DNA of 63,958 nucleotides, filler included, from Thermodesulfobacteriota bacterium (GTDB lineage: Bacteria > DASVDK01), in NCBI GenBank assembly GCA_036381125.1. It is 5 parts of 5 records of this genome, joined end to end, with 100 filler letters (N's around TTAATTAATTAA, not from the genome) between each part and the next. Parts side by side here need not be neighbours in the genome. Positions count along the whole stretch, not along the records: positions 48,750 to 61,761 come from DASVDK010000111.1; 4 more parts are not named here. One strand, 5' to 3'. The translations under genes and the position numbers were made by a program. The notes under the pieces are model-generated. The model was not told the DNA's origin and ran no database searches. It was given only the letters and a program-made list of their open reading frames with translations. Below, in pieces: positions 1 through 63,958 of the stretch (positions are counted from its first letter, which is position 1; every line of letters starts with the position of its first letter).

Positions 1-331
1 CGCCAACCTCAACCTCGCGATGGCCCCGGCCGAGGGACGGGCGCTGCCGCTCGCCGTCCTGGGCGCCGCGACCGGGCTCGGCGCGGCGGCAGGGCCGGTG
101 ATCGGCGGCCTGCTCATCGACCTGCTCGGCCGCTACCCGGAGCTGTCGCTCGGACTCGGGGCGTACGGCGCGATCTTCGCCCTCTCGACGGTCGGCCGGA
201 CGGCCGCGTTCGCGCTCCTCTACGCCGTCGAGGAGCCAGGCCGAAGCCGGCGCGGCCGAGCCGGCGGCAGCCTCTGGCTCGCCCGGCCGACGCTCCCTCG
301 TCGCAAGGCCTCCACGCGACCGGCGGCGTAG
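1..331 (+). CDS. MFS transporter, C-terminal part (5' truncated by window edge)
   Basis: Open frame from position 2; hydrophobic helices with MFS-like 'GAAAGPVIGGLLID'. Confidence 0.6.
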   Translation, partial: ANLNLAMAPAEGRALPLAVLGAATGLGAAAGPVIGGLLIDLLGRYPELSLGLGAYGAIFALSTVGRTAAFALLYAVEEPGRSRRGRAGGSLWLARPTLPRRKASTRPAA

Positions 332-446
332 GAGCGCGTTGCCAGGCTCCTCAGGGGGCTGGCCCCTGTGCCGGCATGCCGCCCACGGACTCGCGTCGCG
401 GCGCTCGGGCCTTCGGCCCGGCCCCGCTTCGCGGGGCGCATCCCCG

Positions 447-650
447 TTACGGCTTGGGCGGCCGCTCGTCGACCTGGTCGCGGTCCTTCGCGGCCTCCTC
501 GGTCCGCTCGATCTCCCGCTGGGCCTCGGCCTTCAGTTCCCGCACCCGCCGTTCGGCGTGGCGGCCGGCTGCCTCGATGTCGTGGGCGGCCTGGTCCGCC
601 GGCGTCTCGCCGCCTGGCGCCTGGCCTCCGGGGCGCCGTTCGTCTTGCAT
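447..650 (-). CDS. Small charged/coiled-coil hypothetical protein (67 aa)
   Basis: ATG at 650 preceded by GGAGG; MQDERRPGG...RRVRELKAEAQREIER. Confidence 0.55.
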   Translation of the reverse strand: MQDERRPGGQAPGGETPADQAAHDIEAAGRHAERRVRELKAEAQREIERTEEAAKDRDQVDERPPKP

Positions 651-699
651 GTCTCGATCCTCCGTGTGGGTCTTCCTCGCAGAGGGGTGCGGAAGAGCC

Positions 700-728
700 T
701 TGACCGCGGCCGCGCCGGGGCATACGCT
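700..728 (+). promoter_or_regulatory. Sigma70-like promoter TTGACC-N17-TACGCT
   Basis: Consensus match with 17-nt spacer, upstream of small ORF 751-945. Confidence 0.45.
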
Positions 729-750
729 GCCGGCGCCGCCGGGGGGATCG

Positions 751-945
751 ATGATCGCCGTCAGGGACCGCGACCTCGCCACGCACCACGTCCGGCGCCG
801 CGACTCGCTCGACCGGCTCGCCGCCCGGGCGAACGGCGAGCGGTGCTTCCCGGCGGTCTTCCTGCCGCTCACGCGCGTTGCCGGCGTCGACGGAATGAAC
901 GTCCACGGCTTCTTCGGCCGCCGCGGCCTCATGTGGCGGCGGTAG
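751..945 (+). CDS. Possible small hypothetical protein or gene remnant (64 aa)
   Basis: ATG after a G-rich RBS and a promoter motif; no recognisable family. Confidence 0.3.
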   Translation: MIAVRDRDLATHHVRRRDSLDRLAARANGERCFPAVFLPLTRVAGVDGMNVHGFFGRRGLMWRR

Positions 946-956
946 ACTGACCGGCC

Positions 957-3900
957 ATGCGCCGCGTCCTGGTCGTCGCCTCCGTCCTCCTGGTTCTCCT
1001 GGCGCTCGCCGTCGTCCTCGTCGCGCGGTCGGCCTGGGTCGAGACCCGGCTCCGGCAGGCCGTCCTGGCAGCCGTCGAGGACGCCCTCGAGGCCGACGTG
1101 ACCGTGGACGAGGCGCACATCCGCTTCCTGCCGCCGTCGGTCGAGCTGGTCGGCGTCCGCGCCGCGTCGCGCGCGAGGCCCGACCTGCCGCCCGTGCTCG
1201 CCGCGAGGCGGCTCAGGGTCTCGCTCGATCCGGTCCTCCTGCTCGCGGGACGGGTCGACCTCGATCAGGTCCGCCTCGAGGAGCCGGAGGTCACGCTCGT
1301 CGTCGACGGCTCGGACGTCCTGAACCTCCCGGCCCCGCGGCCGAGGCGCGACGACGAGCCGAGACCGGGCGGGGGCCTCCAGGTCGTCGTCGGGACGGTT
1401 GCCGTCGACGGCGGTCGGGTGCGCCTCGAGTTCCCCCGGGAAGGTCCGCTCACCATCGACATCGCGCTCGAGCGTCTGGTCCTGAGGCCCGATCTTCCCG
1501 GCCGGGCCGCCGACTTCGGGCTCGTGGTCCGCGGCATGGAGCTGGTCCGCCGCAACTTCCGGCAGCCGCTCGAGCGGGCCGAGGCCGAGGGGCGCGTCTC
1601 GTCGGCGGGGGTCGAGATCCGCCGCTTCCGCGGCGAGCTGCGCGGTCTGGTCGCGAGCGCGCGGGGTCTGATCGGCCCCTTCCCGGACCCGGAGCTGCGG
1701 CTCACCGGCACGGTCACCGGTCCGCTCGACGCGGTGGCGCGGACGTACATCGATCCCTACACCTCGTCGCCGTTCCCCCTGAGCGGCCGGGCGCGCGCCA
1801 CGTTCACCTCGGCGGGGCCGGCCAAGGACGCGGTCTTCGAGACCAGCCTCACGGCCGACGCCGTCCGCCTCGCCTCGGTCTCGGCCGACCGCGTGACCCT
1901 CGCGGCGCGGGTCTCCTACGACGATACGCGCATCACGCGCGGCGCCATCACCGTGTCCGGGGCGACGGTCGAGGTCACCGGACAGGTGATCTACGACGAC
2001 CCGATCCCCTTCGACGCCCGGCTCGTCACCCGGGGAATCGCGGCGGCGGTCCTCGCCCGGGCGGTCGGCGCTCCGGTCCCCCCGGAGCCGTTCGGCTCCG
2101 CGGTGGTGACCGGGGAGGTCGCCGCGAGCGGCGCGGCGGCCGAGGCGCGACCCCCGGGCGACGGGCCGGCCGACGACGACAGGACCTGGCGCGTCGGCGC
2201 GGACCTGGCGCTCGAGGCGGCCGAGCCGGCCGCTGCCGGCGCCGGCGCCGCCGCGACCGCCGCGCGAGCGCTCCTGCCGGTGCGCGTCGCCGGCCGGGTG
2301 GACGTGGACGAGCGCGCGGTCCGGCTGGGCGGGCTCACCATGCGCGGCCTCGCGCCCGGGACGGGCGGGGGCGCGGCCCTGCCCGACGTGACGCTCGACG
2401 GGGAGGTGGCGCTCGACGCGCCGCACACGCTCGCGCTCCGCGCCGCGGCCCGCGTCGCCGACCTCGGCGCCCTCGGTCCCTTCCTCGGCGCGCGGGCGGC
2501 GGACTACCCGCTGGCCGGCGCGGCGAGCGTTCGCGGCACGGTCACCGGGCCGCTCGCCTCCCCGGCGTTCGCCGGCGACCTGACGGCGACGCGGCTCAGG
2601 GCGGGGCGCTACGGGCCGGTCGACCTGACCGGGCCGGTGACGCTGTCGGCCGAGCGCCTGGCATCGACCGGCCTTGCCGTACGCCTCGGCGCGACGCGGG
2701 GCTCGGTGAGCGGCCGGCTCGACCTCGCCGCGCCGGGCGGGGACGGGGCCGCGGCCGGCCCCGGGCTCGCCGTCGACATCGGCGCGGACCCCCTCGTCGT
2801 CGAGGAGCTGCTCGGCGCCGCGGGGCTCGACCTGCCGCTGGCCGGCCGGGGCCGCCTGACAGCCCGTTTCGAGGGGCCGCTCGGCGCTCTGTCGGGCCAG
2901 GCCTCGGTCGCCCTGCGCTCGGTGCACGCCTACGGCCAGCCGCTCGACCGCCTCGAGGCGACGGTCTCGCTCGGCCCGGGCGGCGCCGTCGAGGTGAGCC
3001 GCGTGGTCGCCGTGCAGGGGACGGGGCGGCTCGCGGCCCACGCCGCCCGGGGGGCGGACGGCGCCCTCTCGGGGAACCTCACCCTCGAGCGGCTGCCGGT
3101 CGGCGCCATCGAGGCCGTTGCGGCGCGAGGAGTCCCCCTCACCGGGACGGTGGCGGCGCAGGCCACGCTCGCCGGGACCTGGAGCGCCCCCCGCCTGACC
3201 GGCCGGGTGGGGCTCGCGGGCGCCGCGTACGAGGGGGTGCCGCTCGGCGACTCCGGCGTGGACGTCACGCTGAGCTGGCCCGACCTGGCCGTGCGCGGCA
3301 CCGTGATCCAGCGCGAGGTCGGGATCGTCGCCAACGTCTCGCTCGAGGGGGCGCGCCCCTTCGTCGTCGCCCTCGATCTCAATAACCCCAACCTCGCCCC
3401 CTACCTCGCGCGCGTCGCGCCGGGGCGGACCGTACGGGCCTCGGCGCGCGGCCTCGTCCGCGCGGCCGGGCGCCTCGGCGACCTCGAGGCGACGCGGGCG
3501 GAGCTTCGGCTCGGCGCCCTGCGCATCGACATCGGCGACTTCTACCTCCAGAACGTCGGCGACGTGGCGGTCGTCTACGGGCAGGGGCGGCTCGACGTCG
3601 TGTCGGCCACGTTCCAGGGGCCGACCAGCCAGGCGGTGTTCGGCGGCCACGTGGACGTGAACGCCCGCACGCTCGATCTGCGGGTGAACGGCGGCCTCGA
3701 GCTGGCCATCGTCCGGCTCTTCACCGACCAGATCGCCCGGGCGAGCGGGACCGCCCGCATCGTGGCGCAGGCGGTCGGTTCCTTCGGCGCGCCGCGGATC
3801 TTCGGCGCGGCCGAGATCGAGAACGGCTCGGTCACCGTCCGCGGCGTCGATCCGCCGGTCACCGTGGAGGACCTGGCCGGCGTCGTCGCCTTCGACGCCA

Positions 3901-4994
3901 ACCGGGTCGTGCTCGAAGGCCTCACCATGAACGTCGGGGGCGGTCCGGCCAGCGCCTCCGGGTGGATCCAGCTCGACGGCGCAAGCCCGGCCGCGTACAA
4001 CCTGCAGGCGACCTTCGACAACGTCACGCTCGGCGTCCCCCGCTGGCTCCCGTCGACGAGCCGGGGGACGATCCGGCTGAGCGGCAGCCCGACCGACCCG
4101 CTGATCTCGGGCGAGGTCGAGGTGCAGCGGGCGAGCTACAACCGCCGCATCGACGTCGACCTGCAGGCGCTCTATCGCGCCATACGCGCCGCCCTCGAGC
4201 CGCGGCGCGCCACGCGCCCCGATGCGGTCGGCTCGGGCCCGCGGATCAACGTCCGCGTCGTCGCGCCCGACAACGTCCGCGTCGAGACCGGCCTCTTCGA
4301 CGCCGAGCTGCGCGCGACCCTCGAGGTCGCCGGCCGGCTGCCCGAGCCGAACCTGCTCGGCAGCGTCGAGGTCATCTCCGGGACCATCACCTTCCGCGGG
4401 ACCGTCTTCACCGTGCGGAGCGGACGGGCCGACTTCATCGACCCGTTCCGCATCAACCCGTCCTTCGACCTCGTCGCGGAGACGACCATCCGGGAGTACG
4501 AGATCCGGATGCGGCTATCGGGCACGGTGGAGAAGTACCGCGTCGAGTTCACGTCGCCCTCCCATCCGGGCCTCACGGACCTCGACATCCTGTCGCTCAT
4601 CACGGTGGGCGTGGTCGCCGCCGAGGCTCGCGACCGGGTCGTCGGGGCGAGCGCCATCCCGTCGACGGGGGGGGACGTCTCGGCGGCGCAGGCGATCGCG
4701 GTCCTCTCGGGCGCGACCCGGGGGATCGAGCGCGAGGCGGCCCGCTACATCGGCGTCGACACCTTCCAGATCGATACCGGCCCGGCGCGCGCGGGCGGGA
4801 ACACCGAGCCTCGCCTCACCGTCGGCAAGCGCTACGGCGACATCGTCGTGAGCTACTCCCACGGCATCGGCAGCGAGCAGGAGCAGACCGTCCAGGTCGA
4901 GTACCGGCTCTCCACGAACCTGGCCCTCGTCGCGCAGTGGAACACGGTGGACTCCTTCGGCGGCGGCGTGAAGTTCCGCTTCCAGTTCCGGTGA
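957..4994 (+). CDS. tamB: Translocation/assembly module TamB (AsmA-like) protein
   Basis: N-terminal TM anchor, long beta-rich body, C-terminal DUF490-like region ending in a beta strand; next to an Omp85 gene. Confidence 0.85.
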   Translation: MRRVLVVASVLLVLLALAVVLVARSAWVETRLRQAVLAAVEDALEADVTVDEAHIRFLPPSVELVGVRAASRARPDLPPVLAARRLRVSLDPVLLLAGRVDLDQVRLEEPEVTLVVDGSDVLNLPAPRPRRDDEPRPGGGLQVVVGTVAVDGGRVRLEFPREGPLTIDIALERLVLRPDLPGRAADFGLVVRGMELVRRNFRQPLERAEAEGRVSSAGVEIRRFRGELRGLVASARGLIGPFPDPELRLTGTVTGPLDAVARTYIDPYTSSPFPLSGRARATFTSAGPAKDAVFETSLTADAVRLASVSADRVTLAARVSYDDTRITRGAITVSGATVEVTGQVIYDDPIPFDARLVTRGIAAAVLARAVGAPVPPEPFGSAVVTGEVAASGAAAEARPPGDGPADDDRTWRVGADLALEAAEPAAAGAGAAATAARALLPVRVAGRVDVDERAVRLGGLTMRGLAPGTGGGAALPDVTLDGEVALDAPHTLALRAAARVADLGALGPFLGARAADYPLAGAASVRGTVTGPLASPAFAGDLTATRLRAGRYGPVDLTGPVTLSAERLASTGLAVRLGATRGSVSGRLDLAAPGGDGAAAGPGLAVDIGADPLVVEELLGAAGLDLPLAGRGRLTARFEGPLGALSGQASVALRSVHAYGQPLDRLEATVSLGPGGAVEVSRVVAVQGTGRLAAHAARGADGALSGNLTLERLPVGAIEAVAARGVPLTGTVAAQATLAGTWSAPRLTGRVGLAGAAYEGVPLGDSGVDVTLSWPDLAVRGTVIQREVGIVANVSLEGARPFVVALDLNNPNLAPYLARVAPGRTVRASARGLVRAAGRLGDLEATRAELRLGALRIDIGDFYLQNVGDVAVVYGQGRLDVVSATFQGPTSQAVFGGHVDVNARTLDLRVNGGLELAIVRLFTDQIARASGTARIVAQAVGSFGAPRIFGAAEIENGSVTVRGVDPPVTVEDLAGVVAFDANRVVLEGLTMNVGGGPASASGWIQLDGASPAAYNLQATFDNVTLGVPRWLPSTSRGTIRLSGSPTDPLISGEVEVQRASYNRRIDVDLQALYRAIRAALEPRRATRPDAVGSGPRINVRVVAPDNVRVETGLFDAELRATLEVAGRLPEPNLLGSVEVISGTITFRGTVFTVRSGRADFIDPFRINPSFDLVAETTIREYEIRMRLSGTVEKYRVEFTSPSHPGLTDLDILSLITVGVVAAEARDRVVGASAIPSTGGDVSAAQAIAVLSGATRGIEREAARYIGVDTFQIDTGPARAGGNTEPRLTVGKRYGDIVVSYSHGIGSEQEQTVQVEYRLSTNLALVAQWNTVDSFGGGVKFRFQFR

Positions 4995-7933
4995 CCGCGA
5001 GCCACTGCGGCGCGGCGGCCCGCCGCGGCGGCCGGCTGCTCGCCGTCCTGCTCCTCGTCCTGGCCTCGCCGTGGGTCTCGGCGGCCGCGCCCGCCGCGCC
5101 ACCCGCGGCTTCCCCGGCGGCCCTCGACACCCTGTTCGGCCGCGTCGTGCGCGACGTGGTCGTCGAGGCGCCCGCGGTCGCCTTCCGGAACGCGGCCGAG
5201 CGCGACTACGTGGCCTCGCTCCTCGGGCTGCGGTCGGGGGACCGGCTCACGCGCGCGGCCACCCGGTCGGGCATCGAGCGGGTCTATCGCACCGGCAAGT
5301 GGCGCGCCATCGCGGTAACCGGCACGCCGGTCGGCGACGACGGCGTCGTGGTCCACCTCGTCCTCGAGCCGGTCGAGCGGATCGGCTTCATCCGCTTCGA
5401 GGGGCCGAGGATCGTGACCCGCGGCGAGCTGGAGGGCGTGATCCGGATCGGTCCCGGCGAGCCGTACCGTCCGGAGGCGGTGGCCCGCGCGACGCGGGCC
5501 ATTCAGGACCACCTCGACACCATCGGCTATCCCGACGCGGTCGTGGTGGCCACGTCGCGCCCCTTCGGCGAGCCGCTCGAGCGGGAGCTGACCATCAGCA
5601 TCACGCCGAACGAGCCGTGCCGGATCCGGGAGATCCGCATCCAGGGCGACCTGGGCCCCGGCGAGGCGGTGCTGCGCGAGGCCTTCCGCCTCGAGCCGGG
5701 CGACGTGTGCAGCCGGCCGCGCATCGACGAGGGGGCCGAGCGGATCGCGTCGACGCTCCGGGAGCGGGGCTACCTCGAGGCGCAGGTCGGCCGCCCCGAG
5801 GTCGTCGTGGACCGGGACAGGCGCCGGGCCTCGATCGCCGTCCAGGTGCGAGCCGGCGAGCGCACGGAGCTCGTCTTCGAGCGGGTGCCGCCGGGCGGCG
5901 CCCCGCCCGAGCGGGTGGGCGGCTGCCACTGGTGGGACGTCCTGCCCCTGGTCGGCTGCGACTACGCCGAGTTCGTGGAGGCGCTCGACCTCGGCCAGCA
6001 GCCCGACTTCACCCCCGAGGGGCTCTCGATCCTCTCCGACCGCCTGGTGGCGCACCTCCGTGCGCGCGGCCATGCCTGGGCCTCGGTCTCCGGCCGCGCG
6101 GTCGAGACCGAGGGGGGGCGCCAGGTCATCTTCCGGATCGACCCGGGGCCGTCGCTGAGGGTCCGCGGCGTCGAGTTCGTGGGCAACGCCGAGGTGTCCC
6201 GGGACGACCTCCTCGCGCAGATGGTCACCCGCAAGCGCTCGTCCCTCGGGCTGCTCGCGTCGGGCGTCTTCCTCCAGTCGGAGTTCGAGGAGGACCTCGA
6301 CGCCATCGAGACCTACTACCGACGGCAGGGCTTCCTCGACGCCGCGGTCACCGACGTCGACTTCCGGTACAACGAGGCCCGCGATCGGATGTGGATCACC
6401 ATCACGGTAAGCGAGGGGCCGCGCTACCTCGTGTCGGACGTCGACGTGCAGGGCGCCGACCCGCTGCCGGCCGACCGGCTCGCGCGAGACTTCCCGATCA
6501 GGGCGGGCCAGCCGTTCAGCCTGGCGGCCGTGGACGGCGCGCGCGAATGGCTCGTCGAGGCGCTCGCCGCGGAGGGGTACCTCACGCCGTCGGTCGTCCC
6601 CGACGTGGAGCTCACGACCTCGCCGCCCCGGGCGCGCATACGCTTCAGGGTCACCCCGGGGATGCGCACGCTGGTGGGCAGGATCATCTACCGGGGGAAC
6701 TTCTTCACGCAGACGTCGGTGCTCCGGCGCGAGATGACCGTCGAGCCGGGCGATCCCTACGACCCGGCGCGGGTGCTCGAGAGCCAGCGCAACATCGGCC
6801 GGATCGGCTTCCTGCGCAACGTCAGCGTGCGGCCGGTCGACGAGGCCCCCGGCGCGGGCGCGGCGCCGGTGCCGATCGGGTCGCCGGGCGGCGGCGCGGC
6901 GGGACCGGTCTCGCGCGACCTCCTCGTGGCCGTCGAGGAGGCCAACCGCGTCGACCTCGGCTTCGGCGCCGACTACAGCCTCGAGGAGCGGCTCAGGGTC
7001 TTCGGCGACGTGACGTTCCGGAACCTCTACGGGACCGACCGCAGCGTCACGCTGCGGGGGATCGCGGGCGACCGCGAGAGCCTCTACGGCATCGACTACC
7101 TGCAGCCGTACGTCTTCGGCGTGCGGCTCGACGGCCGGATCGGGCTCATCTACCAGGACCGCGAGGAGGAGAACTTCTCGTTCCGCCGCCGCGCCTTCGC
7201 GACGAGCGTCCAGCGCAACCTGACCCGGTCGGTGCGGGTCTCGTTCGCGTACGAGTTCGAGTCCACCGAGACCTACGACGTGGCGCCGGGCACCGTCATC
7301 GACCCGCGGGAGGACGTGGGGACCGTGCGCATCGGCGCGCTGCGGCCGGTCGTCGTCTGGGACCGGCGGGACGACCCCTTCAACCCGACGCGCGGCTTCC
7401 TCAACACGCTGAGCGTCGAGGCGGCCAACCAGGCGCTCCTCTCGGAGGCGGAGTTCGTCCGTGTCATCGCCGGGACGTCGTGGTACATCCCCCTCGAGCG
7501 GACGCGTCGCGTCGTGGTCGCGCTCTCGCTCAGGGGCGGCTACGCGGCGGCGTACGGGGTGAGCAACGAGGTGCCGCTGATCCGCCGCTTCTTCCTCGGA
7601 GGGGCCAACAGCGTGCGCGGCTTCGAGCTGGACTCGATCTCGCCGAAGGCGCCCGACGGCACGGAGACCGGCGGGAACATCTCGATCAACGAGAACGTGG
7701 AGCTGCGCTACCCGCTCCCCTTCGGCTTCGCCGGCGCCCTGTTCTTCGACGCCGGCCAGGTCTGGCTCGAGGAGGAGGACGTCGACCTCGGCGACCAGCG
7801 CACGTCGGTCGGCCTCGGGCTGCGCTACGTGACGCCGGTCGGCCCGATCAGGCTGGATTACGGGCACAAGCTCGACCGCGAGCCGGGCGAGTCGAGCGGC
7901 GAGATCCACTTCTCGATCGGCTACGTCTTCTGA
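4991..7933 (+). CDS. Omp85 family outer-membrane protein (BamA/TamA-like) with multiple POTRA domains
   Basis: GTG overlaps tamB stop; signal peptide; POTRA repeats; 'RFFLGGANSVRGF', 'TPVGPIRLDYG'; terminal Phe. Confidence 0.88.
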   Translation: MTASHCGAAARRGGRLLAVLLLVLASPWVSAAAPAAPPAASPAALDTLFGRVVRDVVVEAPAVAFRNAAERDYVASLLGLRSGDRLTRAATRSGIERVYRTGKWRAIAVTGTPVGDDGVVVHLVLEPVERIGFIRFEGPRIVTRGELEGVIRIGPGEPYRPEAVARATRAIQDHLDTIGYPDAVVVATSRPFGEPLERELTISITPNEPCRIREIRIQGDLGPGEAVLREAFRLEPGDVCSRPRIDEGAERIASTLRERGYLEAQVGRPEVVVDRDRRRASIAVQVRAGERTELVFERVPPGGAPPERVGGCHWWDVLPLVGCDYAEFVEALDLGQQPDFTPEGLSILSDRLVAHLRARGHAWASVSGRAVETEGGRQVIFRIDPGPSLRVRGVEFVGNAEVSRDDLLAQMVTRKRSSLGLLASGVFLQSEFEEDLDAIETYYRRQGFLDAAVTDVDFRYNEARDRMWITITVSEGPRYLVSDVDVQGADPLPADRLARDFPIRAGQPFSLAAVDGAREWLVEALAAEGYLTPSVVPDVELTTSPPRARIRFRVTPGMRTLVGRIIYRGNFFTQTSVLRREMTVEPGDPYDPARVLESQRNIGRIGFLRNVSVRPVDEAPGAGAAPVPIGSPGGGAAGPVSRDLLVAVEEANRVDLGFGADYSLEERLRVFGDVTFRNLYGTDRSVTLRGIAGDRESLYGIDYLQPYVFGVRLDGRIGLIYQDREEENFSFRRRAFATSVQRNLTRSVRVSFAYEFESTETYDVAPGTVIDPREDVGTVRIGALRPVVVWDRRDDPFNPTRGFLNTLSVEAANQALLSEAEFVRVIAGTSWYIPLERTRRVVVALSLRGGYAAAYGVSNEVPLIRRFFLGGANSVRGFELDSISPKAPDGTETGGNISINENVELRYPLPFGFAGALFFDAGQVWLEEEDVDLGDQRTSVGLGLRYVTPVGPIRLDYGHKLDREPGESSGEIHFSIGYVF

Positions 7934-9849
7934 TCGACGGCCGCGTCTCCGGGCAGGTGGACGACGAAGGTGCTCCCCCGTCCGGGGCCGCCGCTCTCGG
8001 CCCAGATCCGTCCGCCGTGGCGCGCGACGATCCGGCGGCAGATGGCGAGTCCGAGGCCGGTGCCCCGAGGCGCGCCGCCGCGCGGCAGCGCGGCCCGGCC
8101 CGGACCCCTCTCGACGCGGAAGAACGGTTCGAACACCCGATCGAGCGCCTCCGGGGCGATGCCTATGCCGGTGTCCCGGACGCGGATCGCGACGCCGGCC
8201 GCCCCGATCGGTCCGGCCTCGACCACGACCTCCCCCCCGGGCGGGGTGAACGTGACCGCGTTGGCGAGGAGGTTGACGAGCACCTGCTCGAGGTGAGCCG
8301 GCTCGGCGGGGACCGAGAGGCCGGGCGGCACCGCCGCCCGGAGGGCCACCCCCTTCTCGCGCGCCGGCGCGCCGATCAGCTCGAAGGCGGCCCCCATCGC
8401 GGCGGACAGCTCGACCGGCTCGAGGGCGATCGGCTCGTTGCCCGGGGCGAGCTTCGAGGCGTCGAGCAGGTCCTTGACCAGCGTCAGCATCGTCGAGAGG
8501 TTGCGCCGCGCGATCGCGATCAGCGCCTCGGGCCGCTCCCTGAGCCTGCCCTCCATCGCGCGCTCGAGCAGGCGGATCGTGCCGAGCGCGGAGGTGAGCG
8601 GGGTCCTGAGCTCGTGGGAGGCCCGGGCGAGGAACGCCTCGCGCGCCCGGGCGGCCGACTCGGCCTCGGCGCGGGCCGCCTGCTCGCGCGCCAGCAGCGC
8701 CGCCATCTCCCGCTCCCACGCCACGCGTTCGGTGACGTCGCGGGTGAAGCACCGCGTGTAGACGAGCCGGCCGTCCTCCCGGAGGCCGCTGGAGGCGATC
8801 AGCACCCGGCGGATCGAGCCGTCCTTGCAGCGGAGCCGGGCCGGGTAGTCGCGGAGCGGCTCGCCGCGCAGGAGCCGTGCCAGCATGTCGTCGATCACGT
8901 CGCGGTCGACGTGGAACTCGGCGACGTGGTGGCCGACGTACTCGTCGGGGGCATACCCGAGCATCTCCAGCTCGGCCCGGTTGGCCCAGAGGATCGTGCC
9001 GTCGGGCCCCACCCGGTGCAGCCCCTCCACCGCGTTCTCGAGGAAGTCGGAGAGTTCCGCCTCACGGCGCCGCAGCCGCGCCTCGAGCGCCGCCCGCGCC
9101 GCGACCTCGGCCTCGAGCGCGCTCGCCCGCTGCTGCAGCCGGGCGATCGCCCGCAGGCGGTCCTCCCCGGCCGCCAGTTCCGCATACCCGTCGGCCGGCA
9201 GGACCCGGGAGTGCACCTCGCAGATCTCGCCGAACGACGCTCCGTCCGCCGCGCTCGTGAAGCCGCGCATCGAGTAGGCGCAGAGGAGCGTGACGCCACG
9301 GCGCCTCGCCAGGCCGTTCCAGAGCGCCTCGAGGCGGAGGGTCGCCTCCCGGTTCCCCCGGGGCCAGAGGAGGGCGACCATCTCGCCGAAGACCCGTACC
9401 GGCGCGCGGCCCCCCCGGGAGGCGGCGGCGATCGCCCTCTCGATCACCTCGAGGAAGCGCCGCTCGTCCGGCTGCCCACGGTCCATGACGCGCGACAGCG
9501 TCTCGGCCGCGTCCAGGGCGACGTAGCGCCCGGGCGTCCGGTCGGCGGCGAGGTCGAGCCCCCCGGCGCGCAGTCGCGCCTCGATGCCGGCGCGGTGCGG
9601 CCCGGTGGCGATGACGACGCGCCCGCCGGCCGCATCGGCCCCATGGGCGATGAAGCGGCCGACCGTCTCCACGAGGAACGCGTCGCGCTCGTAGAACTGG
9701 ACCAGGTGGCCGCAGCCGACCCCGGCGGTCCGCCTCTCCGAGGCGTCCTGCTCGCGGCCGGTGTGCGAACCGGAACCCGCTGCCGGGTGATCGGGGTTCG
9801 TGGACGCGCGCCCCCTCTTCCGATCGGGTGTCCGTGGGCGCCGGGTCAT
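7921..9849 (-). CDS. Sensor histidine kinase, MEDS + PAS + HisKA + HATPase
   Basis: 'HLVQFYE..VRVFGEMVALLW..LLCAY' (MEDS); 'SHELRTPL'; 'NLLANA', 'DTGIGI', 'GTGLGL'. Confidence 0.88.
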   Translation of the reverse strand: MTRRPRTPDRKRGRASTNPDHPAAGSGSHTGREQDASERRTAGVGCGHLVQFYERDAFLVETVGRFIAHGADAAGGRVVIATGPHRAGIEARLRAGGLDLAADRTPGRYVALDAAETLSRVMDRGQPDERRFLEVIERAIAAASRGGRAPVRVFGEMVALLWPRGNREATLRLEALWNGLARRRGVTLLCAYSMRGFTSAADGASFGEICEVHSRVLPADGYAELAAGEDRLRAIARLQQRASALEAEVAARAALEARLRRREAELSDFLENAVEGLHRVGPDGTILWANRAELEMLGYAPDEYVGHHVAEFHVDRDVIDDMLARLLRGEPLRDYPARLRCKDGSIRRVLIASSGLREDGRLVYTRCFTRDVTERVAWEREMAALLAREQAARAEAESAARAREAFLARASHELRTPLTSALGTIRLLERAMEGRLRERPEALIAIARRNLSTMLTLVKDLLDASKLAPGNEPIALEPVELSAAMGAAFELIGAPAREKGVALRAAVPPGLSVPAEPAHLEQVLVNLLANAVTFTPPGGEVVVEAGPIGAAGVAIRVRDTGIGIAPEALDRVFEPFFRVERGPGRAALPRGGAPRGTGLGLAICRRIVARHGGRIWAESGGPGRGSTFVVHLPGDAAVDQKT

Positions 9850-10886
9850 CGGCGCGGCGCCTGCCAGGCGGGCGGCTGGTTGTACCGATCGGCCGCGCGG
9901 CGTCCGAGGGCGGTGAGGGGCGAGCGGGTGAGGGGGGTCTCGCTCTCGTACCCGGCGCGCGTGGCCGTATCGAGACCGTCGGGAGCCGGCAGGAGGCGGT
10001 TGACGACGCCGAGGAGGTCGGCCGTCAACCCGGGGACGATGCCGTTCAGGCGTGCGAGGAGCGCCGCCTGCGGCGTCAGCGTGACCTCCGGGTCGCCCCG
10101 GCGCGTCGCGGCGACGATGCGGCGAGCCGCACGCTCGGCGCTCGTGGAGACCAGGGGGAGCGTGGCGCCGAGGCTGAACCAGGCGAACTCGGCCCGGTGC
10201 CGGCCGCCGAAGCGGGCGTTCAGGTGCGACCCGGTCCGCATGAGGCCCGGCACCACCGTCACCACCCGGATGCCGTCCCTGGCCAGCTCCGCGCGAAGGC
10301 CCTCCGAGAAGCCGACCGCGGCGAACTTCGCCGCGGCGTAGGGCAGCAGGTGCGGGATCGCGACCTTGCCGCCGATCGAGGTGATGGTGACGATCCGCCC
10401 CTCGCGCCGGCGGCGCATGCCGGGCAGCACGGCCAGGGTGGGGTGGAGGACGCCGAAGAACATCGCCCCCATCGCCGCCTCGAAGTCGTCCGCCGTGCGG
10501 GTCTCGATCGGCCCGACGACGATCGTCCCGGCGTTGTTGACCAGGACGTCGATGCGGCCGAAGCGCCGGGTTGCCGCCTCCACGAGCGCCTCCACGCTCG
10601 CCCGGTCGGCGACGTCGCACGGCCGAGCCAGCACCTCGGTGCCCCGGGCGACCAGGCGGCGGCGCGCCTCCTCGAGACCCGCCTCGCCGCGCGCGCAGAT
10701 GACCAGGTGCGCCCCCTCGCCGGCAAAGGCCTCGGCCAGCGCGAGCCCCAGGCCCCGGGAGCTGCCGGTGACGAGGACGACCCGGCCGGCGAGCGGCATG
10801 GCCGTCAGGCGGCGCGCGAGGGCCCGGCCGGCGAGGAGCGCGCCGAGGCCCGCGGCCGCGACAACGGCCGCGCGGCGGCTACTCAC
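9846..10886 (-). CDS. SDR family NAD(P)-dependent oxidoreductase
   Basis: TGSSRGLG, NNAG and YAAAK motifs. Confidence 0.9.
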   Translation of the reverse strand: MSSRRAAVVAAAGLGALLAGRALARRLTAMPLAGRVVLVTGSSRGLGLALAEAFAGEGAHLVICARGEAGLEEARRRLVARGTEVLARPCDVADRASVEALVEAATRRFGRIDVLVNNAGTIVVGPIETRTADDFEAAMGAMFFGVLHPTLAVLPGMRRRREGRIVTITSIGGKVAIPHLLPYAAAKFAAVGFSEGLRAELARDGIRVVTVVPGLMRTGSHLNARFGGRHRAEFAWFSLGATLPLVSTSAERAARRIVAATRRGDPEVTLTPQAALLARLNGIVPGLTADLLGVVNRLLPAPDGLDTATRAGYESETPLTRSPLTALGRRAADRYNQPPAWQAPRR

Positions 10887-11064
10887 CCTTCGTGTGCCCT
10901 TCCACCCGGTGCCGCTTCATGACGGTCCGGGCCGCGGCCTCCTTCGCACGGCCGCCGTAGCGGCCGGAAGCCTCGGCCGACTCCTTGATATGCTCGTACA
11001 TGCGGTTTTCCCTGGCGCTCGCACCCGACAGGTGAGCCTTGCCGCCCGTCTTCTTCTCGGCCAT
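10879..11064 (-). CDS. Small basic protein of the 'RxYEHIKES...AARTV' family (often labelled plasmid stabilization protein)
   Basis: GAGGAGG RBS; RENRMYEHIKESAEASGR..AKEAAARTV. Confidence 0.7.
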   Translation of the reverse strand: MAEKKTGGKAHLSGASARENRMYEHIKESAEASGRYGGRAKEAAARTVMKRHRVEGHTKGE

Positions 11065-11127
11065 GAGCGACGCCTCCTCGCGGGAGGAGCAATGAAAAGA
11101 GCGTGCCGTCGCCCGGGGGAGCGTCCC

Positions 11128-11829
11128 GTGCGCATGGCCGCGCTGGCGCTGGCCGCGGCGCTGCCGCTCGGCGGCTGCGCCGGCCAGGGGCGCGGCCCGG
11201 CCGGCCTTCCCCCCGCGACCGGGCCGACGCACCTGGTCGACGCGGCCGTGGCCGCGGTCGGGCTCGACACCATCCTCCTGTCGGAGGTCCGCCTCGGCTG
11301 CGACCTCAATCGCGTGCGCGAGCTGCCGCCTCCCGTCGACCCGACCACCCTGGGACCCTGCCCGCCGGCCGAGGAGCAGGCCGTCCTCGACCAGCTCATC
11401 AACCAGGCCCTGATCCTCGAGGACGCGGTCCGGTTCAACATCGAGGTGCCGACCGAGGCGGTGGCGCGGGGCATCGAGCAGCTCGAGGCGCGGCTGGCCG
11501 GCCCGGACGGGCTCGACCGGCTGCTGGCCCGGTACGACCTCGACCGGGCCGCGTTGGAGGAGCGGATCGCTCGCGAGGTGCTCCTCGGCCGCTTCCTCGA
11601 GCGCCGCATCGGGCTCCTCGTGTTCGTGAGCCCGGACGAGATCGAACGGTACTACCCGCAGAACCGGGACCGCTTCGGCGGCGCACCGCTCGAGACGGTC
11701 GAGGCCGAGATCCGCACCTACCTCTCCCGGGTGAAGTACCGGGATGCGCTGGCCGAGTACATCGAGTCCCTCCGGAGCAGCGGCGACGTGAGGCGGCTCG
11801 GCGACACCGCGGGGGCGGGCGGGTCCTGA
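11128..11829 (+). CDS. SurA N-terminal-domain lipoprotein chaperone (start uncertain: 11092, 11128 or 11134)
   Basis: Lipobox LGGC; '[15 protein letters not shown]', '[11 protein letters not shown]', '[10 protein letters not shown]'. Confidence 0.7.
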
Positions 11830-11837
11830 GGTCCGTC

Positions 11838-11867
11838 TTGCCCGGCCGCGGGGCGCAATGGTAGGAT
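11838..11867 (+). promoter_or_regulatory. Sigma70-like promoter for the mPPase pair (TTGCCC-N18-TAGGAT, extended -10 TG)
   Basis: Motif match about 100 nt upstream of the first hppA. Confidence 0.45.
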
Positions 11868-11971
11868 GCGCCGGTTTGGCTCGTGGCGTGGGTCACACGC
11901 CGCGTGCCGTCTCCGTGTCTTCCACCCAAGCGATCGTTGAGAGATCTGCTCAGCCAGGAGTCGACGCGCCC

Positions 11972-14020
<2,049 letters not shown>

Positions 14021-14104
14021 CAATCCGGACGGCCGCCGTCCCGGCGCGACGGGGGCAATGAGGCTCCCCGCGCCGGCGGCCGGCCGCCGGTTCACGAGGA
14101 CGCC

Positions 14105-16225
14105 ATGCCCAGTACCACGCCCGTCTTCGACGGCATCGGGGCGACCGTCGGTCTGATCTTCGTCATCAGCCTCTCCTCCCTCGCCTTCGCGGCCTGGCTC
14201 GCGGCCTGGGTCCTTCGCAAGGACGCCGGCACGTCGGCCATGCGGGTCATCAGCGACGCCATCCAGGAGGGCGCCGAGGCCTTCCTGCGCCGGCAGTACC
14301 GGACCATCGCGTGGCTCTCGCTCGTCGTGGCGGGGCTGCTGCTCGTCTTCTACGGGTTCGAGAAGGGCGACTGGGGCCTGTCGGGCAAGATCGTCGCCTC
14401 GTTCCTCATCGGCGCGCTCTGCTCGGCCCTGGCCGGATACATCGGCATGTACGTCTCCATCCGCGCCAACATCCGCACCGCCTCGGCGGCGCGCACGAGC
14501 CTGGCGAGCGCGCTGGCCATCGCGCTGCGCGGCGGCGCCGTGTCGGGTCTGACGGTCGTGGCGATGAGCCTCGTCGGCGTGGGCGGGCTCTTCGTCCTGT
14601 TCGGCGGGATGGGGTCGCCGGAGGCGGCACGGGCCGTCCCGTACCAGATCGTCGGCTTCGGCTTCGGGGCCTCCTTCGTGGCGCTCTTCGCGCAGCTCGG
14701 CGGCGGCATCTACACGAAGGCCGCCGACGTGGGGGCCGACCTGGTCGGCAAGGTCGAGGCCGGCATCCCGGAGGACGACCCGCGCAATCCGGCGGTCATC
14801 GCCGACCTCGTCGGCGACAACGTCGGCGACTGCGCCGGCCGCGGCGCCGACCTCTTCGAGTCGACCGCCGCCGAGAACATCGGGGCGATGATCCTCGGCG
14901 TCGCGCTCTACCCGATCTACGGCTGGGGCGGCATCCTCTTCCCGCTCGTCGCCCGGGCGTTCGGCATCATCGCCACGATCGTCGGGATCATGTCGGTCAA
15001 GGCGAAGGAGACGGAGGACCCGATGGCCGCGCTGAACCGGGGCTACTACGTCACCTCGGCCCTCGCGATCCTCGGCTTCTACCTCGCCGTCCGCTGGCTC
15101 CTCGGCAACAACGGCTGGTTCTTCGCCGCGGGCGTCATCGGCATCCTCACGTCGATCGCCTTCGTGTACATCACGCAGTACTACACCGAGTACCGCTACC
15201 GCCCGGTGCGCGACATCGCGCAGGCGTCGCAGACCGGGCCGGCCACGAACATCATCGCCGGCTTCGCGGTCGGCCTCGAGTGCACCGCTCTGCCGGTCTT
15301 CGTCATCTCGGCCGCACTCCTCGCAGCCTTCTACTGCGGCGTCCAGAGCGACATCCAGGCGGCCGGCGTGAGCGACGTCCAGGCCGGCCTCTACGGGACC
15401 GCCGTCGCCACCATGGGGATGCTCGGCACCGCCGCCTACATCCTCGCCATGGACACCTTCGGGCCGATCACCGACAACGCGGGCGGCATCATCGAGATGA
15501 GCCAGCAGCCCGAGGAGGTCCGGCAGAAGACCGACCGCCTCGACGCCGTCGGCAACACCACCAAGGCGCTGACGAAGGGCTACGCCATCGGCTCGGCCGC
15601 CCTCGCCGCGTTCCTCCTCTTCTCCGCCTACCTCGACGAGGTCACGGCGCTCACCGGCCGGCCGTTCCACTCCGTGGACCTCGGCAAGATCGAGGTCTTC
15701 GTGGGGGCGCTCCTCGGCGCCATGCTCGTCTTCTGGTTCAGCGCCCTGGCCATCAAGGCGGTCGGCAAGGCGGCCTATTACGTCATCAACGAGGTGCGCC
15801 GCCAGTTCAGGGAGAACCCCGGGATCATGGCGGGCACGGCCAAGCCCGACTACGCCCGGTGCGTCGACATCGTCACCGGCGGCGCGCTCCGGCAGATGGT
15901 CGTGCCGGGCCTCCTGGCCGTCGTCATGCCGGTCGCGGTCGGCCTCGTCCTCAGGGCCGAGGCGGTGGCGGCCTTCCTCATGGTGGGCACGATCGCCGGC
16001 ATCCTGGTCGCCCTCGTGCTCAACAACGGCGGCGGCGCCTGGGACAACGCCAAGAAGTTCATCGAGACCGGGCAGTACGGCGGCAAGCGCTCGGAGGCGC
16101 ACAAGGCGGCCGTCGTCGGCGACACCGTCGGCGACCCCTTCAAGGACACCGCCGGGCCGTCGCTCCACGTCCTGATCAAGCTCCTCAGCACGATCACCCT
16201 CGTGCTGGCGCCGCTGTTCATCTGA
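14105..16225 (+). CDS. hppA: Membrane pyrophosphatase, K+-independent H+-translocating type
   Basis: [21 protein letters not shown] (Lys); [12 protein letters not shown]. Confidence 0.93.
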
Positions 16226-16310
16226 GCGGCCCCTCTCCACACCGTCCTGCGCCCCGGCCGGCCTAGCCGGGCGGGGCGCAGCCGCCTTCTGCCCTCCGTA
16301 ATAGACCTGA

Positions 16311-16339
16311 TTGACCCCCTCCGGGCCGGGCAGTACCCT
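16311..16339 (+). promoter_or_regulatory. Sigma70-like promoter TTGACC-N17-TACCCT
   Basis: Consensus spacing; AGGAGG follows at 16355-16360. Confidence 0.5.
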
Positions 16340-16366
16340 CGGCCAGCTTCCAACAGGAGGTGCCAT

Positions 16367-16930
16367 CTGCGCGCGAATGTTGCGTTGCTCCTGACGCTCG
16401 TTCTCGGCGTCCCCACGGCATCCGTGACGGCTCAGGAGTCGTCGAAACCTGGCGGCAGGGTGACCAACGAGGTCGAGGTGATCGCGACCGTCGAGGCGAT
16501 CGACCGAGACCAGCGAGTCGTCACCATGCGCGGGCCCCAGGGCCGCGTGGTAGACGTCAAGGTACCGCCCGAGGCACAGAACCTGGACCAGGTCGAGGTC
16601 GGCGACCGGATCCGGGTCCGCTACCTCGAGGGGCTCGCCATCATGGTGGAGCCTGCGGGAGGGGGACCGAGCGCCAGTCAGTCCGGGACCGTGAGGCTCG
16701 CCCCCAAGGGCGCGACGCCGGGAGGGGTTGCCGTACAGGTACGGCAGATCAGGGCGCGCGTCGACGCGGTCGACCACGCGCAGCGCACCGTGACGCTCAC
16801 GGGCCCGCAAGGGCGGACCGTGACGCTGCCGGTGGACCCGAGCGTCGAGCGGTTCGACCAGGTGAAGCCGGGCGACGAGGTGGTCGTCGCCTACGCCGAG
16901 TCCCTCGCGCTCTCCCTCGTGAAGGAGTAG
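16367..16930 (+). CDS. Exported protein with two tandem OB-fold-like repeats
   Basis: Signal peptide; repeated '[21 protein letters not shown]' / '[21 protein letters not shown]'; probable CTG start 6 nt after AGGAGG. Confidence 0.75.
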
Positions 16931-16951
16931 CGCCGGGCGCACCGACCGCGG

Positions 16952-16986
16952 CCCGGCCCCTTCCTCCCGGTGAGGAAGGGGCCGGG
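16952..16986. terminator. 15-bp stem hairpin between convergent genes (bidirectional terminator candidate)
   Basis: CCCGGCCCCTTCCTC / GAGGAAGGGGCCGGG perfect inverted repeat. Confidence 0.65.
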
Positions 16987-16993
16987 TGTTCCC

Positions 16994-17383
16994 TCACCAG
17001 TTGAGCCCGGGCGTCAAGTACTCCCACTCGAACGTCGTCGGCGCCATGGGGCGCGGAGTCTCCTGCTCGAGGCGAGCGCCGCTCGAGAGCTGGCGGTAGC
17101 GGACGTACTCCGCCTGGCGCCCCACGTAGAGACACTTGCAGCCGTAGGGATCGGCGAGCGTGTAGACGGGCTCCCCCTTGTACTCGCGAGGGACGACGAC
17201 CAGGGTCGGGGTGAGCTGCTCGAGCTTCGCGAGCTTCTCGGGCGTGTCGGCGCGGATCATCTGGAAGCCGGCCTGCTGGACGAGATCGATGGGCGTCGGG
17301 AGCGCGCCTGCGGCGAGCGGCGGCGCGGTCGAGAGAACGCCGGCGGCGAGGCCGGTCACGAGACACGCGAGTGCACGGATCAT
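16994..17383 (-). CDS. Exported hypothetical protein with CxC motif
   Basis: GAGGAGG RBS; signal peptide; 'AGFQMIRADTPEK..ADPYGCKCLYVG'. Confidence 0.7.
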   Translation of the reverse strand: MIRALACLVTGLAAGVLSTAPPLAAGALPTPIDLVQQAGFQMIRADTPEKLAKLEQLTPTLVVVPREYKGEPVYTLADPYGCKCLYVGRQAEYVRYRQLSSGARLEQETPRPMAPTTFEWEYLTPGLNW

Positions 17384-17714
17384 ACGAGCCTCCTCATGAG
17401 ATGTGAGGAGCGTACCCCGGCCGCTCGCCGCGGCAATCGAGCAAAACCCTGAGATCCCCGATCGCCTCGTCGGCCCTCCGCGACCATCCGCCTCATGCTC
17501 TCCTTCGGGATTGCGAAGAGGGGGCCGGCTCGGACCGGGACGGGGGGACCTGCCGTCCTGCGGGGGATCGATCCGAGGTCATTCGGGGGGCCGGCGCGGC
17601 ATGCGGCGGGGTAGGAGCCGCCCGGCGTCGGGAATATTCCGGATATTGCGGTGTCTGCGCGAAGCGTATCGTGACCTTCGAAGCGCATCGTACGCCCCTC
17701 ACCGGAGGAACAGG

Positions 17715-20486
17715 ATGAGCACGGACGCCTCGGCCGGAACCCGGATCGACCACTTCTTCTCGGTGACGGAGGCCCGTCTCGACCGCTGGCGCACGCTCCA
17801 CATGGCGGCGCGGCGCTGGGCGGCCGCGCCACAGGCGAAGGCCGCGAGGGAGAAGACCGAACAGGGGCTCGCCGACCTGCGCCCCCTCGAGGCGTTCCAC
17901 GCGTTTCCGGGCCCGAGGCTGATCGAGGTACTGGCCGAGCGTATCGCCGCCGGGGACGCCACGGGCGCCGCCCGCCTCGTCCAGCGCATCAGCTACGCGC
18001 TCCTGTCGCGCACGTACCGCAGCGACCCCGGCGAGTGGGACGTCAACGAGGAGATGGCCACCGGAGGGACCGAGCGGCTGCCGCCGGCCCTCGACGGCGG
18101 CACCGCGCACCGCCCCTATTTCGAGGTCCTGTTCGTGACGCCGGCGCCCAGCCAGCGGTGGCCCGCCGTCGGCCAGGAGATCCGGCGGCTGCGGCGCCCC
18201 CAGGACGAGTTCGTCTACGAGCCGGTCTTCGTCGGCAGCTTCGAGGACGCCGTGCTCGGGACGGTGCTCAACCCCGAGATCGAGGCCGTCGTCGTCTACG
18301 ACGGCATCCCCTTCCCGTCGAGCTACCAGGCGCCGCTCCTGCGCAGCTTCCTCGAGACGCATCTCCGCGTCGACGGCGCGAGCCTGGCCCCCCAGGACTT
18401 CGGGCCGGCGCTCGCCCGCGTCGTCAAGCGCATCCGGCCCGAGCTCGACGTCTACCTCCTCACCGATCGCGAGGTCGAGAAGGTGGCGGGTGACCCGACG
18501 CTCTCGGGCATCCGCCGGGTCTTCTACGAGGTCGAGGAGCTGCTCGAGCTTCACCTGAGCATCCTGTCCGGCATCGCCACGCGTTTCGACACGCCGTACT
18601 TCAACAACCTGAAGCGGTACGCCCAGCGGCCGATCGGGACGTTCCACGCGCTGCCGATCGCCCGCGGCAAGTCGATCTTCAAGTCCAACTGGATCCGCGA
18701 CATGGGCGAGTTCTACGGCGTGAACCTCTTCCTCGCCGAGTCATCGGCCACCACCGGCGGCCTCGACAGCCTGCTCGAGCCGACCGGGAACATCAAGCTC
18801 GCCCAGGACAAGGCCGCCCGGGCGTTCGGCGCCGACCGCGCCTTCTTCATGACGAACGGCACGTCCACGTCCAACAAGGTGGTCGAGCAGGCGCTGCTCC
18901 GGCCGGGGGACATCGTCCTGGTCGACCGCAACTGCCACAAGTCGCACCACTACGGCATGGTCCTCGCCGGCGCGCAGCCGCTCTACGTCGAGGCCTATCC
19001 GATGACGGCGTACTCGATGTACGGCGGCGTGCCGCTGAGGAGCCTCAAGAAGGCGCTGCTCGACCTCAAGGCCGACGGCCGCCTCGACCGCGCCCGGATG
19101 GTCGTCCTCACCAACTGCACCTTCGACGGGCACATCTACAACGTCAAGCGTGTCATGGAGGAATGCCTCGCCATCAAGCCGGACCTGGTCTTCCTCTGGG
19201 ACGAGGCCTGGTTCGGCTTCGCCCGCTTCACGCCGTTCTACCGGGGGCGGACGGCCATGGGCGCGGCGGCGGCCCTGCGGGAGCAGTTCGCCGACCCGGC
19301 CTCGCGTCGGGCCTTCGCCGAGCAGCGAGCGAAGCTCGGCGCCGACCTCGACCCGAGGGACCCGCGCCTGCTCGAGACGCGGCTCCTGCCGGACCCGGAC
19401 GCGGCGAAGGTCCGCGTCTACCAGACGAGCTCGACGCACAAGTCCATGTCCGCGTTGCGGCAAGGCTCCATGATCCTCGTGGCCGACGAGGACTTCCGCC
19501 ACGTCGAGGCGCCGTTCAAGGAGGCCGTCTTCACCCACACCTCGACGTCCCCGAACCTCCAGATCATCGCGTCGCTCGACGTGGCCCGCAGGCAGATGGA
19601 GCTCGAGGGCTACGAGCTGGTCATGCGGGCCATCCAGCTCGCCCTGGCGATCCGCCGCGAGGTCAACAACCACCCGCTCGTGTCGAAGTACTTCCGGATC
19701 CTGACCGTGGCGGACATGGTCCCCGCCGAGTTCCGCGCGTCGGGGCTCGAGGACTTCCTCGCGCCGGGGACGCGCTGGCCGGAGGCGCTCGCGGCGCTGC
19801 GGGACGACGAGTTCGCCCTCGACCCGACGCGGCTCACCCTGGCCTGCGGGTCCGCGGGCTACGACGGCACCCAGTTCAAAGGGCTCCTGGCCGAGAAGTA
19901 CGACATCCAGCTCAACAAGACCTCGCGCAACAGCGTGCTGCTCCAGACCAACATCAACAACACGCGGAGCGACGCCGCCAACCTGATCAAGGTGCTCGTC
20001 GAGATCTCGCGCGACATCGACCGCCGGCTCGAGGAAGGGGGCGAGGCCGACCGCCAGGCCTTCGCGGCCCGGGTCAAGGCGCTCATGGAGGACGTGCCCG
20101 AGCTGCCGAACTTCAGCCGCTTCCACGAGAGCTTCCGGGACGCGCCCGACGCCTCGACGCAGGAGGGCGACATGCGGTCGGCCTTCTACATGGCCTACGA
20201 CGAGTCCGGCTGCGAGCACGTCAGGCTCGCGAGCCCCGAGATCGACCGGCGACTCGCGTCGGGTCCGGAGCTGGTCTCGGCGAGCTTCGTGATCCCGTAT
20301 CCGCCGGGCTTCCCGATCATGGTGCCGGGGCAGGTGATCACCGCCGAGACGATCGAGTTCATGCGGAAGCTCGACGTCAAGGAGATCCACGGCTACAACG
20401 CCGCGCTGGGGCTCAAGCTCGTCCGGCCGGAGGCGCTGGCGTCCCTGGCGGCGGCGCCGCGGCCCGCGCTGCGCAAGAGCGCGTGA
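17715..20486 (+). CDS. Orn/Lys/Arg-decarboxylase-family PLP enzyme, long form (Rv2531c-like)
   Basis: GGAGG RBS; 'TNGTSTSNK', 'DRNCHKSHH', 'WDEAW', 'STHKS' PLP lysine, 'PYPPGFP'. Confidence 0.88.
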   Translation: MSTDASAGTRIDHFFSVTEARLDRWRTLHMAARRWAAAPQAKAAREKTEQGLADLRPLEAFHAFPGPRLIEVLAERIAAGDATGAARLVQRISYALLSRTYRSDPGEWDVNEEMATGGTERLPPALDGGTAHRPYFEVLFVTPAPSQRWPAVGQEIRRLRRPQDEFVYEPVFVGSFEDAVLGTVLNPEIEAVVVYDGIPFPSSYQAPLLRSFLETHLRVDGASLAPQDFGPALARVVKRIRPELDVYLLTDREVEKVAGDPTLSGIRRVFYEVEELLELHLSILSGIATRFDTPYFNNLKRYAQRPIGTFHALPIARGKSIFKSNWIRDMGEFYGVNLFLAESSATTGGLDSLLEPTGNIKLAQDKAARAFGADRAFFMTNGTSTSNKVVEQALLRPGDIVLVDRNCHKSHHYGMVLAGAQPLYVEAYPMTAYSMYGGVPLRSLKKALLDLKADGRLDRARMVVLTNCTFDGHIYNVKRVMEECLAIKPDLVFLWDEAWFGFARFTPFYRGRTAMGAAAALREQFADPASRRAFAEQRAKLGADLDPRDPRLLETRLLPDPDAAKVRVYQTSSTHKSMSALRQGSMILVADEDFRHVEAPFKEAVFTHTSTSPNLQIIASLDVARRQMELEGYELVMRAIQLALAIRREVNNHPLVSKYFRILTVADMVPAEFRASGLEDFLAPGTRWPEALAALRDDEFALDPTRLTLACGSAGYDGTQFKGLLAEKYDIQLNKTSRNSVLLQTNINNTRSDAANLIKVLVEISRDIDRRLEEGGEADRQAFAARVKALMEDVPELPNFSRFHESFRDAPDASTQEGDMRSAFYMAYDESGCEHVRLASPEIDRRLASGPELVSASFVIPYPPGFPIMVPGQVITAETIEFMRKLDVKEIHGYNAALGLKLVRPEALASLAAAPRPALRKSA

Positions 20487-20499
20487 GGAGGAGGCGACC

Positions 20500-22200
20500 G
20501 TGACCGCGTTCTTCCAGTTCCTGGCGGACAACCCCTACATCCTGCTCTTCCTCGCGGTCGGCCTCGCCATCTGGGTGGGGCGGTTCAGCGTGAAGGGGTA
20601 CGGGCTCGGCGCGGTGGCCGCCGCGATCATCGTGGGCTGCGCCCTGTCGACGTTCGCGTCGCTCTACGGCGTCAAGCTCACGCTCGACAACTTCGTGAAG
20701 AGCCTCTTCTACTACCTCTTCATGTACGGGGTCGGCCTGCGCGTCGGCCCGTCGTTCGTGAACAGCATCAAGGGCGACGGCGTCAAGTTCCTCGTGCTGG
20801 CGGTCGTGTCCTCCGTCCTCGGCCTCACGCTGGTCGTCGCCGGGGCGAGACTCTTCGACCTGCCGATCGGCGCGGCGGGCGGGATGCTGGCCGGGTCGCA
20901 GACCATGTCGGCCGCCATCGGCTCGGCGGAGCAGGCGGTCACGTCCGGAGTCGTCAGGCTGCCCGAGGGGACCACGGCCGAGCAGGCCTCGGCCATGATC
21001 GCGCTCTCCTACGGCATCACGTACATCTGGGGAACGGTCGGCATCATCCTGATCTGCAAGTACCTGCCCCGCTGGTGGGGCGTCGACGCGAAGGCGGCGG
21101 CGAGGCAGTACGAGGACGAGTACGGGGTCCGCAACGTGGACGACGCCGGGCTGAGCGGCTACCGGCCGTTCGGGCTCAGGGCCTATCGTCTCGAGAACCG
21201 GGCGATGGTCGAGCGGACGGTCGGCGACCTCCTTCGGGAGCACCCCGAGTACAAGGTCGCGAACGTCGTCCGTGAGGGCGAGTCGCTCGGCGCCGGCAGG
21301 GACATCGTCCTGCACAAGGGGGACGTCGTCGCGCTCGGTGGTCGGATCGAGGCGCTCACCGAGAAGATGGGGCTCATCGGGCCGGAGGTGCCCGACGCGC
21401 GGGCCCTCAACATCCCGCTCGACGCTGCCGAGATCCTGGTGACCAACCGGGCGGTGGAGGGCAAGCCGCTCAAGGAGTTCCGGACGGCCGACTTCGCCGG
21501 CCAGATCCAGCTCGGCCGGATCGAGCGCGCCGGCGTGCCGATCCCCATAGGGCTCGAGACGAAGCTGCAGCGCATGGACGTGCTGACCGTCGCCGGGCTC
21601 AAGGGCGCCGTGGAGCGGGCGGCCGCCCTCCTCGGCCGGGTCGCGAGGCCCAACTCGGCGACCGACCTCTTCACCCTGGCCGCGGGCATGATCCTCGGCT
21701 TCCTGATCGGCCTGATCCAGTTCCCCGCGTTCGGGGCGAAAGTCGGCCTGGGGAACGCGGGCGGGCTGCTCCTCTCGGGCGTCATCGTCTCCTCGGTGGC
21801 CTCCCGGCTGCGCTTCTTCGGCAACACCCCGAACGCGGCCCGGAACATCCTCGAGGACCTGGGGCTCATCGTCTTCGTGGTCATCGTCGGCATCAACGCG
21901 GGCTCCTCGCTCCTGGCGCAGCTCACCGGCGCCCTCGCGGCCAAGATCTTCCTGGTCGGCTTCATCGCCTGCACCATCCCGCCCTTCATCGTCTGGGCGA
22001 TCGGGTATCACGTCTTCAGGATCAACCCGGCCGTCCTCATGGGCGGCGTGGCGGGCGCGCGCAGCCACTCGGGGCCCGCCCGGGAGGCGGCGAAGGAGAT
22101 CGACAGCTCGGTGCCCTGGATCGGTTTCCCGGTGGGCTACGCGGTGTCCGGAGTCCTCCTGACCGTCTTCGGCTACTTCGCCATGCTGCTGGCGCAGTAA
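20500..22200 (+). CDS. AspT/YidE/YbjL family amino-acid antiporter with TrkA-C domains
   Basis: 'FMYGVGLRVGPSF', 'GMLAGSQT', 'LGNAGGLLLSG'; duplicated TM architecture. Confidence 0.85.
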   Translation: MTAFFQFLADNPYILLFLAVGLAIWVGRFSVKGYGLGAVAAAIIVGCALSTFASLYGVKLTLDNFVKSLFYYLFMYGVGLRVGPSFVNSIKGDGVKFLVLAVVSSVLGLTLVVAGARLFDLPIGAAGGMLAGSQTMSAAIGSAEQAVTSGVVRLPEGTTAEQASAMIALSYGITYIWGTVGIILICKYLPRWWGVDAKAAARQYEDEYGVRNVDDAGLSGYRPFGLRAYRLENRAMVERTVGDLLREHPEYKVANVVREGESLGAGRDIVLHKGDVVALGGRIEALTEKMGLIGPEVPDARALNIPLDAAEILVTNRAVEGKPLKEFRTADFAGQIQLGRIERAGVPIPIGLETKLQRMDVLTVAGLKGAVERAAALLGRVARPNSATDLFTLAAGMILGFLIGLIQFPAFGAKVGLGNAGGLLLSGVIVSSVASRLRFFGNTPNAARNILEDLGLIVFVVIVGINAGSSLLAQLTGALAAKIFLVGFIACTIPPFIVWAIGYHVFRINPAVLMGGVAGARSHSGPAREAAKEIDSSVPWIGFPVGYAVSGVLLTVFGYFAMLLAQ

Positions 22201-22241
22201 GGCTCGACCGGCCGGCCTGCCAGGCCGAGGGGAGACGTGGC

Positions 22242-23438
22242 GTGCGGACGATCCAGCTCGATCTGATCCAGACGCTGCTCGTGGCGATCGTGGCGCTCTT
22301 CGCCGGCCGGGCGCTCGTCGACGCCGTCCCGGCGCTCAGGCGCTACAGCATCCCCGCGGCGGTCGTCGGGGGCGGGCTCTTCGCCGTGGTGCTGGGCGTG
22401 CTCGGGCGGGTCCTGGGGGTCCAGGTCGCGTTCGACACGAGCATGCAGGACGCGCTGCTCCTCGCGTTCTTCACGACGATCGGGCTCTCCGGCGACGTCC
22501 GGTCGCTCCTGCACGGAGGCCGGGCGCTCTTCGTCTTCCTCGCGGCGGCGATCGGACTCATCGTGGTCCAGAACGCCATCGGCGTGGCGGTGGGCCTCGC
22601 GATGGACCTCACGCCGACGATGGGCCTCACGCTCGGCTCGATCACGCTCACCGGCGGCCACGGGACCGGCGCCGCCTATGCGCAGAACTTCGCCGAGGTC
22701 CAGAACATCCGGGGCGCGATGGAGGTGGCCATGGCCGCGGCCACCGCGGGGCTCGTGATCGGCGGCATCGTAGGCGGCCCGGTCGCCGAGCGCCTCATCC
22801 GCCGGTACCGGCTCACGGGAAGCGGCGGGGAAGCCGCGGCCGGCGAGGCCGAAGGCGCCGAGGAGCCGATCACGACCGACTCCCTGCTCCGCACGTTGCT
22901 CGCCGTCCTCGTCGCGCTCACGGTGGGACGCATGCTCGGCGCCCTCGCGGCCGATTGGCCGATCGTGCTGCCGCGCTTCATCTGGTGCCTGCTCATCGGC
23001 CTGGTGATCCGCAACGTCGCCGCCGCCGGCGTCTACAAGGTCGATCAGTCCACCGTCGATGCGTTCGGCAGCGTGGTCCTCTCGATCTTCCTCGTCGTGG
23101 CGCTCATGGCGCTCCGGTTCGGCGACCTCCTGGCCCTCGCGGGCCCGCTCCTCGTGATTCTGGCCCTGCAGACGATCGCCGCGGCGCTCTATGCCACCTG
23201 GATCACGTTCCGCGTCATGGGACGCAATTACGACGCGGCCGTCATGTCGGGGGCCCACGTCGGCTTCGGCCTCAGCAGCACCGCGATGGCCCTGGCCATC
23301 ATGCGGACCCTGACCAACCGTCACGGGCCCGCGCCCCTGGCCCTGCTGCTCGTCCCCCTGGTCGGGGCGTTCTTCGTCGACATCATGAACGCGCTCCTCA
23401 TCCAGGGCTTCATGGCGCTGCCGTGGTTCGGGTTCTGA
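22242..23438 (+). CDS. gltS: Sodium/glutamate symporter
   Basis: 'FFTTIGL', 'GSITLTGGHGTG', 'GRNYDAAV', 'VPLVGAFFVDI'. Confidence 0.9.
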   Translation: MRTIQLDLIQTLLVAIVALFAGRALVDAVPALRRYSIPAAVVGGGLFAVVLGVLGRVLGVQVAFDTSMQDALLLAFFTTIGLSGDVRSLLHGGRALFVFLAAAIGLIVVQNAIGVAVGLAMDLTPTMGLTLGSITLTGGHGTGAAYAQNFAEVQNIRGAMEVAMAAATAGLVIGGIVGGPVAERLIRRYRLTGSGGEAAAGEAEGAEEPITTDSLLRTLLAVLVALTVGRMLGALAADWPIVLPRFIWCLLIGLVIRNVAAAGVYKVDQSTVDAFGSVVLSIFLVVALMALRFGDLLALAGPLLVILALQTIAAALYATWITFRVMGRNYDAAVMSGAHVGFGLSSTAMALAIMRTLTNRHGPAPLALLLVPLVGAFFVDIMNALLIQGFMALPWFGF

Positions 23439-23440
23439 CC

Positions 23441-24997
23441 GTGGGCGCCCGGAGGACCGCTCGCGCCCGGCTCGTGGTCAGCCTGCTCGTCGCCGCGGGG
23501 GCGCTTTCGGCCTGTATGCGCGGCCCCGACGAGGCGGCCCTGAGGCGAGACCTTCAGGCGCGGCTCGACCAGGACTTCAAGGCGGGCGTGCTCGAGGTCG
23601 TCGGCCTCAACCGGCAGGGCAGCACGCCCGCGCCCTCCGCGGACGGGAAGGCGGCCCGGCGCCTCGTGTACTTCAACGCCACGATGGCCTTCCGCGACGC
23701 GTACGACTTCGGCGCGTGGGAAGGGCTCTCGCCGGCCGTCCTCGCCACGGTGCTCGGCGCAACGGAGAAGGGGCTCGTCGGGATCAAGCAGGGCGGCAAC
23801 GCCAGGGGCGACTGGGTGCGTGCCCGCGGCAGCGCGCTCTACGAGGCGACGCCGGACGGATGGCGCGGCGTCCGGGCGGGGCCCGAGGAGGGGGCGCCGC
23901 GGCCGCCGGTGCCCGAGGGGCAGGGGGCAGCGCCCCTGCGCGCGCGCGAACTGCTCGACACGCTGGCCAGCGAGGTGGCCCGGATCAAGGACCCCGAGGG
24001 CCCTCCGGGTCGGATCGTCGAGTACGAGCTGTCCCGGGCGGTGCGAGACATCACGCTGCGGCTCGGCCAGCTCGAGCGGGTGCTCAACGTCGCCGGCGGG
24101 CCGCCGGGAGGGGCGTACGCGCGGTTCGCCGAGGCGGTCGTCGGCCACCTGCAGCGGGCCGGCCGCCGGGTCCAGAGCGTTCCCACCGACGGGAGCGTGG
24201 AGAACTGCCGGCTGGTCGGGCGCGGTGAGGCGGCGTTCGGCATCGCCCAGGCCGACGTGGCCGGCCTGGCACTCGCCGGGGACGGCCCCTTCGCCGCGGA
24301 CGGGGCGTTCACGCGGCTGCGGACGCTCGGCAGCCTCTTCCCCGAGGCGGTCCATCTGCTCGTGATGGACCGCTCGCCGATCCGCCGGGTGGCCGACCTC
24401 AAGGGCAAGCGCGTGGACATCGGGAAGCCCGCGTCCGGCACGCGGTACGACGCCCTGGCGGTGCTTGCCGCACACGGGCTCGGGGTGAAGGACCTCAAGG
24501 AGGCGAGTCAGGACGGCCTCGCACGCGCGCTCGAGCGGCTCGAGCGTGGGGAGATCGACGCCCTCCTGGAGACGACCGCGGCACCGGCCCCGGCCATCCA
24601 GGCGATGGCCGCCCGCGCACGCATCCGACTCGTGCCGCTCGAGCCCGCAGCCGCCGCACAGCTCACGGCGGCCGGGTCGGGCCGGGTCCCGCTCGCGCTG
24701 CCGACCAACACCTATCCCGACCAGGCCGAGCCGGTGCCGACTGTCGCCACGGCGGCGCTCCTCATCACGACGATCGACGTCACACAGGGCGACGCCGCGG
24801 CGGTCCTCGATCTGGTCTTCGAGGAGGGGGCGGACCTCGTGGCGCAGGGGAGCGCCGCCGGGGCGAGGGTGTCGAGGCAGACGGCGCGGGTGGGCCTCAC
24901 GATCCCGATGCACCCCGAGGCCGACCGGTACTTCGCGGTCGAGGAGCCGGCCGCGCCCCCGACGAACGCCGCGACCGCGAGCGGCTCGCCGAGGTAA
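23441..24997 (+). CDS. TAXI-family solute-binding lipoprotein with an extra N-terminal domain
   Basis: Lipobox LSAC; 'GGPPGGAY', 'TDGSVEN', 'IAQADVA', 'LFPEAVHL', 'IPMHPEA'. Confidence 0.8.
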   Translation: MGARRTARARLVVSLLVAAGALSACMRGPDEAALRRDLQARLDQDFKAGVLEVVGLNRQGSTPAPSADGKAARRLVYFNATMAFRDAYDFGAWEGLSPAVLATVLGATEKGLVGIKQGGNARGDWVRARGSALYEATPDGWRGVRAGPEEGAPRPPVPEGQGAAPLRARELLDTLASEVARIKDPEGPPGRIVEYELSRAVRDITLRLGQLERVLNVAGGPPGGAYARFAEAVVGHLQRAGRRVQSVPTDGSVENCRLVGRGEAAFGIAQADVAGLALAGDGPFAADGAFTRLRTLGSLFPEAVHLLVMDRSPIRRVADLKGKRVDIGKPASGTRYDALAVLAAHGLGVKDLKEASQDGLARALERLERGEIDALLETTAAPAPAIQAMAARARIRLVPLEPAAAAQLTAAGSGRVPLALPTNTYPDQAEPVPTVATAALLITTIDVTQGDAAAVLDLVFEEGADLVAQGSAAGARVSRQTARVGLTIPMHPEADRYFAVEEPAAPPTNAATASGSPR

Positions 24998-25365
24998 AGG
25001 GCGGTCCCGGTCGGCCTCGTCCTCGCGCCGCGAGGGCGGCGCAACCTCCCCGTTACGTCACTCGCTCGGGCCGGAGCGAATCCGGCCCTCGCTCCAGACG
25101 GGCCTGCCCGGCGATCGGCTCGACGACTCCGGACAGGGGGACTCCGCCTCGACCTCCTCTGCCGGCTCCGTCCCCGGGTGACCGGCGCGGCGTCCCGATC
25201 ATCGCCCGGGTACGTCACGCGCGTGCCGCCGCGGTCGAGGCCCGACCCGGACCGAACCGAGATGGCGTCGGGGTGTCGGCGCCGCATTTTTCGTTCGACA
25301 CCCGATGTCCGATGGCTTGCCCCCATCGGCCTGCCGATACAGACGCTTGCCGATGAAGACCAGCA

Positions 25366-25732
25366 TGCGTCTGCCCTGGAGGTTGTCCTCTCCCGTCGTC
25401 GCCGTCGCCGCGGCCGGAGTCATCGGCTCGGGCGTGTCGGCCCGGAACTCGCTCGCGCTGAAGGGTGGCACGACCGGCAAGGTCAACGTGTTCCTCGGCG
25501 GCAAGGCACTCGACGAGGACGACCGGGAGCCTGCCGACTCGCAAGCCGAGCTGGGCGTCGGGGTGGACTTCCGGCCGAGGAACTGCTCGAGGCGGCGGCG
25601 TCTACGTGACGCTGGCCGAGCACGTCGACCTCGGCGTCGACCTGCGCCTCTCCAGGGCCGAGGTCGAGCTTCGGCGTCGACGGCGAGGCGGGCGGCAACC
25701 ACCTGGCGGTCTTCGCCGGGAATCACTGGTAG
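25366..25732 (+). pseudogene. Degraded outer-membrane beta-barrel protein gene
   Basis: Three frames give signal peptide + 'GKVNVFLGGKALDEDD..ELGVGVDF', then 'GGVYVTLAEHVDLGVDLRLSRAEV', then 'FGVDGEAGGNHLAVFAGNHW*'. Confidence 0.6.
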
Positions 25733-25772
25733 CCGGCCCCGCTTCGGAGGGTGCGGGTTATAATTCCCGGTC

Positions 25773-27490
<1,718 letters not shown>

Positions 27491-27491
<1 letters not shown>

Positions 27492-28381
27492 TGTCCGAGC
27501 AGCCGATCCTCGAGGGGGACCTCGCGCACGTCGGCGTCTTCGAGGTGCTCGCCTTCCTCGCCAGCGCCGGCCACACGGCGGTCGTCGAGTTCCAGTTCGA
27601 GGACGGCGTCGTCAAGCGCGTCCACCTCGACCGGGGCGAGATCGTGTTCGCGTCGTCCTCGCTCGTCCAGGACCGCCTCGGCGAGTCGCTGGTGCGCGCG
27701 GGCCAGCTCACCCAGGCCCAGCTCGACATCGCCGCGCGCGCCATCACCCCCACGAACAAGCTCGGCAAGGTGCTGGTCGAGATGGGCTGCCTCACGCCGC
27801 GCGGCCTCTTCGAGGCGGTCCGCCGCCAGGTGGAGGAGATCGTCGAATCGCTCTTCGCCTTCGAGCGCGGCCGCTTCGCCGTGACCGCCGGCCTGCCGGA
27901 GGGGAGCACCCGCGTCCGCCTGCGGATGCCGACCCGGGAGTTCGTGCTCCAGGCGGTCGGCAAGACCGACGTGCCTCCGGTCGCGGCGGCGCCCGCCGCG
28001 GCGACGGACCTCGCGCCGATCGTCGACCGGTACGACCGCGTGCTCGCCGCCATCTCGCGCGTCATGCGCGAGCGGGGCGTCGAGCCGAAGGTCCGGCTCG
28101 CCGACTTCGTGGCCGGCGCCGACTCGGCCCGCAGCGTCCTCTTCTCGGGCGTCATGCTGGGCGCCCCCGAAGGGCTCGACGCCGCGCGCCTGATCGCGAA
28201 CGCCTGCGCGCCGACCGGGGCCGCCGCGTTCGGCGAGACGCCGGCCGCCTATCTGGAGACCGGCCTCGAGGAGCTGTTCGCCTTCGCCCTCTTCGCCGTG
28301 GAGGACCTCATCGAGCCGGCCGACGCCGAAGCGCTCGCCGCCGAGATCCGGGCGATCTTCGAGGGCGGGGAGGGGCGCTGA
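27491..28381 (+). CDS. DUF4388-domain protein
   Basis: 'LEGDLAHVGVFEVL', 'GEIVFASS..DRLGESLVRAG', 'LGKVLVEMG'. Confidence 0.8.
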
Positions 28382-28382
28382 G

Positions 28383-28684
28383 GTGGAGCGCCACGGCGTC
28401 CAGGCGCCGCGCCCCCGGACCCCCCGGGAGCGGATCATGCTCGCCCTCGACCGCCCCGGGATGGACGAGGCGACGGTCGAGGTGATCCGGCAGCTCGCCC
28501 CGAAGGTCGGCGCCGTGAAGGTCGGCCTCGAGCTCTACACGGCCGAGGGGCCCCGCGCGGTCGAGACGGTCAAGGCCGCCGGGGGACGCGTCTTCCTCGA
28601 CCTCAAGCTCCTCGACATCCCGAACACCGTACGTGGCGCCGCGCGCGCCGCGGCCCGCCTCGGCGTCGACTTCCTCACGGTCCA
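28383..28684 (+). CDS. pyrF: Orotidine-5'-phosphate decarboxylase (3' truncated)
   Basis: 'ALD', 'KVGLEL', 'FLDLKLLDIPNTV' (DxKxxD). Confidence 0.9.
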
Positions 28685-28784
28685 NNNNNNNNNNNNNNNN
28701 NNNNNNNNNNNNNNNNNNNNNNNNNNNNTTAATTAATTAANNNNNNNNNNNNNNNNNNNNNNNNNNNNNNNNNNNNNNNNNNNN
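28685..28784. other. Artificial contig linker
   Basis: N44-TTAATTAATTAA-N44. Confidence 0.99.
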
Positions 28785-29183
28785 GCCCTGTACCTGGCCC
28801 ACGCCGTCGTGGCGATCCCGCTCGTGGTGGTGGTCGTCGCCTCGGCGCTCAGGACGTACGACCGGACCGTCGAGCTGGCGGCGCGCAGCCTCGGCGCCGG
28901 CTACGTCCGGACCCTCCGGTACGTCACCCTTCCGCTCCTCAGGCCGGCCATCCTCTCGGCCGCGGCCTTCGCCTTCCTCGTCTCGTTCGACGAGGTGATC
29001 CTCGCGATCTTCCTCGGCGGCCCGTCGGCGACCACGCTGCCGAAGAAGATGTGGGACAGCGTGCGCTACGAGATCGACCCGACCCTCACCGCCATCGCCA
29101 CCCTCCTGGTCGTCCTGTCCGTCGTCGTGCTCGCCGTGGCGGAGCGGCTCAGGTCGCGCTTGACACGCAATCTACACTTCTAG
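28785..29183 (+). CDS. ABC transporter permease, PotC-like (5' truncated)
   Basis: EAA-loop-like 'ELAARSLGA', 'FLVSFDEV', 'TLPKKMW'. Confidence 0.85.
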   Translation, partial: ALYLAHAVVAIPLVVVVVASALRTYDRTVELAARSLGAGYVRTLRYVTLPLLRPAILSAAAFAFLVSFDEVILAIFLGGPSATTLPKKMWDSVRYEIDPTLTAIATLLVVLSVVVLAVAERLRSRLTRNLHF

Positions 29184-29195
29184 CAAGATCGAAAC
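29160..29195 (+). promoter_or_regulatory. arsR promoter/operator (TTGACA-N18-CAAGAT overlapping imperfect palindrome TTCTAG..ATCGAA)
   Basis: -35 match; ATG 6 nt after the -10; no SD. Confidence 0.5.
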
Positions 29196-29534
29196 ATGAG
29201 CCCCGACACCGAGATCGCCCGCTACGCGGCCATGTTCGCCGCCCTGGGTCACGAGGCGCGGCTGGCCATCATCCGCCTCCTGCTCGCGGCCCATCCCGTC
29301 GGGATGGTGGCCGGCGAGGTTCAGGAGGAGCTCGGCATCCCCGCCTCCACCCTGTCGCACCACCTCGACACCCTGAAGCAGGAGGGCCTGGTCGAGCAGC
29401 GGCGCGAAGGGAAGTACCAGCGCTACGTCGCGGCGGCGGACGGGCTTCGGGACCTGCTCGGGTTCCTCTACGCCGAGTGCTGCACCCGGAGTCAGGTCGT
29501 GCCCCTTTCGGCGCTGCGCCGCAAGCCCTCGTGA
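29196..29534 (+). CDS. arsR: ArsR/SmtB regulator with C-terminal vicinal Cys pair
   Basis: 'FAALGHEARLAIIRLL', 'STLSHHL', 'LYAECC'. Confidence 0.85.
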   Translation: MSPDTEIARYAAMFAALGHEARLAIIRLLLAAHPVGMVAGEVQEELGIPASTLSHHLDTLKQEGLVEQRREGKYQRYVAAADGLRDLLGFLYAECCTRSQVVPLSALRRKPS

Positions 29535-29536
29535 GG

Positions 29537-30757
29537 ATGTACTACGGCTGGCGTCTCGTCCTGACGCTCGGCGTCACCGAGACGATCTCCTGGGGGATCC
29601 TGTACTACAGCTTCACGGTCTTCCTCGCGCCGATGGAGGCCGATCTCGGCTGGTCGCGGGCGGCGACCTCGGGCGCCTTCTCGGTGGCCCTCCTCGTCTC
29701 GGCCGTGGCCGCCCTGCCGGTCGGCCGCTGGCTCGACCGCCGCGGCGGGCGGGGCCTGATGACCGCCGGCTCCCTGGCCGGCGCCCTGCTCGTGGTGGCC
29801 TGGGCGCTCGTCGAGCGTCTGGCGACGTTCTACGCCGTCTGGGTCGCGATCGGGGCGGTCATGGCCACGCTCCTCTACGAGCCGGCCTTCACCATCGTGG
29901 CGCGCTGGTTCGCGCGCGACCGGGCGCGCGCGCTCACGGCGGTCACGCTCATGGCCGGCTTCGCGAGCACGGTCTTCATCCCGCTGTCCGGCTGGCTGGT
30001 CGAGCGGGTCGGCTGGCGGCAGGCGCTCCTCGTCCTGGCCGCGCTGCAGCTCGCGACGGCCCTCCCCCACGCCGTCGTCCTGCGGCGCTCCCCCGAGGAC
30101 CTCGGCGTCGGCCCGGACGGCGACCCGCTTCCGGCCGGCGCCGGCGGCGCGCGGTCGGCGTCGAGGCCCGGCATGTCGCTCGGCACGGCCCTCCGGGACC
30201 CGACGTTCCGCTGGCTCACGGCCGGTTTCGCCCTCACCGCCTTCGCGCAGGTGGGCGCCTCGGTCCACCTCGTGCCCTACTTCCTCGGCCGCGGGTACGA
30301 CCCGCGCGTCGCGGCCACGGCGGCGGGGCTCCTCGGCGCGGTGCAGGTGGGCGCGCGGCTCGTCTTCGCGCGGCTCGAGCGGCGCCTCACGCGCCGCGCC
30401 CTGGCGACGGTCGTCTACCTCCTCCCGCCCGCGGCGCTGGCGCTGGTGCTCGTCGTGCCGGGCGTGACCGGGATCACGCTGTTCATCGCCGTCTTCGGAG
30501 CCGGCCGGGGGCTCACGACGCTCGCCCGCGCCCTGCTCGTGGCGGACGTCTACGGGGCGTCCCGCTACGGGAGCGCCAGCGGCGCCATCGCCCTCTTCGC
30601 GACGACGGCGCAGGCCGCGGCGCCGGCGGTGGTGGGCGCGGCCTACGACCTCGCGGGGGGCTACGACCCGGTCTTCTGGGCGCTGGCGGCGCTCTCGCTC
30701 CTGGCGGCCGCCGCCGTGGGGCGCGTGGCCGGGGCTACGCCCCGGCCCGGCGGATGA
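29537..30757 (+). CDS. MFS transporter (ArsK-like)
   Basis: 'TISWGILYY', 'GRWLDRRGGR', 'LYEPAF', 'TLMAGFASTVF'. Confidence 0.8.
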   Translation: MYYGWRLVLTLGVTETISWGILYYSFTVFLAPMEADLGWSRAATSGAFSVALLVSAVAALPVGRWLDRRGGRGLMTAGSLAGALLVVAWALVERLATFYAVWVAIGAVMATLLYEPAFTIVARWFARDRARALTAVTLMAGFASTVFIPLSGWLVERVGWRQALLVLAALQLATALPHAVVLRRSPEDLGVGPDGDPLPAGAGGARSASRPGMSLGTALRDPTFRWLTAGFALTAFAQVGASVHLVPYFLGRGYDPRVAATAAGLLGAVQVGARLVFARLERRLTRRALATVVYLLPPAALALVLVVPGVTGITLFIAVFGAGRGLTTLARALLVADVYGASRYGSASGAIALFATTAQAAAPAVVGAAYDLAGGYDPVFWALAALSLLAAAAVGRVAGATPRPGG

Positions 30758-31667
30758 GGACCTGGCCGCCCGACTCGACGATCTCGTACCGCTCGCCCGG
30801 CGTCACCCGCCGCATGTCGCGCCGCAGCCGCACGGTCAGGCCGCGCCGCTCCCAGTCGTCGGCGTGGGCCCTGAAGTGGGCGACGGCCCAGCGCGTGGGC
30901 GCCGCGAGGTCGACCGGCGTCCGCTCGGCTCCGAGGTAGGCCAGCGGGACGATCCGCCTGAAGCCGAGCAGCTCGTGGTCGAGCTGGAGGTACTCGATCC
31001 CGACCTCCCCCTCGGCGTTCGGCCTCGGGGCCGCGGCGACGAGCCGCGTCTCGGCCGGGGGCCGCGCCGCGCCCGCGAGGAAGAGGAGGACGGCGAGGAG
31101 GCCGACGGCGGCCATGCCGTGCAACATGTACCCGGCCCGCGCGACGATCCCCCGGCGGGCCGGCCCGAGCGCGCGGCCGAAGGCGAACCCGGCCACGGCG
31201 AGCGCGAAGAAGCCGAGGCCGGCGAAGAGGCGATGGAGCGCTCCGCCGCCGGGCGGTGAAACGACCGTCCAGAGCGCCGAGCCGGCCGCGCCCAGGAAGA
31301 GGAGGGCGCCGGCGAGCCGGTAGGCGCGTGCGGCACGGCGCCAGGCGGGCGACGCGAGCCAGGCTGCCCCGCGCGTGCGCCACCGGACCACCCAGGGGAG
31401 GCCGAGGTCGGCCCCGCAGGCCGAGCAGGCGCCCCGCCAGAGGGGGCCGGTCAGGCCGCAGGCGGTGCAGGCGCCGACCCACCGCTCCTCGAGCCCGGCC
31501 CGTTCGGTCCGCCAGTCGGCCCAGAGCCTCCAGAGGGGCCGCAGCGCCGCCAGGACGAGGACCAGGGCGCCGGCGAGGTAGACCACCCGCGCCACGTCGT
31601 CGAGGCCGGCGCCGAACAGGCTCTCGAGGCTCTGGAAGAGAAGCCGGAGCATGGCCCCATCTCCCAC
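30735..31667 (-). CDS. Hypothetical membrane protein with zinc ribbon
   Basis: TM helices; CTACG and CSACG pairs. Confidence 0.6.
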   Translation of the reverse strand: MGDGAMLRLLFQSLESLFGAGLDDVARVVYLAGALVLVLAALRPLWRLWADWRTERAGLEERWVGACTACGLTGPLWRGACSACGADLGLPWVVRWRTRGAAWLASPAWRRAARAYRLAGALLFLGAAGSALWTVVSPPGGGALHRLFAGLGFFALAVAGFAFGRALGPARRGIVARAGYMLHGMAAVGLLAVLLFLAGAARPPAETRLVAAAPRPNAEGEVGIEYLQLDHELLGFRRIVPLAYLGAERTPVDLAAPTRWAVAHFRAHADDWERRGLTVRLRRDMRRVTPGERYEIVESGGQVLIRRAGA

Positions 31668-31728
31668 GCGCCGCCTCGGGGTGTCAAGTACTGCGGATCA
31701 CATCTCGTCTTCGGGTGCAAGAGCCCTC

Positions 31729-31757
31729 TTGCCAAGCGAACCAGCGCCGTGTAGAGT
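31729..31757 (+). promoter_or_regulatory. Sigma70-like promoter TTGCCA-N17-TAGAGT for pal
   Basis: Consensus spacing. Confidence 0.55.
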
Positions 31758-31853
31758 GCCGCCCGTTTCCCGGGGTATCGGGGGCGCCTCCTGCGCGGCC
31801 TCTCGCGGACGAGCGCCGAGCGAAGCGTCCGGAACCGAAAAGGAGCACCCACC

Positions 31854-32480
31854 ATGCAGCTTGCTACCCGACTTCTCGCGCTGGCCGCCGTCGCGGCTCT
31901 CGGGCTCGCCACGTCGGCCTGCGCGTCTCGGCAGACCACCTCCGACAGCCAGACGGTCACCGGCCCCGTCGCCAGCCAGCCGGGCGGCGCAGTCGCGGAG
32001 CCGGGACAGCCCGGCACGCCCGGCATGACGGCCCGCAACGTCCCGGGCGCCGCCTCGCCGGCGACCCCCGGCGCGGCGACACCGGACAGCATGCCGGCCG
32101 GCACGACGCCGGGCGCGTCCCTCACGGTCACGACGCCGGGCGGCCCGTCCTCGCTCACGGACGTGTTCTTCGCGTTCGACGAGTCGACCCTCTCGCCGGA
32201 GGCGCGCCGCGTGCTCGAGCAGAACGCCGAGTACCTGCGCCGCAACCCGCAGGCGCGAGTCCAGATCGAGGGGCACGCCGACGAGCGCGGCAGCACCTCC
32301 TACAACCTCGCCCTGGGCGACCGCCGCGCGACGGCAGCCAAGCAGTACCTCGTGTCGCTCGGAATCGATCCGTCGCGCATCTCCACGATCTCCTTCGGCG
32401 AGGAGAAGCCCTTCGCCATCGGCCAGACCGAGGAGGCCTGGGCGCAGAACCGCCGCGGGCATTTCGTCGAGATCAAGTAG
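31854..32480 (+). CDS. pal: Peptidoglycan-associated lipoprotein
   Basis: Lipobox TSAC; 'IEGHADERGSTSYNLALGDRRA', 'SFGEEKP', 'AWAQNRR'. Confidence 0.92.
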   Translation: MQLATRLLALAAVAALGLATSACASRQTTSDSQTVTGPVASQPGGAVAEPGQPGTPGMTARNVPGAASPATPGAATPDSMPAGTTPGASLTVTTPGGPSSLTDVFFAFDESTLSPEARRVLEQNAEYLRRNPQARVQIEGHADERGSTSYNLALGDRRATAAKQYLVSLGIDPSRISTISFGEEKPFAIGQTEEAWAQNRRGHFVEIK

Positions 32481-32499
32481 GGCCTGCTACAGTGACTCC

Positions 32500-32703
32500 A
32501 TGCCGAACTACCGCATGGAGTACCTGATCTACGGCACCATCGACCTCCTGGCGGACACCGAGGAGGAGGCGCGGCGCGAGTTCGCCGACCTCACCGCGAC
32601 GGAGATCTTCGACCACCGGACCAACGAGGTTCGCGACGTCAAGCTCTTCCGGGTGTCCGCCAGGGGCGACGACTCCGACGACCCCGCCGACCCGGGCCCC
32701 TAG
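32500..32703 (+). CDS. Small acidic hypothetical protein (67 aa)
   Basis: Typical codon usage; TGcTACAGT extended -10 lies 6 nt upstream. Confidence 0.6.
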   Translation: MPNYRMEYLIYGTIDLLADTEEEARREFADLTATEIFDHRTNEVRDVKLFRVSARGDDSDDPADPGP

Positions 32704-33698
32704 AACGTCCCGGCGTAGAGCGAGCAGGTCCGGCAGATCTCGGGCGGGTCCTCCGACTCGAGGCAGGCCCGGAAGGCCTGGTACGCCGACCCCTCCCAGA
32801 CGGCACGCACCCCCTCCGTCACCATGCTGCCGAAGTGGATCCGATCGGGCGTCGCGACCATGCAGCACGGCATGGCGAGTCCGTCGTAGCTCACGTACGC
32901 GCCGGTGAAGGGCCAGTCGCACCGCACGCGCCCCGGCGTCCCGGGTGGGTGCGGGCGTGGCGCGGTCCGCGGCAGCCTGAGCTCCACGCCGAGCGCCTCC
33001 GCGACCCCCCTCGCCTCCGCGAAGAGCCGCTCGACGCGCGCCGGGTCCTCGCCGAGGACCGTCTCCCGGTCCACGAAGTCCCGCATCGGCCGGTAGTGGG
33101 CCGGCAGGCTCGACTCGCCGAAGTCGTGGGAGAGGTGCTGCACGAACATGGCGTTCATCTCGAGCCGCCGCGCGAGCCGGACGACGTCGGGCAGCTCGGG
33201 CAGGTTGCGCCGCATCAGGACCATGACGAGGCGCAGACGCGGCGTCGCGGCGCCGAGCCGGCGGCGGGCCGCGACGATCCGCTCCACGTTGCGCACGACC
33301 CGGTCGAACCGGCCCCGCAGCCGGATCGCCTCGTAGGTGCCGGCCGTCGCGCCGTCGATCGAGACGTGCAGCCAGGCGAGCCCGCTCGTGACGCATCGCG
33401 TCGCCCGCGCCTCGGTGAGGAGCGTCAGGTTCGAGTTGGTGCTGACCGTGATCCCGCGCCGGGCGGCGTACGCGACCATGTCGAAGAAGCGCGGGTGCAT
33501 CATCGGCTCCCCGAGCCCCTGCAGGTGCAGCTCGGCCATGCCGTCGAAGCCGTCCACCAGGCGCGTGAAGGCGTCGAAGGGCATGTACGCCGGGGGACCG
33601 TACGGCGGCCCGTCCTTCCTGAACTGGATCGGGCACATGCGGCAGCGGAGGTTGCACTGGCCGACCGGCTCGATCTGCACGTAGCGAGGCAGCGGCAT
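32700..33698 (-). CDS. Radical SAM / SPASM-domain protein
   Basis: CNLRCRMC; 'GLGEPMMHP'; C-terminal 'CDWPF..DGLAMPCC..CRTC'. Confidence 0.9.
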   Translation of the reverse strand: MPLPRYVQIEPVGQCNLRCRMCPIQFRKDGPPYGPPAYMPFDAFTRLVDGFDGMAELHLQGLGEPMMHPRFFDMVAYAARRGITVSTNSNLTLLTEARATRCVTSGLAWLHVSIDGATAGTYEAIRLRGRFDRVVRNVERIVAARRRLGAATPRLRLVMVLMRRNLPELPDVVRLARRLEMNAMFVQHLSHDFGESSLPAHYRPMRDFVDRETVLGEDPARVERLFAEARGVAEALGVELRLPRTAPRPHPPGTPGRVRCDWPFTGAYVSYDGLAMPCCMVATPDRIHFGSMVTEGVRAVWEGSAYQAFRACLESEDPPEICRTCSLYAGTF

Positions 33699-33779
33699 CT
33701 CGCCCCCCTGGTCGCCGCGAGCCAGGGATGCGACCTCCGTACCAGACGGGCGGCGGCCCGCCCGGGCTACACTGTCCGT

Positions 33780-34295
33780 GTGCCGCCTCACGATCCCGAC
33801 GAGATCTTCGACGTGGTCGACGAGGCCGACCGGGTCGTCGGCCGCGCCGCCCGGGCCGTGGTCCACCGCCTCGGGCTGCGCCACCGCGCCGCCCACGTCT
33901 TCCTCCTCGACAGCGCGGGCCGCCTCTACCTGCAGCGCCGATCGCTCTCGAAGGACGAGAACCCCGGCCTCTGGGACTCCTCCGCAGCGGGGCACCTCGA
34001 CGCCGGCGAGACCTACGCCGAGGCCGCGCGCCGCGAGCTGGCCGAGGAGCTGGGCGTCCGGGTCGAGGCCGCCGCGCTGGTCGAGGTGGCGACGCTGCCG
34101 GCGACCCCCGAGACCGGTCAGGAGTTCCGCCGGCTCTTCACGGTGACCTGCGACGACCCGGTCCACCCCGACCCCGAGGAGGTGATGGACGGCGGGTTCT
34201 TCACCCTTGCCGACCTCGACCGCCGCCTCGCGGACGGCAGCCTCGAGGTGACGCCCGCCTTCCGGGAACTCTACGCGCGATACCGGCGCGGCTGA
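33780..34295 (+). CDS. NUDIX hydrolase (IDI type 1 / YfcD-like)
   Basis: 'HRAAHVFL', 'LQRRS..KD..PGLWD', Nudix box 'GHLDAGETYAEAARRELAEELG'. Confidence 0.88.
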   Translation: MPPHDPDEIFDVVDEADRVVGRAARAVVHRLGLRHRAAHVFLLDSAGRLYLQRRSLSKDENPGLWDSSAAGHLDAGETYAEAARRELAEELGVRVEAAALVEVATLPATPETGQEFRRLFTVTCDDPVHPDPEEVMDGGFFTLADLDRRLADGSLEVTPAFRELYARYRRG

Positions 34296-34349
34296 CGCCG
34301 CCGACGGCGTGCCGGCCGGCCGGCCTGCTCCGTGCTTCTCCGGTCGGGC

Positions 34350-34580
34350 ATGCCGTCCACTCCGAAGCGCACGCAGATCCCGAGCCCCGAAGCACGACCG
34401 CCCCGGGAAGCCGCCGAAGCCGAGGCAGGCCGCCTCGGCGCCGGCCGGCAGGTCTGGCCGAGCGGCAGCCCGGCGGCCGACCACGTCGAGGAAGGCTCGA
34501 TGGAGTCCTTTCCGGCCAGCGACCCGCCGGCCTGGATGCCGCCGACGATCCGCCTGGGACCGCCGAGGCGGGACTACTAG
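34350..34580 (+). CDS. Small protein with ESFPASDPPAW motif
   Basis: 'DHVEEGSMESFPASDPPAW'. Confidence 0.65.
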   Translation: MPSTPKRTQIPSPEARPPREAAEAEAGRLGAGRQVWPSGSPAADHVEEGSMESFPASDPPAWMPPTIRLGPPRRDY

Positions 34581-34582
34581 AG

Positions 34583-34633
34583 GGGGTCAGGTCTTTCCAT
34601 TTTCCAGAGGGGACCACGTCGAGGCCTGACCCC
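34583..34633. repeat. REP/REPIN-like inverted-repeat element, copy 1
   Basis: GGGGTCAGGTCTTTCCATTTTCC...AGGCCTGACCCC; related copy at 50065. Confidence 0.6.
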
Positions 34634-34692
34634 GACGCGCACGCCGGGCCGCGGCCGACCCGGCCCCGCGACGCACCCCACCGGGATCCGCT

Positions 34693-35501
34693 CTAGCGGG
34701 GCCGGTCGCGGAATACCTCGATGAGCCTGGCGTGCAGGCGGCCGTTGGACACCAGGAGGTCCATCGGCCGGTCGTCGGGCCGCAGGGTGAGCCGCACCGC
34801 CTGGCCGCGCAGGTCGGTCGCCCGGCCGCCGGCGGCCTCGAGGATGGCGAAGGGGCCGCAGAGATCCCACACGCCCCCCTTGAAGTCGGTCGAGTAGGTG
34901 AAGTCGGCCGCTCCCTCGGCGACGCGGCAGATCCGCAGACCGAAGGAGCCGACGCGGGCGGGGGGCGCAACACCGAAGCGCGCCACGTACTGCTCGCTCG
35001 CCGAGGGCCGGCGCAAGACGCTGCGCACGAGGCGGGCGCCCTCGACCGTCTCGCGCGCGCTCGCGTGGATGGGCGCCGGCGGCCGCCCCGCCTCGTGCTT
35101 CAGGGCCGGTCCCCCGGCGACGGCCGTGTAGGCCACGTCGGCCTCGGGGTCGACCACGACGCCGAGGACCGGCCGCCCCGCCTCGGCCAGGCCGACCAGG
35201 ACCGTGAACTCCGCGACGCCGAGGGCGTAATTGGTCGTGCCGTCGATCGGGTCGACGAACCAGGTGCGCCGCGCGCCGCCGCGGCCGTCCAGGAGCTCGG
35301 CCGACTCCTCCCCCACCACCGCATCGTCGGGAAAGCGGGCGCGCAGCCGCTCGACCAGGAAGCGGTCGAGCTCCCGGTCGACGGCCGTGACGAGCGAGCG
35401 GTCGGGCTTGTGCTGGATGTCGAGCGGACCCGACCGGGCCGCCACGGCGCGCGCCCCGGCCTGGCGCGCGAGCGAAAGGGCGAGCGCCAGCTCCTCTTCG
35501 T
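34693..35501 (-). CDS. Inositol monophosphatase / CysQ family phosphatase (5' truncated)
   Basis: 'VGEES', 'DPIDGTTNY', 'WDLCG'. Confidence 0.85.
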
Positions 35502-35601
35502 NNNNNNNNNNNNNNNNNNNNNNNNNNNNNNNNNNNNNNNNNNNNTTAATTAATTAANNNNNNNNNNNNNNNNNNNNNNNNNNNNNNNNNNNNNNNNNNN
35601 N
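35502..35601. other. Artificial contig linker
   Basis: N44-TTAATTAATTAA-N44. Confidence 0.99.
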
Positions 35602-37540
35602 TCGCGCCGCCCGACCCGAACCGCCACGGCCGCCGGATCGCACGCGTCGGGCAGACCGACTCGCAGAGCCGGCAGCCGACGCAGGCGCCGGCGTCGATCC
35701 GCGCCTTCCCCTGGGCATCGACCTGGATGGCCGGGCAGGCCGTGACGGAGATGCAGGACTCCTCGCAGTCGGCCACCCCGACGCAGCGCTTCGCGCGGAC
35801 CTCGAGCGGCAGCGCCGGCGGCTCCGGCAGGTGCGCCTCGCAGGGCCTGCGCGCGATGACCACCGAGACGCCGCCCCCCCGGACGCCGGCGACGATGGCG
35901 GCGGCCGTGCGCCTGACGTCGTAGGGGTCGACGACCGTCACCCGCCGCACCTGGCAGGCGCGCGCCAGGTCCTCGATCCTGATCGGCCGAGTCCCCGGCT
36001 GGCCCGGCGTGCCCGGGACCGGCTGACCGCCGGTGATGCAGCTCGTGCCGTTGTCGAGCACGAGCACGGTCAGGTCGACCTGCCGGTGGACGGCGCCGAC
36101 GAGCGCCGGCAGCCCGGCGTGGAAGAAGGCGCCGTCGCCGATCACGGCGACGACCGGCTTGCCGATGCCGGCATAGGCGAAGCCCTGGGCGACCCCGATG
36201 CTCGCGCCCATGGCCAGCTCCGTGGCGCAGGCGGACACCGGCTCGAGCGCGCCGAGCCCCGCGCAGCCGACGTCTCCGGCCACCATGACGCCGCGCGGCT
36301 CGGCCTTGAGGCTCTTCACCGCCTGACGCAGCGCAAGGAAGGTGCCCCGGTGCGGGCAGCCGGCCGGGAAGACCGGTACGCGCTCGTCGCCGGCCCCGTC
36401 CTCGTTCGCCTTCGCCGCCCCCTCCGACCGCGCCGGGCCGACCGGCGGCGCCGCCTCGGCCCGGCTGCCGGCGAGCGCCTCGAGCGCCGCCGCCACGATG
36501 TCCACGTCGTAGTCGCCGACGCGCGGCAGGAGCGGCGCCGACCCGTCCGCCGGGAGCTTGCCGACCACCGCCACCGGACGGCCCGCGGCGAGCCCCCGCA
36601 CGGCGCGCTCCACGACCGGCTCGAGCTCCTCGACCACGAGAACTCGATCGAGCCCGGCCAGGAACTCGGCCACCACCCCCTCGGGGATCGGATGGGAGGC
36701 CGGGAGCTTGAGGAGCGGCGCATCGGGGGCCGCGCGCCCCCGCGCCTCGAGCAGGTAGCGCCACGCGACCCCGACGCCGATCGCGCCGATCCGGCCGGTC
36801 CCCGCCTCGCGCCTCACGAGGTGGTCGGTCATCCGGCTCACCTCGTCGAGCCGCGCGAGGGCGGCTGCGTGCTGCGCCCGCACCCGCGCACGGCCCCGGC
36901 GCGCGTAGCGGTCCGGGTCGGGAGTGAACGTGCCCTTCACCCGCGTCCGTTCCGGCGGGCGCGTCGTCACGACGCCGGTCGTGTGCACGAGGACGGTCGT
37001 CAGGCGCAGGAGGATCGGCGCGCCGGTGCGCTCGGAGACCTCGAAGGCGTCGCGCGTGTAGTCGAGCGTCTCCTGCGGCGTGGCCGGCTCGAGCAGCGGC
37101 ACGGCGCCCATGAGCGCGTAGTAACGCGAGTCCTGCTCGACCCCACCGTAGTACGCGTTGGGATCGTCGGCCGCCAGGATCACCAGGCCGCCGTTCACCC
37201 CGCTCGCCACGACCCCCAGGAACGAGTCGGCCGCGACGTTGAGGCCCGACATCGTCATGCCGACCAGGACGCGCTTGCCGCTCCAGGCGACGCCGGCGGC
37301 GATCTCGATCGCGGTCTTCTCGTTGACCGCCCACTCGACCCGCATCTCCGGTCCGGCCAGCGGCACGAGCGCCTCGACCGCCTCGGACCCGGGCGAGCCG
37401 GGGTAGCCGACCACGACCGCGACGCCGGCCTCGACCGCGCCGCGGGCGGCCGCCTGCGCGGCCGACAGGAGCACCTCCGCCTGCGGGGCGAACGCGGCCA
37501 CGTTGATCGGCGGCGCGGCCGCCGGGGTGATGGCCTTCAT
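35602..37540 (-). CDS. iorA: Indolepyruvate:ferredoxin oxidoreductase alpha subunit-like (stop lost at contig edge)
   Basis: 'GYPGSP', 'EWAVNEK', 'EQDSR', 'GCPHR', TPP motif 'GDGAFFH..LDN', C-terminal ferredoxin CxxCxxCxxxCP. Confidence 0.85.
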
Positions 37541-37553
37541 GGACGTCGGGACC

Positions 37554-38141
37554 TCACGGCTCCTTCACCAGGGGCGCCAGCGCCTTGAACTCGGGCGTCC
37601 CCGCGCGGCCGAGGAGCTGGAAGACCACCGTCTCGGTCGAGGTGACGACCGCGCCGGCGCGCCCCATGAGGTCGACCCCGATCTGCCTGTTGGCCGCGGT
37701 CCGCGAGGCGACCGCATCGGCCGGGACCTGGACCGCGTAACCCGCCTCGAGGAGGCCGAGGGCGGTCTGCAGGACGCAGACGTGCGCCTCGACGCCGGCG
37801 AGGATCACCGTGCGGCGCCCCGATGCCTGGAGCGCCTCGCGGAAGGCCGGGACCGCCGTGCAGGCGAAGTCGACCTTCTCGATCGGGGTCGGCGGCGTCC
37901 CGCCGCCGGCCAGCGCCTCGGCCACCGGCCCGATGGTGCGGCCGAGCCCCTTCGGGTACTGCTCGGTCAGGAGCACCGGGAGGCCGAGGGTGCGCGCCGC
38001 CGTGGCGAGGAGCACCAGGTTGCGCGTGACGCGGGGGAACGTATCGGCCGGCATGGCGCGGGCGAGGTTTTCCTGGACGTCGACGACGACGAGACAGGCC
38101 GCCTCCCGGCGGGGCCAGAGGGTGTCCGGTCGGAACGACAT
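37554..38141 (-). CDS. Isochorismatase-family hydrolase
   Basis: 'VVDVQE', 'TEQYPKGLG', 'GVEAHVCVLQT'. Confidence 0.88.
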   Translation of the reverse strand: MSFRPDTLWPRREAACLVVVDVQENLARAMPADTFPRVTRNLVLLATAARTLGLPVLLTEQYPKGLGRTIGPVAEALAGGGTPPTPIEKVDFACTAVPAFREALQASGRRTVILAGVEAHVCVLQTALGLLEAGYAVQVPADAVASRTAANRQIGVDLMGRAGAVVTSTETVVFQLLGRAGTPEFKALAPLVKEP

Positions 38142-38206
38142 GCGGGGGGCTCCGGCAACGGCGAGTGGATGCGGCCGATCAGCGGCCCGGCCGCGAAGAC
38201 CGACCG

Positions 38207-38235
38207 CTTGTAGCATGGACGGCGGGCGGGGTCAA
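38207..38235 (-). promoter_or_regulatory. Sigma70-like promoter TTGACC-N17-TACAAG
   Basis: Upstream of hydrolase-iorA; extended -10 TG. Confidence 0.45.
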
Positions 38236-38364
38236 TCGGTCCCGCGCGGCTCGCGCGCGAGGCGAGCCACGCCGTTCGCCGGCCGGGCCGGCCTGGCGCC
38301 GGCCCCGCCGTCGGGAGCGAAACGGATTCGAGGACGGGGGTCGTGCGACCCCCACTCCTCGTGC

Positions 38365-38991
38365 CTAGAACGGCGTCGAGCGGATCGGCCGCCGGAAGGT
38401 CGGCGGTTCGGTGCGTGACGGCGTGCCGCGCGGCGCCTCGGCCGGTTCGGGATCCGGTTCCGACCCCAGGAAGGCGGCGACGCCGGAGATCCCCTTGTCG
38501 ATCTCGAGGGCCAGCGACCCCACGTGCGTGAGGAAGTCGGCGAGCCCCTCGCCCTGGATGTAGACCGTCGCCGCGCGGCCGGAGGTCACCGGCAGGATCC
38601 GCGCGTCGAGCGACAGGCGCTCGCCGATCGCGGTGAGCGTCCCCATGACGACGAACTGCGCGCCCGACTCCCGGCCGACCTCGCGCGCCGTCGCCTCCGT
38701 GATCGGCCCGGCGCCCCGGCGCTCGATCGCGGCGGCGACCGCCCCCTGCTCCGCCGGCGTCAGCGTCGCCAGTCGCGTGGCGAGGATGTCCGGAACCGCC
38801 TGTCCCAGGTAGCCGATCTCCACCGGCCCGTTCACGCGGAACGGCAGGAGCGCCACGACCACCGGCGCGCGCTGGTCGACCAGCCCGCCGCTCCCCGGCC
38901 GCTGCGCCAGCGCCTCCGTCCCGCTCACCGCCACCCCGAGCGTGCCGGCGAGGGCCATCGCGAACCACCGCGTCATCCCCTGCATAGCCAT
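38365..38991 (-). CDS. Exported protein, TolB-N/CsgG/FlgO-like domain
   Basis: Signal peptide; 'ALLPFRVNG..YLGQAVPDILATRL', 'AREVGRESGAQFVVMGTLTAIGERLSLDARIL'. Confidence 0.7.
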   Translation of the reverse strand: MAMQGMTRWFAMALAGTLGVAVSGTEALAQRPGSGGLVDQRAPVVVALLPFRVNGPVEIGYLGQAVPDILATRLATLTPAEQGAVAAAIERRGAGPITEATAREVGRESGAQFVVMGTLTAIGERLSLDARILPVTSGRAATVYIQGEGLADFLTHVGSLALEIDKGISGVAAFLGSEPDPEPAEAPRGTPSRTEPPTFRRPIRSTPF

Positions 38992-39334
38992 CTCCCCAAA
39001 GAACTCTCGGTCTCCGCCGAGCCTTCTCGCACGCTAGCATGGGGTCGAGTGACCCGTCAAACGGGGAGCATGCGACCCCTTTGCCGCTCCGCGACCAGGC
39101 TGTTGACACATCGCAGATACGACCGATAGGCTGGATGCATGGTCGCCTCCGGCGGCCGCCATCGGCCTGGCCGGACCGACCCCCGGACCTCGTCCGGCTC
39201 CCCGCCCACCGCCCGGCCGGTCCCTCCCCGTAACCTCACGGACGCCGGCCGCTCGCGCAGGGCCCGGGGTCTGCACTCGCCAGACGCGCCCCGGCTTGCA
39301 GCCGGGCGCCCGGCTGTATTGGGGGGGATCCACC

Positions 39335-41020
39335 ATGACGGCACGACGCATCGCGTTCGCCGTGGCGGTCGGCTTCGGCCTCGCGCTGGCCGGCTGCGGC
39401 GGCTCGGCCAGCGGGACCGGCGGCGCCGACGACTCGGCCGGCGTCTCGCTCGACCTCGACTATCTGTCGCCCGCGACGCCACGCGCCGAAGGCCTCGCAC
39501 GGCACATCGCCGACGCGCTCCCGGCGCCCGACCCCGCGCCGCGCCCCCCATCGAACACCTGGCTGCGGGTCGAGGTCACCGGTCCCGACTTCGCCCCGGT
39601 CGTCTGTCGGTTCCCGCGGGCGACCGGCGGCGAGTGCGGCGGCATCCCCGCCGGGTCCGGCCGCGTCGTGACCGTCGAGGAGTGGGACGCCGCCTTCGGC
39701 ACGCTCTACTTCCGGGGTCAGGCGACCGGCGTCGTGATCGTGGCCGGACGGAGCACCCGGGTTCAGGTCGCCATGCGGGCGCCCGTCGCCATCCAGTACC
39801 CGGCGGCCGACGGCGGCATCAACCTCCCCGCCTTCACCGCCGTCGTCCAGACCGAACCGCACGCGCTGGTCCTCCTCTACCTCGGCAGTCATCTCGTCGG
39901 GACCGAGTCGGCCGACGAGCACGGCGTCGTCGAGATCCCGGTGGACCAGGGAGGCCCGACCGTCCCGCCCCGGGAGGACGGCCAACCCGGCCTGCCCGAC
40001 GGCGACTACCTCCTCACCGCCGTCGCCCTTCCCCCCGCCTCACCCGGCGGCACGCCGGTCAAGCTCCAGGGCACGCCGCACGCCTTCGCCGTGGACCTCG
40101 TCCCTCCCTCGCTCGCCCTCTCCGGCCCTTCGCTCACCAGCGCCGACACCGTCGACATCGCGGGCGTCACCGAACCCGACGCGCGCGTGCGCTGCGGCCG
40201 CGACCGCCCCGAGGAGGAGGTCGCGGTCGGCGCCGACGGCCGCTTCACGCGCGCCGCCTTCCCCATCGCCGGCTCCACGACGCGGATCGTCTGCGACGCC
40301 ACCGATCGCGCCGGCAACGTCACCACGCGCGACCTCCTGGTGGCCTTCCTGCCCCAGGGCTTCGCCATCGAGGCGTCGATGCCGGACGTGACCCGGCACG
40401 CCACCGAGACGCTGCGCGTCACGACCGACCCCACCGTCGAGGACCTCCGGATCGACGTCCTCGGCGAACTCGACCAGTCGACGCACCAGACCATCGCCGG
40501 CCCCCAGGCCGTCCCCGGCATCTTCGAGGTGCCGATCTCGCTCTTTCGGAATCAGTGGAACCGGGTCCAGGTGAGCGCGCGCGTGGGAGGTGTCGTGCTC
40601 GGATCAGTGGAGGTCGCGGTGGAGCATGATGATGTGCCGCCTCCAACACCTAAGCTCTTGAGCGCTCTGGTGCCGGACTGGATCAACGACCCCAGTGAGG
40701 CCCAGGTCGTCGGGGACCGTCTCTATTTCTCCTTCGTGACGATCGTTACTACAACACCGGAGCCCGGCGCAAAGATCGAGATCTTCCGAGTACATCTCCC
40801 AGTTAACTACGTGGGGCTCAGCGGAGACGGCGGCGCGCTTGTCGACCCTGAACCGACCGATCTGTTCGCCGTTACAGAAACTGGATTCTACGAAGTCCCG
40901 GCAGGTAGCTGCTTTCGGGGTCTATTAGCCAGGTCTGTCGATCGCGCCGGTAATCCGTCCGCCGGCTGGAATCTAGTAGGAATGTCTATGCTGGGTTTTC
41001 CGGAAACCTGCGTGCGATGA
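39335..41020 (+). CDS. Surface lipoprotein with Ig-like repeats
   Basis: Lipobox LAGC; 'TEPHA', 'TEPDA', 'ATDRAGN', 'VDRAGN' Big-domain signatures. Confidence 0.75.
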   Translation: MTARRIAFAVAVGFGLALAGCGGSASGTGGADDSAGVSLDLDYLSPATPRAEGLARHIADALPAPDPAPRPPSNTWLRVEVTGPDFAPVVCRFPRATGGECGGIPAGSGRVVTVEEWDAAFGTLYFRGQATGVVIVAGRSTRVQVAMRAPVAIQYPAADGGINLPAFTAVVQTEPHALVLLYLGSHLVGTESADEHGVVEIPVDQGGPTVPPREDGQPGLPDGDYLLTAVALPPASPGGTPVKLQGTPHAFAVDLVPPSLALSGPSLTSADTVDIAGVTEPDARVRCGRDRPEEEVAVGADGRFTRAAFPIAGSTTRIVCDATDRAGNVTTRDLLVAFLPQGFAIEASMPDVTRHATETLRVTTDPTVEDLRIDVLGELDQSTHQTIAGPQAVPGIFEVPISLFRNQWNRVQVSARVGGVVLGSVEVAVEHDDVPPPTPKLLSALVPDWINDPSEAQVVGDRLYFSFVTIVTTTPEPGAKIEIFRVHLPVNYVGLSGDGGALVDPEPTDLFAVTETGFYEVPAGSCFRGLLARSVDRAGNPSAGWNLVGMSMLGFPETCVR

Positions 41021-41026
41021 TGTCGT

Positions 41027-41067
41027 CTTCCGTGGCCGTAGGCCATCCGCTAGTACGGCCACGGAAG
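41027..41067. terminator. 14-bp perfect stem between convergent genes
   Basis: CTTCCGTGGCCGTA / TACGGCCACGGAAG. Confidence 0.65.
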
Positions 41068-41078
41068 CTGACAAGCCT

Positions 41079-42413
41079 TCAAAAGGCGTACTTCAGTTGA
41101 GTCACAACGGCGTGGGCTTCCGTGTTGTACGTCCCATTCGCCTTCAGACCGTCAACTCCAGGTGGCGAGGTCAAGAGGAACGCGTTGTTCTTCGTTCGCT
41201 CGTGGAAGTACTGGTACTCGTACGCGAAGTCGAACGTCAGCGACTTCGTGATCTTGTAGCCGAAGCCGGCGGTGAAGGCCGACCGATCTGAGTCGGGCAG
41301 GATCGGGTCGAGTGTCTCGTCCGGAATCGGCGTGTTGATGTACGCGTAGCCGAGGCGAATCGCGAGCGGCTCGGACACCTGGAACTGCGTACCGACGCGG
41401 TAGGTGGACGTGTTCTTCCACTTGCGGTTCGGGAACGGCGCGCCCGCCGTAAGTCCTGCTTGAATGGCGCCGAGGTTCGCAGGATCCGGCGCCGTGTTGA
41501 TGTGCAGAGCAAGGTCCTGGAAGCTGCTCCAGTGGGTGTAGTCCCAATCGAATTCCACCGTCCACCAGTCCGTAGGCTTAACGGCAATGCCCACGATCAG
41601 AGTACTTGGCAATGGCAGCTTCGCGGTCGCGTTCGTACGAGGCAGGAACGGCGCACCGTCTAGTGTCAAGCTGCTGAAGTCGCCGTTGTACTCGACGACC
41701 GCCTGGTGACGATACTGCGCGCCGATCTTCACGCGGTCGCCCATGCGGACCTGGGTTCCCACGTCGTAAGTTACCCCCCACCCGTCAGCATCGAAGTCGA
41801 ATACAGCTTCCGTACCGGGGATGACACCGTAGGAAGTTCTCGACAGCCTGACGTCGGACTTCACGTACGCGAGTCCAGCCGACACCGACCACCATGGAAG
41901 CAGGTCGTGCGCTACGGCGAAGTCTAGGTAAGTGGCGCGTATCTCGTCGAAGGTAGTGATGTTCCGTCCATCCCAGTCGTCGGGCCAGTCCACACGCAAG
42001 CCGAAAGGTACGTAAAGGCCGAAGCCGATGGCGGTCTGCTCCCCCACCTTCTTGGTCGCAAAGAGGGTCGGCAGCGAGAACAGCTTACTTGAAGCTTCGG
42101 ACGGACTTGCAGGAGTCGGGTTGAGAGTGCCCCGCGCCAACGAGATCTGCCCCGGCAGCGGCTCGAACTCCGACCCGGGCGCGTAGATGAACGTGAACCC
42201 GCCCTGCACCTGCGTGCCCTCGAGCTGCGTGATGCCGGCGGCGTTGTAGTAGATGGCGGAGGGGTCGTCCGCCTGGGCCGCGAAGGCGCCGTTCATGCCC
42301 ATGGCCTTGGCACCGTGGGCACCGAGGCGGAAGCCGGTCGCCTGGCTCGTCGTCGCCAGGCCGAGGACTGCGAGAGGCAGCACGACGAGCGACATGAACA
42401 GCCGTCTGAGCAC
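41079..42413 (-). CDS. fadL: FadL/OmpP1 long-chain fatty acid outer-membrane transporter
   Basis: 'GAKAMGMNGAFAAQADDPSAIYYNAAGITQL', 'YVPFGL', 'LPDSDR', terminal F. Confidence 0.88.
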   Translation of the reverse strand: MLRRLFMSLVVLPLAVLGLATTSQATGFRLGAHGAKAMGMNGAFAAQADDPSAIYYNAAGITQLEGTQVQGGFTFIYAPGSEFEPLPGQISLARGTLNPTPASPSEASSKLFSLPTLFATKKVGEQTAIGFGLYVPFGLRVDWPDDWDGRNITTFDEIRATYLDFAVAHDLLPWWSVSAGLAYVKSDVRLSRTSYGVIPGTEAVFDFDADGWGVTYDVGTQVRMGDRVKIGAQYRHQAVVEYNGDFSSLTLDGAPFLPRTNATAKLPLPSTLIVGIAVKPTDWWTVEFDWDYTHWSSFQDLALHINTAPDPANLGAIQAGLTAGAPFPNRKWKNTSTYRVGTQFQVSEPLAIRLGYAYINTPIPDETLDPILPDSDRSAFTAGFGYKITKSLTFDFAYEYQYFHERTKNNAFLLTSPPGVDGLKANGTYNTEAHAVVTQLKYAF

Positions 42414-42519
42414 GGTGGACGCCTCCTGAAGAGCGCTCGAAGAGCCGATGGCTCGAGGGCTTGCATGCTATGGAAGCGGCCGGTTTGTACTACGGCTCCG
42501 GGCCCGAGGTCAAGGAAAA

Positions 42520-43290
42520 TCACAGGGCCCGGACGAAGGGGCGCACGGCCGAGGCGAAGGCGCCCGGGGCCTCCACCGGCAGCATGTGACCGACGCCGGG
42601 CACGACGACGAGCGCGGCGCCGGCGATGTGATCGGCAAGGAAGGCGGCAAAGCGGGGGGGCGTGAGCACGTCGGCCTCGCCGACGAGCACGAGCGCGGGG
42701 ATCCCGATCTCTCCCAGCCGCCCCCGCACGTCGAACGTCTGGCAGGCGCGAAAGTCGGCCCGCAGGACCTCGGACGGGGTCTTGCGCATCTCGGCGATGG
42801 CGCGGGCGAGCATCGCCTCCGAGGCGGCCGGACCGTAGGCGAGTCGGCAGATGCGCTCGACCGCGGCATCGGGGTCTCGCTCGAGGAGGTCCATCGTCTC
42901 GGGAGCGACGCCGAGTTTGGCGCCGGTTCCGACGAGGACGAGGCCGGCCACGCGGCCTGGCGCCTCGAGCGCGAGCGACAGCGCGATGCCGCCGCCCATG
43001 GAGTGGCCGACGACGACGGCGCGCTCGATGCCGACCGCATCGAGGAAGCCGGTGACGGTGTCGGCGTACCGGTCGAGGGTGATCCGGCCGTCGAGCGGTG
43101 CGGAGCGGCCGTGGCCGGGAAGGTCGAGCGCGTACACGGCGCGCTCGTCGCGGAACGCCACGTGGACCTGGGGCCACATGGCGGCGGCGCCGCCGGCGCC
43201 GTGGATGCAGACGAGCGGGACGGCCCGGGGGTCCCCGGACGGCCCGCCGAGGTAGGCGAGCGACCGTCCGCCCACCTCGACGGCGGGCAT
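42520..43290 (-). CDS. Alpha/beta hydrolase
   Basis: HGAGG, DLPGHG, GHSMGG. Confidence 0.88.
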   Translation of the reverse strand: MPAVEVGGRSLAYLGGPSGDPRAVPLVCIHGAGGAAAMWPQVHVAFRDERAVYALDLPGHGRSAPLDGRITLDRYADTVTGFLDAVGIERAVVVGHSMGGGIALSLALEAPGRVAGLVLVGTGAKLGVAPETMDLLERDPDAAVERICRLAYGPAASEAMLARAIAEMRKTPSEVLRADFRACQTFDVRGRLGEIGIPALVLVGEADVLTPPRFAAFLADHIAGAALVVVPGVGHMLPVEAPGAFASAVRPFVRAL

Positions 43291-44145
43291 CTACGATGCG
43301 CGGCGCAGACGGCGGCGCTCGACGTCGAGCATCCAGCGCTCGACGTCGGCCAGCGCGCCGGCGCACCCGGGATCGGTGAAGACCTCGTGGCGGGCGCCGG
43401 GATAGACCCGAAGGGTCACGTCGGCCCCGGTGAGGGCGCCGGCCAGCCTCCGGCTGCCCTCGGCCGACACGATGGGGTCGGCCTCCCCGTGCACGAGGAG
43501 CACGGGGACCGAGACCCGCGCCGCGCCGGCCAGGGCGTCCCGGCGCGTCGCTTCGAACTCCCGGTACCAACCGGGCGTCACGACCCGATGGACGAGCGGG
43601 TCGCCGCCGTATCGGTCCTGGACGGCGGGGTCGCGCGAGAGCATGCGGGCGCGAATCCCGTTGTCGACCGGCAGGCGCGGTGCGACCCACGCCCCCACCC
43701 GCCCGAGGAGCCGCTTCCACGTCGGGACCGGCAGGATCGGGTCGATGCCGATCCCCGACAGCACGATGCCGGCAAGCCCGGGCACCCGCCGCCGCTCGAC
43801 GAGCCGGAGCACGATGAGCGCCCCCAGGCTGTGGCCGACGAGCCAGAGCGGCGCGCCGCGCGGCGACTGTCGCGCCGTGGACACGACGAGGCCGAGGTCG
43901 TCCAGGTAGTCGTCGAAGCGCGCGACGTGACCGCGCGGACCGCCGGAACGGCCGTGACCGCGGAGGTCGGCGCCCGCCACGGAGATCCCGGCGCGAACCA
44001 GGTGGGCGACGAGCGGGCCGTGGCGGCCCATGTGCTCGCCGAGGCCGTGAACGACGACGGCGACCGATCGCGGGGTCCGGCCGGACGGGTCCCAGCGGTA
44101 CCAGGCGAGCGGCGTCCCGTCGGCCGCCACGAGCGAGGCGGTCAT
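43291..44145 (-). CDS. Lysophospholipase / monoacylglycerol lipase family hydrolase
   Basis: HGLGEH, DLRGHGRS, GHSLG, 'YPGARHEV'. Confidence 0.88.
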   Translation of the reverse strand: MTASLVAADGTPLAWYRWDPSGRTPRSVAVVVHGLGEHMGRHGPLVAHLVRAGISVAGADLRGHGRSGGPRGHVARFDDYLDDLGLVVSTARQSPRGAPLWLVGHSLGALIVLRLVERRRVPGLAGIVLSGIGIDPILPVPTWKRLLGRVGAWVAPRLPVDNGIRARMLSRDPAVQDRYGGDPLVHRVVTPGWYREFEATRRDALAGAARVSVPVLLVHGEADPIVSAEGSRRLAGALTGADVTLRVYPGARHEVFTDPGCAGALADVERWMLDVERRRLRRAS

Positions 44146-44471
44146 CCCTTGAGGAACAGGTCCTTCAGCGTGAAGGCGAGGCCGAGGTCTCCCTTGACCC
44201 GGAGGCGCCCGGTCATGAAGGCCGTGCCGGGGTCGAGCGTGCCGTTGACGATCGCGAGCCAATCGTCCGCGGCGCAGCGCACGATCACCTGCGGCGACGG
44301 CGCGGCGCCCTGCCGCACGCTGCAGACGCAGTCGGCGACGGCGACGTGCCACTGCCCGCCCCCGTCGCCCGAGAGGTCGAAGCCGAAGACGCTCGATACC
44401 CCGTCGGCCCGGTCGGCGCGGAAGGCCGCCGGCAGCCGCTCGAAGAAGGCGGATACGGTCTCGAAGCGCAT
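44142..44471 (-). CDS. SCP2 sterol/lipid-binding domain protein
   Basis: 'FDLSGDGGGQW', 'AFMTGRLRVKGDL'. Confidence 0.85.
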   Translation of the reverse strand: MRFETVSAFFERLPAAFRADRADGVSSVFGFDLSGDGGGQWHVAVADCVCSVRQGAAPSPQVIVRCAADDWLAIVNGTLDPGTAFMTGRLRVKGDLGLAFTLKDLFLKG

Positions 44472-44473
44472 GC

Positions 44474-46339
44474 TCACTCCGTGCGGTGGCCGGACGCGGC
44501 CGTCTCGTAGAGTCGCTCGATGATGTCGCGATACTTCTCGGCGACGACCTTTCGCTTGATCTTCATCGTGGGCGTCAGCTCGCCGGTGGTCTGCGTGAAG
44601 TCCTCGGCCAGGATCGCGAACGCCTTGATCTGCTCGAAGCGGGCGAGCGGCGCGCTCCGCTCGTCGAAGATGCGGCGCACCGCCCGATACACCGCCTCGT
44701 GGCGGCAGACCTCCTCGTGGCTCCCCTCGATCCCCAACGTCTGCGCGAGCTTCTTCAGCTCCTCGGGGTTGAGCGTGACGAGGGCGACGAGAAACGGCCG
44801 CCGGTCGCCGTAGACCATGACCTGCGAGATCAGGGGGTGCCCCTTGAGGAGCCCCTCGATGTTCTGGGGCGCGGCCTTCTTGCCGCCGGCCGTGACGATG
44901 AGGTCCTTCTTCCGATCGGTGATGCGCAGGAAGCCGTCGGCGTCGATCTCGCCGATGTCGCCGGTGTGGAACCACCCGTCCTTGATGGCGGCCTCGGTCG
45001 CCTCCGGGTTCTTGAAGTAGCCCTTGAAGATGTTGGGGCCTCGCAGGAGGATCTCGCCGTCCTCGGCGATGCGCGTCTCGATGCCGGGGAAGGGCAGCCC
45101 CACGGTGCCGAACTTGTAGCGATCGACGTGGTTCACGTGGGTCCCGGAGGCGGTCTCGGTGAGCCCGTACCCCTCCAGGATGAGGATCCCGGCGGCGTGG
45201 AAGAACTCGGCCACCGAGCGCGCGAGCGGAGCGCCGCCCGACACCATGAAGCGCAGCCGGCCGCCGACCCGCTCGCGCACCTTGTGGAGCGCGAGCGCGA
45301 AGGCGAGCCGGTGGCGCAGCCTGAGGCCGGCCGGAATCGGCTTGCCGGCCTGGAGGTGCCGGCTCACCTCCCGGCCCACGCCGAGCGCCCAGTAGAAGAC
45401 CTTCTTCCGCAGGGCGGGCCCCGCCTCCACCCTCGCCAGCGCCCTCGCCTGGAACTTCTCGAAGAAGCGCGGCACGCCGAACATGATGGTCGGCCGCACC
45501 TCGCCCATGTTGTCGCCGACGGTGTCGAGGTTCTCGGCGTACGCGGTCGTGAACCCGATGACGATCGCGCCGAACTGGTTGATCCGCTCGTAGACGTGCG
45601 CGAGCGGCAGGAACGAGAGGGCGACGTCGTCCTCCGCGATGTCGAGCGCGCTGCGGCAGGCCCCGGCCGACGCGAGGAGGTTCGTGTGGGTCAGCATGGC
45701 CCCCTTGGGCGGTCCGGTCGTGCCCGAGGTGTAGATGATGCTCGCCACGTCGCCGGGCTGGAGGTCGGCGTAGCCGCGCTCGTACCGCTGCGGCTCCTTC
45801 GCCTCCACCTCGGCGCCGAGCGCCAGGAGCCGCGCGAAGTCGAGCACCATGGGGTCGCGCCGCTGCGCGTCGGTCAGCGCGGCCGGGTCGATCACCACGA
45901 TCCGCGCGAGCCTCGGGCAGCGCGATCGCACCTCGAGGATCTTCTCGAGCTGGTGGCGGTTCTCGACGACGACCGCGACGACCTCGGCGTCGCTCAGGAT
46001 GTGCTCGACCTGGTTTGCGGGGTTCGTCGCGTAGATGGGGACGGTGAGGGCACCGGCCGTGATGGTGCCGAGGTCGGCGAAGGCCCACTCGGGACGGTTG
46101 CCGGAGAGGATCGCCACGGTCTCGCCGCGGCCGACCCCGAGGGCGCCGAGGCCGAGCGCCACCCGGCGCACCGCCTGACCGTACTCGCGCCACGTGATCG
46201 GGCGATACGCGCCGTCGCGCTTGACGAGGAGCGCGGTCCGGTCGGCCGACCGTGCCACCCGGTCGGCGAAGACCGCCGGCACAGTGGCGCCGGAGGTCCC
46301 GGACATGGGCGATGTCGTCCCCGGCGGCATCACGGCCAT
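44474..46339 (-). CDS. fadD: Long-chain fatty acid--CoA ligase
   Basis: 'IYTSGTTGPPKG', 'EGYGLTET', 'WFHTGDIG', 'DRKKD'. Confidence 0.92.
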   Translation of the reverse strand: MAVMPPGTTSPMSGTSGATVPAVFADRVARSADRTALLVKRDGAYRPITWREYGQAVRRVALGLGALGVGRGETVAILSGNRPEWAFADLGTITAGALTVPIYATNPANQVEHILSDAEVVAVVVENRHQLEKILEVRSRCPRLARIVVIDPAALTDAQRRDPMVLDFARLLALGAEVEAKEPQRYERGYADLQPGDVASIIYTSGTTGPPKGAMLTHTNLLASAGACRSALDIAEDDVALSFLPLAHVYERINQFGAIVIGFTTAYAENLDTVGDNMGEVRPTIMFGVPRFFEKFQARALARVEAGPALRKKVFYWALGVGREVSRHLQAGKPIPAGLRLRHRLAFALALHKVRERVGGRLRFMVSGGAPLARSVAEFFHAAGILILEGYGLTETASGTHVNHVDRYKFGTVGLPFPGIETRIAEDGEILLRGPNIFKGYFKNPEATEAAIKDGWFHTGDIGEIDADGFLRITDRKKDLIVTAGGKKAAPQNIEGLLKGHPLISQVMVYGDRRPFLVALVTLNPEELKKLAQTLGIEGSHEEVCRHEAVYRAVRRIFDERSAPLARFEQIKAFAILAEDFTQTTGELTPTMKIKRKVVAEKYRDIIERLYETAASGHRTE

Positions 46340-46386
46340 GTGCGATCTCCTCGCAAATTCAACGCCTTAGAACGCAGTTGCGCGCC

Positions 46387-46415
46387 ACTCTACCGGCGTG
46401 GTCCCGGGCTGTCAA
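46387..46415 (-). promoter_or_regulatory. Sigma70 promoter TTGACA-N17-TAGAGT for the fadD operon
   Basis: Near-consensus motif and spacing. Confidence 0.6.
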
Positions 46416-47188
46416 GGCGAAGCCGACGCCCGCGCCTCGTCGCACTCGGCGCATCCCGCGCCCCGCGGGTGGAGGAAGAGGAGCGGATCGTGCGCCAGGT
46501 GTCCGCAGGCGACCGCGACGATGTCCCGCGCGCGCGCGAGCCTCGCGCGCGCGTGGCCGACCGGCCCTTCCGCCTGCCGCCCGCGCGCCCGCAGCCACTC
46601 GTCCGCGAAGGCGAAGCGCTCGCAGCAGTGGTCGTTCTCCCCGTACTCGATCCGGACCAGCTCTCCGTCGCGGAGGACCAGGCACGACTTCGGCACGCGG
46701 TACGGCACGCCCGCGAGGACCTCCGCCAGGTGGAGCGTCGTGTCGGACTCGTGACCGACGCCGACGAGGAGCACCTGCCCGTCCAGCTCGTGGACGCGAC
46801 CGACGGGGCTCTCGGGGACGTGCGGCGGAAGGGGGAGCGGATCGGCGACGATCCGCTCCGCGTGCGGCCCGACCGCCGCGAAGGCGTGGACGTGGTCGCT
46901 CCGCCGGACGCCGGGCAGCCGCCAGAACGTGTCGGCCACGACGCCGAGACCCTGCGCCGCCGGGGTCGTCGCCGGATCGAAGGGCTCGTCCTCCTCGTCG
47001 CACCAGGACGGCATCACCAGCGTGCCCCGGGGACCGAGCGCGTCGCGCAGCGCCTCGATCAGCCCGCTCGGCCCCCCCTCGACCGGCCGCACGGCCCGGA
47101 ACGACGCGTGCACGAGCAGGACCCCGCCTGCCTCGACGCCGAGCGCGCGGAGCTGGGTCGCGATCTCGGCGCGCGTGAGTGCCCGCAT
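46412..47188 (-). CDS. Aminoglycoside 3-N-acetyltransferase, AAC(3)-IV-like (258 aa)
   Basis: Colinear with AAC(3)-IVa as recalled: 'GGVLLVH', 'GTLVMPSW', 'DEPFDPAT', 'DPLPLPPH', 'TTLHLAE', 'ENDHCCERF', 'GCxEC'. Confidence 0.9.
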
Positions 47189-47229
47189 CCCTCTCCCTCC
47201 TCGCGCCCCGGCGCGCGTCGAGCCGCGAC

Positions 47230-48649
47230 TCAGAAGGTCTGGCTCGCCGAGATGTAGTAGCGCGTGTCGCCGGGTTGCGGGCCCCCGTCGAGCGGCATCG
47301 CGGCGTCGAGCGACCAGAGGACGGGGCTCACGCCGAAGATGCGCACCGCGAAGCGCAACCCCACGTTGAGGCCGGTGCGGTACTCGCTCCACCGGAACGG
47401 GTTGTGGTCGTCCGAGGCCTGGCCGGCCTCGACGCCGACGACGGCCGAGAGCCCCCCGAAGCCGATCAGGCCCGCCACCCACTGGTCGAGGTCGCGCACG
47501 ACGGGGAACCGGTACTCGACCGACCCGAGCGACAGGCTCCGGCCGCTGAACGCGTCGGTCGGGTAGGCCCTCAGCCCGTCGAAGCCGCCGAGGAGCAGCC
47601 CCTTGCCGAACGGGGGCTGCCCATCGAGCGTCTCCCCCACCTCGGCGCGCAGCGCGAGGGCCTGTCGCGGGCCGACGCGCAGGTAGCGCGTGAGCCGGCC
47701 CCGCACGATCAGGTAGTCGGCGTCGCTGCCGAGCGCCGCGTCGCTCAGGGTGAGGGTGACGCCGGCCGTCCCGCCCGACAGCGGGTGGCGCCGGTCGCGC
47801 CGGCTGTCGAACCCGTACCCGGCCGTCACCTCGGTGATCCAGCGCGCGTCCGACTCCTCGGGACCGAAATCGGGGTCGAGCCGTTCGCCCGTGATCGCCA
47901 GCGTGACGCCGTGGCGCCAGTCGCGCGGCCACGGGGGCAGCGCGAGGCCGACCGACGCGGTGAGGCCGGCCGACTCCTGGTCGCGGAACGCCCGCAGGCC
48001 GTAGACCGGCCGCCGCTCCCGGCCTCGCTGCGCCCTGAGGGCGGCGGCGAGCGACAGCTCGCCCTCGCGGATGTCGAGCGTGGCGCTGAACTCGGTGACG
48101 AGGACGCGCCACCTGGGCGGCAGGCGGTTGTCCTCGCGCCACCGGTCCTCGGTGACCCGGTCGGGGTCGACCTCGACCGCCGCGAAGGGCCGCGAGGTCC
48201 GCAGGCTGAAGGCCGCCGCCTCCGGCGCCTCGAGCGTGACGCGCTCCTCCCCCCCGCCCCGCAGGCGGATCGCCACGGGCACCGGCTCGAGGGCCGGCGC
48301 CTCGGCGGCGAGCCCGTCCGGCAGCCGACCCGCCGGCGGGCGGGCGGTCACGCGCACGGTCGTCTCGTGCGCGGGCGTCCCGGCGACGCGGCGCGACGCG
48401 ACCTCGAGGCGGTAGTCGACCGCGCGCGGCGCCGTCGTCCACTGTCGCACGAACGGGGCGAGGTCACGGCCCGACTGTGCCGAGAGCACCGCGACGAAGT
48501 CGGCCGCGAGCGGGTCGGCGCCGTAGGTGACGGCAGCGGCGGCCAGGTCGCCGAGACCGACCATGGTCAGGAGCTTCCGAGCGATGTGGGCGCCTCCCAG
48601 GCGCGGGCCGCCGAGCCGGGCGAGATCGAGCGGGTCCTCCACCACGGCG
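47230..48649 (-). CDS. Omp85-type beta-barrel fused behind a gluzincin/M1-peptidase-like C-terminal region (5' truncated)
   Basis: 'DLAPFVRQW', 'VEVDPD..EDN', then '[10 protein letters not shown]', 'SVEYRFP'; terminal F. Confidence 0.6.
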
Positions 48650-48749
48650 NNNNNNNNNNNNNNNNNNNNNNNNNNNNNNNNNNNNNNNNNNNNTTAATTA
48701 ATTAANNNNNNNNNNNNNNNNNNNNNNNNNNNNNNNNNNNNNNNNNNNN
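48650..48749. other. Artificial contig linker
   Basis: N44-TTAATTAATTAA-N44. Confidence 0.99.
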
Positions 48750-49351
48750 AGCGCCCCCGAGATGAGCCGCGTCAGGTAGGCCGAGATCGCCCCCACGTTC
48801 TGCGAGATCGACATCTCGTTGTCGTTGAGCACGACGACGAGATCGGTGTCGAGGTGCCCGGCGTTGTTGAGCCCCTCGAAGGCGAGGCCCCCCGTCATGG
48901 CGCCGTCGCCGATCACCGCCACGACCTTGCGCGGCCCGGCCGCCGTGAGGTCGCGCGCCACGGCCATGCCGAGCGCCGCCGAGATCGACGTGGAGGCGTG
49001 GCCGGCGCCGAACGTGTCGAACTCGCTCTCCTCCCGGCGCAGGAACCCCGACGCGCCGTCCTTGAGGCGCAGCCGCTCCATGGCCGCGCGCCGGCCGGTG
49101 AGGAGCTTGTGCGCGTAGGTCTGGTGCCCCACGTCGAAGACCAGGCGGTCGCGCGGCGCGTCGAAGACGTAGTGCAGCGCCACGATGAGGTCGACCATGC
49201 CGAGCGGCGAGGCGAAGTGCCCCCCCGTCCTGGAGACGATGCGGGTGATCTCGGCTCGGAGTTCGGCCGCGAGGGCCGGCAGTTCGTCACGCCGCAGGGT
49301 CTTCAGGTCAGCGGGGGACTGGATCCGATCGAGCAGTGGGGTGGCCGACAT
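48750..49351 (-). CDS. dxs: 1-deoxy-D-xylulose-5-phosphate synthase (3' truncated)
   Basis: 'GGHFASPLG', 'DVGHQTY', 'GHASTSISA', '[17 protein letters not shown]'. Confidence 0.95.
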
Positions 49352-49502
49352 GGCCGGCAGTATACCGCCCGGAGCGCGCGGCTCCCGGATCGGGTCGTGG
49401 GACGAGCGCTCGCCTCGGGTGCGACCGGACGGCCGTGCGGCGCGAGGGGCCTCCGCGCGCGGGGTCGGTTCCGCGCGCGGAGGCCGGTCGGCAGGTGCGA
49501 GC

Positions 49503-49760
49503 CTACTGCCCGCGGTCGAACGCGGGGCGCTCGGCGTTCGGGTACTGGACGATGCGGACCGAGTCGGTGTACGCGGCGGTCGTCCGGCCGTCCTCCTCGC
49601 CGTTGGTCACCGCGCCCTGGCCGCGGGTCGACAGCTCCGGGGCCGAAACGATCTGCACCGGCTGCGTCTTCTCCTTTGCGACCTCGTCGATCGGGGCCGC
49701 GAACGCCGTCCCGGCCGCAAGCGTGGCGGCCGCGGCAAGGGTAAGGGCAAAGGTCTTCAT
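49503..49760 (-). CDS. Small secreted hypothetical protein (85 aa)
   Basis: GAGGAG RBS; signal peptide [21 protein letters not shown]. Confidence 0.75.
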
Positions 49761-49858
49761 GGTCGGTCTCCTCGAGTCTTCGGATCCCTGGGGATCACTC
49801 GACATCTGCGGCGCGGGTCACCACGACCCGCCGTCCGCGTTCCTCGGGAGACGGGAGG

Positions 49859-49875
49859 AGCATCAGGCGTGCCGC
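49859..49875 (-). promoter_or_regulatory. Sigma54-like -24/-12 promoter (CGGCACGCCTGATGCT)
   Basis: GG-N10-GC spacing with GGCAC. Confidence 0.5.
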
Positions 49876-50064
49876 CCCGGTCGCGCCCGGGCGCGTGCAC
49901 GAAAAGCGCACCAACGGCGGGTCGTTGCGGCGACGGGGCGCGAGGCGGCCGATGACGCGACCCACCAGCGCCCCGCGGCACGGTGCAGGTTGAAACGTCC
50001 CGCGGTTTCCCTGGAACGCCTACACCGTTCTGGCCGCCGTTGTGACGACAACCGCAAACCGGCC

Positions 50065-50114
50065 GGGGTCGGGTCTTTCCATTTTCCGCGGCCACGGAAC
50101 GCCGAGACCCGACC
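50065..50114. repeat. REP/REPIN-like inverted-repeat element, copy 2
   Basis: GGGGTCGGGTCTTTCCATTTTCC...AGACCCGACC. Confidence 0.6.
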
Positions 50115-50119
50115 GGGAG

Positions 50120-51622
50120 CTAGTAGCGCGGCACGGAGGGGTCCACGTCGGTCGACCAGCGGTCGATGCCGCCCGCGAGGTTGGCGAGCTTGCGGAAGCC
50201 GGCGGTCCTGAGGAACTCGATCGCCTGGGCGCTCCGGACGCCGGTCTTGCAGTGGACGACGATGTCGTCCGCCGAGCTGAGCTCGTGGACCCGCGCGGGC
50301 AGCTCGGACAGCGGGATGAGCTTCGCGCCGGGGATGCGAGCGATCTCCCACTCGGGCAGGTTCCGGACGTCGAGCACGACGACGCCGTCGCCGCGGTCGA
50401 GTCGCGCCTTGAGTTCGGCCGGCGTGACCGACGGGATGTCGGCCGCGACCTCGGGCCCATGGGCGACCGGGCCGACGCCGCAGAACTGCTCGTAGTCGAT
50501 CAGCTCGTGGATGGTCCGCTCGGTGCCGCAGATGGGGCACTCCGGGTTCGCCTTGATCCGCAGCTCGCGGAACCGCATCCGGAGCGCGTCGAAGAGGAGC
50601 AACCGCCCGAGGAGCGGCTCGCCCTCGCCGAGGATCAGCTTCACGGTCTCCGCGGCCTGGATGAGCCCCACGATGCCCGGCAGGATCCCGAGCACGCCCC
50701 CCTCGGCGCAGGACGGCACGAGGCCGGGCGGCGGCGGCTCCGGATAGAGGCACCGGTAGCAGGGCCCGTGGCCGGCCCAGAAGACCGTCGCCTGACCGTC
50801 GAAGCGGAAGATGCTCCCGTAGACGTTCGGCTTGCCGGTAAGCACGCAGGCGTCGTTCACGAGGTACCGGGTGGGGAAGTTGTCGGTGCCGTCGACGATG
50901 ACGTCGTAGTCCTTGAAGAGGTCGAGTGCGTTCGCCGACGAGAGCGGGAACTCGTGCGCCTCGACCCGGACCTCCGGGTTGATGTCGACGATGCGGTCGC
51001 GGGCGCTCGCGATCTTGGGGCGTCCGACGTCCTTGGTGCCGTGGATGACCTGACGGTGGAGGTTCGTGTAGTCGACCACGTCGAAGTCGACGAGGCCGAG
51101 CGTCCCCACGCCGGCCGCGGCCAGGTACATGCCGAGCGGCGAGCCGAGCCCGCCGGCCCCGATGCAGAGCACGCGCGCGGCCTTGAGCCGCTTCTGCCCG
51201 GCGAGGCCGACCTCCGGCATGATGAGGTGCCGGCTGTAGCGCAGGATCTCGCCCTGCGACAGGGTCACGTCGGAGATGTCCCGCGCCACGGTCGGCTTGC
51301 CGTTGACGCCCTGCGCCGCGCCGGCCCCGCGCCCCTGGTCGACGGCGCCGCCCGCGATGGCCGGGACGAGCGACAGGCTCTGGCCCTCGCGCACCGGCGT
51401 GTCGAGCCCCTGCCGGTCGTGGATGCTCTCGTCGCCGACGAAGACGTTCACGAAGTTCCGCAAGGTCCCGCCCTCGGTGAAGAGCTGCGTGCGGAGGTCC
51501 GGGTAGCGGGCGGTCAGGGCGGCGAGGACCTGCCCCGCGGTCTCGCCCTGCGCCGTCACCTCCGCCTGCCCGCCGGCGAACGCCCGCAGCGGCACGGGGA
51601 TCTGCACGGTGATCTGACTCAT
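50120..51622 (-). CDS. moeZ: MoaD/CysO-like ubiquitin fold fused to MoeZ (MoeB adenylyltransferase + rhodanese)
   Basis: N-terminal 'FVNVFV..VPAIAGG'; 'RYSRHL', 'GAGGLG', CYRC; rhodanese 'HCKTGVRS'. Confidence 0.9.
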   Translation of the reverse strand: MSQITVQIPVPLRAFAGGQAEVTAQGETAGQVLAALTARYPDLRTQLFTEGGTLRNFVNVFVGDESIHDRQGLDTPVREGQSLSLVPAIAGGAVDQGRGAGAAQGVNGKPTVARDISDVTLSQGEILRYSRHLIMPEVGLAGQKRLKAARVLCIGAGGLGSPLGMYLAAAGVGTLGLVDFDVVDYTNLHRQVIHGTKDVGRPKIASARDRIVDINPEVRVEAHEFPLSSANALDLFKDYDVIVDGTDNFPTRYLVNDACVLTGKPNVYGSIFRFDGQATVFWAGHGPCYRCLYPEPPPPGLVPSCAEGGVLGILPGIVGLIQAAETVKLILGEGEPLLGRLLLFDALRMRFRELRIKANPECPICGTERTIHELIDYEQFCGVGPVAHGPEVAADIPSVTPAELKARLDRGDGVVVLDVRNLPEWEIARIPGAKLIPLSELPARVHELSSADDIVVHCKTGVRSAQAIEFLRTAGFRKLANLAGGIDRWSTDVDPSVPRY

Positions 51623-52551
51623 GACTCCTCGCTCCAGAATCGCTCGCTCAGGTAACGTTCGCCCCCGTCCGGCAGGACGGTGACGATGATCGCGCCCGGG
51701 TGCTCGCGGCCGATGCGCAGCGCGGCCGCGAGCGCCGCGCCGCCGGACGGGCCGATGAAGACGCCCTCCTCCCGCGCGACGCGCCTGACCAGCGCCTGCG
51801 CCTCCTCGGTGCGCATCCACAGGTTCTCGTCGGCCACGCCCGGGTCGTAGATGGCCGGCACCAGGGCCGACGGCATGTGCTTGAGCCCCTCGAGCCCGTG
51901 GAACGGGCTGTCCGGCTGGACCGAGACGAGCCGGACGGCGCGTCCCTTCTCCGCCCTGAGCCGCCGCGCGACGCCGACGAAGGTGCCGGACGTGCCGAGT
52001 GCGGCGACGAAGTGCGTGAGGCGACCGCCCGTCTGCTCGAGGATCTCCACCGCCGTGCCGTCGTAGTGCGCTCGCCAGTTGGCCGGGTTCGAGTACTGGT
52101 CCGGGTAGAAGAAGCGGTCCGGGTCGGCCGCGAAGCGCCGGCGCGCCTCGCGGATGGCGCCGTCGGACCCCTCGGCGGCGGGCGTCTCGACGATGCGGAC
52201 GCCGTACGCCCTGAGGATCGCCTTGCGCTCCGCCGAGGCCGACGCCGGCAGGCACAGCTCCACCGCGTAGCCCTTCGCGGCGCCGATCCAGGCGTAGGCG
52301 ATGCCGGTGTTGCCCGACGTGGCGTCGAGGATCGTCTTGCCGCGGACGAGCCTCCCCGTTCGCTCGCCGTCGAGGATCATGCCCAGCGCGGCGCGGTCCT
52401 TGACCGAGCCGCCCGGGTTGCGCGACTCGAGCTTGGCGAGGATCGTCACGTCGGCGAGGCCGGCGGCCAGGCGGTCGAACCGCACGAGCGGCGTGTGACC
52501 GACGAGGTCCTCGATGCGCTGGCCGGCCGTCAGGGTGCCGATCGCCCGCAT
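51619..52551 (-). CDS. cysM: PLP-dependent cysteine synthase, CysM-like
   Basis: 'KLESRNPGGSVKDR', 'ATSGNTG', 'GTSGT', 'DGGERYLS'. Confidence 0.88.
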   Translation of the reverse strand: MRAIGTLTAGQRIEDLVGHTPLVRFDRLAAGLADVTILAKLESRNPGGSVKDRAALGMILDGERTGRLVRGKTILDATSGNTGIAYAWIGAAKGYAVELCLPASASAERKAILRAYGVRIVETPAAEGSDGAIREARRRFAADPDRFFYPDQYSNPANWRAHYDGTAVEILEQTGGRLTHFVAALGTSGTFVGVARRLRAEKGRAVRLVSVQPDSPFHGLEGLKHMPSALVPAIYDPGVADENLWMRTEEAQALVRRVAREEGVFIGPSGGAALAAALRIGREHPGAIIVTVLPDGGERYLSERFWSEES

Positions 52552-52629
52552 GGTTCGTTCATCTCCCGAAACCTCCGTCCGGGGCCGCCTCGCGTGCGGC
52601 CCCGGACGATGTGCCGGCATCCCGGCCCG

Positions 52630-53286
52630 TCAGGCGACCGACTTGCGGCTGAGGTACCAGTCGGTGACCTTGAGGTTCTTGTCGGCCACGCGCGCCTCGG
52701 CCGCCTGCTGGGTGGCAGGCGCCGGCACGATCACCTCGTCCCCCGGCCGCCAGTCGGCCGGCGTGGCCACCCCGTACCGGTCGGTCACCTGCAGCGAGTC
52801 GATCACCCGCAGGATCTCGTCGATGTTGCGCCCGGTCGACAGCGGGTAGTAGAGCAGCGCCCGCAGCTTCTGCTCCGGGTCGATGAAGTACACGCAGCGC
52901 ACGGTCGAGGTCACCGCCATCGGCTCGTGCACCATGCCGTAGAGGCGCGCCACCTTCTGGTCCAGGTCGGCGATGACCGGGAAGCCGATCTTCACGCCGA
53001 AGTTCTTCTCGATGTCGCGGATCCAGGCGATGTGCGAGTAGACCGAGTCGACCGACACGCCGATGAGCTGCACCCCCCGCCGCTCGAACTCGGCCTGGCG
53101 CTGGGCGAAGCCGCCGAACTCGGTCGAGCAGACGGGGGTGAAGTCGGCCGGGTGCGAGAAGAGGAGCACCCACTTGCCCTTGAAGCTGGACAGCTTGATG
53201 GGCCCCTGGGTGGAGTTGGCCTCGAAGTCGGGCACCGGCGCGCCGAGCTGGAGGACCGGCCGCGCGCTCACGTTCTCTGTCGTCAT
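52630..53286 (-). CDS. Peroxiredoxin, Prx6 subfamily
   Basis: 'FSHPADFTPVCSTE', 'YYPLSTGRN', 'TPADW'. Confidence 0.92.
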   Translation of the reverse strand: MTTENVSARPVLQLGAPVPDFEANSTQGPIKLSSFKGKWVLLFSHPADFTPVCSTEFGGFAQRQAEFERRGVQLIGVSVDSVYSHIAWIRDIEKNFGVKIGFPVIADLDQKVARLYGMVHEPMAVTSTVRCVYFIDPEQKLRALLYYPLSTGRNIDEILRVIDSLQVTDRYGVATPADWRPGDEVIVPAPATQQAAEARVADKNLKVTDWYLSRKSVA

Positions 53287-53319
53287 CGTTCTCTCTCCCT
53301 TTCCTTCCGCCGAACGCCG

Positions 53320-53353
53320 AAACGAAAAACGCCACGAGCGGGGCTCGTGGCGT
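53320..53353 (-). terminator. Intrinsic terminator of a putative attenuator
   Basis: Minus strand ACGCCACGAGC-ccc-GCTCGTGGCGT followed by TTTTCGTTT. Confidence 0.8.
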
Positions 53354-53394
53354 CCGGAAGATGCAAGAACTGTCGTCGGGGGGCGGACGGTAGC

Positions 53395-53514
53395 CTACGC
53401 GTCGGCCTGATCGCCCCTCCGGGCACTCCCGGACGGCCACGGCGCCGCTTGGGCGCCACAGCAACAGGGACACGCGCACAGGGCGCCAGCCATGTCCGGA
53501 AGAGGCCTGATCAT
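53395..53514 (-). CDS. Cys-rich leader peptide MIRPLPDMAGALCACPCCCGAQAAPWPSGSARRGDQADA
   Basis: 5 Cys codons within 7; lies between a promoter and a terminator upstream of cysteine genes. Confidence 0.7.
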   Translation of the reverse strand: MIRPLPDMAGALCACPCCCGAQAAPWPSGSARRGDQADA

Positions 53515-53520
53515 GTGCTC

Positions 53521-53549
53521 ATGCTCGCAGACGAGGCCCCGGCTGTCAA
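53521..53549 (-). promoter_or_regulatory. Promoter TTGACA-N17-GAGCAT, placing +1 at about the leader ATG
   Basis: Perfect -35; -10 keeps the -11A and -7T; ATG 6 nt downstream. Confidence 0.55.
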
Positions 53550-53605
53550 TTGCCCCGCCCCGGGGCCCGGGCCCCGGGTCGCGGCCGCGACGCCCCGCCT
53601 CGCCG

Positions 53606-54598
53606 TCAGGTGCGCCGAAGGTACCCGTTGGACTCGAACCACTGCACGGCCCGGGCGACGGCTCCCTCGATGGGTGACTGGGGGAGCCCCAGCTCCGCGA
53701 CCGCCCTGGCCGAGCTGAAGTACATGGACCTCGCGGCCATCCGGACCCCCTCGAGGGGGATCCGGGGGTGACGGCCCGTGATCCGGTCGGCAACCATCTG
53801 GCTCACCCAGGCCGCCGGGAGCACCGCGGCGACCGGCAGGCGCAGGCGCGGCGCCCGTCGGCCGGCGGCCGCGGCCACCAGCCCGAGGAACTCGACGAGG
53901 CGCATGTTGCGGTGGCCGAGGATGTACCGCTCCCCGACCCGGCCCTTCTCGGCGGCGAGCAGGTGGCCGACGGCGACGTCGTCGACGTCGACGAAGTTCA
54001 GGCCGGTGTCGACGTAGGCGGGCATCCGGCCGGTCAGGAGGTCGACGATGATCCGCCCGGTCGGCGTCGGCTTGACGTCGCCCGGCCCAACCGGCGTCGA
54101 GGGGTTGACGATGACGACCGGCACGCCCCGGCGCGCCGCCGCCTCGGCCTCCCGTTCCGCGAGGAACTTGCTCCGCTTGTAGTGGCCGACCATCTCCTCG
54201 AGACGGACCGGCGTCGTCTCGGTCCCGACGCCGCCCCGCGGGACGCCGAGGGCTCCCACGGAGGAGGTGTAGACGATGCGTCCGACGCCGGCCCGGTGGG
54301 CGGCGGCCAGGAGATGGCGCGTCCCGTCGACGTTCGACGCGTAGAGCGCCGCGGGGTCACGGGTCCAGAGCGCGTAGTGTGCGCCGACGTGGAAGACGAG
54401 CTCGCACCCGGCGACCGCGCGGGCGAGCGACTCCGGGTCGCGCAGGTCCCCCTCGACCCGCTCGACGTCGAGCCCCGCGAGGAGCCGGGTGTCGGAGCCG
54501 GGGCGGACGAGCACGCGCACCCGGTCGCCGCGAGCGACGAGGCGGCGGACGACCGCGCTGCCGATGAACCCGGTGCCGCCCGTGACGAGGGTGCTCAT
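53606..54598 (-). CDS. hpnA: Hopanoid-associated sugar epimerase
   Basis: TGGTGFIG, YKRSK, 'VNPSTPVGPGDVKPTPTG'; cluster context. Confidence 0.88.
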   Translation of the reverse strand: MSTLVTGGTGFIGSAVVRRLVARGDRVRVLVRPGSDTRLLAGLDVERVEGDLRDPESLARAVAGCELVFHVGAHYALWTRDPAALYASNVDGTRHLLAAAHRAGVGRIVYTSSVGALGVPRGGVGTETTPVRLEEMVGHYKRSKFLAEREAEAAARRGVPVVIVNPSTPVGPGDVKPTPTGRIIVDLLTGRMPAYVDTGLNFVDVDDVAVGHLLAAEKGRVGERYILGHRNMRLVEFLGLVAAAAGRRAPRLRLPVAAVLPAAWVSQMVADRITGRHPRIPLEGVRMAARSMYFSSARAVAELGLPQSPIEGAVARAVQWFESNGYLRRT

Positions 54599-55593
54599 TC
54601 GGCCCGAGCGATCCCCCGGCGCGTGCGGCCGCGGCGCGAGAGGAGCGCAAGCCCGATGCCGGCCCAGAGCAGCTCGCGCGCCCGGCGCAGGACGCTGTAG
54701 CCGACCGAGACGGCGAGCGGGTAGCCGAACCCGGCGAACACCAGCACGTTACCCCCCTCCTGCCCGCCGAGCGACGCCGGGATCACGAAGGTGACCGCCT
54801 TGGCGAGCCCCGAGAGCGCCTCGATGGCGAACGCGGCCTGGAGGTCGACGGACAGCCCCATGAGCGTGAGGATCGTCCAGGTCTCGGCCGTGCCGGCGAT
54901 CCAGGCGAGGAGATAGACGGCCGCCGACTGGTAGAGCCGCGCGCGGTCCTCGCGGTAGGAGCGCGCCACCCGCGCGTCGAGGTCGGCGATCGCCCCCGCC
55001 CGCGTGGCGGCCCACGCGGGGCGCAGGCCGGCGCGCTCCGCGAGCCGCATCAGGCCGCCGACGAACCCCTCCCGCTGGCGCCGCACGAGCCAGGAGACGC
55101 CGACCGCCGTGGCGGCCACGACGGCCGCGACCGCGGCCAGGAGGCTCGAGTCTCCCTCGAAGCGGCCGAGCGCCACGGCGACCCCGATCGTGACGAACAG
55201 CACCTGGGCGGCCGTCATGAGGGTGCGACCGATGATCACCGACGAGAGCCCCTCGGCCACCGGCACGGCCGGCGCCAGCCGGATCGCCTTCACCGGCTCG
55301 CCTCCGACGTACGCGGTCGGCGTGAGCGTGTTCACCGCCTCGCCGCTCAGCCGGGCCTCGAGGAGGGCGAGGAAGCCCACCCGCGCCGACCTCGGCAACG
55401 TGAGCCGCCAGGCGACGGTGTCGAGGAGCTGGACGACGGCCGACGGCACGAGGAAGAGCGGCCAGAGCGGCCCCATCGCTCCGAGGCGCTCGACGATGGC
55501 GGCAGGCCCGGCGTACCAGACGAACGCCACGAGGACGAGGACGCCGGTCGCGAAGAGCAGTCGCCGGGCCGCCCGTGAGGCGAGCCAGGCCAC
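54595..55593 (-). CDS. Flippase-like membrane protein (LPG synthase TM family, HpnL-like)
   Basis: 'GEAVNTLTPTAYVGGEPVK', 'IPASLGGQEGG', 'RRARELLW'. Confidence 0.78.
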   Translation of the reverse strand: MAWLASRAARRLLFATGVLVLVAFVWYAGPAAIVERLGAMGPLWPLFLVPSAVVQLLDTVAWRLTLPRSARVGFLALLEARLSGEAVNTLTPTAYVGGEPVKAIRLAPAVPVAEGLSSVIIGRTLMTAAQVLFVTIGVAVALGRFEGDSSLLAAVAAVVAATAVGVSWLVRRQREGFVGGLMRLAERAGLRPAWAATRAGAIADLDARVARSYREDRARLYQSAAVYLLAWIAGTAETWTILTLMGLSVDLQAAFAIEALSGLAKAVTFVIPASLGGQEGGNVLVFAGFGYPLAVSVGYSVLRRARELLWAGIGLALLSRRGRTRRGIARAE

Positions 55594-55596
55594 GCG

Positions 55597-56565
55597 TCAG
55601 CCCGCCTCCCCCGCAAAGGCCGCGAGGAGCGCCTCGAGGGCCCGCGCCGCGCGCGCCGCGCGAATGCCGGTGCCGACCAGGACCGGCAGCGACGCCGGAC
55701 GGCGCGCGAGATACCCGAGCGCGCGGTACAGCGGCGCGCGGCCGTCCGGGCTCACGAGCCGCCAGGCCTCCTCCGGGAGCGCGTCGCCGGCGGCGTCCGA
55801 GACGACGCGCACGGCGAGGAACGGCACGGACGCCTCCGTCGCGGCGCGCGCGACGCCGGCCGACTCCATGTCGACGGCGATGGCGCCGCTGTCGGCCGAC
55901 GCGGCGACCTTGTCGGCCGGCGTCGCCCGGACCCTTGCGACCGAGAGGAGCGGCCCGACGCGGAGGGGGAGCCCGGCGCGCCGCGCCGCCGCCGAGATGG
56001 CGGCCGCGAGCGAGGCCGACGGCCACCAGTGCGCCCGCAGCGTGGGGTCGACCACGGGATCGCCGATGACCACGTCGCCGACCGCGAGGGCCGGATCGAG
56101 GCCGCCGGCGAAGCCGACCGACAGCACGGCGGCCGGCCGTGCGGCCTGGATGGCCGACACGGCGGCGCCCGCGCCGAGCGGGCCGCCGGCCAGCCCGGTC
56201 CGCACGACCAGGATCGACGGGCGAACGCGCCCCTCGGGCGGCGCCCACACGAGCCCGGCGAACGGCATCGGCGCCGTCGGCACGAGTCGCGCGGCTCCGC
56301 GCAGCGCGCGGCCGAGCGCCTCCTGCTCGACGGCGAGCGCGGTGAGGACGAGGAGCGGCCCCGGGTGCCGGTCCGACCGCCGCCGGCCGCGCACCGCGGC
56401 TGGCCGGTCGGGGGCGACCGGCGGCAGGCGCACGGCGCCGGCGCGCTCGGCGAGCGCGGGCCGCGGAGTGGGACGCGCGGCCGCGGGCGGCGCCGCGGGT
56501 TCCTGGTCGGGTCGTTGCGTGGAAGGTCCGCCGTGGGCTGGATGCCGCGGTCGGGTCCCGTTCAT
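55597..56565 (-). CDS. hpnG: Nucleoside phosphorylase family protein, HpnG-like (start uncertain)
   Basis: 'SVGFAGGL', 'VDMESA', 'VRVVSD'; directly after shc. Confidence 0.72.
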   Translation of the reverse strand: MNGTRPRHPAHGGPSTQRPDQEPAAPPAAARPTPRPALAERAGAVRLPPVAPDRPAAVRGRRRSDRHPGPLLVLTALAVEQEALGRALRGAARLVPTAPMPFAGLVWAPPEGRVRPSILVVRTGLAGGPLGAGAAVSAIQAARPAAVLSVGFAGGLDPALAVGDVVIGDPVVDPTLRAHWWPSASLAAAISAAARRAGLPLRVGPLLSVARVRATPADKVAASADSGAIAVDMESAGVARAATEASVPFLAVRVVSDAAGDALPEEAWRLVSPDGRAPLYRALGYLARRPASLPVLVGTGIRAARAARALEALLAAFAGEAG

Positions 56566-56570
56566 GCCGG

Positions 56571-58562
56571 TCACCCCGCGCTGCGGACGGCCTTCGCGTA
56601 GAGGCCGAGCGCCCAGAGCGGAAACGTGTGCCGGTAGAGATGGTACCGCAGGTAGAAGACCCGCGGGAAGCCGGTGCCGGTGAAGGCCTCCTCGTCCCAC
56701 GTCCCGTCGGGCCGCTGCGTCGCCACCAGGTAGTCCACGCCGCGCGCCACCGCCGGGTGCCGCGCCATGCCGGCGTGCAGCAGCCCGAGCAGCGCCCAGG
56801 CCGTCTGCGAGGGGGTCGAGAGCGCCTCGGCGTCCCGGCCTTCGGCCTCGTAGCTGGCGCACGACTCGCCCCACCCGCCGTCGGCGCGCTGCCGGGCGAG
56901 GAGCCAGTCGACCGCCCGCCGCACGTAGGGCTGGTCCATCGGCTCGCCGATGGCGGCGAGCCCGGCCAGCACCGACCAGGTGCCGTAGAGGTAGTTGACG
57001 CCCCAGCGGCCGTACCACGAGCCGTCGGGCTCCTGCTCGCGGCGCAGGAACGCGATGGCCCGCGCCGCCGGGCCGAAGCGGCGGTCGTAGCCCACGTGGG
57101 CCAGGACCTCGAGGCAGCGCCCCGTGAGGTCGGCCGTCGGCGGGTCGAGCAGCGCGCCGTGGTCGGCAAAGGGGATCTGGTTCAGCACGAGCCGGTCGTT
57201 GTCCACGTCGAAGGCGCCCCACCCGCCGTTCGACGACTGCATGGCGAGCAGCCACGCCACGCCGCGGCGGACCGCCTCGGCCTCGGCCGGCGTCGTCGGC
57301 CGCGCGGCGCGCGTCATGGCGAGGAGCACCGCCGCCGTGTCGTCCACGTCCGGGTACCATGCGTTCTCGAACTGGAACGCCCAGCCGGACGGCTCGGCGG
57401 GCCGCGCGCGGTCGGCCCAGTCGCCCCGGCGGCGGACCTCCTTCGACGCGAGCCAGGCCGCGCCCCTGGCGAGCGCCGGGTGCGACGGCGCCAGCCCTGC
57501 CGCGCCGAGCGCGTTCATCGCGAGGGCCGTGTCCCAGACGGGCGAGAGGCAGGGCTGGACGCGCAGCCGGGCGGAGTCCTCGACGACGAGGCCGTCGAGC
57601 GCCGCGAGGCCGCGCGCGACGAGCGGATCGTCGAGCGGACGGCCGAGGTAGTGGAGCGCCATGACGGCGCCCGCCATGGCGGGGTAGATGGCGCCGAGCC
57701 CCCCCTCCCCCATGCGCGGCGTCATCCAGGCGAGGGCGGCCTCGATGGCGCGAGCACGCAGGCGCCCGCCCGCCGACCGCTCGTACCACTTGACCCCGCG
57801 CTCGGCCAGGAGGAAGAGGTTGCGCCAGGAGACGAGGGGGGCCGAGAGGCGGGGCAGCGGCGGCGCCTCGTCCGCCGCCGACCGCACCAGCTCGCCGCGG
57901 CCGACGTCCCCCGGCAGCCGGCGCACGGCGCGCAGCGACGCCAGGATCGAGAGCGGCACGAGCACGGTGCGCGACCAGTAGGACATCGCGCCGAGATGGA
58001 ACCAGGCCCAGCGCGGCAAGAGGACGATCTCCACCGGGATCGCCGGGACGCTCCGCCAGTCGAACTGCCCCACCATCGCGAACTGCGCCTTCGTGAAGGT
58101 GTTGACCGCGGGGAGCCCGCCCAGGTCGAGGACGAACCGGCGGGCGCGGCGCAGCGCGCGATCGTGCGCCGGGTAGCCCGCCGCCCGGAGCGCGAGGTAC
58201 GCCTTGGCCGTGGAGGAGACGTTGCTCGGCCCGCCGTGGTAGATGGGCCACCCGCCGTCGATCTGCTGGCGGTCGAGGATGAAGTACGCGGCCTTGCGCT
58301 CCTGGATGTGCCGCACCTGGCCGATGAAGTGGCGCATCAGGAGGTATTCGGCCGTGATGCTCACGTCGGCCTCGAGCTCGGCCACCCAGTGACCGTCCTC
58401 GTGCTGGCGCGCGAGGAGCCAGGCCGCCGCGCGCTCGATGGCGCGATCGACGCCGGCCGGCGGCGCCTGGACGGTGAGGTCGGCGGGCCAGTGCGCGCCG
58501 CGCCGCGGCGCGCCTCCGGACGGCGGCGCGCCGAAGCGGCTGATCAGGGAGAGGAACCGCAC
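56571..58562 (-). CDS. shc: Squalene--hopene cyclase
   Basis: 'SPVWDTA', catalytic 'YPDVDDTA', QW repeats, 'TGTGFPRVFYL'. Confidence 0.96.
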   Translation of the reverse strand: MRFLSLISRFGAPPSGGAPRRGAHWPADLTVQAPPAGVDRAIERAAAWLLARQHEDGHWVAELEADVSITAEYLLMRHFIGQVRHIQERKAAYFILDRQQIDGGWPIYHGGPSNVSSTAKAYLALRAAGYPAHDRALRRARRFVLDLGGLPAVNTFTKAQFAMVGQFDWRSVPAIPVEIVLLPRWAWFHLGAMSYWSRTVLVPLSILASLRAVRRLPGDVGRGELVRSAADEAPPLPRLSAPLVSWRNLFLLAERGVKWYERSAGGRLRARAIEAALAWMTPRMGEGGLGAIYPAMAGAVMALHYLGRPLDDPLVARGLAALDGLVVEDSARLRVQPCLSPVWDTALAMNALGAAGLAPSHPALARGAAWLASKEVRRRGDWADRARPAEPSGWAFQFENAWYPDVDDTAAVLLAMTRAARPTTPAEAEAVRRGVAWLLAMQSSNGGWGAFDVDNDRLVLNQIPFADHGALLDPPTADLTGRCLEVLAHVGYDRRFGPAARAIAFLRREQEPDGSWYGRWGVNYLYGTWSVLAGLAAIGEPMDQPYVRRAVDWLLARQRADGGWGESCASYEAEGRDAEALSTPSQTAWALLGLLHAGMARHPAVARGVDYLVATQRPDGTWDEEAFTGTGFPRVFYLRYHLYRHTFPLWALGLYAKAVRSAG

Positions 58563-58575
58563 GCCGCGCCCCCGG

Positions 58576-59586
58576 CTACGCGGTGAGTTGCCACCTGATC
58601 ATCTTGGGCAGGTCGGTGAGCGCCATCTCGCGCACGACCGTCGGCTCGACGCTGCAGTGCGCCATGCAGTTCCGGCAACGATCGTCGCGCCGGTTCTCGT
58701 ACTTGTCCCAGTCCGTGCGCGCCATGAGCTCCTCGAACGTCTTGTAGTGCGCGTCGGTGATGAGATAGCACGGTCCCTTCCACCCGCTGGGGGTGAAGGT
58801 CACGTTCCCCCACGGCGTGCAGCGGTACTCGCGCTTGCCCTCGAGGAACTCCATGTAGAGCGGCGTGTTCTCGAGCGGGAACTCGTCGGCGTGCGGGGCG
58901 ATCCGGCGGAACTTCTCCCGGATCACCTCCCGGGTGTCGAAGATGTCGACGCCCTTGAGGACCGTGTACTCGAAGGCCGGGGAGATGAGGTTGCCGTCGA
59001 CGCCGAGCCCCTTGAGGAACCGCATCAACTCGAGCACCTCGTCGGGGTCGGTGTCCTTGAACACCGTGGTGTTCGTGCAGACGCGGAAGCCGGCCGCCTT
59101 TGCCGCCTTGATCGCCTCGATCGCGATCCTGAACGTGCCCTTCCGGTTGAGGATGCGGTCGTGCGTCGCCTCCATGCCGTCGAGGTGCACCGCCCAGTTG
59201 AAGTAAGGCGAGGGCTTGAGCTTCGGCATGGTGCGCTGCATGAGGAGCGCGTTCGTACAGAGGTAGACGTGCTTCTTGCGCGCGACCACGCCCTCGACGA
59301 GCGGCACGATGTCCCGGTAGATCAGCGGCTCGCCGCCGCAGATGGAGACGATCGGCGCCCCGCAGGCATCGACCGCGGCGAGGCACTCCTCGACGCTGAG
59401 TCGTTCCTTGATGGTCGCTTCGTACTCCCGGATCCGCCCGCACCCTTCGCAGGCGACGTTGCAGAGCTCGGTCGGCTCGAGCATGAGCACGATCGGGTAC
59501 CGCGTGCGGCCGGCAAGACGCTGTTTGACGAGGTAGGTGGTCATCGACGCGTTCAGGGAGAGCGGATAGCGCATGCGAGACCTCAC
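58576..59586 (-). CDS. hpnH: Adenosyl-hopene transferase (radical SAM)
   Basis: 'LMLEP..CNVACEGCGRI', 'CTPWG', 'CRNCMAHC'. Confidence 0.92.
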   Translation of the reverse strand: MRSRMRYPLSLNASMTTYLVKQRLAGRTRYPIVLMLEPTELCNVACEGCGRIREYEATIKERLSVEECLAAVDACGAPIVSICGGEPLIYRDIVPLVEGVVARKKHVYLCTNALLMQRTMPKLKPSPYFNWAVHLDGMEATHDRILNRKGTFRIAIEAIKAAKAAGFRVCTNTTVFKDTDPDEVLELMRFLKGLGVDGNLISPAFEYTVLKGVDIFDTREVIREKFRRIAPHADEFPLENTPLYMEFLEGKREYRCTPWGNVTFTPSGWKGPCYLITDAHYKTFEELMARTDWDKYENRRDDRCRNCMAHCSVEPTVVREMALTDLPKMIRWQLTA

Positions 59587-60458
59587 CGTTCGGTCGGCCG
59601 ACTCGGCGGCGGCTCGGGCGAAGCCCGGCCGGCGTGCGAGCGATGCGGTGCATTATAGCGACTCTCTCGAAGGGACCGATCCAGCGGCCCTTGCGGTTGG
59701 CCGCTCGCGGCGCGACCGACACGCACGAGGAGCGCGACGGTCGGCACGAGCGTCACGGCGAGCCCCGCCGCGCCGAGCCGCCACTCGCCGACGGCGAAGG
59801 TCACGGCGAGATTGAAGGCGAGGACGCCGTAGTAGAGACCGACGCCGAGCCGAAGGCCGCCCGTCCCGAGCGGCCGCTCCGTGCCGCGGCGGGCGAGGAC
59901 GGCCTCGACGGCGGCGTGGCCGCCGATCCCGACGAGCCCGACGACGAACCACCCGGCGAAGTTCGCGGCCGGCACGCCGAAGTAGAACCCCTCGTGCGGG
60001 TAGGCGTAGATCAGACCGAGGAACCAGCGGTCCCCCCGCAGCGCGATCGGGTCGATGACGACGTCGAGGAGGGTGAGGAGCGCGGCGGCCAGCGCGACGG
60101 TGGCCGGGCCCCTGCTCGCGGCCTCACCCGGCGCCCGCGGCGCCCGGAGCACGATCGCCGTCGCGTACGCCGCGAAGGCGAGGAAGGTGAACGACAGGGA
60201 GTCCATGAACGGGACGTTCGCGACGTACAGCTCGCGGTCGCGCGTGTTCTCGAGGTAGGTGTAGAAGCCGAAGGGGATGCCGGTGCGCGTCGAGCTGTAC
60301 TCGGCCGCGAAGGCGGTGAGCCAGATCGTCGCGGTGAAGCGGGCGGTGCGCGCCGCGCCGAGCGCGACGCCGGCGGCGACGAGGAAGGCCGCGAGGAAGG
60401 CGAAGACGTACGGTCGGTAGAGGACCGTCTGCCAGAGGAGCCAGAGGACCTCGGCCAC
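59583..60458 (-). CDS. CruF/DUF422 'carotenoid biosynthesis' family membrane protein
   Basis: 'EYSSTRTGIPFGFYTY', 'DVVIDP', 'FGVPAANFAGW'. Confidence 0.78.
   Translation of the reverse strand: MAEVLWLLWQTVLYRPYVFAFLAAFLVAAGVALGAARTARFTATIWLTAFAAEYSSTRTGIPFGFYTYLENTRDRELYVANVPFMDSLSFTFLAFAAYATAIVLRAPRAPGEAASRGPATVALAAALLTLLDVVIDPIALRGDRWFLGLIYAYPHEGFYFGVPAANFAGWFVVGLVGIGGHAAVEAVLARRGTERPLGTGGLRLGVGLYYGVLAFNLAVTFAVGEWRLGAAGLAVTLVPTVALLVRVGRAASGQPQGPLDRSLRESRYNAPHRSHAGRASPEPPPSRPTER
59652..59657 (-). promoter_or_regulatory. TATAAT -10 box upstream of hpnH, inside the tail of the previous ORF
   Basis: Perfect TATAAT in a very GC-rich background. Confidence 0.4.
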
Positions 60459-60465
60459 CGTGCCC

Positions 60466-61380
60466 CTAGGATCGCCGGTCGACGACGAAGCGCGCGATCG
60501 CGGCGAGCGGACGTCCCGCCTCGCCGAAGGGCGCGAGCGCGTCGATCGCCTCGTCGGCCAGGCGCGCCGCCCTGGCCTTCGACGCCTCGAGGCCCGCGAC
60601 GGCCGGATAGGTCGCCTTGCCGGCCGCGGCGTCGCCGCCGGTCCCCTTGCCCATCGCCGCCGACTCGCCTTCGACGTCCAGCACGTCGTCCGCGATCTGG
60701 AAGGCGAGCCCCACGGCGGTTCCGTAGCGCCGCAGGGCCGCCACCTGCACCGGCGTGGCGCCCACGGCCAGGCCGCCGCCGACCACCGACGCCACGATCA
60801 GGGCGGCGGTCTTGCGAAGGTGGATGAACTCCACCTCCTCGAGCGTGACGGCGCGCCCCTCCCCCTCGAGATCCGCCATCTGCCCCCCCACCATGCCGGC
60901 AGGCCCGGCGCCGCGCGCGATCTCGGCCGCGGCGGCGAGCAGCCGGGCCGCGTGGACGTCGGGCGCGACGCCCGGCGGCGCCGCCGCCTCGGTCAGCACC
61001 CGGAAGGCCTCCGTGAGGAGGCCGTCGCCCGCGAGGATCGCCGCCGCCTCGCCGAAGACCTTGTGGTTCGTCGGGCGGCCGCGCCTGAGGTCGTCGTCGT
61101 CCATGGCGGGGAGGTCGTCGTGGATGAGCGAGTAGGTGTGGATCATCTCGAGCGCCACGGCCACCGGCATGGCCGCCGACGCCCGCTCGGCGTCGCCCCC
61201 CGTGACCGCCTCGGCGGCCGCGAGGGCGAGGACCGGGCGGATCCGCTTGCCGCCGGCGAAGACGCTGTAGCGCATCGCCCGGTGGAGCGTGGCCGGCGGC
61301 GTGCGCTCGGCCGGTAGCGCGGCGTCGAGCGCCGCGTCGACCGCGCGGGCGCGCGCCTCGAGGTAGGCGGACAGGTCCAC
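60466..61380 (-). CDS. ispA: Farnesyl diphosphate synthase (polyprenyl synthetase)
   Basis: GGKRIRP, 'SLIHDDLPAMDDDDLRRG', 'FQIADDVLD'. Confidence 0.93.
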   Translation of the reverse strand: MDLSAYLEARARAVDAALDAALPAERTPPATLHRAMRYSVFAGGKRIRPVLALAAAEAVTGGDAERASAAMPVAVALEMIHTYSLIHDDLPAMDDDDLRRGRPTNHKVFGEAAAILAGDGLLTEAFRVLTEAAAPPGVAPDVHAARLLAAAAEIARGAGPAGMVGGQMADLEGEGRAVTLEEVEFIHLRKTAALIVASVVGGGLAVGATPVQVAALRRYGTAVGLAFQIADDVLDVEGESAAMGKGTGGDAAAGKATYPAVAGLEASKARAARLADEAIDALAPFGEAGRPLAAIARFVVDRRS

Positions 61381-61384
61381 GCGG

Positions 61385-61678
61385 CTACTCCGGGTCGCCG
61401 CGCGATCCGCGCGAAGCGGCGGGGTCGAACGGCTCGGCGCGCAGCGAACCGTCCGGCTCCCGGAGCAGGATCTCGACGCGTTGCTCCGCCTGATCGAGCC
61501 GGCTCTCGCACTGGCGCGCGAGCCGGATCCCCTGCTCGAACGCCGCGAGCGCCTCCTCGAGCCCCAGCGTGCCGCTCTCGAGACGCGCGACGACCGCCTC
61601 GAGCGCCTCGAGGGCCGCCTCGAACGAGGGGGGGTCGTCGGGCGCCGCGCCCTTTCCGTTCTCGCCGTCGCTCGCCAC
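61385..61678 (-). CDS. xseB: Exodeoxyribonuclease VII small subunit
   Basis: '[30 protein letters not shown]'. Confidence 0.92.
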
Positions 61679-61761
61679 GCCGCGTGCCTCCGGTCCCATG
61701 GAGACCACAAGGATGGGGCGGTGGGGCGCGGCCGTCAAGGCGCGACGTCATCGGTCGGCCC

Positions 61762-61861
61762 NNNNNNNNNNNNNNNNNNNNNNNNNNNNNNNNNNNNNNN
61801 NNNNNTTAATTAATTAANNNNNNNNNNNNNNNNNNNNNNNNNNNNNNNNNNNNNNNNNNNN
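61762..61861. other. Artificial contig linker
   Basis: N44-TTAATTAATTAA-N44. Confidence 0.99.
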
Positions 61862-62447
61862 CGCTGCGGTGCCGTTGGAGGCGGGGGCGGCCGAGGGGCG
61901 GCAGAGCGCAACCTATTTCGCCGTGAGCGGGTTCTTCCTGGGGCTCACGGACACCGAGATTCGCGACATCACGGCCGGGGGGATCGAGCGCGACATGGAG
62001 TCCGACGACGGCTGGGGCGGCGGGCTCGCGCTCGGCTACGGCAGCCGGGGCGGCCTCCGTTTCGAGGTCGAGGGGGCGTACCGCAAGAACGACGCCAACC
62101 TGCGCCCTGGCGGCCCGGTCCTTCCCGCGAGCGAGGGCGACATCCACTCCATTGCCATCATGGGGAACCTCTACTTCGAGCCGCAGCTCAAGTTCCCGGT
62201 CAACCCCTACATCGGCGCCGGGGCCGGGTACGCCAACGTGGCGCTCGACGTGAACGACCTCGACATCGACGACGACGACTGGGTGTTCGCGTACCAGGCG
62301 ATGGCCGGCGCCGTGCTGAAGCTCGGCGCGCAGGCCGGGCTCTTCGCGGGGTATCGCTACTTCGCCACGGACGACCCCGCCTTCCAGGGCACCGACATCG
62401 AGTACCGCACGCACAACCTCGAAGTCGGTCTGCGCTTCGGCTTCTGA
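61862..62447 (+). CDS. 8-stranded outer-membrane beta-barrel protein (5' truncated)
   Basis: 'RFEVEGAYR', 'PYIGAGAG', 'FAYQAMAG', 'GYRYF'; terminal F. Confidence 0.85.
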
Positions 62448-62456
62448 CCGTTCGCC

Positions 62457-62482
62457 CGGGCGCGGCCGGCCGGCCGCGCCCG
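62457..62482. terminator. GC-rich palindrome after the OMP gene
   Basis: CGGGCGCGGCCGGCCGGCCGCGCCCG followed by CCTTT. Confidence 0.45.
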
Positions 62483-62634
62483 CCTTTCCCAGGAACTCCA
62501 GTAATTCCGCGCCCTTCCGAACCTGTCGCGGCCGATCCTCGAGCCGGCGCACTTCGCCGTGGCCGAGCGGGCGCTCTCGGTGGATCATCGGACGTGTCGA
62601 CTCTCGGGTCGGGCAGGCGAAAGGAGCCAGGGAT

Positions 62635-63645
62635 ATGCAGCTTGGGATGATCGGCCTCGGCCGGATGGGGGGCAACATGGTGCGCCGTCTCGTGCGCGCC
62701 GGCCACGAGTGCGTCGTGTACGATCGCCGGCCGGCCGCCGTGGAGGCGCTCGCGTCCGAGGGGGCTCTCGGCGCGGACTCGCTCGACGACCTCGTCCGCC
62801 GGCTCGCCAGACCGCGGGCGGTCTGGCTCATGGTCCCGGCCGCCGCGGTGGACGCCGCGCTCGCCGACCTCGTGCCGCGCCTCGAGGCGGGCGACGTCGT
62901 GGTGGACGGCGGCAACTCGCACTACCATGACGACATCCGCCGCGCGCGCGAGCTGGCCGCGCGGGGCCTCCACTACCTGGACGTGGGTACGAGCGGAGGC
63001 GTGTGGGGACTCGCGCGCGGCTACTGCCTGATGATCGGCGGCGACGCCGAGGTCGTCCGCCGGCTCGGGCCGATCTTCGAGGCGCTCGCGCCGGGGCCCG
63101 AGGCGGCGCCGCGCACCCCCGGCCGCGTGGGCCCGCCCGCGCCGGCCGAGCACGGCTACCTGCACTGCGGCCCGAGCGGCGCCGGCCATTTCGTCAAGAT
63201 GGTGCACAACGGCATCGAGTACGGCCTGATGGCCGCCTACGCCGAGGGCCTCAACATCCTCGCGCACGCCAACGTCGGCGGCCGGGCACGGGAGGCCGAC
63301 GCCGAGACGACGCCGCTCCGGCACCCGGAGCACTACCGCTACGAGCTGCCGCTGGCCGACATCGCCGAGGTGTGGCGGCGCGGGAGCGTGATCGGCTCCT
63401 GGCTGCTCGACCTGACCGCGTCGGCGCTGCTCGCGAGCCCGGGGCTCGAGAACTTCGACGGCCGGGTCTCCGACTCCGGGGAGGGGCGGTGGGCGGTCGC
63501 CGCGGCCATCGACGAGTCGGTGCCGGCGCCCGTGCTCTCGGCCGCCCTCTACGCCCGCTTCAGCTCGCGGGGGGAGGCCGACTTCGCCAACCGCCTCCTC
63601 TCGGCCCTGCGCTACGGTTTCGGGGGACACGAGGAGAAGCCATGA
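62635..63645 (+). CDS. gnd: 6-phosphogluconate dehydrogenase, decarboxylating (short type)
   Basis: GLGRMG, DGGNS, '[16 protein letters not shown]', 'DSGEGRW'. Confidence 0.93.
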
Positions 63646-63958
63646 GCCGGACACCCCTCACGCAGCTTCCCGCCTGGCGGGCGCTCCTGGCCCACCACGA
63701 ACAGGTCCGGGACCTCCACCTGCGCGACCTCTTTGCCGCCGACCCGACGCGCGGCGAGCGAATGTCGGCCGAGGGGGCGGGCCTATACCTGGACTACGCC
63801 AAGAACCGGATCACCGACGAGACGCTGCGCCTGCTGCTGGACCTGGCGGAAGCCTGCGGCCTGCGCACGCGGATCGACGCCATGTTCCGCGGCGAGAAGA
63901 TCAACGTCTCCGAGAACCGCGCCGTGCTGCACGTCGCCCTGCGCGCCCCGAAGGACGA
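63642..63958 (+). CDS. pgi: Glucose-6-phosphate isomerase (3' truncated)
   Basis: 'LDYAKNRI', '[22 protein letters not shown]'. Confidence 0.93.

Follow-up and report, generated by a model that had tools for sequence, protein, structure and literature searches.

A candidate cysteine-sensing transcription attenuator with a probably leaderless poly-Cys leader ORF ahead of a peroxiredoxin-cysteine synthase operon

The stretch of DNA analyzed here (the window; 63,958 nt, filler included) carries, ahead of a three-gene operon, a leader that reads as a ribosome-mediated transcription attenuator of the trp/his type sensing the supply of charged tRNA-Cys, an interpretation to which we assign a probability of about 0.7. 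The leader occupies the 319 nt that separate the stop codon of an NAD-dependent epimerase-family gene, at 53606, from the ATG of the peroxiredoxin gene prx at 53286. The attenuator reading is supported by statistics, by folding, by one close relative, and by independent analogues in other bacteria; from these features we infer the transcription start, the translation of the leader ORF, the stalling of the ribosome, and the response to cysteine. The features of the leader and of the operon are collected in Table 1.

Table 1. Positions along the window of the leader elements and of the genes of the downstream operon
Feature	Position	Strand	Remarks
-35-like hexamer TTGACA	53544..53549	minus	unchanged in the ~95% identical relative (among the differences listed)
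-10-like hexamer GAGCAT	53521..53526	minus	matches TATAAT at 3/6 positions; ends 6 nt before the ATG
Leader ORF	53395..53514	minus	ATG at 53514, 39 codons, TAG at 53397-53395
Cys run C-A-C-P-C-C-C	53458..53478	minus	codons 13-19; 2 TGC + 3 TGT
Segment 1, 5' strand of the anti-antiterminator	53481..53508	minus	from 1:2 duplex energy and folds
Segment 2, partner of segment 1 or segment 3	53422..53446	minus	contains 53441-53429
Local 6-bp hairpin, able to sequester part of segment 2	53418..53433	minus	read from the sequence
Segment 3, terminator 5' arm and the stretch just 5' of it	53343..53361	minus	antiterminator with segment 2
Intrinsic terminator	53321..53355	minus	13-pair hairpin 53355-53327 and U-rich tail
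prx purine-rich Shine-Dalgarno region and ATG	53284..53308	minus	pairs with 53372-53356 in the terminator fold (z -3.09)
prx, 1-Cys-type peroxiredoxin, first gene of the operon	52630..53286	minus	Pfam AhpC-TSA, 1-cysPrx_C; NCBIfam peroxiredoxin
CysM-like cysteine synthase (PLP enzyme)	51619..52620	minus	TIGR01138 cysM, E 1e-101, under the curated cut-off
ThiS/CysO-like sulfur carrier fused to MoeZ-type adenylyltransferase-rhodanese	50120..51622	minus	profile matches

Every sequence feature on which an earlier, sequence-only reading of this locus had been built was confirmed, and each lies beyond chance. That reading had described a promoter (TTGACA-N17-GAGCAT, 53549-53521) followed after 6 nt by the ATG of a 39-codon ORF that lacks a Shine-Dalgarno sequence and carries the Cys run at 53478-53458, all of which was seen as given. 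The hairpin with a U-tract, originally drawn with 11 bp at 53329-53353, is present and extends to 13 pairs (53355-53327). The two strands proposed for the antiterminator (53441-53429 and 53357-53346) were found at their positions, with a duplex between segments 2 and 3 that beats shuffled sequences, as were the two elements proposed to sequester the first strand, namely, the hairpin at 53433-53418, which is absent from the minimum-energy folds of the leader, and CCGGAC at 53499-53494. The spacer between the hexamers on the minus strand is 17 nt long, a second in-frame ATG of the leader ORF is found at 53493, and the U-tract is separated from the prx ATG by 34 nt. The Cys codons, at ORF positions 13, 15, 17, 18, and 19, fall within the loop that connects segment 1 to segment 2, and not in segment 1 itself.

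The gene order prx-cysM-moaD/moeZ that had been called downstream of the leader holds, with domain support for prx, for the cysM-like gene, and for the CysO-MoeZ fusion (ThiS-ThiF-rhodanese), the start of which overlaps the cysM stop. The genes upstream of the leader are hopanoid-linked. A G+C-rich hairpin that follows the stop of the upstream gene (53600-53552) is no better than shuffles (z -0.39) and therefore provides no evidence for a separate transcription unit. In one RNA run (X20), contigs match only conserved parts of prx, with no cover of ~53258-53775, so that nothing follows from them about expression. The host, which had been taken not to be a mycobacterium because of its outer-membrane genes, is indeed of a diderm type, with 72.7% GC and a gene encoding an Omp85 domain. 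It represents an uncultured lineage from soil metagenomes, with a ProS no more than 58% identical to that of any group compared.

Like the ORFs of leader-peptide attenuators, the leader ORF is a short 5' reading frame in which codons for the product amino acid of the operon are clustered; as in the poly-Cys leaderless small ORFs (sORFs), at least two consecutive Cys codons precede cysteine-related genes of an operon. Across all six frames of the 64-kb window, no 7-codon stretch but this Cys run reaches four Cys codons, nor does any other reach five, a single case in ~128,000 codon positions of a sequence where Cys makes up 1.74% of the all-frame codons. The choice of codons is unusual as well. 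A set of 25 well-supported genes (12,044 codons) uses TGC 88 times and TGT 3 times for Cys, so that TGT accounts for 3/91 Cys codons there versus 3/5 in the leader, and GC3 of the leader is 0.77 compared with 0.85 to 0.99 in genes. Codon use and GC3 thus indicate that the leader ORF is not an ordinary protein gene. Searches with the leader ORF, the query extended by three in-frame codons, found no homologues among predicted proteins of 23 to 74 residues.

The promoter is not listed by a strict promoter scan because its -10 hexamer matches TATAAT at only half of the positions. The looser pattern TTGACA-N16-18-NANNNT occurs four times in the window versus 0.19 expected, a number reached in 0/100 shuffles. 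At three of these four sites, the ATG lies exactly 6 nt past the -10 hexamer; these precede the leader ORF, an ArsR-type regulator gene supported by Pfam HTH_20 (E 1.3e-13), and another frame, of uncertain coding status. The fourth site is followed by a 47-nt leader with a Shine-Dalgarno sequence, and a relaxed search for further leaderless-type promoters yielded no other clear case. The shared 6-nt geometry, which extends to the ArsR-type gene, makes leaderless initiation plausible in this host. The leader promoter and a leaderless start are plausible on the same grounds, and the leader ORF, its ATG being without a Shine-Dalgarno sequence, probably starts in this way.

An intrinsic terminator separates the leader ORF from prx, the first structural gene, an arrangement that is characteristic of attenuators. 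Its hairpin consists of 13 pairs, 8 of them G-C, closed by a 3-nt loop and followed by a U-run, with a predicted energy of -22.4 kcal/mol. In a scan of 52500-54000, it is the single site found versus 0.3 expected, and the 40 kb scanned hold 9 terminator-like sites in all, of which it alone has more than 9 pairs. The other eight have 5 to 9 pairs and occur in chance numbers (4 versus 3.6 expected; 5 versus 3.2).

The pairings that compete with the terminator were evaluated by comparing duplex energies with those obtained from 2,000 dinucleotide shuffles of the leader. The duplex between segments 2 and 3 (2:3) has an energy of -30.3 kcal/mol versus -19.0 +/- 2.4 in shuffles, none of which (0/2000) reached it; for the duplex between segments 1 and 2 (1:2), the corresponding values are -39.1 kcal/mol versus -29.05 +/- 3.25, and 10/2000 shuffles reached it. 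As in known attenuators, the antiterminator (2:3) is built with nucleotides of the terminator 5' arm. A 10-nt direct repeat is common to segment 1 (53504-53495) and segment 3 (53361-53352), which is why both are able to pair with segment 2. Mutually exclusive 1:2, 2:3, and 3:4 pairings, backed by the shuffles, thus bear out the trp/his-type geometry that had been claimed for this leader. Neither the leader nor the whole window nor any of the loci of nine relatives had a match in Rfam.

Folding the leader with and without segments masked by a ribosome, which had been put forward as a check of the sequence-only reading, agreed with it at the first Cys codons and depended at the later ones on how the ribosome was modeled. 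The ribosome-free leader folds into the 1:2 hairpin (P 0.96) and the terminator (P 0.97). If a footprint of the ribosome is masked over Cys13 or Cys15, the minimum-energy fold becomes a long 2:3 helix in which the terminator is lost, and masking at the stop codon restores both 1:2 and the terminator. When the ribosome was moved codon by codon, with the RNA 5' of the ribosome omitted, the antiterminator was dominant for A-site codons 2 to 18 (0.69 to 0.96, and 0.92 to 0.96 for stall codons 13 to 18), and the terminator was dominant from codon 19 onward (0.74 to 0.99). Under this condition, the switch between codons 18 and 19 makes the Cys run the last set of positions where a stalled ribosome permits read-through. 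In a model that only masks the footprint, the antiterminator is favored with the ribosome at codons 14-15, and with the ribosome at codons 17-19 the terminator is kept at P 0.97, with the 1:2 helix closing round the ribosome. Such closure is sterically unlikely, and because of this behavior the switch at these codons needs a steric argument against it. Furthermore, because the stop codon lies 29 nt past segment 2, termination when cysteine is plentiful depends on 1:2 re-forming and not on the masking of segment 2.

These results are consistent with the following scheme. Transcription would begin at the ATG at 53514 or immediately beside it, and the RNA would take on a ribosome at its 5' end. 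With ample cysteine, this ribosome would traverse the seven-codon Cys-rich stretch, cross segment 2, and stop at 53397; behind it, 1:2 would pair again, the terminator (53355-53327 and the U-tail) would form, and most transcripts would end before prx. When Cys-tRNA is scarce, the ribosome would stall at Cys codons 13 to 18 and hold segment 1 off segment 2, leaving segment 2 free to pair with segment 3. No terminator would then form, and RNA polymerase would enter prx, cysM, and the cysO-moeZ fusion. The operon is thus most likely switched on by cysteine shortage.

The same Cys-codon ORF might instead act mainly on translation, with a fold that hides the prx ribosome-binding site until stalling frees it and a weak role for the terminator. 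In the terminator-state fold, the purine-rich region of prx pairs with the CU-rich stretch 53372-53356 (z -3.09), part of which is captured by segment 2 in the other state, and the only poly-Cys leader that has been dissected experimentally works in this manner, as far as the accessible text of the report goes (Canestrari et al.). However, the 13-pair, G+C-rich hairpin with its U-run makes a canonical terminator, stronger than any other in 40 kb. The close relative described below, moreover, has indels (53315, 53307, 53296, and 53368) and substitutions in the stretch that would form the hiding helix, whereas its terminator is intact. We therefore regard a mainly translational switch as quite unlikely. 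The transcriptional and translational modes are nevertheless compatible and not exclusive, and the pairing of the prx ribosome-binding region in the terminator state makes a second, translational layer possible on top of the attenuator.

Contigs of four runs were compared with the window over 52600-54000 and revealed one close relative lineage, present in two metagenomes, that is ~95% identical. A contig from X2 spans 53136-53998, differing at 44 letters and having 12 gaps; one from X3 spans 52600-53448 and agrees with the X2 contig in its differences throughout their overlap. Between 53549 and 53287, the 16 listed substitutions and 4 indels all fall outside the functional 103 of 263 nt, a set that comprises the hexamers, the ATG, the upstream CCGGAC, the Cys run, segments 2 and 3, the terminator, and the U-tail. 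The probability that all listed changes miss this set is 4.8e-5 when they are counted as 20 events and 1.6e-3 when clusters are merged into 13 events. Going by the differences listed, the hexamers, ATG, Cys run, pairing segments, and terminator are unchanged in this one lineage, the terminator in the contigs of both X2 and X3; likewise, the leader frame is open and free of indels, with the stop changed from TAG to TAA at the same position. Leader codons 2, 8, 11, 12, 21, and 22 are altered, and the encoded amino acid is different in all six cases.

This pattern bears on the suggestion that the ORF encodes a functional small Cys-rich peptide, for example, a metal- or redox-active one, that is coexpressed with the operon. 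Five cysteines in seven residues could bind metals, and the frame is retained in the relative; nonetheless, outside the Cys run all six altered codons change the amino acid, the codon choice departs from that of genes, a search of predicted proteins of 23 to 74 residues yielded no relative, and the ORF overlaps the segments of the RNA switch. A peptide with a function of its own is, in our assessment, very improbable.

Beyond the close relative, conservation of the leader was sought at more distant loci. A total of 252 relatives of Prx were found, of which 80 were kept (best identity, 72%). Only 1 of these 80 (L071) has cysM and moeZ near prx, in divergent orientation from prx. For 20 of the 80, the 500 nt upstream of prx never contained more than three Cys in seven codons. 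Relatives of cysM in metagenomes gave 41 loci (50 to 68% identity), at none of which (0/41) a Cys-run leader was found upstream of the operon. A plus-strand scan of loci L081-L162 (390,675 nt) detected 16 Cys-dense frames, and all were ruled out as leaders, because each lies within a gene, antisense to one, or beyond the end of the operon; they were judged by coordinates, with additional inspection of L118, L133, L135, L140-L142, L144, and L145 and by position only in L085, L091, L093, L119, and L153. The search for conserved Cys runs upstream of orthologous operons that was suggested with the sequence-only reading thus had a divided outcome: the Cys run is kept in the ~95% relative and absent at the 41 metagenome cysM loci as well as at L186, an Acidobacteriota locus considered below.

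Absence of the leader from more distant relatives is one of the observations that would fit an untranslated or nonregulatory ORF, with an accidental Cys run, in a switch controlled by a protein or a ligand, or next to a terminator that serves the upstream hopanoid-linked genes. The lack of a Shine-Dalgarno sequence, the atypical codon use, and the lack of a homologous small protein among predicted proteins of 23 to 74 residues point in the same direction. Against this stand the five Cys in seven codons, unique in ~128,000 positions and yet located before a cysteine synthase operon, and the relative, where six amino acid changes have left intact the reading frame, its ATG, and the place of its stop. 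In addition, the terminator lies ~250 nt past the stop of the upstream gene, behind a promoter-like site, and no Rfam family matches. An ORF without a regulatory role is, on this evidence, unlikely.

The same type of operon is preceded by poly-Cys leaders in other bacteria. A MoeZ relative (63 to 67% identity) is present in 256/401 Myxococcota genomes (loci taken with 1.5-kb flanks), and a fused cysO-moeZ gene (E 1e-160 or better; best identity, 66%) is present in 66/251 Acidobacteriota genomes, each tally including one unpublished genome (G201 and G611, respectively), on which nothing else here depends. For Acidobacteriota, 20 cysM-cysO/moeZ operons were sampled with 5 kb upstream of each. 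At 4 of these 20 loci (L190, L196, L197, and L198), an ORF of 24 to 34 codons with 8 to 10 Cys lies directly upstream of cysM. A promoter, TTGACA-N17-TATAGT, precedes the poly-Cys ORF in three of the four (L190, L197, and L198), and a strong hairpin with a U-run follows it in all four (L190, L196, L197, and L198). In L197, the stretch just past the Cys run was seen by eye to be complementary to the terminator 5' arm, and L190 and L198 have nearly the same stretch. Another locus, L188, has an 8-codon ORF with four Cys before the fused gene; the only Acidobacteriota locus with the prx-cysM-moeZ order of the window, L186, has no poly-Cys leader.

A covariance model (R1) built from the leaders of L190, L197, and L198 has matches in 3/151 Acidobacteriota genomes. 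A cmsearch of the window with this model gave nothing at 53320-53549 and three weak matches elsewhere (E 0.035 to 1.2); the absence of a match rules out the window leader as a homologue of the Acidobacteriota leaders. The two kinds of leader are alike in that both precede cysM followed by a fused cysO-moeZ and consist of a promoter, a Cys-rich ORF, an arm-complementary stretch, and a terminator. They differ in that the Acidobacteriota versions contain 8 to 10 Cys codons, have a leader ahead of the ATG, and show no homology in sequence or structure to the leader of the window. Judged by its sequence, the leader of the window is an analogue, not a homologue, of the Acidobacteriota leaders. Independent, nonhomologous poly-Cys leaders before the same type of operon indicate that the device arose more than once.

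Textbook sensors of cysteine supply are the proteins CysB and CymR and the T-box and S-box RNAs, and ribosome-based sensing of cysteine has, to our knowledge, been shown experimentally only in mycobacteria. The classical leader-peptide transcription attenuators are those of E. coli trp, Salmonella his, and their relatives. Like these, the leader of the window combines a run of codons for the end product in a short ORF, an intrinsic terminator, and exclusive 1:2/2:3/3:4 pairings. It departs from them in its regulatory amino acid, cysteine, and in an ORF without a Shine-Dalgarno sequence that probably opens at the very 5' end of the RNA; its regulatory codons are in the loop connecting segments 1 and 2, and its stop is well beyond segment 2.

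In mycobacteria, polycysteine leaderless ORFs are cysteine-responsive attenuators that make up a "Cys ribulon," according to the available part of the report (Canestrari et al. 2020, bioRxiv 10.1101/834739). As described there, these sORFs resemble that of the window in being unannotated, apparently leaderless, and rich in consecutive Cys codons and in forming the first cistron before genes of cysteine metabolism; the sensor is a ribosome pausing on Cys codons, and the same sensor is proposed here. The precedent invoked in the sequence-only reading, that poly-Cys leaderless sORFs regulate cysteine genes in mycobacteria, holds; as to the mechanism, in the portion of that report accessible to us, the dissected case works by freeing a hidden ribosome-binding site, that is, translationally and without a terminator-based switch, and the mode elsewhere is left open. 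The leader of the window, unlike the dissected mycobacterial case in that account, has a canonical terminator/antiterminator pair, and its host, with 72.7% GC and an Omp85-domain gene, is not an actinobacterium.

Other Cys-codon leaders have been predicted. The available text of Brewer et al. 2021 (PMC8632094) describes uORFC-8-2, a predicted attenuator before cysS in Rhodobacterales with a Cys-Cys uORF and a terminator. It shares with the window a conserved Cys near codon 14-15 and a terminator stem with a U-run, and, as presented in that text, it differs in having two tandem Cys codons before a gene for Cys-tRNA synthetase, compared with 5 Cys in 7 codons before prx-cysM-cysO/moeZ in an unrelated organism. 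The leader of the window does not belong to the uORFC-8-2 class by location, since the genes downstream are prx, cysM, and cysO-moeZ, not cysS. In Actinobacteria, candidate Cys leader peptides have been reported upstream of cys/cbs operons, without terminators in the accessible portion of the source, where Rho-dependent termination is suggested (Seliverstov et al. 2005, PMC1262725). These too are short ORFs with runs of Cys codons before cysteine genes; the strong intrinsic terminator of the window has no counterpart among them in what is available of that source. Regulatory cysteine codons in leaders of M. tuberculosis are mentioned in the part available of Eckartt et al. 2026. Our literature search returned no paper on a "cysteine leader peptide" or "cysteine attenuator" and nothing on ribosome-mediated, terminator-based attenuation by a Cys uORF at cysM/cysO operons; supplements may list more loci in both respects.

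Leader-peptide attenuators, including versions with Cys codons, are therefore a known kind, and what is possibly new here is the joining of a probably leaderless start to a classical terminator switch. More tentatively, and as a reading that we find possible and do not favor, this leader may be a hybrid design that has not yet been described (a leaderless poly-Cys ORF plus a terminator/antiterminator) and one of many independent leaders that together form a multiphylum cysteine "ribulon" of soil bacteria, here coupling a peroxiredoxin to the thiocarboxylate (CysO) route.

If the attenuator reading is true, a terminator-based poly-Cys leader outside mycobacteria would change the picture of cysteine sensing. 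Together with the Acidobacteriota versions, the leader of the window suggests that ribosome sensors of sulfur amino acid genes are cheap, easily evolved, and much more widespread than recorded. For this organism, the leader would mean that prx, cysM, and the cysO-moeZ fusion are regulated together by cysteine, and such joint regulation would support a link of peroxide defense with the thiocarboxylate route to cysteine.

A 1-Cys peroxiredoxin gene adjoins CysM/CysO-MoeZ genes in three differing contexts. In the window and in an Acidobacteriota genome (locus L186 of genome G722), these genes share an operon; in a Planctomycetota MAG (locus L092 of G005), the peroxiredoxin gene is divergent from mec-cysO-moeZ-cysM. 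The MoeZ-type activating enzyme and the CysO-like sulfur carrier of the window are joined in one in-frame fusion. No gene for a JAMM/Mec-type protease was found in the window's prx-cysM-cysO/moeZ operon, and two small frames downstream of the fusion are without a Pfam match. Still farther downstream lies a dxs-like frame of 217 residues, followed by an Omp85-domain gene. Because this frame's match to DXP synthase is confined to the N-terminal portion (profile positions 1 to 193 of 274) and the Omp85-domain gene comes next, dxs looks truncated at this locus. Upstream of the candidate Cys-codon leader, the window carries a hopanoid-linked gene cluster.

Coordinates of the features discussed (window positions, except for loci L204 and L206)
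Feature	Position	Strand
1-Cys peroxiredoxin gene (prx)	52630-53286	-
CysO-MoeZ fusion	50120-51622	-
Small frame	49757-50095	
Small frame	49503-49805	
dxs-like frame	48698-49351	-
Hopanoid-linked cluster	53606-60458	-
Squalene-hopene cyclase, HpnH, phosphorylase-family gene	within 53606-60458	-
Lysyl-phosphatidylglycerol-synthase-type membrane protein, epimerase	within 53606-60458	-
TTGACA promoter with ATG	29160-29198	+
TTGACA promoter with ATG	39103-39141	+
Phe/Tyr-rich short ORF, then terminator (L204)	~1497-1672	
Phe/Tyr-rich short ORF, then terminator (L206)	~1491-1680	

Besides the promoter of the leader ORF, two more TTGACA promoters in the window have an ATG exactly 6 nt past the -10 hexamer. 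One of them has a gene for an ArsR-type regulator behind it; the other precedes a frame in which the GC3 signal shifts to another frame after ∼150 nt, which could reflect a frameshift or a short upstream ORF.

Among the relatives, six soil-metagenome cysM loci (L126, L127, L128, L134, L136, and L150) have in common a conserved stretch of ∼25 nt that is located ∼20 to 60 nt upstream of cysM, immediately ahead of the start codon. This stretch has no match among the Rfam families; it may be akin to the sites of Rrf2-family (IscR/CymR-type) repressors, which are partly palindromic.

The covariance model built from three of the Acidobacteriota poly-Cys leaders also matched short ORFs rich in Phe/Tyr codons, followed by terminators, at two Acidobacteriota loci, L204 and L206. 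One of these ORFs precedes a gene with a chorismate mutase-like N-terminus. Both ORFs with their terminators are probably aromatic amino-acid attenuators.
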